From: Paragordius varius
Lineage: Eukaryota > Animalia > Nematomorpha
Direction of reading: 5' to 3'
Length of the DNA stretch: 64,000 nucleotides
NCBI GenBank assembly: GCA_964247055.1
Contig: OZ176058.1
Location: forward strand, 1,240,001-1,304,000
The notes below the pieces were generated by a model, which was not told where the DNA came from, ran no database searches, and was given only the letters and a program-made list of their open reading frames with translations. Shown one piece after another: positions 1 through 64,000 of this stretch (positions are counted from its first letter, which is position 1; the number at the start of each line of letters is the position of its first letter). A program made the translations under genes and the position numbers.

Positions 1-74
1 TGTTTTACTGTCATATTATATTCATGTTAACAAAGAATTATATAAAAATAAATAAAATTTTAAAAGTAAATTAA

Positions 75-598
75 CTCTCGAATAAAATACATTCATTTCA
101 GTCCTTCGATTCAAATTTGGGTCGTTGAAACCCCATGGTTAGTTTAAGATTGAAAATATGGCAAAAATATGGAATAAATTAAAACCATGGCAAAAGTTTG
201 CACTTTAACATTTATAACCCGAAATATAATAAAATTTCAAAAACACATGATATTACTTATTCAGAGGTAAAACTTAAAGGTAAAAATTTAGCCAACATAG
301 TTAAATATAGAAATTATGTGTTTATATTAATGTTAAATGGGAATTAAATAAAAAGTGACCTAATTTTTGCCTTACAATCAAATAAACACGATATTTTGCA
401 CAAATGCTGTAAAATAAAAATGCCGTCGAAGCAGTTTGGTATGGAATTTTTTTTAAAACTAAATTTTATTTAGTTATTTTGGCTTTTAATTATAATTTTT
501 ATTAGGATAAGAGCATAAATTTAAATTAAAACGGTTTTATAGTAGTTTTTTTACTATCAACTTAGCGGTATTTAGATACCCCAATTTAAATCGAAGTG
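75..598. mobile_element. piggyBac-like non-autonomous element (family E), ~500-545 bp
   Basis: Ends ...AAGTG followed by TTAA (599-602). Homologous copies at 11231-11733 and 26653-27196 begin TTAA|CACTT. Partial copies near 10115-10190 and 38400-38455. A TTAA target is characteristic of piggyBac. Confidence 0.55.
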
Positions 599-743
599 TT
601 AACCGGTGACAGCGAGTAATGTTTTTTCCGAAAATGATTATTTCTATTTTGTCTTCATATAAGTTTAATTTTATTATAAGGCTCCAGAAATGTTATAAAT
701 AACTATATATACAGCTTTGGAAAATTATTACAAAAACGCTTAC

Positions 744-2291
744 CATAGACATACCCACCTAAAATAAAATAAATTATATTAAATTATATTTTTGCACTGG
801 AATAATGATTAGACTTTAGCTGTTTTAGATTAAATTAAATAAAATTAAAACATTAACGATTTTGTTCTCGTATTTATATAAAGTGATTTAGTTTCTTTGC
901 TAATCAGAAAGAGTTTTAAGGGTTATTTATAACATATGTAAAAAAGTTGACCATATTATTTTAGATTAAAATAATGTTTAAGATATACCAGGCTGTCCGG
1001 GCCGTCCAGGTTGCCCTCCTATTCTTCGCCCACCACCTAATAATATATATACTATAATCTATTCTACAAATTACAGTAAATATTGAAATTATACGGACAA
1101 AACGTAAAAATATAAAGACAAATGTTATTTTCTAAAAGACATTCATACTTTCAAAGCCTTAATTTTTCTCATATAAGCTATTAAGTTACAATTGTAAAAT
1201 ATAGAATGACTGTGTATTATTATATATATCTCTATTTCACACTTGGCCATTACAATGAGCTTTGTTGATATAATCTACATTTAAAAAGTATGGTTGTCTT
1301 TTAGAATAAAATATTTGTCTTTATTTTTTGTTATATTCGTATAATTTCAGATTGTGCTGTATTAAAAAAAGACTTTCACCTGCCAAATTTAAGTTTCTGA
1401 AATATAATTAATGTTTTGATTTTAACTAAAGATATTTATATGAAAAAAATGAGGTTTTTTACCTTCACCACAATATTAATTGTGCACAAATTTTGCGATT
1501 TTTCATACGAAGCAGCCATAAAAAAGAAAATATCTTTCTTAAATGACTCGTAAAGCTCAAGACTAAAAGCCCCAGGAGAATTATTATTTTATAATTTGTG
1601 CACTGTTTTTTGATATCCTTTTATCCATTATATAATTGAGCCTACAGTATCCAAGTTTAGACTGGCCAATTAACTTTATTGTTGTTCAAATGGTATAATA
1701 CAGTAGCGTATATATAAAACTAATTTTGTCCATAAAACTAAATAATCAATCAACCTTATTAACGCTGTAAGATAGGAAAAAATGATTAATTTCAACTATT
1801 TGCTGATGTTTTTACCCATACACTACTGTATTGCGCCAATTAACCAACAATAATATTAGGCCGTGTTTACTATTTATCATTTATTTTGTAAATTGTATTA
1901 ATTATTAGGTTTAGTGTTAGTAAAAATAATTTTAATTCATTTTGAATGAAAAAAAGTGTAAAATATTTGCAAAATATAAATTCTACCAGGCTGTCCAGGC
2001 CTACCTGGTTGCCCTCCTCTACCTAGAAAAAAATATATTTATCTAGCATATACCATTTACACTTCAAATTCACCCTTAAATTCAAATAACTCTTGAACGA
2101 TTCAAATTCACCCCCCGCTTATTTTATAATTTTTTCAGTATTATTTTAATTTTAAACAAAATTTCGCATTTTTTAAAACTATAAAAAATATAGGTAGGTA
2201 ATTTTTAATCTTAACAAACGTATAAATAAATTATTTTAGGGTGAATTCGAATTGTTTGAGGGTGAATTTGAAGTGTAAATGGTATTTAAAA

Positions 2292-2330
<39 letters not shown>

Positions 2331-5300
2331 ACTCTTACCATACGATGCGCCTAAAAATAGTATAAACAAATAGCATATAATTTTGTGTGGGTGACGACGA
2401 AGGGTTGTTAAATAACATTCGTATTAACGTCGTGTGAATAATAATGTAAGAAATAATTATTTATTAAAAACTCAAATTTTATCCCAATGGCATCATCAGG
2501 AGTTGTTAAAAAAAATAAACTTAAATAAATGTAAAACAGAATAAATTAAATGACATTTTTAACTAAAAAATAATTGTACTTTAAATCATACAAAATATAT
2601 GATAATTTTGTCTTACCTGGTTGCCCAGGCTGACCTGGTTGCCCGCCTCCGCCTCCCCCACCACCTAAAACAAATATAATTTAAGATAATATGAAATTTA
2701 TTCTTTTTTGTTTAACCAAATTAATTTATGTAAAAGAGGCCATATAAAAACATATTTAGATATATATATATATTCGAATTGTAATTTTTTATATGAGAGT
2801 TTAGTTACAGCAAAAATTTAAAATTATACGGACAACGTAAAAATATAAAGACAAATATTTTATTCCATACAACCATAGTTTTTAAAACTTGATTCCATTA
2901 GCACACATTGTTTTAAATGGCAAAGTGTGGAATAATATATTACTAACACAATCAATTCTTTATATTATAATTGTAACTAGATAATTTTATGAGAAAAATT
3001 AAGGTTTTTAAAAGTATGGTTGTCTTTTAAACAAAAATATTTTTGTAATTTTACGTTTTCGTATATCAGTTTTTACTGTATATGCATACATATATATTCG
3101 AATTGTAATTTTCTTTTATATAAATTTAATTGAGAGTTTAATTATCTAAGAAGAGCTTTTTGAGTTTTTATAATGATTGTTTGTTAAAATATTCCAAATT
3201 AACGTGTCTCTTACGACAAAAACTCACGGAATTAAAATATTTTATTTTTTCATAAAATTTAATCATTACACACATTATATAAATAAAAAATATTATATTT
3301 TTGGTGCTACATATTACAGTATAAATAAATATACATTGCTAGAAAGTTATTTATTATTGCGAAGTAGTATATACCACAAAGGGAAACATTATTGATTTAT
3401 AGCTATTTTTTCACTTTTTACTTTTATTAACCAATAATAATTCTCTATGTGGGAATAATTAATAACTTTATAGCAATGTATACTTAATCATATCTAATCT
3501 TAAAGCAAGTTAATAAACTTTATAAGTAGATTTTTTTATAATTTTTTTTCAAAAACAAAAAAATTAAAATTTAAAGTAAAAATTAGCTTATTAATGTTAA
3601 CTGACTCTCCCCATGTTTGAAAAGAAAATTATATTTACCCCCACCTCCGCCATAACCACCGCGTCCCCCATGGCCTCCGTCTAAATATTATACAGTAAAA
3701 ATTGAAATTATACGGACAAAATGTAAATAATAAAGACAAAATTTTTTTTCAAAAGATAATCCCATACTTTTTAAACCTTAATTTATCCCATAAAAATGAT
3801 TATATTACAATCGTAAAATACACAATTGATTGTGTTACCAATTTACATTTCTATATTATACTTTGTAGTATAAAGCAATCAGTTGTAATTAATATCAATC
3901 AAAATTAAAAAAGTATGGTTGTCTTTTTGAAAAAAATATTTGTCTTTATATTTTCACCTTTTGTCCGTCTATCCATTTTTACTGTATATATTTCATTAAA
4001 TTATTTTAGAATAACATTTTTTGTGTTCTACTTATATTAGCCTTCAGAAAAATTACAATCCATAATTTGACACACTCAAACACCATACTAGGGTATCCAT
4101 AATTTTTTACACTGGTAGTAAAAATAATATAATTTTGAAAGGAAATCATCAATTACGCTTTTTAATATTGTCAATCGGCTTGTAGACATTTTACTCAACT
4201 CACCAATAGTTTATATCATTCACAGTTCAAAATCACCCTTGAACAATTTAAATTCACCCTTGAAAAATTCAAATTCTCCGTATAATAAATTGTGTATTTT
4301 TTTAGATTAGAAAAAGTTATATTTTTATGCATTTTTAAAAAAATGAAGTTTTATTTAAAATTAAAATAATACTAAAAAAATATAAACTATGCCATAAAGA
4401 TAAATTTCATATTATTAATGTGTTATATTAGTTCTAAAATGTATAATATATTTTTAGGGTGAATATGAATTGTTAAAGTGTGAATTAGAATTGTTTCGAG
4501 GGTGAATTTTAATTGTTAAAGGGTGATTTGAACTGCAAATTGTAAAGTGCCAAAAAATTGATTGTTGACAGAAAATCGTTCGTCGATCTCATTCCCATTG
4601 ATACAAAGATTCAGTTAGAGGATGTGGAAAAAATTCTTTTAAAAGCGATTATTTTAAGGTTTATTCACAGTTTTGTGTGTGAGACGAAGCATTGTTATCT
4701 AACAAAATCATTCTGCCATGTTTTCTGGCTCATTACGTTTGTTTTGCAGTTATTAAACCGCAGAATTGGGACAATATTTAGACATGTCGTAAACCCTTCG
4801 ATGTTTACTCGTTTATGAAAGCTATGCTTTTCAAAAAAAATTATCTATAATAATTTTCCATTTATTTTTCGCAAAATTGCGGCTTGTGTATTTCATAAAA
4901 CAAATTATGCCAAAAATTTACCATTTTTAACTTGGCTAAATAAATATTGACATATTTTTTCAGATTGATACGCCCCTTACAGACGAGAAAACAGCGTAAA
5001 AAATACATTTTCTAATTATAAAGTAGTTCGATTTTGGCCCAATATTATATATATGAGTTAAATTAACTTATTTAGCAGTAAAAAAAAGATATTTTATACT
5101 TTATTTCGACATTGTATATACTGTACTCTTTAATTATATTTTTAGATAACAATCAGATTTAATATGGTTTCAATTCTGATGCCAAAAAATATTTAAATCA
5201 ATATAATCTTGGTGTTGGTTATAGTTTTGGCTTCGATTTCAAATTTTACGGGACCGAGTCCATTGTTTTTACAGTTAAATTTGAAATTATACGGACAAAA

Positions 5301-5726
5301 GGAAAATTATAAAGACAAATATTTTTTTAAAGACTACCATGCTTTTAAATATTGAATTATTTTAATTAATCTGATTGTTTTGAACTGCAAATTATATAAT
5401 GGATTATGTTACTAATAAACATCTATCTCATACTTTATAATTTAAAACAATAAGTTATATTTAGAAAAATTAAGTTTCAAAAAGTATGGTTGTATTTAAA
5501 TAAAAATATTTGTCTTTATATTTTCACGTTTTTCAGTTTAATTTGAATTTTTTACTGTATCTTAAGAAAAAATAAAAAATTTGTTGATAAAATCAATAAT
5601 ATAAAAAAATGTTTAATACATACAGCTATTCACTACTGGGAACATTAGAAGTGCAATCATCAAACTAATTAAGCAAGTCATTGTCACAAATCGTAAATTA
5701 ATAGTTCCACCATGTGATTGCTCCAT
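744..5726 (-). CDS. Secreted Gly-rich / GQP-repeat protein encoded by a micro-exon gene (3' end not found in window)
   Basis: Minus-strand exons, each with canonical AG/GT flanks: 5624-5726 (MEQSHGGTINLRFVTMTCLISLMIALLMFPVVNS, signal-peptide-like, donor GTATGT), 3639-3680 (42 nt), 2617-2664 (48 nt, donor GTAAGA), 2339-2350 (12 nt, GTAAGA), 1987-2022 (36 nt), 989-1036 (48 nt), 744-758 (15 nt, GTAAGC). All introns are phase 1 and the join is stop-free: ...VNS-YGGHGGRGGYGGGG-GGGGGGGGQPGQPGQP-GASY-GRGGQPGRPGQP-GGGRRIGGQPGRPGQP-GGYVY-G... Confidence 0.8.
2053..2282. mobile_element. TA-flanked MITE family B (TIR CCATTTACACTTCAAATTCACCCT)
   Basis: Perfect 24-bp inverted ends with TA flanks, and ~20-bp subterminal direct repeats (AATTCAAATTCACCCTTGAAC-like). 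Other copies at about 4216-4545, 18690-18950, 31751-32022, 35756-36035, 36280-36575, 39337-39645, 43390-43625 and 57814-58095. Confidence 0.8.
3693..3984. mobile_element. Tc1/mariner-type MITE family A (TIR CAGTAAAAATTGAAATTATACGGAC), the dominant repeat in the window
   Basis: TA|CAGTAAAA...TTTTACTG|TA with ~90-bp imperfect TIRs. Copies include 1074-1359, ~2806-3078, ~5270-5558, 7424-7702, ~21010-21265, 23631-23889, ~34855-35110, 35236-35523, ~42449-42715, 43066-43362, ~44000-44287, 44805-45094, ~48195-48430, 49925-50189, ~50396-50683, ~51680-52240, ~53275-53548 and 55610-55904, plus many degenerate copies. Confidence 0.85.
4560..4970 (-). pseudogene. mariner (DD34D) transposase relic
   Basis: Reverse strand reads HGRMILLDNNASSHT (compare mariner HGKVILLHDNAPSHT) and FVSMG, with stops and frameshifts. 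Confidence 0.5.
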
Positions 5727-5882
5727 ATTATTATTGTGTAGTGAATTGAATTTTCGATGATATAAAAATTAAAAATAAAATGATGTGAATAATAGATAGT
5801 GTTTTGGTATTTATATCTTTTTTTATATAAAAATAACGAGGTATGTATCCCCTGTATTTGTTTTTACCAATCAAGTAGTACA

Positions 5883-6845
5883 GTGTGTTCAGTTTTTAAG
5901 GGTTAATTTAGTTTTAGCGTACATTTTAATGAAATTAAAATGTTTGTTTTGGCTGCTTTTCATTTATCAATTTAAATTTCACTCGTTCAGTGTGTGTTTG
6001 TTTTACATCACACCGTTTAATTTTTATTTTAGGGTACAGTTAATAAAAATACTGGTTTCAGCCAGCCGTTAATAAATCTCTAAGGGTAAAACGTAAAAAA
6101 TGCTCTGCTTTTAATTTTGTCAACCTAAATATAGCAACCAAAAATATTATTCATTATATGGGTCTTTAAATGGTAAATTGAAAAAACGAGTGTGTTAAAT
6201 TTGTTTATCAAGGGTTAATTTCGATTTTAGGGTGCATTTTAATGAAATTATTATGTTTGATTTGACTGCTTCTCATTTATCAATTTAAATTTCACTTGTT
6301 CAGTGTGTGTTTGTTTTACATCACACCGTTTAATTTTTAGGGTACAGTTAATTAAAATACTGGTTCTAGCCAGCCGTTAATATATCTCTAAGGGTAAAAC
6401 GTAAAAAATGCTCTGCTTTTAATTTTGTCAACCTAAATATAGCAACCGTAAATACTATTAATTATATGGGCTTTTAAATGGTAATTAGAGAAAACGAGTG
6501 TGTTCAGTTTTGGTTTATCAAGGGTTATTCGATTTTAGGGTACATTTTAATGAAATTATCATGTTAGTTTTGACTGCTTCTCATTTATCAATTTAAATTT
6601 CATTCGTTTAGTGTGTGTTTGTTTTACATCACCGTTTAATTTTTATTTTAGGGGGTACAGTTAATTAAAATACTGGTTTTAACCAACCGTCAAATCTAGA
6701 ATTTGTTTGGTTATTTTCACCGTTAATATATCTTTAATAAGGATAAATGAAAAAAATGTTCTGCCTTTGATTTTGTCAACCTAAATATAGCAATAAAAAA
6801 TACTATTAATTATGTGGGTCTTTAAATGGTAAATAGGGAAAACGA
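5883..6845. repeat. Tandem repeat, three copies of ~308 bp
   Basis: Anchors such as AACGAGTGTG, TCAATTTAAATTTCA..CAGTGTGTGTTTG and TTTTGTCAACCTAAATATAGCAA recur about every 300-350 bp. Confidence 0.85.
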
Positions 6846-7949
6846 TGAAAAAGCAGGCATATCCAAAGAGTATATTCCGGTCCTGACTAGAATTTTATCT
6901 CGTTAATCTGATTATGTAGCCAGTTTATTTTATTTTATAAATGATAAGTTTTAATCAGGGGTATCTTAGTCAAACTTCACGCGGGCAGCTTTGTATTTTT
7001 GGTATTTTGAGACCCATTTTTAGATGTGATATATCTTTTAAATAATCGTAAATTTATAATTGAAATTCATTTATTTTCTTAATATTTTTTAAGCTTTGCA
7101 TACCGAACAAAGCGTATGGACATCCATGTTTTAAATGTTATAACATATGGTGATGATATTAATTAAAATTCCTATCATAAGGAAATAATTTTGATATAAT
7201 TGATTTAAAAATAATAAGTGTGAATAAATAACTTAAATAATATACTAAAATCACACACTAGTTTATAATAATTATATTATTACCTTTAATTACAAATCTT
7301 TAAAAAATTAGAGGGAGAAGATAATTTTAATATTAAAGCAGGTTAAAACGTTTCCGACCGGTGGCCATATATATTAAACTTAAAGTACCTATTGGGGTAG
7401 GATGTTAGTAATTTTTAGATATACAGTAAATATTGAAATTATACGGACAAAAGGTAAAAATATAAAGACAATTATTTTTTTCTAAAATAAAACCATACTT
7501 TTTAAATCTTGATTTTTTTGAATATAACACATTGTTTTAAATTCCAATGTTCATAAAGGTGGTAATACAATCAATTACATATTTTACGATCGTTATTATA
7601 AGTTTTTAATAGGATAAATTAGGGTATGAAAAAGGATGGTTGTTTTTTTAAAAAAAATTCGTCCTGATATTTTTACGTTTTGTCCGTATTCATTTTTTAC
7701 TATTTATTGGCTATTTGTTCGGTTAAATGCAGAAATCCTACTTGTAATTATATTTAGGTTTATTAAATTGTCCATCCACCATTTTTCCCATCGGCCATGT
7801 TTTCTGATCTCACTACTTTAACTGTCACCAAATTCGATTTTTTAGCTTTCGTCGATATGTATTTCGTTGACGTGTGTGTTGAATTTGATTTTATAAATAA
7901 TTACAATGTTTTTAATTTAATCTTTCCATTTATTTTACACGCAAACGTT

Positions 7950-8200
7950 TATGATTCCCAAATCTCTGCAGCTTAAAAGCAATGCACAAATTAGGGATCC
8001 GATTAACCCTAATGATGGATAATATTACCGACACGTCAGTAAAAAATGCAACCGAATATTTTGACCAGACTCCATTTTTCTGATTTGACCAAACATATTC
8101 GATGCGTGCTATAAATATTCTTGTATAGGATACTGAATGATAAAAATAGCACTTTGACTTTTGATCTATCAGAAAAAAAATGGTGCTGAAAGTCATTGTT
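7950..8200 (-). pseudogene. Possible Tc1-like transposase relic
   Basis: Reverse frame gives FFSDRSK (FSDESK-like) and VKIFGCIFY*RVGN (VMVWGC...GVG-like), with several stops. Confidence 0.35.
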
Positions 8201-8479
8201 TACTGTTAAACCCATATGATAAAATATTCTTACTCCATTTTAACTTTCAAATGTAATTTTTAAGTTTGTGGTAACAATATAAGAAAAATGCTTTGGTAGT
8301 CCACATAACTGGGAAAATATAAATAATAAGAGTTATTAGATGATAAAAGTTAAAATAAGGGTAATTGGCGAAGACATTGCATGTTTCAAAACAATCAGTA
8401 CATGTTTACAAGGAATGGGAAAAAAAAATCATTTTATACTTTTATATTTAAAATTGAAAAGTCATTTACTGAAATAAAT

Positions 8480-8990
8480 AATTTTTGCATTAAATAGTGA
8501 CGGGTGACATAAAATGCCTTTATTTTGTGAGATAAAAGCGGAAAAATGGTGTTTTCCACCACCTTGCCAACCGGTACATCCGCACCAAGGCCAACTCACC
8601 TGGAATATGTTTATGCTATATATCCGCTTGATACCAGAGGGGTATTGAACATTTTTGACCTTTGATCGTGGATTCATTAATACACAAGGTTATCGTCAAT
8701 TTAATTAAACCATGCATTAATCGGAAACAACCGAAATGGTCCAAAGATAAGGCAAAGTAATTTTGCTACACTTACAATCCTATGTCCCACCGCAAAACTC
8801 ATTCGATACACCTTAAAATCACTTCGATGTGAAATTTTATTGCAACCGCTAAACTCTCATGACCTACGCCATATAATTAGTGCATCTTCGCATCAAAGGG
8901 GCACACCCTTGCAGAACAGAACTTCGAAATTTTGAAGAAGTTATAAAATGGCTTTAGGAAAATGGGTCGTCGCAAATCATTTTCTTGCCA
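8480..8990 (+). pseudogene. mariner (DD34D) transposase relic
   Basis: Broken frames give IVTGD, GTSAPRP, KVILLH and FASKGHTLAEQNF..FEEVIKWL, matching the mariner catalytic-domain consensus (IVTGDEKW...LFASMGHALAEQHF..FEEVKKWL). Confidence 0.7.
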
Positions 8991-9694
8991 TAGCCTTTAT
9001 ATATACTACCTGATAGATTGGCGAAATATTAAAAAACGATCTAAAAATCGAATAAAATAAATAATGGTTTTGCTTTCAAAACATGATTTTAAACTTAGGC
9101 AAACACTTGTTATATACGATTACTAACTATTTCACACTACTTTTCCTTCTCCCTCCTCTATATTTCTTTAGAAATTATAGTTTGACATCGTTTTTCCGTT
9201 TTTGTAAATTATATTGATAATTAGATTTATTCACTGAATAATGGCTTCCTTTTATATCTCAATTTCAGTACAGAAATAACATTTGTGCAAATTAGCATTG
9301 CCTTTTGGATTTATGTAACAAGAAGCATAAATATAATGGATGCCTCTGACAATCGATTCTCATGTTCGTCCGTAGACCTAAAGTTAATACTGTTATCTGT
9401 CGGAAACATAATAAGTAAAAAATAATGTATTTTTTAAATTTAAGTAAAAGAGATGATTTGACGTTATATAAAAAATTCTGGTTAAATATGTGAACAAGAA
9501 TTTTTTCAGGAATATCCATAATATTTTTACCGAAATTCTTAGAACTCAGGAGAATTTTAAAAATAAAGTAAAATTTACATACAAAGACGTAACAATAATT
9601 GTATGAGGTTATGGACATAGCTATAACTCCAAAGGCATAACAATGAATGGTGTTGTGTAAACTAGCTCATAAAATTTCTCACTTTCTATACATA

Positions 9695-9878
9695 CAGTAT
9701 GAGTAAGTATACATTGCTAGGAGTTATTAATTATTGCCAAATCGGATATACAATTATTATTGGCTTGGATTTATTTTTTTCAATTTTTACTATTATTAGC
9801 CAATAATAATTCTCTTTGATGCATATGCCATTAGACAATAATTAATCGCTTTCTCGCAATATATACTTACTCATACTG
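9695..9878. mobile_element. TA-flanked MITE family C (TIR CAGTATGAGTAAGTATACATTGC)
   Basis: 23-bp TIR with one mismatch and TA flanks. Other copies at about 3315-3490, 12060-12203 (partial), 40914-41292, 42260-42430 and 57748-58198. Confidence 0.8.
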
Positions 9879-11844
9879 TAATTAAATTCACCAATAATAA
9901 AATATAATTTTGATTTATATATCCATACATATATGACCAACTTTCCTTTCTAATTTTTATTTAATACCGAAAATATTTATGAAAATTTACGAATAAAGTG
10001 TGTCTTCAAAGTTGGGCATTTACAATAATTTTGTGTTTATATTTAAGGTTTGTATTGGTAAAGTAATAATGATCCATAAAAATACGGTATTTAAATCTTA
10101 TTTTTGAAATGTTAATAAACTTTGGATACAACACATTCATTTGAATCCTTCGATTCCGAATGGGGTCGTTGATAACTCCAATCCTGTTGAAATTATTTTT
10201 AATCAATGGAATATGAAAAATGTTATTATAACTATAAAAAATATTCTATGGATGATCTAAAGTTAAAAAATTTGATGCAGAAAGATGATTGTTTTAAATT
10301 TAAAAGCAGATTTTATCGAGCAATAAAATTTATTAATTTAAAACAAATTTACTCTAATAAAGCTATCGAAAATATGTAGGCTGCTTTGATTTTCACGCTT
10401 CACTACTTTGTGGGGTAATCTAACATCCTAAACCAAAGGTCATATATCTCAAAAAAATATATTAATTATTGGTCGAAATTTAAAATATATTTTCTTTAAT
10501 CTTTTAGGAGAGTGCTTTAAATTTTTTTTAATACAGAATAATAAAAAATTCACACCTCAAAACTTTTAGCTATTTGTTTAATTTTTTGAAAACGCTAATA
10601 CCAAGGCAAATAAATGTATATGATTATAAATGGAAATAATTAACTGTTGAAAGCTCTCAAAATAGATTTTACTAAGTAACGCTGATATTTGTTAATTTAA
10701 ATTCAGCGTTCGATCATGTTTAGGAGTTATCCCAATTTCGATAGCAGTACGAAAATGTAAAAAAATATGAGTTTTTTTCAAATACATGAGAACAAGGTTT
10801 TTTATTCCAAACCTCTTACAAAGTAATTTATTCATAGCTTTAAGCCATGGGAAAAAAGCTAAAAATGTTATATCTTATAAAATGAAAAGGTACAAAGTGT
10901 TCAAGTAAATCATATTTTTCTAATTTAGATCAAGCTCTCTAGCCTCTCAATTTTAAAAAATGGAAAACCAAAAATCTTGTCTGTGAAACTCTTCTCCGGA
11001 AAACGTTTGGATCATTTGTAAAATCTATATATACATTGGGAATATTTTAAAATTTTACGGTATAAAAGTGATAATTAATTGCAAACTCTTTTCCAATTGA
11101 CAATTTGTCATGTATATACTAGCATTTCTCAAGTTTTTTTTCTGCAGTTATTTAACATTTCACTAATCTTCCTTAAATGTTATTGGTTAAGCATAATCAG
11201 TTCGAATAATTTTGTAGTATATTTTTTTAACACTTGATTACAATACATTTATTTCATTTCTTCGATTTAAATTGGGGTAGTTAGATACACAGGGCATGTT
11301 TAAAATAATATTCAAAAAATATGGAATAAATTGAAACCATGGCACAAGTTTTCTTAAAAAACCGTAATATTAAAAAATATTCATTCAAAAATACTTGATA
11401 TTATTTACACAGAGCTACCTAAAAGTAACAATTGTGTGTGCATAAGTTAAATATAATAATAATGCAAAATATACCACTTTTTCTGTTTATAGCAATGTTA
11501 AATGTGATTTTAATAAAAAATAAACTTGATTTTAGAATCGATTACATATGATATTTTGCAAAAATGTTTAAAATAAAAATGGCGTCAAAATGAATTTTTA
11601 AAACTAGATTTTATTTAGATATTTTGGGTTATTTATACAACTTATATTAGGATAGAAGCATAAATTTAATTAGAACTAAATATCAACTTAAATATTTTAT
11701 GGGGTAATTAATACCCCAACTTGAATCTAAGCGTTTTAATATTATCATAGACCACCCGCCTCTCGTAATAATAAAAATCCTTTGATGTCAACAATCACTT
11801 AAAACTATATATTGCCATTTAAAAAACTATAAAAAAATATTACT

Positions 11845-12030
11845 ATGGAATTAACAAAACTATTATTTATTGTCATTGAATGTTTCGGTTTATGTACTAC
11901 AAGGCTGCTCCTACAAAACCTAGTTCTAATGCTGAAAATACGGTAAAAAGTATCATCAAAGAAATACGAAAATCATTAATATATCCTTAGGAATAGGAAG
12001 GGAGTCCAACTCCCGCTAATTTTGGAGACG
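11845..12030 (+). pseudogene. Internally deleted paralog of the 15.8-kb membrane-protein gene
   Basis: MELTKLLFIVIECFGLC / APTKPSSNAE / TVKSIIKEIR / KSLIYP / SPTPANFGD plus G|GTATAA matches three separated blocks of 15806-16584. It has a frameshift and two TAG stops. Upstream 11741-11845 matches 15681-15805. Confidence 0.8.
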
Positions 12031-13554
12031 GTATAACATAAATAAATTTGAAAGGAGAATAGCATACACAACAAAGGGCAATATTATTGGCTTGGATTTA
12101 TTTATTTCACTTTTTACTATTATTAACCAATAATAATTCTCTTTGCTGCTGAATATGCTATTTGGCAATAATTAATAACTTTCTCTCAATTATACCTCAT
12201 ACTGTAATAAAATCTACCAATTATAATAAAATATAATTTTATATATCCATACATATATGACGAATTCTCCTTCCTAATTTCTATTTAATACCGAAAGGAT
12301 ATATAAAAATTTAAGAATAAGTGAGCTTTAACCCCTGGGATAAAAAACTAGCTCAAAATGTAATATCTTACAAAAAACGAAAAGGTAACGAAGTGTTACT
12401 GTAAAGCATTTTTTCTCATTTATTGCCCTGAAAGTGATAAAGCCCCCTAACCTCTCAATTACGTCCCATTCTGTCTAAAAGTTTTAAAAAATTATATTAA
12501 CAAAAATCTTCTTTGTGAAACTATCTTTGAAAAACGTTAGGATCATTCGTAATACATATATAAATTGAAATATATGATCTATTACGGTTTAATATTAATA
12601 GTTGGGGAATAAAAAATTTTTTGACTTGATTTGCAAGATTTCGATGTCATGGCTTGCTTTCATATGATAAAATAATTTCATATCAAAAGACTTAAGTTAA
12701 GCAAGAAAATGATTTGGAGGTGATATAAATCATATGATCAATTAAAACTTGCAAGGGTGGTGTAAGACAAACTGACATATTAAAAAATAAGGATATTGTA
12801 TTTTTGAAAACCATTAATATATATTATTTAGGTTTTGTATGTAATAAAAACCTTTGTCATTGCTATAAACTGTTTATTTGATAATTTTTGGCTAAATATT
12901 CGAATTGGGTGGATGGAAAATTTTAGAAAAACTTTGTTAATATTTAATAATAGTGCATATAAAAATCTAAATTTATTAATTTCGTGACCTTTTATTCGCG
13001 AAATATCTTAAATATTAATATTGTTTAAATTTTTTAATCCTTGTTTTACATAAAATAATAAAGGCTGATTTATCATTAAAGCATATAAAGAGTTTATTTC
13101 ATGTAGTTCGAATGTAATTTTGATAATTAAATAAAAATAATAATATGTTGATATATTGGTTAAACATATTCCTATTATATTTGCGAATGACTTCATAATA
13201 AGTTATGTGGTAAAATAATTAAGTTTTCTAAGGGCGAATGGTTTCATCAACTTAGATTTTTAGAGGCTCAATATTTAGAATTTAAAATATTAAATAAGAT
13301 ACGTGTCAATTAGTTTAAATTACTCCAATAAATGCATATGTTTATTTTTCTTTGGCTGTATTGGATGATCAAAATAATTTCCGTAAAATTCGAATTGGGT
13401 GGCAAAAATGTGTTACATTCATAAGCAAAAAACTTGACTTAAGTCATTTTATAATCACCGATCTTCAAGTGTATACTTGATGGCTTAAGTAAACTTTGTC
13501 CACCCTCGGTTGACTTACAACTCTGCAACATTTTACCCAATCAATATTATAGAC

Positions 13555-14906
13555 CAGTGATACTCAAACCGCGGCCCGCGGGCCGCATGCGGCCCTAAGG
13601 GTGCTTTAAAATTGCTCTATGACCATATTGATACTTATTTTTTTTTTATTCATGTATTTTTAAAATACACATAAACGAATTTTCGCTTATTTTAATATTA
13701 ATTTATTTTCTTTAATTTAATTTTAGTATTTTGATTTTTTACCCAATTCACAATCTAGAAAAATTTTCCTACATTAAAATGATTATAAAAATTTGGCACA
13801 TTTCTGTATTCTATTTTTTTTCCATTTTGAATTTTTATTGCATTCCTTTTATTTGCGCAAGCCTGCATATACACACTTTTCATTGCTACCCTACATCATT
13901 AATTACAACTCCTTCCCACAAAATATTTTTCAAATCAATATCATTAATTTTCGACCTCTTTTTTATAGCATAACTCAAATTATATTCCTATTTTTTTGAA
14001 AAAATTACATTATATTTAAACATAATAAAATTAAAGGATGACATCTAATGCTAAAAAACGTAATTTATCCTATGAAAATCGCTCCTTTCAAAAAGAATGG
14101 GAAGAAAAATTTATTGTCGTTTTAAATAAAAATGTTATTACCTGCCTTATATGTAAGGATAACATAATTATAAAAAAATACAATATAAAAGACATTTTAA
14201 AATCCATCATTCTCATATATTCTTCGTTGATTATATTTTCGTTGCAAAATTTCACGAAGATACATTGTAATGTTGAACTAATAGTGCTAGAACCAATAAA
14301 AATAGCAGTTTTTTAGACCCAAAATATAATTAGACATCAATGCGTCGAGCACATGTTGAATCAGAAAGTTGAAATTTTTTAATTTGCCTCATGATTTTTA
14401 TTATGGAATTTATCGAATAAAAAGGGCAACCTTTTTTAGATATACTTTGATTAGTTGGGAATCAGTAAACGGTTTCATATTTTTCCTAAATATCAAATTT
14501 TATATAAAATTTAACAGAAAGTTTGACGAGGAAATTAATAGTGACAGATGGTGGGTTTTATTAGCCTACCTTTGCGATACTTATAAATATAATATTTTTA
14601 ATACAAGTCTTTAAGGGAGCAAAATAATAACCAAGAAAAAATAATAATATATAAACAAGATTTTATCAATAAAACACCCCTATATGTTCCAACACTTAAA
14701 ACGATTGAAGAAAATATGGAATTAACCGCGGAGATTAATTTAATAATATACAATCTAACATTTTTCTAGCTCTATCAAACGTAAATAATTCGTACATTGA
14801 CTTGGTATATACACATTTTATATTAGTAAACAAAATATTCCACGAAATCGGGATATAAGTAAAAATTTATTTGTAATATGAATAATATATTATTTGTGTA
14901 ATTGCC

Positions 14907-14937
<31 letters not shown>

Positions 14938-15680
14938 CAGTAATAATTATCTATCAATATTGTTTATAAATATATGAGGAGCTTTTTATTGCCATATGTT
15001 TATTTGACTAATATAAATTTTGATTTAAATTAGTTATTAATTGGAAAATAATTTAATAGGCATTATGAACGGAAAATCGTTTGATATAGTCTGTCTTATT
15101 CCACAGTGTTTGTAATTTAAGTACAACAAAGTGACGATAAGATTTGTTAAATGCAAAATTTATGTAGAATGGAGCCTGAAATCTTGCCTTTTCCCCTATA
15201 TTCAAGGAGAATCTTAGAGAATAGGGATATGTAGAGTTTTGGCAAGATGTGCCAAATAAAAATAAGTATAATAAATGTGCTCAAGTTATCCTAACTGTTT
15301 TTCTCTCAACTTAGGCGTGTGAGATGGCATATTCTTAAATGAAGTATGTCAAGAATACATACAGTAATCGCTTAACCGATGATCATATGGACGACGTATT
15401 AAGATTGGCCTGTCATGAAGCAAATCTAAATTTAAAAATTATCGGTTAATATCAAAATAAATGTTGCTATCAATATATTTTAACTTTTTAAACTAAATGG
15501 TGCGTAACGAGTTTTTAGCTGGATTTACTGCGATCCGCAAAAAATTCATGCTGATTTAGAGTATTAATGTGTGCATATGTGTCAAATCGCTGTGTAATAT
15601 TTGCCATTATAAGGTTCATGGCCCTCGAAAAATAAATATATTTTATTTGGCCCTTCAAATTTTTTTGGTGAGTACCACTG
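13555..15680 (+). mobile_element. hAT transposon relic (Buster/SPIN-like), 2126 bp
   Basis: TIRs CAGTGATACTCA / TGAGTACCACTG; exact 8-bp TSD TTATAGAC (13547-13554 and 15681-15688) with central TA; subterminal GCGGCCCGCGGGCCGC. 14038+ encodes ENRSFQKEWEEKF..CLICKD (GTF2IRD2/SPIN-like N-terminus) and ~15320-15430 encodes CEMAYS*MKYVKNTYSNRLTDDHMDDVLRLA (hAT dimerisation domain). Confidence 0.9.
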
Positions 15681-15796
15681 TTATAGACCACCCGCCTCTC
15701 ATAAATGCCTTTTACAAGTTTAAAATGACTTGACGTTTGTGATGATGTCAACAATCACTTACAACTTTATATTGCCATTTAAAAATTATCAGAAAA

Positions 15797-17922
15797 ATGA
15801 CTACTATGCAATTAACAAAACATATATTGATTGTCATTGCATGTTTTGGTATATGTAGCATGGCTACTCCTACGAAACCAAGTTCTAAGGCTGAAATCAT
15901 TAAATCTATACGTAGTGTAACAAAAACAACACTTGGTAGAGATTTTACAAACATTACAACAAACGGTAATCATTATTTGATAAATGCCTTAAAAGGGTTA
16001 GCAAATGAGTTAGTTGGTAAGCATTCCTCCCCCACACCAAAAGCTATGTATGTTACACATATGTTGGATAATAATCAAACGTACCTTGAAACATTGGCAA
16101 CAACTCAATCCAAAAAGGTATGTGGTTAAACCACAAGAAACCTACAATTATTCCACGGTAAAGAATATCATTAAACAAATACGAAACAGAGTTGTGAAAA
16201 AAATACTTGAGCAATCTCCAGCACCTTTCAGGTCTGACACTTTGCCAATCGAATTAGAAACGTCTTATAAACAGTCAAACGATTTACAATCTTACAAAAT
16301 GGTCGATAACTTAAATAACGGATCTAAAGTATACGAGAAAATACAAAGTTTATGGAATGAACTACTTGTACAAAACATTAAAGCAAACACCCAACAAACA
16401 ACAACCGCCAACCCAGTATACAAGGATAACGATCGTGTAATACAAGAGTTATTATTGCAATTCAATCAAGCCTATCAAAATAAAAGTCAAAAGTATGCGT
16501 ATAAAAAATCATTGATATATCATCCATTATCAACCTCGTTGCCGGAACGGAGGCCAAGTCCCACAAATTTTGAAGAAGGTATAACATTAAATTTGTAAAA
16601 AGGAATTATTTAAAAGTAATTATATTTTGCAATAATATTGGTCCACTGATTATGGTAACACAAAAAGATATAGGGTATTAGAGCAACCGATGAGGTTAGC
16701 ATAACAAGGGTAGCTATAAAATAGCACAAGGGTAAGATAGAGATTAAATAATAGGAATACTGGTTATTGATTCTATTTTGATTTAGAACCCCATTTCCAA
16801 ATATATTTGTAACTATCAATGTTATCATTGGTAGCAAAGACAAGATTTTATTTTTTAACATTTATATATATTTTAGATTTTGGTCCTGGTGATTTTCATG
16901 AAAAGCGTGTACCAATTCCTTTGGGAGGATGGCTCATAATATTATTGTTAGTACTCTTTCAGTTTCTCCTTACCTTTGTGCTGGGCTTTTGCGTGTTTAT
17001 GAAGGAGGTGCCATACCGGAGATATTATCTGGTTCAAGATTTGCAAATTTTTTCTGAGGACCCTGAAAATCACGAATCCTATTCACAATCACCACCCCAT
17101 AATAATAAAGGAAATAATCAAAGTATCATTGATAAATCAAGGACAAAAATAAACAATAATAATAATAGTGCTAAAACAGAAAATAGGCATAAAAATGTAT
17201 GGAATATAAATAATGCTGTACCGCCAATACAAGCATTACCATCATCATCAAGCTCGTCAGTTTTGAAAAAAAGTGAGCTATCATTCCTAACAAACGCCAC
17301 CGCCCACGCATTAGACAAGTTTCTCGATCCTGATGAAAGAAGTGTAAGGCAAATTCATTCAGTTGTTTTAAATGTTGACGCGGATGGAAACATGACCCCT
17401 ATTGAATTTATAGTTGCTGATCCACAAAAGCTCGCCTTCTGTACAGAAAGTGAGAATAAGGACAACTTACTAAACAACCCCCTCAATCAAATAAATAGTG
17501 TGAGGAAAACAGAACTAACTAAACATATGTCTTCAACGTTATCAGCTGACTTGAAGGCCAAATATAGGAACGGTAGTCAGAGTAGTACCGCCAATAGCAG
17601 TATCACTTCAACAATCGCAGATTTAAATGATTCAAAACCGCCACCTGCCCAATCCTTAGAAATTAATGAGTCAAGAGAATTGTTAAGATGTAGTACATCG
17701 CAAAGACCGAAAAAACAATCAAAAGTTTTGCATGACAACCGATCAAACTATAAAAGCAAATTATTGGAGCCAGACCGGATCGTATCGACTACTATAGGTT
17801 CAGATATTAATACCAACAACAATATGGTAATGAGTGAAGAACAAAGGTTAATGGTACAAAACCTAAAGGTAATAGCTATGTTTTCAACTATACACGATTC
17901 CGTACAAACGGTCACCCAGTAA
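15797..17922 (+). CDS. Orphan type-I membrane protein (signal peptide, ectodomain, one TM helix, Ser/Asn-rich tail) with one unresolved frame break
   Basis: Signal-like MQLTKHILIVIACFGICSMA. The frame changes near 16112-16117. Phase-1 donor GAAG|GTATAA (16578) joins phase-1 acceptor TTTTAG|AT (16877) across a 298-nt intron. TM segment GWLIILLLVLFQFLLTFVLGFCVF; stop at 17922. No family recognised. Confidence 0.65.
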
Positions 17923-19766
17923 TTAAGTTCCAAATAACTTTAGCTCTTATATATACGCAAACTTTATATAAATTTATCAAAAACTATATATTTTTAGAGC
18001 TATCCTCCATAGTTTTGATGTATATATTTATTCACTGATGCATCGAATAAAGTAACAAAATCAAAATTCATAAATTTATTTCTATGAAGTAACGCACTAT
18101 AAAAATATTATATCAAAGTTATTATACACAAAATTTTTGCCTCATTTATTCGCAAATAAAAAAATTTGATATAATCCATCCCATCCGGTGGTTTAGGTTC
18201 ACCTGTTTTCTTAAAACGTCAGCCCAATTCGAGTTAAAACGGCACATCCCGATTTAACCTAATATAATTTGTGTGTTAACAATAAAATGTTATGATTGGA
18301 GAAAAAGGTTACTAATGGTATCACTAATGCGCTAGTAATAAAATATGTAGACTTTAAAATTCTATTGCACACTTAAAGATGTTTCAGGTAAAAAATGTAG
18401 AATTTCAAAAGGTTTAATCATGGCTCTATTGACCTAGTTAGATCAACCCGCGTAAATTTGCTGAAATAATCGATTGATTTCAACTTTACCTTCATGTTTT
18501 TACCCTTTTCCTCCTAATAAAACATGTTATTTTTGGAAAAAATTGATCAAATAAAATTATGAATGAAATCAAACCATCATAAATATATTTTTTACCGCTT
18601 TAAAAAATAGCAGGTCAAAAATGAACACATGTTTATTTCTTTGGAAAAATATATATAAAATAATTGTATGAGATCATTTTACATATACATTTCAAAATCA
18701 AATTCAAATTCGCCCTTGAACAATTCAAATTCATCCTAATATAAATTAGTGTTTTCGAACTATATAACTCATTATTAATATGAAATACATCTTTATGGCA
18801 TAGTTTATTAATTTTTTAGTATTATTTTAATTTTAAACAAATTTTTTATTTTTTAACTTAAATATATATTTATTTGAGAGTGAATTTTAATTGTTTAAGG
18901 GTGATTTTAAATTGTTCGAGGGTGATTAATTGTTTAAGGATGAATTTAAATTTTAAAAATTATAGAAAACATTTAAATATTTGTTGTTATCAAATTAACT
19001 TATTTTATCAGTCAATTCCGTTTTAGTTATTTTTTACATTATGTATTTAGTATGTTGCATTATTTAATCAACAAGACTGCGATTGACAGCATATATTATC
19101 CGGTCAGGCCGGTTTAAATAAATAATACTACTCAAATATTTATGCTTTAATTAATGAAAAATAATGAAATATTTTTTTTATTTTTAACTTATTAACAGGA
19201 TTTCACGATTGTGTTTAATTTTGAACGATCAAAAATTATTAATTAGCAGTTTATATAAAAATGGGAGAAGTGAGTGATGATAAAATTGTTAATAAAGCTA
19301 ATTCTGAGATTCCACTGTAGTCTTTGGAATAGGTTACAATAAACTAATCCTATTTCATCCTGAATTAATTTTTATCATAAATTTTCTATATAAGTCTATT
19401 TAATTTTAGCAATAAATTAGAAAAAAATTATGTTATATTCTGTCTGCATTAGTCCCTCTGCTCAAAAATTAAAATTAATACGGACAAACGCAAACATCTA
19501 AAGAAGAAATATTTTCTCAAAGATAGCCATATATCTTGATTTATTTTAATATAAATCCCTCTACGTAATTGCAACGTATTGAATGGACTATATATTTTTA
19601 ACACAATCAATTATTTATATTTTACAATAGTATGATTTATGCGAATTTGTCATTTAGAAAAAAATAATCATGTTCATATATTTACTCTCTGTGTAATTTA
19701 AATATTTACTGTTTTATGAATGAAAGCCCATATATATATTTATATATATATATATATATATATTTA

Positions 19767-20456
19767 ATGCCGTCGCGAAGCCATTATGTTAGACACCCTT
19801 AGTATTAATATTAAAAATAAAAATTGTTATTGCGGAATCCAGGAATTTTTGCCTTTATTTTCACAGTAACAACTTTTTGGAACAGCAAATAAAATTAACT
19901 AAAAAATAAAATCACGCTAAAACTTTTAAACTAAATTGGAATTTTAAAATTTTAATATTGTGATAAAAATCATGTTTAGGGAGTTTTACAAAACAGGGAA
20001 TAAAAATTAAATTCGGTAAAAAACTTAACTATTAACGATAATTAAACTAAAATATGGCATTGGAAACAAACTTGCTTTCTAGCTTCACACTTTTAAATAT
20101 TTTTTATAGTAGCTGTTTAATAATCTTTAAAACTTTAAGACCTTTTGGGGTTTACATAACGGACATGGATAAAATTTGAAAATCTTAAAGAATATAAAAT
20201 ATATTAAAAATTTAATATTTTTGAGCGTTAGAGGCGCATTAATTTCATTTACAAAAAATATACAATTGTAAAAAATTATCACTTTTTATCATACGAAACA
20301 TTTATAAAAAACTTTATATTACTGTTTTTCTATAGGGAATTTATTAAAATATTTTTATTTTCTATTTAAATATAGCATATTTGGGAGATTAAAATTCATT
20401 AAAATAACATTCATTTTATATCAGGGATTGATTCAAAAAGACGTGGCGGACAGCAT
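19767..20456. mobile_element. Non-autonomous element inserted in a (TA)n tract
   Basis: Imperfect inverted ends ATGCCGTCGC / GCGGACAGCAT with (TA)n on both sides; the interior is homologous to ~23940-24270. Confidence 0.4.
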
Positions 20457-21404
20457 TTACATATATATATATATATATATATATTGATATTAATATTTTA
20501 ATAAAATTTGATCATAAGACTGTAAAATTGAATGAAATTATACGGACAAAACATGAAAATAAAAAGATAATTTTTTTCAAAACACCGTTCTACCTTTTTA
20601 TACCTGATTTTATAGGTGATTGATTGTTTTACAAAATATGAAATAGAGATGTAAATTGGTTTCACAATTGCGTGTATATTTTACTTTAAGTATTTAGTGG
20701 CATATGATGGTTGTCTAAATAAATATCTGTCTTTATAGTCCGTATAATTTTTGTTTTTACACTAAATTGCAAATGATGGTTGTTTTTTGCCAAAAAAATT
20801 TTTATTATCTTAAAGGTCTGTATAAATTTCATTTCACAAAAAAATTAAAAAAGTTAAAGATAATATATAAAATATAAGTATCCATTTGTTTTATTTTCTT
20901 GTACGTTTTTTAGAAAGAAAAGATATACTGCACATTAATCAAAATTTAAGCAATATAATATACAAAATAATTTTCGGCTAGCTAAAAGCCTAATAAATAT
21001 TATATAACACAGTAAAAATGGACAAAACGTAAAAACATACAGACAAATATTTTATTTGAAAGACAACCATACTTTTCAAAATCTAAATCCTTCATATATA
21101 TGCTTTTTAGTTACAATTGTAAAATATAGAATTGGTAGTAATAATAATATTTTACACTATGCCATTTTAAACAATCAATTATATTAAAAAACCAGATTTA
21201 AAAAGTATGAGTCTTTTAAATAAAAATTGTCTCTACATTTATACGTTTTGTCCGTATAATTTATTGTAATTTATTAAGCTGCATTCACTCTATTGATTAA
21301 TTTTGATTAAGTCTCTTTATAATAACTTTTTTAAGTCAAGCTGGAATAAATAGATGGCGTATTTATAATCCTATATTTGTAGAATGGAAAAATATTTGTT
21401 TTTA

Positions 21405-23254
21405 GATGATTATAATTTGTTTTTAATTGTTTTGATGTTTGATATGTCCACTTTCAACATGCGCATTTTTAAGCCTTAAAATAATAATAGCCTATTTATT
21501 GTAAGAATTTTTAATTTATAATTAAAAGATATTGCAAAATATTATTCATGATGCACAACATGCGCGTATTGTAATTTTTATCTTTTGTAAAATATTAATC
21601 ATAAAATTTTATTAACTCAAAGTTTAAACAAACATAACCAAAATATAATTTAAAAGATAAAAATATTTATTGATAATTATAATATTTAAATAAATTTATA
21701 ATTGTTTTCATTTTCTCGGGGTTTTCTTTGTATACATTCCAACAAAATATGTGAAGATAAATTATAATAATTTTTTAGATTTTTTTCCCTTCTCTCTTCG
21801 CAAAGTCTTGCAATTTTGTTATGCTGCTCTAGAGGGGTACTACACCGGGGTTTTTTATCATATTGATGTTTAATCTCATGAAAAAAACATTCAATGGGAT
21901 TCAGTTGTGGCGAATAAGGAGGTAAATAAACAATTTTTTTCCTTAGCTCACCTACCACCGCGTCTTTGTGAATAGGTGCATTATCGCAAACTATTATTAA
22001 ACTTTCAGGGATTCTTGTTAAACATTCCGTCAAAAAAATTCGAAAATCATCGCCTCTAAAGGCGCCTTCTTTTGTTCTGTAATTAATAACTCCCTGACAA
22101 CCAATCATACATATCAATGAAACATTTTTTCCTAAAATAAATTTAAAGTTTACCTTTGTTAAATCCCTCTACAATAGGAGATTTGCCCTTTGGAGCTCTA
22201 CCCCATATATTTGTAAGTTTCAAACTGAAGCCTGACTCATCAATAAAAAAAACTTTTTCTTGTGGAATTGGAATATCTTTCACCAATCTGGCATAATTAT
22301 AACGCTTTTCTATATTCTCTGGGGTCTTTCGTTCCCGAGGTTGTAAATTACACCTCTTTCAAGTTATTTGTAAATAGTTGTTCTGCATACTTTAATATGG
22401 TCTGGTATTTGTTCCATTAATTCATAGATTGTTATTTCACAATCACTGTTTATTAATGTTTTGACATCATCTATTATTTCTGGATTTCTGAATTTGTTAC
22501 GCCGACCAGATTTATTTCTATCAGTAGAATTTCCAAGAATTATTTTTCTTCCTAATATATTTATAGACGTTAAGGACATATCAAAATAATCCAAAAAATA
22601 ATTTGAGGGTTTTTCCAAATTTTTGGGATCAAAAAATAATTTTTTAGCTCTATCTATTTTTTCCTTATTCCAAAAATTATGTTTTAAAATTTAAAAAATA
22701 TTAATACTTTTATGTTTTATTTTTTCACGAGATAATTTATTTTCATTCAATGGAACATCCAAATCAGATACTACTAATTTTTCAAATACTTGAAGACTCT
22801 TCACTTGTATCCGATTCAAAAGTATAAACTGAGGGAGCTATGATTTCCTTTAATATTGGATTTCGTTCTGAATTTTTATTTTTTAATATAAACCTTCAAG
22901 TACACTAGCTGCCGAGCAAAGAAGAAATAATGGGTTATCGTTGATATTTATAATTTAACTGGATTTATAATTTATTTCTTTATATATATATAGAGATTAA
23001 ATGGACGACATCTGCTTGGGTTTAGTTTATATTTTAAGTGCATGTTAAAAACCCCTAGAAAATGAAAAGAAATATCAAACTTGGTTATCATAAATTACAT
23101 GCGCATGTTGTAGATAAAATGTTCAAGAATAATATTTTGCAACATCTTTTAATTATAAATTAATAATTCTCACAATAAATAGGCTATTATTATTTTAAGG
23201 CTTAAAAATGCGCATGTTGAAAGTTAAAACAATTAAAAACAAATTATAATCATT
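21405..23254 (-). mobile_element. IS630/Tc1-family DNA transposon with ~180-bp TIRs
   Basis: About 21405-21590 is the reverse complement of about 23090-23254; TA at 21403-21404 and 23255-23256; encloses a DDE transposase. Confidence 0.85.
21686..22690 (-). pseudogene. IS630/Tc1 (DDE_3-type) transposase, disrupted
   Basis: Motifs VFFIDESGF, IVCDNAPIH and YLPPYSPQLNPIE. Stop and frame break near 22345-22366 (TTIYK*). A 22-nt GT-AG insertion lies at 22132-22153. Confidence 0.85.
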
Positions 23255-24919
23255 TAAATACGAATTTCTGACAATTCTATATAGACATGACTGTAATTAC
23301 ATTATTACTAAATGTAAATGTATATTTATACTTTTTTTATTTTACCTACTTTATAATTATAAACATATTGTTAAAAGGGTGGAAAAACAAAATTTGGAAT
23401 TAATATTAATGGGATTATTTATAAATTACCTGTTCTGTATTTATATTCTTACTTTAGGCGCCACACGTCGAAAAGTTTTAACTTTTGCATTAAGAAAACT
23501 CAATTTAAACCAAGCAGAGTATTTATTTTTATTTTGAAATATCTATTTACATAACCTTTTTGGTTGTTTTATAATTTTTAGCGTTTAAAATATTAATTTT
23601 ATTGTAACTCATAAAGTGGGATTAAAGTTACAGTAAAAATTGAAGTTATACGGACAAAATGTAAAAATATAAAGAAAAAAATTTTCAAAAGACAATTAGA
23701 TTATTTTAATACTCATTTATTGTAAATATATCTCTTTAAACTGCAAAGTGAATATATATTGGTAAGACAGTCAATTTTTCAATTGATACAAAATGCCTTT
23801 AATAAGATAATTAAAAAGTATGGTTGTCTTTTTTTAAACAAATTGTCTTTATATTTTACATTTTGTCCGTATAATTTAAATTTTTACTGTAAAATTGGTG
23901 AAACACTTAAGTATAAAATTCAAAGTCATTCATTATTAATTTAAAATATGGCATTTGAAAAAATCCTGCTTTCCAGCTTTACATTTTGTTTTTATCAATT
24001 ATTTTTTATTGTAGTTGTTTATTATCTGTAAGGATCTTATGGGGTAGTTTTATAATGCAGAGCGATTTACTTCAAAAATATTAAATGTATTTCAAATCTA
24101 ATTTACTTTCTTGAACGTTAAACAAATTTTTACAAAAATTTAAAATTTAAAAATTCCAATATCAAATTCTTTATACGCCTTATTATACCTAACATATATA
24201 AAAAAATTTTTATCTTATTGGTTTGATTTTCTATAGGGGATTCATTAAAATATTTTATTTTTTAATTTTGAAATAAATTATAAATTCTGAGGTTAAAACC
24301 CTACATAACGGTTTAATTCTAAGGGGAGAGCTGCATTTTTATTATTTATGGTGCATTAATAAATATTTTATTTGATTTAAATTAAATTGTACATACAGAC
24401 AAAACATCAAAATAAAAAGATGATTTTTTTTCTAAATACCGTCTACCTTTTTAAGCATTATTTTTTTATAGGTGATTGATTGTTTTATAAAATATGAAAT
24501 AAAGATGTAAATTGGTATACACAATTGATTGTATTACAATTATAAATTGCAAACGATGGTTATTATTTCAAAAAAATATTTGTCTTTAAGTTTTTTGCTT
24601 TTGCAGTAAAAACTGAATATACAGACAAAAAAGAAAAATATAAAGATAAATATTTTTTTCTAAAAGGCAACCGAGTTTTTTTGTCTCATATATATAATTA
24701 CAATTGTAAATCATTTGTATGTGTGACCAATATACATATCTATTTTATACTTTGCAATTTATAACAATAAGTTATTTTTTTAAAAAAATGAAGTTTACAA
24801 AAGTATGGAAAACATTTGTCTTTATATTATGTCCATATAATTTCAATATTTACTGTACGTGTGTAATATTTCAGCAAAAAAAATAGAAAGGTGAAAGATA
24901 TTAAAAATACAAAATATAT

Positions 24920-26198
24920 CAGGGATGTCCAAACGGTCTACCGAGGTATACTTCGTGCCCCCAAGATTTAAAAACATTCACGCTTAAAATTTTTTTAAAA
25001 AATGTAAAAAATATTTTATTTTTTTTTTCACAAAATTATAATTTATTTGTATTTGTCCTAGTTAAAATTACCTGTGAAAATTTACATATATATATAAATC
25101 ACATTGATAAATTTTTGCACTTTTCAATCTTTTGGATCCACATATTAATGTGAATCGGCTTTTTCCTACATGAATGTCATTAAAAATAAACAGAGATCAC
25201 GATCAACTTAAAAAAGTTTCAATCTTGCCTAAGAATTGCACATACTTCAACAATTTTGAAATACTTTCTGAATTATGGCATATATTTAGTCTAAGGCCTC
25301 TTTTTATTCCTTTTTATTTAGTGAGAGGACTTAAATTGTATCCGAACATGTGAAGGCTTAAACACTCGCCTCCCAAGGGGTAACTGTGATGATGGAAAAA
25401 TTGCATAGTTTCGGGGATCGAACTTAGGCACGCAGTGTGAAAGGGAGCCTTACCTACTATACCATCACGCCTGAATTATGGCATACCTAATTTTCTCAAA
25501 TAATTTTTTAAATAAACATGAAGTATTTCCACATTTCGTTCTTATGACATGAGGATATTTCTCAACCGAAATTTCAAATGTTAATAATCTATGTTGTTAT
25601 TCAACATCCAAATCTGGCAAATCTGATAGAAAGAATTTTAGTTTAATATTAAACTCATACTATAAAAAGGAGTTACATGGAAATGTATTCGAGTTTAGTT
25701 AGGTAAGGTAACACCAATTCCTTATAACTAAGCTCATAATAACTGCGCCGCGACACTCTTTTAAATTTAATTAAATTTACTATCTTGAAGTATGTGTCCA
25801 TTAAAACCTGGTATATTCAATAATCCATAAAATCTGGTAAATTAAAGATCTAAAAGAGCTTAAAATAAGATTTTTACTTTAAACAACCGAAAGCTGTGGC
25901 AAGTTGTACAGTTAATTATCCATTGTAAATTTAGTTTGAATAATGTATGTTTAACTATTTTTACTAATTGTGGCAATTGAGATGTCTTCTAGTATTTTGT
26001 ATAATTAAGATTCTATATTAAAATAATTACTCAAAAATTATTATATTTTGTACTAATCACCACAATCCGTAAATAAATACATACATATATATATGTGTCA
26101 AAGTAATAAATGAACTTTTAATATACTTAATATTTATACGTGCCTGCGTGAAATTTTTTTTCCCAAAAAAGTAGTCCGTGGGAAAAAAGTTTAGCCTG
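24920..26198 (+). mobile_element. hAT transposon relic
   Basis: Starts CAGGGATGTCCAAAC. About 25130-25200 reads FGSTY*CESAFSYMNVIKNKQRSR (hAT C-terminal dimerisation motif). The right end is degenerate. Confidence 0.6.
25283..25471 (-). mobile_element. tRNA-derived SINE with 15-bp TSD
   Basis: Reverse strand starts GGCGTGATGGTATAGTAGG (A-box-like) and contains GTTCGATCC (B box), ending in an A-rich tail. Direct repeat CTGAATTATGGCATA at 25268-25282 and 25471-25485. Confidence 0.8.
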
Positions 26199-29100
26199 CC
26201 ATATATGTCACATACAAATGTTTAATTTTTCATATTTCGTTTTTAGAAAGAAAAGAGATATTACAAATTGAGGAATCTTTAGGAAATTTAAATTATATAA
26301 AATAAATTTTGGCAAGTCTAATATATATTATATAATAAATTATTAACCTGCATTTACTATATTGAAAAATTTTGAATTATAGCTAGTCCATATTAAAAGA
26401 GTTTTTATATTATTCTGTGTTAAATAGATGACGTATTTAAAAAAATTACTATATTATATTCACAAAATTTTAATTCACAATTTTTTTATTTAATATGTAA
26501 CACGGAAATTCATAAATATAATTTTATTGTTTAAAAAAGAATCATAAAATTTGAATATTATAATAATATGAAATAATAGAAATATTTTGTAATCTTCAGA
26601 TGAGTTATCGATTGATTTTTTAATTTTAGGCTATTAACAATATTTTATTTAACACTTGGATACAACACAAACATAGTCCTTCGTTTCAAATTAAAATAGT
26701 TGGATACCCCAGGCCTGTTTAAAATTTTATTTTTTTAAAAGATATGGAAGGAATCGGACCCATGGCAAAATTTTTAATAAACCGAAATATATAAAAAAAT
26801 TTATTCAAAAATACTCGATATTACTTATTTTGAGCTAAAACTGAAAGGTAAAAATTTAGTCAACAAGACATGTGTCAAATTGTAAAATTAAAAAATAATA
26901 CAAAATAAACCACTTTATCTAAATCTATCAATAAGTTGTTTTAATAGAAAATTTGCTTTAATTCCTTAAATTAAATGAAGACAATATTTTGCAAAGAATT
27001 TGTATAATAAAAATGGCGTCAAAGTAGTTGGACATCGAACATTTTTAAAACCAAATTTTATTTAGATATTTTCATTCATATAAAATTTTATTAGGATAGA
27101 AGCCCAAATTTGGGACCGTTTCCTTCAATAGTTTTTTTAAAATCATAACTTAAATTCAGTCTGGGGTATGTACATATCCCATTTTGAATCGAAGTGTGAA
27201 CATATATTAAATAAAAAAAAAATAATATACCTTTGAATATATATTTTCAATTTTTAAATTCAAACTTTATCGTAATTGAATAAAAATAAAGAACCACGCA
27301 ATTGTTCTTGATTTTTAGCACAAATTATATAAAAATATAAAGAAAAAGACAATTATTTTATATAATACTTTATTAACATTTTCACTTTTATACCCTATTT
27401 TTATACTGTTTTTAATTATTTTAAAAATTATTTATCAAACATTGTTCTCATGTATTAGATAAAAAAAGTTTATAATTTTCACAGTTTTGTGACATCTAGA
27501 TTCCAAAATTGGACAGACCTTCAAAATATAAACGAACAGCTGACATTACAATCATAACATATCAAGATTTGGTTATTAAAATGTAGCCTGAAAGTTTTTT
27601 AAAGTTATTTATTCATTTTCTAACCATGATATACATTTATTATGCTGCACAAGCAATTTAAAAAAACAGAGAAACAAAATGGAGGCAAAAAAGTTTGAGA
27701 TGAGGTTTTTTACAATTTTACATTTTTTAGAAAAAATTATATGATGCGCCTTAAAGGCTTAAGACAGCATATTTTGTGATTCGGCTTAATAGCTTAATAT
27801 ACTTTAAAAATATTTTAATAATTCTCTTAGGTCATGAAATTACCCCTAAAGGTGATGAAATGTCAAATACTTTTTAAAAGATAACTAACTGTATTTGTTA
27901 CCCAAATAAACTATTAAATTAACCATATTAATCTATGTAATTGAGTGTGTTACCAATTTACATCCATGTCCCTTTTTCAACCCTAAATCGATGAATTTTA
28001 TATTAAGTTTAAAAAATGGCTTTAAAAAATATAAATCTTTAAAGTTAAAATTGATAATAAAAATTAAATTTTCTCTAAAAAACACCTTACTAAGCCTTAA
28101 TTCTTACTATATAAACTATAATTGTAGAATATGTAAGTGATTGTGAAACCAATCTACTTCCCTATTTAATACTTTGCAATTTAATAAGCTATATGAAAAT
28201 ATTAGCTAAAACAATGCCGCGGTTTTTGGAAGATTAATGTTTTTTAAATTAATTTTAACTTTTGTCCGTTTAATATCAATTTTTACTTTAACAAACATTA
28301 TAATCCTAAAATATATTAATTTTAGAATACACTAATATAACCCAATAAATAGATGACGCATTCCCCATAAAAAAATTTTTTATATTCGTTAAACCTATAT
28401 TTTTTAATATATAGCATCCATATAATTTCAAAAAAGGAAATTGAATTCTGTCCTGATACGAGATAGTTAACTATATTATATCCTAAATATTTGATTGATT
28501 GGCAATAATATATCATAAGTTAAATTCAAACTTTTAAAATAAATATTATTTTATATAAAAGAGACATGTTATGGATACTTTCATTTTGGCCTACCTTTGC
28601 ATTTCATAGTCATATTACCTTCCATCAAGACTTTATTAAAGGAAAATTTAAAATATGACATTTAGTGTTGGCATTTAACTGTTTTTTCAAAAAAGTCCGG
28701 TCCTGGTCATGACTATATTTTAATTAATTAAATATAATCTATTAGATTGTGAAAATAATGTTCGAACGACACTTGCGTTTCACTAAAAATGTCATGTTTT
28801 TTCTTAATTTGTATTAGACATTTTTTTTGATAAATGATTTTTGCCACATATTTGTGGCCTTCTGAATCTTTAAATATATAGCTATAAATACTGGATAACA
28901 TATAAAATTTTACTTATTTGTTTACACCTTCTTTCATCATTGAAATATCCAATTATAAAATGTTTTTTTTATTTTATTGGTTCACATATATGGAATAATT
29001 GCATATTCTGCTCAGTGATTGAATGTTTTGTTTTTCTAGCTTAAATGCTAAAAACAATTTTTAATATATTGTGTAATAAGCATATTTAAGCATTAAATAT

Positions 29101-29280
29101 ATTTTCTAAAAAATTTAATAAACAATAAAGTCATCTAACTAACTCGATTTCAAAAAACCTACTAGCAATTTTTCAAAAACTGTCTTTTTAAATGACCATG
29201 GTAAAAAATAAATAGTCACTGACCTAGTCATGACCTGATCATGTTTTTAAAATGACAGTGTTTATACCAGGTGGTGTGAG

Positions 29281-30105
29281 GCGCGTTTTTGCTTTAGACT
29301 CATCAGTTGTACCTAAAATAAACACGGATTGTCAGTTATTTATGATTCTGATATACTGAGTATTTAAGTTTTTAGGACCAGATGTAGTTGGTTAAGTAAG
29401 AACTTCATAGAGGTCACCGATTGTATTATTATCAAACCAATTATCATATCTCCTTTTAATCCATAAGTCAGGATTGGGCTTATATAATTAGGAAATCACA
29501 AATTTGTTGGCAGAAAACGTCAACTTTATATATATATATACATGTTTTGAAGATTATTTTGTTAGCTTACATTTGGATTTAGATGTCTAGGTCAATTCCT
29601 TTCAAGCAATAAGTTATTTTATAAAACAAAATTTCTAAGAGGGCAATATTTTTCACGGGTTATAGTGCAAGATGCGTTTCGTCCTTGTTCTGGACTCATT
29701 ATCCACAAATTGAATACGGGTGTCAGTTAGGATTTTTTATAGATACTGAGAGTTTTTAAGACCAGATGTAGTTTGTTAAGTAAAAACAGAGAATTTAAAG
29801 CCCAGAGATGTCAAACGATTGTTCTACTATCAAACCAATTATCATATATCCTTTTAATCCATAAGTCAGGATGGGGGGCTTATATAATTAGGAAATCACG
29901 AATTTGTTGGCAGAAAACGTCAACTTTTTATTAAATATATAGATATATACGTGTTATGAAGATTATTTTCTTAGCCTACCTTTCCATTTAGACTAGTACT
30001 TCCTTTCAAGCAATAAGTTTTATATAACAAAATTTCTAAAAGGGCAGGATTTTTCATGGGTTATAGTTCAAGACGCGTTTCGCCCTTGTTCTGGACTCAT
30101 CCACA
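29281..30105 (-). ncRNA. Tandem ~400-bp repeat with three degenerate type-I hammerhead ribozyme motifs (retrozyme / Penelope-like)
   Basis: Two similar monomers (about 29331-29700 and 29721-30100). GACTCAT anchors at 29297, 29693 and 30094. Minus-strand motifs CAACTGATGAG, GAGTCC-AGAACAA-GGAC-GAAAC and GAAACGCGTC-TTGAAC. Confidence 0.7.
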
Positions 30106-32676
30106 CATAATAAACACGATTTTTGTTTTTTAAAGGCACCTGCCTCTTGCTTGATAGGAACTACTATGACTTCCAAATGCCAAGGTAGGCTAAGAAAATA
30201 ATAACCATGACACGTTTTATATTTAATATAAAGATGGCGTTTTAATCATCCTTATAATAATTAGTAATTAATTTTTATATTTTAATTACCCATTCATTAC
30301 CTATAAAGGTATTTCTTTAAATGCCAGAACGATTTAAAACTTGAATTTTCAATCAAAGTATTTAAGGTATTATGCCGAAAAAAATAAAATATCCCTTCTA
30401 TCCATCCTCGTCGCCAAATAAGATATAGAACGGTATAATGTTATTAAACGCATTATACAAATTTTTTTTTGCAATAAATCTAAAATTGTCATTTCAAACT
30501 TTTTTGCCACCATTATTTTCTTATAAATTTTTATTAAATTGCCAATGCAACAGGTATATAAAAGTATATAATTATAAGAAAATGTACACATTAACAAGTT
30601 TTCAATTTTAATAGCAAAAACTTGATATATTTTGATTTTAATATCAGCTGTTGGTTTTAATCATGTTTTGAAGGTGTCTCAATTTTAAACTCTAGAAGAC
30701 ACAAATAATTATAAGCTTTTTTTATTTGATAAACAATGTTTTATAAAATTTAACTATAATAACTTTCAAAACTGTTGTTTATTAACAAAATTTAGCTTTA
30801 GTATATAAAACTGCCTTAAAAGGTAAACTAGGACAAAAACGTCAAAAGGTCACAAAGTTTTAAAATATTTAAATATATAATACATAAAGCTATGATGCTA
30901 AAGATTAATATTATGCGGGCAAAAATAATTAAAAAACAAATATTATTTTAGTAATTATTTAAAAATGTTATTTTTATTATATATTTATTTTAATCAGTTT
31001 AAATTATTTAAAAAACAGGCTTAATTTATTTTTTTTCTATCAAAAGTCTAAATAAGTTAATTTATATTAAAATTAAAAAAAAATAAAAAAATCTTTTTAT
31101 TAGAAACATATCCTATATCTTTTAATTTTTTGCCATCTGTATTAATTGAATTTCTAAAATAAAAAGATATGTAATTACTTTTTACTGTTGTGCTGCCTTA
31201 TTTTGTTGTTATTTACTTACGTTTTTATAAGGCAAAAAAAATAAAAAATAAAAATAAAACGTAATACAGGTAAAAAAAACAGGTAAATAAAAAATCGTAA
31301 AATATACTTTCTTCTCTTGTACTTTTTTTTCTTTTTATACATTTTTTATGTAAGAATAACTTTTATATTTAAAATAAATCTTTATAATACATTTATATTA
31401 TATATATTGTTTTCAAAAATTTGCTCAAACAATTGAATTCAAAGAATGGGAATATACGTTAGAATTCAAATTTCATTTGAAAAGTAATGTATTTCGCTTT
31501 CACTGATGAAATAAATTTGATATATTTAAAAAAATATATTCCTTCTGTAATATCAGATATTCTGAAATATATTATGAATACCAAAAATCCCGAAATTTAA
31601 TTAAATACATACAGGTATAATACTACATTTTATAATTCTTTAATTATTTTTTAAAAAAAGAATTATAAACCATCGTATACAAATTCGACCTGTGTCTTAA
31701 ATTTTATATTTGTAGATTTTTTGTTTCCAACATTTAAAAACTTGAGATTACCATTTACACCTCAAATTCACCCTTGAACAATTCAAAATCACCCTTGAAC
31801 GTTTAAATTCACCCTAAAAAGTGTTTTTTAAGATTAAAAATTACCCGTATTCTTACATATATAAAATGAAATTTTAAAATTAAAATTATACTGAAAAATC
31901 AATAAACTCTGCCATAAGGATATATTTTTCATATTAATAATGAGTTATAATAGTTCAAAAAAATATAATTTATTTTCAGGGTGAATTTGAATCATCCAAG
32001 GGGGACTTTGAAATGTAAATGGTATATGATCCCATAATGTTAAGATCATATTTTTTTTCATTAACAAATGCATCAATTCACCTTTATATATATGAATAAA
32101 GTAGTTAAATATTTTTATCATGTCATAAACACTTTAAATAAGCTTAATTCTACAAATTTTTTCAATATTTCAAAAATTATGTATCTTTTGTAACAATGTG
32201 GTTACTTTTCATGGCTTAAGGCTATTAGATTACAAATGCATCTCTTAAATAATATCAATATGAGCTTTTTTCGTCTAAAAATTAGTTTGTACAACGGTGA
32301 GTTTAGAGAAATAGATATAAAATTTGGCATGTATGAATATGCATCATAAAATTCACAAAGAGCAGAATATTTCCATAATATATTTATTTTGATTTTATGG
32401 AAAAAAAATGATTTCAATACCGATTTCAAAAAAATTAATCAGATTTTAATGGTTGTCTCCAATCTATTTTTAATAATTATCATATATTTTTAAAACCTTT
32501 CTATTTACTCAGTGTGTGCATTAAAATTAATATTTTTACTCCTTTTACCCAATTAATGATACTTTCACTAGTTTTCAATTTTCTTATTGAAATATTTAGA
32601 TTATCCGGACAAAAAAAGGCATTATAAAAGATAGATTCTAATAAACGCTAATTTGATAAAGCCCTTCTTGTATAAT

Positions 32677-57568
<24,892 letters not shown>

Positions 57569-59551
57569 AATAGATAGAATTATAAAAATATTAATATATT
57601 TGCCATTTTTTAACAAAGTTTTTTGACAAATTGCAAAGCATAGCATAATTTTGAACGTGAAACCTTGAAAAAAAGGTGCCAGTGAGATGGTATCAAAACC
57701 TCAAATCAAATTTTTTTAATTTATATATATATACTACCAAAATATTACAGTATGAGTAAGTAACATTGCTAGTTTTTCATTAACCATTACCAGATATTAT
57801 ATAAATCAATACACCATTTACAGTTCAAATTTTCCCTCGAACAATTCAAATTCACCCTAAAAATAAATTATGTGTTTTCGAACTAAAAAACCTCATTATT
57901 GATATGAAATATAATTTGGCTTAGTATTTTTTCAATATTATTTTAATTTAGCACAAAATTTTTTAATTTACAAAAAATATACGTAGTTTTTAATTAAAAA
58001 CATATGGTGAATTTAAATCGTTCGAATGTGAATGTAATTGTTCTAGGGTTTTCAATAGCTTAAGGGTGACTTTGAATTTTTTCGAGGGTGAAAATTGCCT
58101 GATAGTTATGGCTTTACTGTTTTTAACCAATTATAAATTTTAACTGCATATGATATCTGACATATTTAAAAAAATATAGCAATATTTTACTCATACTGTA
58201 TATTCATATTTTATAATCCTACCCATCTCACTCTAATATCTACAAGTCATTTTTACCAATTTTTTTATACTTGTTTTTTTCTTATAAAATTATATTTATT
58301 CATCTTTTTATAAAGTTCTAATATACCATTCATTTATAGATATATATTATAGATTGAATATGCATTAAGCAATAAATTTTTATATTATATTTTTTTATAT
58401 TTTTTATAGTATGCAGAATTAAAGATATAATTAAAGTTATTTATAAACAAAGGTGCTTTCACAAACGAAATTCTCCATTAATATTTTACATTAAATATTA
58501 ATGTGAAACGGACAAAACGTTAAAATATAACAATTTTTTTTTCAAAAGATAACCATACTTTTTCAAAAGTTTATCCTATTAATATCAATAACAATCGTAA
58601 AATAAGCAATTAATTTCCATTATATATCTCTATACTATACTATGAGTTTAAAACAATTATATATTTTTAAAAAAATCAAGTTTTAAAAAGTATGATTGAA
58701 TTTTAGAAAAAATTATCTCTGTATTTTTTTACATAGGCTAATAATTCCAATTTTGTATAATATAGTTCAGGGTAATTATCAATATACAACAATTCTAATC
58801 CTTATTTAGCAAACCCAATAAGTTATTAATTAAAATCAGTAAAATATATGACTGCTTTAAAAATAAATGTGCTTATTTTTTAAGTTTTACATGTTAAATT
58901 ATAATCTTTACACTGTATTATAAAATAGATAAAAATAGCATTTTAATCTTTAAAATAAATTTTAATAGACTAGTTTTGTCATGTCCGGCGCTGCGACTTA
59001 TTCGAAATTAAATTTTTTGGGTTTCAATATATTATATTTTTATACCTCAGTAAAAACTGGACAAAACCGTGACAAATAAAAATGTTATAAATTTTTTATA
59101 TATTTATCTATCTCTATATGTATGTGCTCTATAAACGTTATTTATTAATTTTGTGGACATGATTTAGTAATATATTTAAATCATGTATCAAACTAAAAGA
59201 ATTTCACTGTATAATTAGAATTAAAAGTGAAAAATTTAGGTATGAAAAAAATGGTTGTTTGACACAATAAATATTAGTCTTTATTTTACGTATTGTCCGT
59301 GTAATTTTAATTTTTACTGCAAAATATTATTTCAAAAAAGTTATTAGGTATCCAGGATTCTCTAGCAAACTCAAAAATCTTAACATAAAATTAAAATTTA
59401 CATTCAAATTTTTATATTATATTTATAGAGATCTATAAATATAATATAAAAATAAATTTTAAAATTAAAATTTTATCAATTAGAATATATGATCTCCATA
59501 TAAATAATTTTTATTTCGAATAAAAAAATCAAATAATTTAAGTGTAGTGTT

Positions 59552-59555
<4 letters not shown>

Positions 59556-59595
<40 letters not shown>

Positions 59596-59842
59596 AAATA
59601 GGATAAAATTATATATAATTTTATTAATAAAATTATTATAAAATTATACAAATATAAAATTTTATATTTTTTAAAAAGTCAATATCCAGGATTCAAACGA
59701 AACATTTCACATTTATATAAAACTTATATATTAACAATATTATATCTGTAATTATGAATTTTTTTTAATAAATTAATCATGTAACCACAATTTATTAATA
59801 TTATAAAATTTTAGATTTCTAATCAATAATTAAATTTATCTC

Positions 59843-59879
<37 letters not shown>

Positions 59880-60123
59880 TTAGATTCACCCTTGAACAAT
59901 TAAATTTACTGGGAAATAATTTACTTTTAAGATTAAAAATAACCTTTTTTTTATTTTAAAATAAATTAAAATCTTTGTTTTAAAATTAAAATAATATTTA
60001 ATAAATAATAAACGATGCTATAAAGATATATTTTATATTAATGTTTTTATTTCTATAAATCTGAAAAACATAATTTATAATTATAGAATCTCAATATGAA
60101 AATATATAATTAAACTTTACGTA

Positions 60124-60163
<40 letters not shown>
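59556..60163. repeat. Cluster of (TA)n microsatellites
   Basis: Long TA runs at about 59556-59591, 59846-59877 and 60128-60162. Others occur at about 2296-2323, 14910-14937, 19730-19762, 20460-20483, 43378-43398 and 56925-56948. Confidence 0.9.
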
Positions 60164-60166
<3 letters not shown>

Positions 60167-60247
60167 AAATTAATTTTTATAATCATAGGATTTCAATATT
60201 GTTAGGCAAATTTGAAAGATATACTTTATTTTTATAATATTTTTCTG

Positions 60248-60510
60248 TGTTATATGCAAATGTGATATACATACTTTGGTTATATATTATAACTTTAACC
60301 CCTTATTTGAATTGTATTATTTTTGATATTTTTTGTGTTATATGTAAATACACAACCTTTGTTACTTGGAATTTTATTGATATAATGCAAATCATGGACA
60401 GTTAAAATTGCTATATATACACCTTAAAAAAACCAAATAAATAGTTCAGTTCATTTCACATTTCTTTTATTATCTCTTATCTTAAAAGATAAAATTGGTG
60501 GCAATTCGAG
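60248..60510 (+). promoter_or_regulatory. Candidate 5' LTR and primer-binding site of the Gypsy element
   Basis: TGTTATAT start, AATAAA near 60437, and TGGTGGC at 60496 just upstream of gag. The LTR end lacks a clean CA and there is no second LTR in the window for comparison. Confidence 0.35.
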
Positions 60511-60560
60511 TACCGAACTAAGCTAGTGCTAGTGGAGGTCTTACTGATACCCAATCGAAC

Positions 60561-63500
60561 ATGACAACGCCAATCAATCTCGCTAACCTATGCATCGAAA
60601 AATATAATGATAATATTAAGTTTGAGGAATACGTTGAGTATATGACAAATGTTATGGAGGCAAAAGATATCCCTGTAACAGAACAAGCCCTCAAAACAAC
60701 CTTGCTTGCGTATGGAGGTCTAATGGTGGTACGCAAAATCAACCAACGACTCTATCCGAAAAAGATAAAAGATGCAGAATGGACCGAGATAATGGCAACG
60801 GGTTTAAAGGTATTCAATCCCACAAAGTCGAAATTCCAAAGCAGATTTGAGTTTTTCCGACTTGTGCGGAACAACACCGAATCGTTTACCCAATTTCTAG
60901 AACGGGTAAAAATCGCAGCCGAAGAGGCAAAATTTAAGGATTCAATAGAGGAACGGATTCGAGATGCCTTCGTCATTGGGTTACGGCAACCACAATTGGA
61001 AATTGACATACATTCAAGGTATCCCGATGCCGAGATCAACGGACAACCCGTGCCTCTAGAAACGATAGTGGATCTCGCACTAGCACACGAGGCTGCCAGG
61101 GCTGGCCTTCATAACAATAATGATAATACCAATTATAATAATGGTAGTAATTTAAATCGATTACAACACACCAATAATAATAACAAGGCCATGCGTTCAC
61201 GACAGCCAACAGCAAAACCCCTAACACATTCGTGCAATCGTTGTGGTAATAGCCATGGACCAAACAAATGTCCTGCCTGGAACCGCAATTGCAATAAATG
61301 CGGAAAACCTCATCACTTCGCAAAAATGTGTAGATCAAAAAACACTGCCAAAAATTTGTTCAACCGCCAGATCCATAGAAAAGCAATGCCAACCTCACCA
61401 TGGACCGTAAAAATAATGATAAACAACACAGAACAAACGTTTATCTATGATACTGGAGCTGACATCAGTGTTATCAGCTTTGACACCTGGAAACAAGTTG
61501 GCAAGCCAAATATTAGACCCATACCGCCAGTAAAAGCCTACAATAATAGCATAGTACCTCTACTGGGCGTAACAACAGTCACAGTGCAAATCAATGGGCA
61601 AAACTTGGGGAACGCAGAATGTTGTGTATTGAAAGAAAAAATGTCAAAGGCACCGCTCATTTGTGGCTTGGATTGGATCACGAGATTTAACATCGACATT
61701 CCTAAAGTACGAATTAACTTTCTTAAACTTGATAAAATTATTGAAAATTTCCCTAATCTATTTAAAGAGGAATTAGGTTGTTACATTGAGCCAGTTACAA
61801 TTCATATAGCACCCAATGCCTCCCCCAAAGTTTGGCCTTGCCGCCGAGTACCGTTTCCCCTAAGAGCAAAAGTTGAAAATGAATTACTAAGATTACAAAA
61901 GTTAGACATTTTGGAGCCGATAGATCCCAACCTTACACCTCTGACATGGGCCACGCCCACCGTTAATGTGCTCAAAGCGAATGGAGAGGTAAGAATTTGC
62001 AGCGATTTTAGAGTTACCATCAACAAGTGGCTCACTGAGGACTCTCATATCATTCCAACGTTTGATGATTTAGTGAGTAAGATTGGCGAAGGCCAAGTTT
62101 TCACTAAGATTGACTTGAAAGATGCCTATCTACAAATGCCCATAACCAAAGAATCACAAGATCTCTTGACAATTGCGACTCACAAAGGATTTTTTCGCTA
62201 CAAAAGGATGCCTTTCGGACTGTCAACAGAACCAATAATTTTCCAACGAGTCATGGACCAGGTTATAAAAGATTGTCCCGGCACTTGTGCATATTTAGAT
62301 GATGTTTTAGTAACTGGCAAATCTGAAGAGGAACATTTAATAAATCTTAATAATGTTTTAAATCGGTTAGAATTAGCAGGTTTTAGATTAAGAAAAGATA
62401 AAATAAAAATTGGTGAACCTTCAGTAAGTTATCTGGGATTTGAAATAAGTAATAAAGGTATAAGTCCTTGCAAGAATAAAGTAAAAGCAATCAATGATTT
62501 TAAAAAACCTGTGGATAAAAAATCTTTAAGAAGTTTTCTAGGATTTTTGACGTTTCATGAAAGATTTATACCCAAGCTTCAATTGATTGTAAGTGACTTA
62601 CATAGTTTAACAAGTAAGAACGTTAGATGGAACTGGTCGGAAAAACATGAGAATTGTTGGAAAGCCGCTAAGGAATTATTAAGTGAACAAGTATTTTTAA
62701 CACCATACAATCCGGATAGAAAGTTAGTAATTGAAACCGATGCCTCAGATATAGGGTTTGGATGTATTCTAAGTCATGTTGTAAATGGTGAAAGGAAACC
62801 CATTGCCTATGGTTCAAGAAAATGTAGTACCGCAGAATCGAACTACTCCACGATAGAAAAGGAATTAAAGGCTATTGTTTTTGCATTAGAAAAGTTCCAC
62901 AACTTCATTTATGGTAGAAAGTTTGAAATTTTGACAGACCACTTACCACTTGTGAGGTTAATAAATAGGGATAGAAATTTGAAAGAAATACAAAATGCGA
63001 AAATTTTAAGATGGGTGAACCGTTTGAATGATTATGACTTTGAACTTAGTTATCAGGCGGGTCCCAAAAATAGAGCTGATTACTTATCAAGATGTCCCAG
63101 TGATGATAATGTCGACACAATCGATAGAGATTACATGGTAACTAGATATCTTAGGTTTCTTAATTGTCATAACGTTCAGTTAAGTCGCGATGAAATTCGG
63201 AGAGAAACGGTTAAAGATAAAATTTTGCAGAAAGTAATTAAGGCGATTCATAACCAAGATTGGAGTGATGTTGAGTTGGCTGGGTTTACGAATCGGAAGG
63301 GAGAGATTTCGTACCAATACGGATTGGTCAGTTTAAACGATCGAATTATCATTCCAGAAAGCTTACAGTCAAACGTGGTCAACTACTTACACAGCGGGCA
63401 CAATAACGTAGAAACAATGAAAGCAATGGCAAGGTTCACTTGTTTTTGGCCGAAATTAGAGAACGATTTGGTAAGAAGATACAGTGAGTGTAGTGCATGT

Positions 63501-64000
63501 CAGATAAACAAGCCAAGCCTAGTTGAAAATCCGACTTATCATTGGGATCCAAATGCTGCGATATGGGAACGGTTACACATCGATATAGCGGGACCAGTTG
63601 ACGGGTATTATTGGTTGTTACTGATTGATAGCTCATCCAAATGGGCGGAAGGGTTCATGTTAAAAAAGGTTAATTCGGTAAACATATTGCATAAACTCGA
63701 GGAAACCTTTGCCAGGTTTGGGTTTCCGAGGACGGTTATTAGTGATAATGCTTCTTATTTTAGTAATTCGTACTTCACATCCACTCTAACAAACTTGGGT
63801 ATTAAACACGTGAGGGTAACCCCCTATCATCCTAAAAGTAATGGGATGGTAGAAAGGTTAGTGGGGACCCTCAAGGGCAAGTATAGAAAAATCAAAAATG
63901 ATAATATTTCACCACAAGAAGCCTTCAATACCACTCTATGGTCATATCGTAATTCAATACATGCGACTACAAAAGAAACCCCGTTTCAACTACTCTTCAA
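60561..64000 (+). mobile_element. Ty3/Gypsy LTR retrotransposon, single gag-pol ORF (Mag-like), truncated by the window edge
   Basis: Read by hand as open from ATG 60561 to 64000 (1146 codons); absent from the ORF track because it has no stop. Two zinc knuckles CNRCGNSHGPNKC and CNKCGKPHHFAKMC; protease YDTGAD; RT IDLKDAYLQ, RMPFG and YLDD; RNase H ETDASD and TDH; integrase HSGH..C..C, HIDIAG, SDNAS and NGMVER, in PR-RT-RH-IN order. Confidence 0.95.

Follow-up and report, generated by a model that had tools for sequence, protein, structure and literature searches.

The window, a 64,000-nucleotide stretch of DNA from a horsehair worm, contains the first seven exons of gene C, for which the evidence somewhat favors an intact minus-strand micro-exon gene coding for a secreted, disordered protein of the matrix type. 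Secretion of the product is likely, and a structural matrix function, judged from composition alone, is close to an even call. Two intact paralogs, strong conservation of the exons relative to their introns, and the frame-neutral loss of single exons between the three genes carry the argument.

Structure of gene C

Gene C (G000:C9:1245726-1230327) comprises 16 exons, or 17 with a diverged 42-nt candidate. Its coding sequence of 666 nt is spread over 15.4 kb (4.3% coding) and gives an intact open frame of 221 amino acids, with no internal stops and with AG/GT at all borders. Its features are listed below in window positions, except for those prefixed by C9.

5727..5916, minus strand: promoter and 5' UTR block, conserved in a three-way alignment of the paralogs
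~5829-5821 and ~5815-5809, minus strand: TATA-like boxes, 83 to 104 nt upstream of the ATG
5624..5726, minus strand: exon 1, ATG (context aataatATGG) plus 34 codons plus 1 base, with donor T|GTATGT (GT at 5623-5622, the exon ending at 5624)
3639..3680, minus strand: exon 2, 42 nt, phase 1-1, split codon T|AC = Tyr, then GGHGGRGGYGGGG
2617..2664, minus strand: exon 3, 48 nt, phase 1-1, poly-Gly and then QPGQPGQP
2339..2350, minus strand: exon 4, 12 nt, phase 1-1, (G)ASY, with strong donor G|GTAAGA
1987..2022, minus strand: exon 5, 36 nt, phase 1-1, (G)RGGQPGRPGQP, found in all three paralogs
989..1036, minus strand: exon 6, 48 nt, phase 1-1, (G)GGRRIGGQPGRPGQP
744..758, minus strand: exon 7, 15 nt, phase 1-1, (G)GYVY, with donor G|GTAAGC
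C9:1239987-1239952, minus strand: next exon after exon 7, beyond the left window edge
C9:1234955-1234914, minus strand: strongly diverged 42-nt candidate cassette, putative 17th exon of gene C
Left of the window, minus strand: terminal exon of gene C, 101 nt, with a TAA overlapping AATAAA

The original prediction had placed seven exons with AG/GT borders on the minus strand and had described the six internal ones (42, 48, 12, 36, 48, and 15 nt) as multiples of three with phase 1 on both sides. Reading of the minus strand bore this out, and all of these exons are open. The remaining exons and the stop, which were expected farther to the left, were found in the adjoining ~10 kb, which contains eight micro-exons, the candidate, and the terminal exon. 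The expectation that annotation based on open reading frames (ORFs) misses this gene also held, since the tiny exons are invisible to ORF finders, and many gene predictors probably miss it as well.

In total, gene C has 14 internal micro-exons (15 if the 42-nt candidate is used) of 12 to 48 nt with phase 1 on both sides, and these make up 462 of the 666 coding nucleotides (69%), with a like situation in both paralogs. The introns measure 228 to 2895 nt, and all 15 split a codon after its first base; the split codon encodes Gly, or Tyr at the border between exons 1 and 2. Exons in the window have a GC content of 47 to 76% against a background of ~24%, and each internal one is preceded by a T-rich tract and AG and followed by GTA or GTG. 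A filter was defined by a pyrimidine-rich tract, AG, an open phase-1 frame, a length that is a multiple of three, GT followed by A or G, and a GC fraction of ≥0.5. Its matches in gene C are consecutive, lie on one strand, are all glycine rich, and chain from the predicted signal-peptide exon into a single open frame. Applied to both strands of the remaining ~58 kb, it gave only scattered, unaligned matches, most of which fall within a tandem array and a retroelement.

At 60.5 to 64 kb of the window, a large GC-rich ORF is a retroelement pol, uninformative for taxonomy, and copies of mobile elements are abundant in the introns of gene C. Mobile-element insertion was rejected as the origin of these introns: some introns are only partly filled by such elements, and no copies of the 230-nt intron that separates exons 6 and 7 occur across the genome.

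Paralogs, cassette turnover, and selection

The genome search for paralogs with the same exon grammar that the original prediction had proposed retrieved two intact genes located 60 to 95 kb from gene C, giving a three-gene family within ~100 kb. The two paralogous loci lie at C9:1147000-1157900 and C9:1172900-1181100. Paralog A has 18 exons (231 amino acids) and paralog B has 10 (154 amino acids), both fully open with canonical sites, so that the three loci together present 44 open exons with canonical splice sites. Searches of the whole genome with exon 1 and with the terminal exon each found three places and no further paralogs. The exon 1 copies are 81 to 100% identical, and an in-frame 3-nt indel separates that of gene C from those of the paralogs. 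The pattern of the GQPGxPGQP exon had 19 matches in the genome, all in sense orientation within the three family genes, compared with none for the reversed control.

The family shares a repeated module of 48-, 15-, and 36-nt exons, of which exon 6 is the first exon, and this module is present three times in gene C, four times in paralog A, and once in paralog B. The 48-nt type (exon 6) occurs in eight copies over the three genes, all bordered by AG/GT and differing mostly at synonymous sites, although the donor of one paralog A copy is a weak GTTTAT; the 15-nt type (exon 7) occurs in seven copies. Exon 2 is kept in paralog B with AG/GT borders and is missing from paralog A, exon 3 is a 39-nt version in paralog B and is also missing from paralog A, and exon 4 is retained as PSY in paralog A and deleted in paralog B. 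Within gene C, a 13-nt deletion removed the exon 7 copy from module 2. Judged from these absences, exons 2 and 3 (paralog A), exon 4 (paralog B), and the module-2 exon 7 (gene C) are cassettes that are dispensable over evolutionary time. Coding indels in the family are either multiples of three or removals of whole cassettes.

The 32 exon copies show a pairwise difference of 5.6%, compared with 16.5% in the 100-nt flanking introns. The variable exon columns are distributed over codon positions 1, 2, and 3 as 6, 4, and 15 (25 in total; binomial p=0.006), which amounts to few independent events because the three copies are related. The 36-nt exon has five variable sites in seven copies, all of them synonymous and none nonsynonymous. 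Maxima of conservation coincide with the exons, and the stretch from −190 to −1 reaches 94% identity among the paralogs, compared with 83.5% in the exon-flanking introns and 77% in the 3' flank. All three genes also share a conserved promoter, start context, stop, and AATAAA.

Recent gene conversion was rejected as the source of exon identity. Pairs of modules, introns included, differ by 13 to 19%, and their tree is star-like; the identity of the exons therefore goes beyond what recent copying alone would produce. The different divergence of exons and introns, the excess at third positions, and the clean changes of whole cassettes thus argue for a real gene under selection, and it is highly probable that gene C codes for a protein. 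This comparative evidence from paralogs and exon conservation also backs the earlier claim of a hidden gene for a secreted protein.

Predicted protein and proposed mechanism

Exon 1 encodes a 34-residue leader with n-, h-, and c-type regions, which ends in VNS exactly at the exon border. As judged by eye, it has a polar n-region up to R12, a hydrophobic core of ~20 residues, and the c-region VNS; given the length of this core, the leader may alternatively be a signal anchor. The mature product of gene C has ~187 residues, a mass of ~19 kDa, and a pI of ~10.8 and contains no Cys, while the mature proteins of paralogs A and B contain one and none, respectively. It is of low complexity (Gly, 41%; Pro, 14%; Gln, 9%; Arg, 9%; Tyr, 5%), with Lys (2.7%) present only in the tail, and short collagen-like GQPG(R/E)PGQPG stretches are interrupted by GGYVY, GIH, and GGGRRI. 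The peptide of the terminal exon, used as the only query, had no match among 1.84 billion representative proteins, a set from which records of this genome may be missing, and Pfam returned no match for exon 1 or for the terminal exon.

Gene C has a TATA-type promoter and a predicted signal-peptide exon, and its product is most plausibly a secreted, disordered matrix-type protein of the cuticle, egg coat, or an adhesive. Its Tyr and Arg residues could serve in cross-linking or cohesion and its Gly/Pro stretches could provide flexibility. Because the internal exons run from codon position 2 to codon position 1, single cassettes, or whole 48/15/36-nt modules with their introns, could be duplicated, deleted, or skipped with the frame kept. 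Gain and loss of cassettes are documented between the paralogs over evolutionary time, and skipping within a transcript is hypothetical.

Comparison with known gene architectures

Schistosome micro-exon genes (MEGs) have a signal-peptide exon, symmetric exons typically of 6 to 36 nt (3 to 81 nt overall) that account for ~80% of the coding region, 10 to 20 exons, introns of 0.1 to 5 kb, and clusters of paralogs, and they elude automatic annotation (PMC5825161, PMC10526429). The original prediction had recognized this architecture, and gene C does present it: a predicted signal-peptide exon precedes symmetric phase-1 micro-exons of 12 to 48 nt that form 69% of the coding sequence, the introns are long (0.2 to 2.9 kb), and the paralogs are clustered. 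In contrast to the fluke genes, gene C belongs to a horsehair worm and not a flatworm, its repetitive Gly/Pro product is under purifying selection, and no sequence relationship was found (Pfam with exon 1 and the terminal exon; representative proteins with the terminal exon). Alternative splicing is what distinguishes schistosome MEGs; for gene C it is hypothetical.

The vertebrate tropoelastin gene, located next to LIMK1, has all borders in phase 1:1, ~6% of its length coding, replicated exon regions, and cassette splicing (PMC12554196). Gene C shares the uniform phase, the low coding fraction, the replicated exons, and a predicted secreted, disordered, Gly/Pro-rich matrix product. It differs in the lack of homology, in its much smaller exons, and in the lack of the alternation between hydrophobic and Lys-rich cross-linking exons; in place of Lys-Ala cross-linking, Tyr and Arg are the candidates for cross-linking or cohesion. 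Gene C is thus an analogue of tropoelastin and not a member of its family. Since phase-1:1 cassettes are standard in tropoelastin, a structural matrix protein is at least as good an explanation as MEG-like variation.

Aphid bicycle and megacycle genes encode secreted proteins in many micro-exons, nearly all starting at codon position 2, and form clusters of paralogs (PMC9168663). Gene C resembles them in the phase of its micro-exons, in its paralog cluster, and in coming from an animal that exploits another organism. Unlike the aphid proteins, with their paired CYC motifs, the mature gene C protein contains no Cys and shows no sequence similarity to them, and the aphid genes are backed by direct salivary-gland RNA and proteome data, whereas gene C is a prediction from the genome sequence. 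In design, gene C resembles tropoelastin no less than it resembles fluke MEGs or aphid bicycle genes.

With nematode-type cuticle collagens, gene C shares Gly-X-Pro triplets (GQPGRPGQPG and GQPGEPGQPG) and Gly codons split by phase-1 introns. The longest run with Gly at every third residue is 8 triplets in gene C, 5 in paralog A, and 10 in paralog B, partly poly-Gly, whereas the Pfam collagen repeat spans ~20 triplets. The runs in gene C are interrupted every 4 to 5 triplets by YVY, RRI, and register shifts, and the product lacks Cys knots and NC domains. True collagen identity was rejected because the Gly-X-Y runs are too short, and for these same reasons a triple helix is unlikely.

Alternative explanations

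Secretory tissue of the parasite could use gene C to produce variant proteins at the host interface by combinatorial skipping of the symmetric micro-exons, as in schistosome MEGs. This reading, which is improbable, draws on the shared architecture, on a source animal that is a parasitoid, on the dispensability of single cassettes between paralogs, and on the in-phase GT inside exons 2 and 5, which would permit in-frame shortening, in exon 5 possibly to an 18-nt version. However, in a repetitive low-complexity Gly/Pro protein the loss of one cassette alters length more than identity, and elastin uses the same design for a structural protein (PMC12554196). Moreover, the conservation of the peptide, exemplified by the 36-nt exon, runs counter to the fast evolution reported for host-interface MEGs (abstract of PMC4350168). 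In a search of sequencing runs with the exon 1 region, none of the runs that contain it is recorded as RNA; five runs of unrecorded kind match 27 to 60% of its words, a share that was given no weight because exon-only RNA contigs and slightly diverged DNA would both fit.

Cleavage at dibasic sites could instead turn the product into several cationic Gly/Pro-rich peptides of ~28 to 33 residues with an antimicrobial or signaling role. Candidate sites are GGG-RR-I, one per module, and G-KKRR ahead of the C-terminal tail; the RR pairs of mature gene C lie at residues 50, 83, and 111, its KKRR lies at 156, and every site follows a Gly that could be an amidation signal. The product is basic and free of Cys, and the number of modules varies between paralogs, as repeat number does in known multicopy peptide precursors. 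The change of RR to RK in paralog B also preserves a dibasic pair. Against this reading, the sites are not strictly kept: one copy in paralog A has PR in place of RR, and the C-terminal KKRR is KKRQ in paralog A and KKQR in paralog B. Structural Gly/Arg-rich proteins often carry dibasic pairs too, and a literature search on the peptide motifs of gene C found no similar peptide, leaving a precursor a doubtful alternative to the structural protein.

A decayed or never-expressed repeat, such as a fragment of collagen origin that was spread through segmental duplication and whose frame stayed open by recency or chance, would suit the orphan terminal-exon peptide, the lack of RNA records among the runs containing exon 1, the introns filled with mobile-element copies, the weak GTTTAT donor, and the strongly diverged 42-nt candidate, but it is very unlikely in view of the 10 to 18 open exons with canonical sites at three loci despite 13 to 19% intron divergence, exons evolving three times slower than introns with an excess at third positions, coding indels in threes or whole cassettes, and the conserved promoter, start context, stop, and AATAAA.

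Significance

Gene C is a real gene of an already known architecture, for which the combinatorial reading is unproven. The family offers a clean natural case of a probably secreted repeat protein that, owing to phase-1 symmetry, gains or loses cassettes of 12 to 48 nt with the frame intact, and three frame-neutral cassette events are documented in it. If splicing is constitutive, gene C is simply a structural gene of the elastin style. There is a small chance that the three genes are part of a genome-wide MEG-like set that originated independently in this parasite lineage and varies secreted or surface proteins facing the insect host by combinatorial skipping, which would be a further independent origin after flukes, tapeworms, and aphids. 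In that case, another parasite phylum would have evolved anew the micro-exon strategy known from blood flukes and aphids, and the genes would be candidate components of the cuticle, egg coat, or host interface in a group whose molecular biology is hardly explored.

As to the source of the DNA, the mitochondrial contig carries zero-spacer palindromes of 131 and 97 nt, which point to Nematomorpha rather than flatworms (PMC10380579).

Exon structure of gene C

The start of the window has a GC content of 22 to 27%, with short GC-rich segments interspersed on the minus strand. The original prediction read window positions 744-5726 as a micro-exon gene resembling those of schistosomes (MEGs), and every exon that it listed was found at its position on the minus strand on reading the sequence. 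The claimed symmetry is borne out, since all six internal exons in the window are multiples of three flanked on either side by phase-1 introns, which follow the first base of a codon, and all six are open in the phase-1/phase-1 frame. Each is preceded by a T-rich tract and AG and followed by GTA or GTG. Extension to the left of the window, which the prediction had called for, located the remaining exons and the stop.

Exons of gene C (C9:1245726-1230327 of contig OZ176058.1, here C9), all on the minus strand; internal exons in the window have AG/GT borders and phase 1-1
Window 5726-5624, minus: exon 1, ATG, 34 codons and one base, donor T/GTATGT
Window 3680-3639, minus: internal exon, 42 nt
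Window 2664-2617, minus: internal exon, 48 nt
Window 2350-2339, minus: internal exon (exon 4), 12 nt
Window 2022-1987, minus: internal exon, 36 nt
Window 1036-989, minus: internal exon, 48 nt
Window 758-744, minus: internal exon, 15 nt
C9:1239987-52, minus, left of window: 36-nt exon (GIHGQPGEPGQP)
C9:1239577-30, minus, left of window: 48-nt exon (GGGRRIGGQPGRPGQP)
C9:1238527-492, minus, left of window: 36-nt exon (GIHGQPGEPGQP)
C9:1236856-09, minus, left of window: 48-nt exon (GGGRRIGGQPGRPGQP)
C9:1236580-66, minus, left of window: 15-nt exon (GGNVY)
C9:1235820-785, minus, left of window: 36-nt exon (GIHGQPGEPGQP)
C9:1234955-1234914, minus: candidate extra cassette, diverged, 42 nt (GGVVRVQPRQPGRS), good AG acceptor, GTAAAT donor, open phase-1 frame
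C9:1234073-44, minus, left of window: 30-nt exon
C9:1233334-23, minus, left of window: 12-nt exon (GGYG)
C9:1230427-1230327, minus: terminal exon, 101 nt, TAA overlapping AATAAA

Without the 42-nt candidate, the model comprises 16 exons spread over 15.4 kb, of which 666 nt (4.3%) are coding, giving 221 codons with no internal stop and a non-repetitive tail of 32 residues from the terminal exon; frame and composition were checked on exons joined by a local script. The 42-nt segment has no counterpart in the two paralogs described below, and may represent either an additional cassette or one in decay. The exon filter applied to the remainder of the window on both strands returned only scattered, non-aligned matches; therefore, the chain of glycine-coding cassettes that follows the leader exon on the same strand is not due to chance. 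As judged from the sequence, gene C is very probably a real gene.

Paralogs and conservation

Exon 1 occurs at exactly three places in the 110.6-Mb assembly, as does the terminal exon, and two relatives of gene C lie on the same contig. Both models are open throughout, with canonical splice sites.

Paralogs of gene C
C9:1147072-1157848, plus: gene A, 18 exons, 231 aa
C9:1172923-1181038, plus: gene B, 10 exons, 154 aa

Nineteen places matched a degenerate pattern built on the exon end GQPGxPGQP. All of them lie in genes A, B, and C in the sense orientation, and the reversed control matched nowhere. Exon 1 of gene C differs from those of the paralogs by one in-frame indel of 3 nt. The 190 nt upstream of the ATG, including TATA-like boxes, are 94% identical among the paralogs, and the 3' flank is 77% identical.

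The 32 exon copies of seven classes, which come from three related genes and represent few independent events, differ pairwise by 5.6% on average, versus 16.5% for flanking intron (100 nt on either side), and the variable columns number 6, 4, and 15 at codon positions 1, 2, and 3 (binomial P = 0.006). All five variable sites in the seven copies of the 36-nt exon are synonymous. Entire modules, each made up of a 48-nt, a 15-nt, and a 36-nt exon with the two introns between them, show conservation maxima at the exons. They diverge from each other by 13 to 19%, and their tree is star-like, with weak pairing across genes; recent copying alone therefore cannot account for the identity of the exons.

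Cassette copies in the three genes differ by clean, frame-neutral changes. A 13-nt deletion in module 2 of gene C (C9:1239300 region) removed most of a 15-nt exon together with its donor GT, and in gene B the 12-nt exon 4 is deleted beside an (AT)n run (C9:1176070-1176110), in both cases with the frame intact. Gene A is without exons 2 and 3, and the module number is three in gene C, four in gene A, and one in gene B. These changes are direct evidence that phase-1 symmetry has been put to use over evolutionary time.

Predicted product and function

Without its leader, the gene C product has approximately 187 residues, a pI of about 10.8, and no cysteine, and is composed of 41% Gly, 14% Pro, 9% Gln, 9% Arg, and 5% Tyr. 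It is predicted to be secreted, and probably is. A structural function, suggested by the composition, is the likeliest, with about an even chance of being correct. The product would be a disordered secreted matrix-type protein of a cuticle, egg coat, or adhesive, in which Tyr and Arg may provide cross-links or cohesion.

A precursor of multiple peptides is a serious rival reading: each module has one RR, always preceded by Gly, and a KKRR stands ahead of the tail. One copy, however, has PR instead, and the tail sites of the paralogs are KKRQ or KKQR. Variation by combinatorial use of the micro-exons, as in MEGs, would match the exon design but appears improbable. A search of sequencing runs with the exon 1 region found five holders of unknown kind with 27 to 60% of the sampled words, none recorded as RNA. 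The product has a collagen-like flavor but is not a collagen, as its Gly-X-Pro runs are interrupted by YVY, RRI, or a register shift after only 4 to 5 triplets; Gly recurs at every third position for at most 8 triplets in a row, poly-Gly included.

Relation to known gene designs

Schistosome MEGs carry about 80% of their coding sequence in symmetric exons of 6 to 36 bp and encode secreted products (PMC5825161), with 10 to 20 exons and introns of 0.1 to 5 kb (PMC10526429). The architecture of gene C matches this description, so the originally proposed likeness holds for exon design, whereas common descent with MEGs is unsupported. Aphid bicycle genes share the intron phase of gene C, with nearly all internal exons beginning at the second codon position (PMC9168663), but their CYC motif is not present in gene C. 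By protein type, the nearest analogue is tropoelastin, a secreted matrix protein rich in Gly/Pro whose gene has phase 1:1 at all borders, is about 6% coding, and undergoes cassette splicing (PMC12554196). Membership by descent in any of these three groups is not supported, and the resemblance is one of design. This design is already known, and gene C is a further example; interest would rise if RNA data revealed exon mixing across similar genes of the P. varius genome.

Mobile elements and other features

The introns of gene C contain short MITE-like copies with inverted ends (window 73-602, 1068-1364, 2032-2304, and 2805-3000), from elements that have dozens of copies, at 72 to 84% identity, spread across all the large contigs. 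A large share of the intron length is due to these elements, whereas the positions of the introns are not explained by them. Elsewhere in the window, open frames at 21689-22690 (minus) resemble a Tc1/IS630-type transposase (DDE region), and a 1,159-codon frame at 60522-63998 (plus), continuing past the window end, has aspartyl protease, reverse transcriptase, RNase H, and integrase domains and is thus a Ty3/gypsy-type retroelement pol. A tandem array at 45300-48150 (1,062-bp period, about three units, 35% GC) has repeated open frames on both strands and gave no Rfam family at gathering score. The region at 32635-40460 (plus) has a long low-complexity Asn/Ser-rich open frame of 516 codons with ankyrin-repeat-like exons nearby (e.g., GLTALHQ), which, read by eye, suggests a myosin-phosphatase-targeting-type gene.

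On the mitochondrial contig (C44:5980-10320), zero-spacer palindromes with arms of 131 and 97 nt and a run of palindromic tandem units of 52 nt each lie upstream of cox1. They are like the long perfect inverted repeats reported as peculiar to the mitochondrial DNA of Nematomorpha (PMC10380579).

Follow-up and report, generated by a model that had tools for sequence, protein, structure and literature searches.

Positions ~28550–30243 of the window (the whole 64-kb stretch of DNA analysed here) very probably represent what remains of an ancient and now inactive insertion complex, formed by a small hammerhead retroelement that codes for no protein and is of the non-autonomous Penelope type. The complex contains about 1.1 kb of its own sequence and, together with a foreign insert, takes up 1.7 kb on the chromosome. 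To judge from its sequence and that of its relatives in the genome, the element is most probably of a kind that is already known, the animal non-LTR retrozyme. The locus had been assigned to the retrozyme or Penelope-like repeats in a first-pass annotation, and this assignment was borne out by the head-to-head pairs and the one-sided extension described below.

RESULTS

Three decayed hammerhead motifs lie in register in the window

The first-pass annotation had reported three decayed hammerhead motifs on the minus strand, 396 and 401 nt apart and none of them intact, and this description held. With the ATGAGTC anchor (at 30100, 29699 and 29303), the spacing of the motifs was 401 and 396 nt; with the cleavage-site C (at 30072, 29671 and 29280), it was 401 and 391 nt, the second value being 391 instead of 396 because of a 5-nt deletion in HHR1. 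All three motifs are in register within direct repeats of ~400 nt, the blocks of which are 86–100% identical. The ~400-nt period was absent from the output of Tandem Repeats Finder for the window, because indels break the repeat, and was recovered by a separate repeat search.

A covariance model, designated R1, was built from 22 distinct intact copies of the family, all of which lie outside the window. The results showed that HHR1, HHR2 and HHR3 are the top three R1 matches of the 64-kb window (Table 1), the next match scoring 13.7 bits. Rfam at gathering thresholds gave no matches in the window, and RF00163 at a relaxed threshold picked out HHR2 alone, with 15.2 bits against a cut-off of 34. 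The R1 scores against the family of intact copies indicate that the window motifs are real and homologous, and that each of them is broken.

The complete catalytic core (CUGANGA ... GAAA ... cleavage site H17) is absent from all three window motifs. In HHR3, a deletion has removed the core CUG, a U-G wobble preserves helix II, and GAAAC-GCGUC is intact. HHR2 has a perfect helix II, the core AUAAUGA in place of CUGAUGA (C3 and G5 mutated) and the helix III sequence GCAUC in place of the family's GCGUC. HHR1 retains CUGAUGAG, has lost GGACG (the 3′ strand of helix II plus G12) through its 5-nt deletion, and reads GCGCC where the family has GCGUC (U16.1 → C). The 5′ strand of stem I in HHR1 is mutated to GUACAA and its 3′ strand is still the family-type UCACAC, the 3′ strand being UUGCAC in HHR2 and UUGAAC in HHR3. 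Only HHR2 and HHR3 have AGAACAA as loop II and UUGNAC as the 3′ strand of stem I; neither sequence occurs in any other genomic copy.

Table 1 Positions of the window element and its hammerhead motifs, of other window repeats, and of related loci in the genome
Feature	Position	Strand	Remarks
Inverted 5′-truncated arm without ribozyme	30119..30243	+	Inverted repeats with 29914-30013
HHR3, decayed hammerhead	30108-30064	minus	R1 45.5 bits, E 1.6e-11
Unit A, 401 nt	29671..30071	minus	HHR3 to HHR2 cleavage sites
HHR2, decayed hammerhead	29710-29663	minus	R1 50.5 bits, E 4.4e-13
Unit B	29281..29670	minus	Ends in HHR1
HHR1, most decayed hammerhead	29314-29272	minus	R1 16.5 bits, E 0.02
3′ tail, first part	29244..29271	minus	Family homology stops at 29245-29254
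Nested MITE-like repeat, 583 bp, unrelated family	28661..29243	.	Splits the 3′ tail
3′ tail, second part, to 'short end'	28550..28660	minus	Family matches 28652 to 28546-28566
AGGGTGAATTTGAATTGTTC sites	2229-2276, 4222-4276, 4456-4532, 18873-18952, 31762-31815, 35762-35816, 36493-36568, 39383-39438		
Young Penelope-like elements	L073:5204-8516, L074:5115-8954, L075:4697-7204		RT + GIY-YIG, frames up to 788 aa
Genome places of L073, L074, L075	G000 C1:4.914 Mb, C6:0.306 Mb, C3:3.780 Mb		
Penelope 3′ ends with TCCATA + AT-rich run	L073:5204-5230, L074:8930-8954		
L040-L044	G000 C1:11.675 Mb, C2:5.641 Mb, C2:11.500 Mb, C6:7.863 Mb, C10:2.883 Mb		Hammerhead subfamily in larger repeat

Intact copies of the family are present elsewhere in the genome

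The genome searched was an assembly of 110.6 Mb in 44 contigs. A 32-nt core pattern gave 33 exact and 53 one-mismatch matches genome-wide, and R1 gave at least 141 matches, among which the intact copies scored 74–82 bits. A complete core together with helices I, II and III was present in family copies outside the window, so that the intact relatives which had been expected elsewhere do exist. The proposed genome-wide BLAST of the 401-nt monomer was also run and returned at least 76 matches at 69–88% identity. RF00163 produced dozens of full-length 44-nt matches genome-wide with 30–33 bits against the 34-bit cut-off, and many of these sub-threshold matches fall within the monomer matches. Because they score just under the Rfam cut-off, the intact ribozymes of the family are missed by routine annotation.

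The intact family copies that were read out are nearly identical to one another (a natural example is L004:1502-1549, minus strand). They consist of stem I, in which GUGUGR is paired with UCACAC, the core CUGAUGA, helix II GUCC/GGAC with loop II ACAAYAA, and a 3′ side of GAAAC followed by GCGUC, with predicted cleavage after the C. A helix descriptor applied to control loci gave 6 bp for helix I, 4 bp for helix II and 2–3 bp for helix III. In the family unit, which is ~400–450 nt long, helix III has 2 bp under a palindromic 2-nt loop; the intact copies thereby confirm that these hammerheads are of type I and that their helix III contains the palindrome ACGCGU, as had been annotated. Helices I, II and III of 6, 4 and 2 bp, together with a palindromic loop of 2 nt, characterise the canonical type-I hammerhead of metazoans, which is expected to act as a dimer (PMC4209133).

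The ribozyme that had been rebuilt by combining the three window motifs fared differently. Its stem I, GUNCAA/UUGNAC, is a chimera that departs from the true family stem I, and the pairing is a coincidence, since the mutated 5′ strand of HHR1 and the locus-private 3′ strand of HHR3 happen to be complementary. Its loop II, AGAACAA, is the variant private to HHR2 and HHR3 and not that of the family.

Folding was examined for the hammerhead and for whole units. In the predicted fold of the intact unit, helix I is lengthened by a ~16-bp stem formed from the ribozyme flanks. The intact unit L003:1479-1888 had a folding z of −3.8, and 0 of 100 shuffles were as good; unit A of the window had a z of +1.4 and did not fold better than shuffled sequence. 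In unconstrained folding and co-folding of the 48-nt hammerhead, alternative pairings were preferred, a result that neither supports nor tests the dimer model.

A second hammerhead subfamily was also observed, in the form of an inverted element of ~540 bp inside a repeat of at least 2.5 kb. This host repeat has at least five copies of 87–92% identity (L040–L044), and the ribozyme element was apparently carried along as the larger repeat multiplied. In addition, decayed hammerheads with the same score recur on the same strand at C7:2856280, C7:2914120 and C7:2964097 of G000, with a spacing of 50–58 kb, and at C8:4381946 and C8:4389998 of G000, with a spacing of 8 kb. The recurrence of these copies on C7 and C8 suggests segmental duplications bearing the element.

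Extent of the window element and its nested insertion

Family homology changes from the minus to the plus strand at 30118/30119, the head-to-head junction of the window element, and continues as far as 30243. The plus arm so delimited corresponds, in unit coordinates, to the stretch ~37–160 nt downstream of the cleavage site, and its terminus belongs to the 'long end' class of the family. Units A and B are 85–92% identical over most of their length by pairwise alignment; unit B remains ~88% identical to unit A up to ~29345, with clearly lower identity beyond, and is 81% identical to the monomer over unit positions 1–312. The end point of the 3′ tail is approximate and lies between 28546 and 28564. 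No convincing target-site duplication of the window copy was found at 28546–28564 and 30244, where the flanks are AT-rich and old; at locus L004, a target-site duplication of ~13 bp is seen. The element (28550–30243) contains no ORF of more than 75 aa. The GC content over the element stretch is 0.22–0.26, in a window that has ~25% GC and is rich in repeats, and that in these respects resembles eukaryotic chromosomal DNA.

The 583-bp repeat that interrupts the tail has at least 40 genomic copies over positions 3–581 of 583, at 70–77% identity, and its subterminal inverted repeats are GGTCATGACTA / TAGTCATGACC. On either side of it stands one copy of a 13–14-nt duplication, TGTCAT(A)TTTTAAA, at 29244–29257 and 28646–28660, and the copy at 29244–29257 makes up the last 14 nt of the first part of the tail. 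This duplication is unusually long. By its position within the tail, the insert came later than the retrozyme copy. Other repeats of the window include a tandem motif of 20–21 nt, AGGGTGAATTTGAATTGTTC, which occurs together with its complement at no fewer than eight window sites in both orientations; these sites are probably subterminal repeats that belong to a further family of small transposons. A 308-nt tandem repeat of 2.5 copies with 89% matches was reported by Tandem Repeats Finder at 5898–6690.

The family carries a Penelope-type insertion footprint

Among the R1 matches listed, 25 pairs lie less than 1 kb apart, and 23 of these are minus-then-plus, that is, head-to-head. One further pair is plus-then-minus, and the last, on the same strand, is the window locus itself. 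The tandem array that the first-pass annotation had proposed is therefore present at the window locus but is an exception in the family, for which the head-to-head inverted pair is the rule.

The arm ends of 29 loci were mapped onto a natural reference copy. The result showed that the 5′ ends of the arms are spread over reference positions 12 to 371 and that the 3′ ends fall into two classes, 125–141 and 151–186. The 5′ ends at these 29 loci do not pile up at the cleavage site, only one arm starting within 8 nt of it, and even this start is ambiguous, as the ribozyme lies in a symmetrical hairpin. A short-ended arm was joined to a long-ended one in all of the pairs examined (16 of 16), giving a one-sided extension of 20–55 nt. 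The window copy has the same arrangement, its plus arm being of the long-end class and its minus tail of the short-end class. Insertions of Penelope-like elements are described as truncated to a variable degree at the 5′ end, with partial tandems, a short extension at just one of the two ends, and, on the 5′ side, an inverted copy that is itself 5′-truncated (PMC8557442). As far as the mapped arms tell, the footprint of the family matches these features.

The window locus is of uneven age

Four paralogous segments of the locus (unit A, unit B, the plus arm and the tail) were compared over 103 aligned columns. Units A and B and the arm showed 79–87% mutual identity and 81–85% identity to the family majority, whereas the tail was 58–64% identical to these three segments and 67% identical to the family majority. 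Private changes numbered 21 in the tail versus 2–6 in units A, B and the arm, and HHR1 plus the tail were 3–10 times more mutated than those segments. Nor do the three motifs rank as equal sisters: HHR2 and HHR3 have private changes in common, and decay has gone much further in HHR1 and the tail. An origin of the diverged tail from another subfamily was considered and rejected, its best genome-wide match being only 74%. The plus arm is 85–90% identical to copies elsewhere, as against 76% (BLAST) or 83.5% (alignment columns) to unit A. On the strength of these identities, the locus combines two younger sister units, A and B, which have variants of their own, with an older copy (HHR1 and the tail) to which they are joined in register, and with a plus arm of yet another lineage.

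One clean insertion event fails to explain a locus in which the tail is so decayed and the arm is closer to distant copies. Since the array is unusual for the family and its age is not homogeneous, the three-motif minus-strand array probably reflects more than one event. Homology-primed reverse transcription, ectopic gene conversion and local duplication could each explain part of the locus.

It is possible, although we regard it as doubtful, that an ordinary insertion of ~1.3 units grew into the tandem as DNA, through unequal crossing-over, replication slippage or ectopic gene conversion between copies, and that the array was not copied from multimeric or circular RNA; with such an origin, the array would be silent on a rolling-circle template. 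This account agrees with the changes that HHR2 and HHR3 have in common and that are found nowhere else in the genome, with the close sister relationship of units A and B next to a far more diverged HHR1 and tail, and with the finding that more than one hammerhead is present in 0 of ~45 arms at the 29 other loci. However, units A and B are nearer to the family majority than the tail is, which duplication of an old copy would not give.

The younger units A and B have no 3′ tail of their own and are joined exactly in register to HHR1 and the tail. It seems improbable that a multimeric or circular retrozyme RNA, primed by homology at a nick in the older copy, was reverse-transcribed to give the array, or that Penelope elements lacking a hammerhead of their own carry the hammerhead family.

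Penelope-like RT/GIY-YIG matches of the genome are not linked to the family hammerheads

The genome contains several families of open frames of 700–790 aa that combine RT with a C-terminal GIY-YIG. Some of these elements are very young, with inverted arms 98–99.8% identical and (TA)n flanks (L073–L075, Table 1). A search for Penelope RT/GIY-YIG ORFs linked to the hammerheads had been suggested and found none: no such ORF is present in the window element, and 0 of 60 RT/GIY-YIG matches in the genome lie within 5 kb of a family hammerhead. As there is no ORF and no RT/EN match within 5 kb, the window element is not an autonomous member.

A hammerhead is said to be always present in canonical EN+ Penelope clades. 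No hammerhead was found at the three autonomous Penelope loci with a strict regex, the helix descriptor, Rfam with E up to 10, or R1 with filters off. BLAST of the unit against one inspected autonomous Penelope family gave noise and no significant similarity, the 3′ end included. Since the inspected autonomous family has neither a hammerhead nor similarity to the unit, it is the architecture alone that points to mobilisation in trans by the Penelope machinery.

The presence of such autonomous elements in the genome, and the fact that the hammerheads of Penelope-like elements sit in their terminal repeats (pLTRs; PMC4209133), raise the alternative that the window element is a leftover pLTR of an autonomous Penelope-like element from which the ORF was later deleted. 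We consider this very unlikely, because no coding remnant lies within or beside the window element, the RT/EN matches keep their distance of at least 5 kb from the family hammerheads, and neither a hammerhead of this kind nor similarity to the unit was seen in the autonomous elements inspected. That the window motifs are chance matches in AT-rich repeat DNA, unrelated to ribozymes, accords with every single one of them being below the Rfam threshold but has a negligible probability and is refuted by the R1 matches, by the in-register alignment of the motifs and their flanks with intact family hammerheads, and by the core pattern reversed as a control, which gave 0 matches genome-wide.

Two features of the 3′ ends of the Penelope elements were also recorded. 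In the young elements, a hairpin in the 3′ UTR precedes GAAAU and an AT palindrome, an arrangement that loosely recalls a degenerate core. In addition, TCCATA plus an AT-rich run stands a few nt before the terminus both in the retrozyme short 3′ end (L003:2000-2015) and in Penelope 3′ ends; this common motif is too short for significance at 25% GC, although a recognition signal common to both might be sought at this position.

DISCUSSION

Retrozymes of animals have been described (PMC7229834), and a recent preprint argues that the terminal repeats of Penelope elements gave rise to them (bioRxiv 10.64898/2026.07.22.740005). The family found here resembles the animal non-LTR retrozymes (PMC7229834; 10.64898/2026.07.22.740005) in its non-coding, low-GC unit of a few hundred nt with a type-I hammerhead, in the co-occurrence of Penelope-like elements in the genome, and in an intact unit that is predicted to fold into a strongly self-paired RNA. 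Animal non-LTR retrozymes have type-I hammerheads in same-strand tandem repeats of 150–450 bp, and the window locus has periods of 401 and 391–396 with 2.3 units. The family differs from them in its near-total lack of tandem copies, since 23 of the 25 close hammerhead pairs among the listed R1 matches are inverted, and the window copy differs in being dead.

With canonical EN+ Penelope-like elements (PMC8557442, PMC4209133), the family has in common the footprint of truncation, head-to-head arrangement, partial tandem and extension at one end; its palindromic helix III, too short for a stable monomer, is likewise that of Penelope-like element hammerheads. Unlike Penelope-like elements, the family has no RT/GIY-YIG ORF, and its hammerhead is the canonical one of 6 bp, 4 bp and 2 bp and not the min-HHR that lacks helix III. 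Newt satellite 2 and Schistosoma Sm-alpha (PMC4209133, PMC7229834) form long arrays or SINE-like families, in contrast to the short inverted pairs of the present family and the mere 2.3 units of the window locus.

How such copies may arise can be sketched from the literature on Penelope-like elements and animal retrozymes. Source copies would be transcribed, and the RNA would be cut to unit length by its hammerheads, which would probably pair up as dimers by means of the ACGCGU palindrome. The unit RNA would then be copied into the chromosome by target-primed reverse transcription, with the RT/GIY-YIG protein supplied in trans by an autonomous Penelope-like element; copying of this kind would leave 5′-truncated arms joined head to head. 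Once inserted, the window copy decayed: a different essential part is missing from each of its ribozymes, and the stable fold of the unit is gone.

The window locus itself matters little, since elements of this kind are already known and this copy is dead. The family to which it belongs is a clean, countable hammerhead family without ORFs and with the full Penelope-type insertion footprint, and this footprint supports the proposal that animal retrozymes are non-autonomous Penelope derivatives. If the family were carried by hammerhead-less Penelope elements, its ribozyme would be a parasite of the parasite. If homology-primed copying of a multimeric or circular RNA did build the window array, partial tandems of the Penelope type and arrays of retrozymes could grow in this manner, and the array would point indirectly to a rolling-circle template. 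Tests of dimer-dependent cleavage could use the intact copies as natural substrates.
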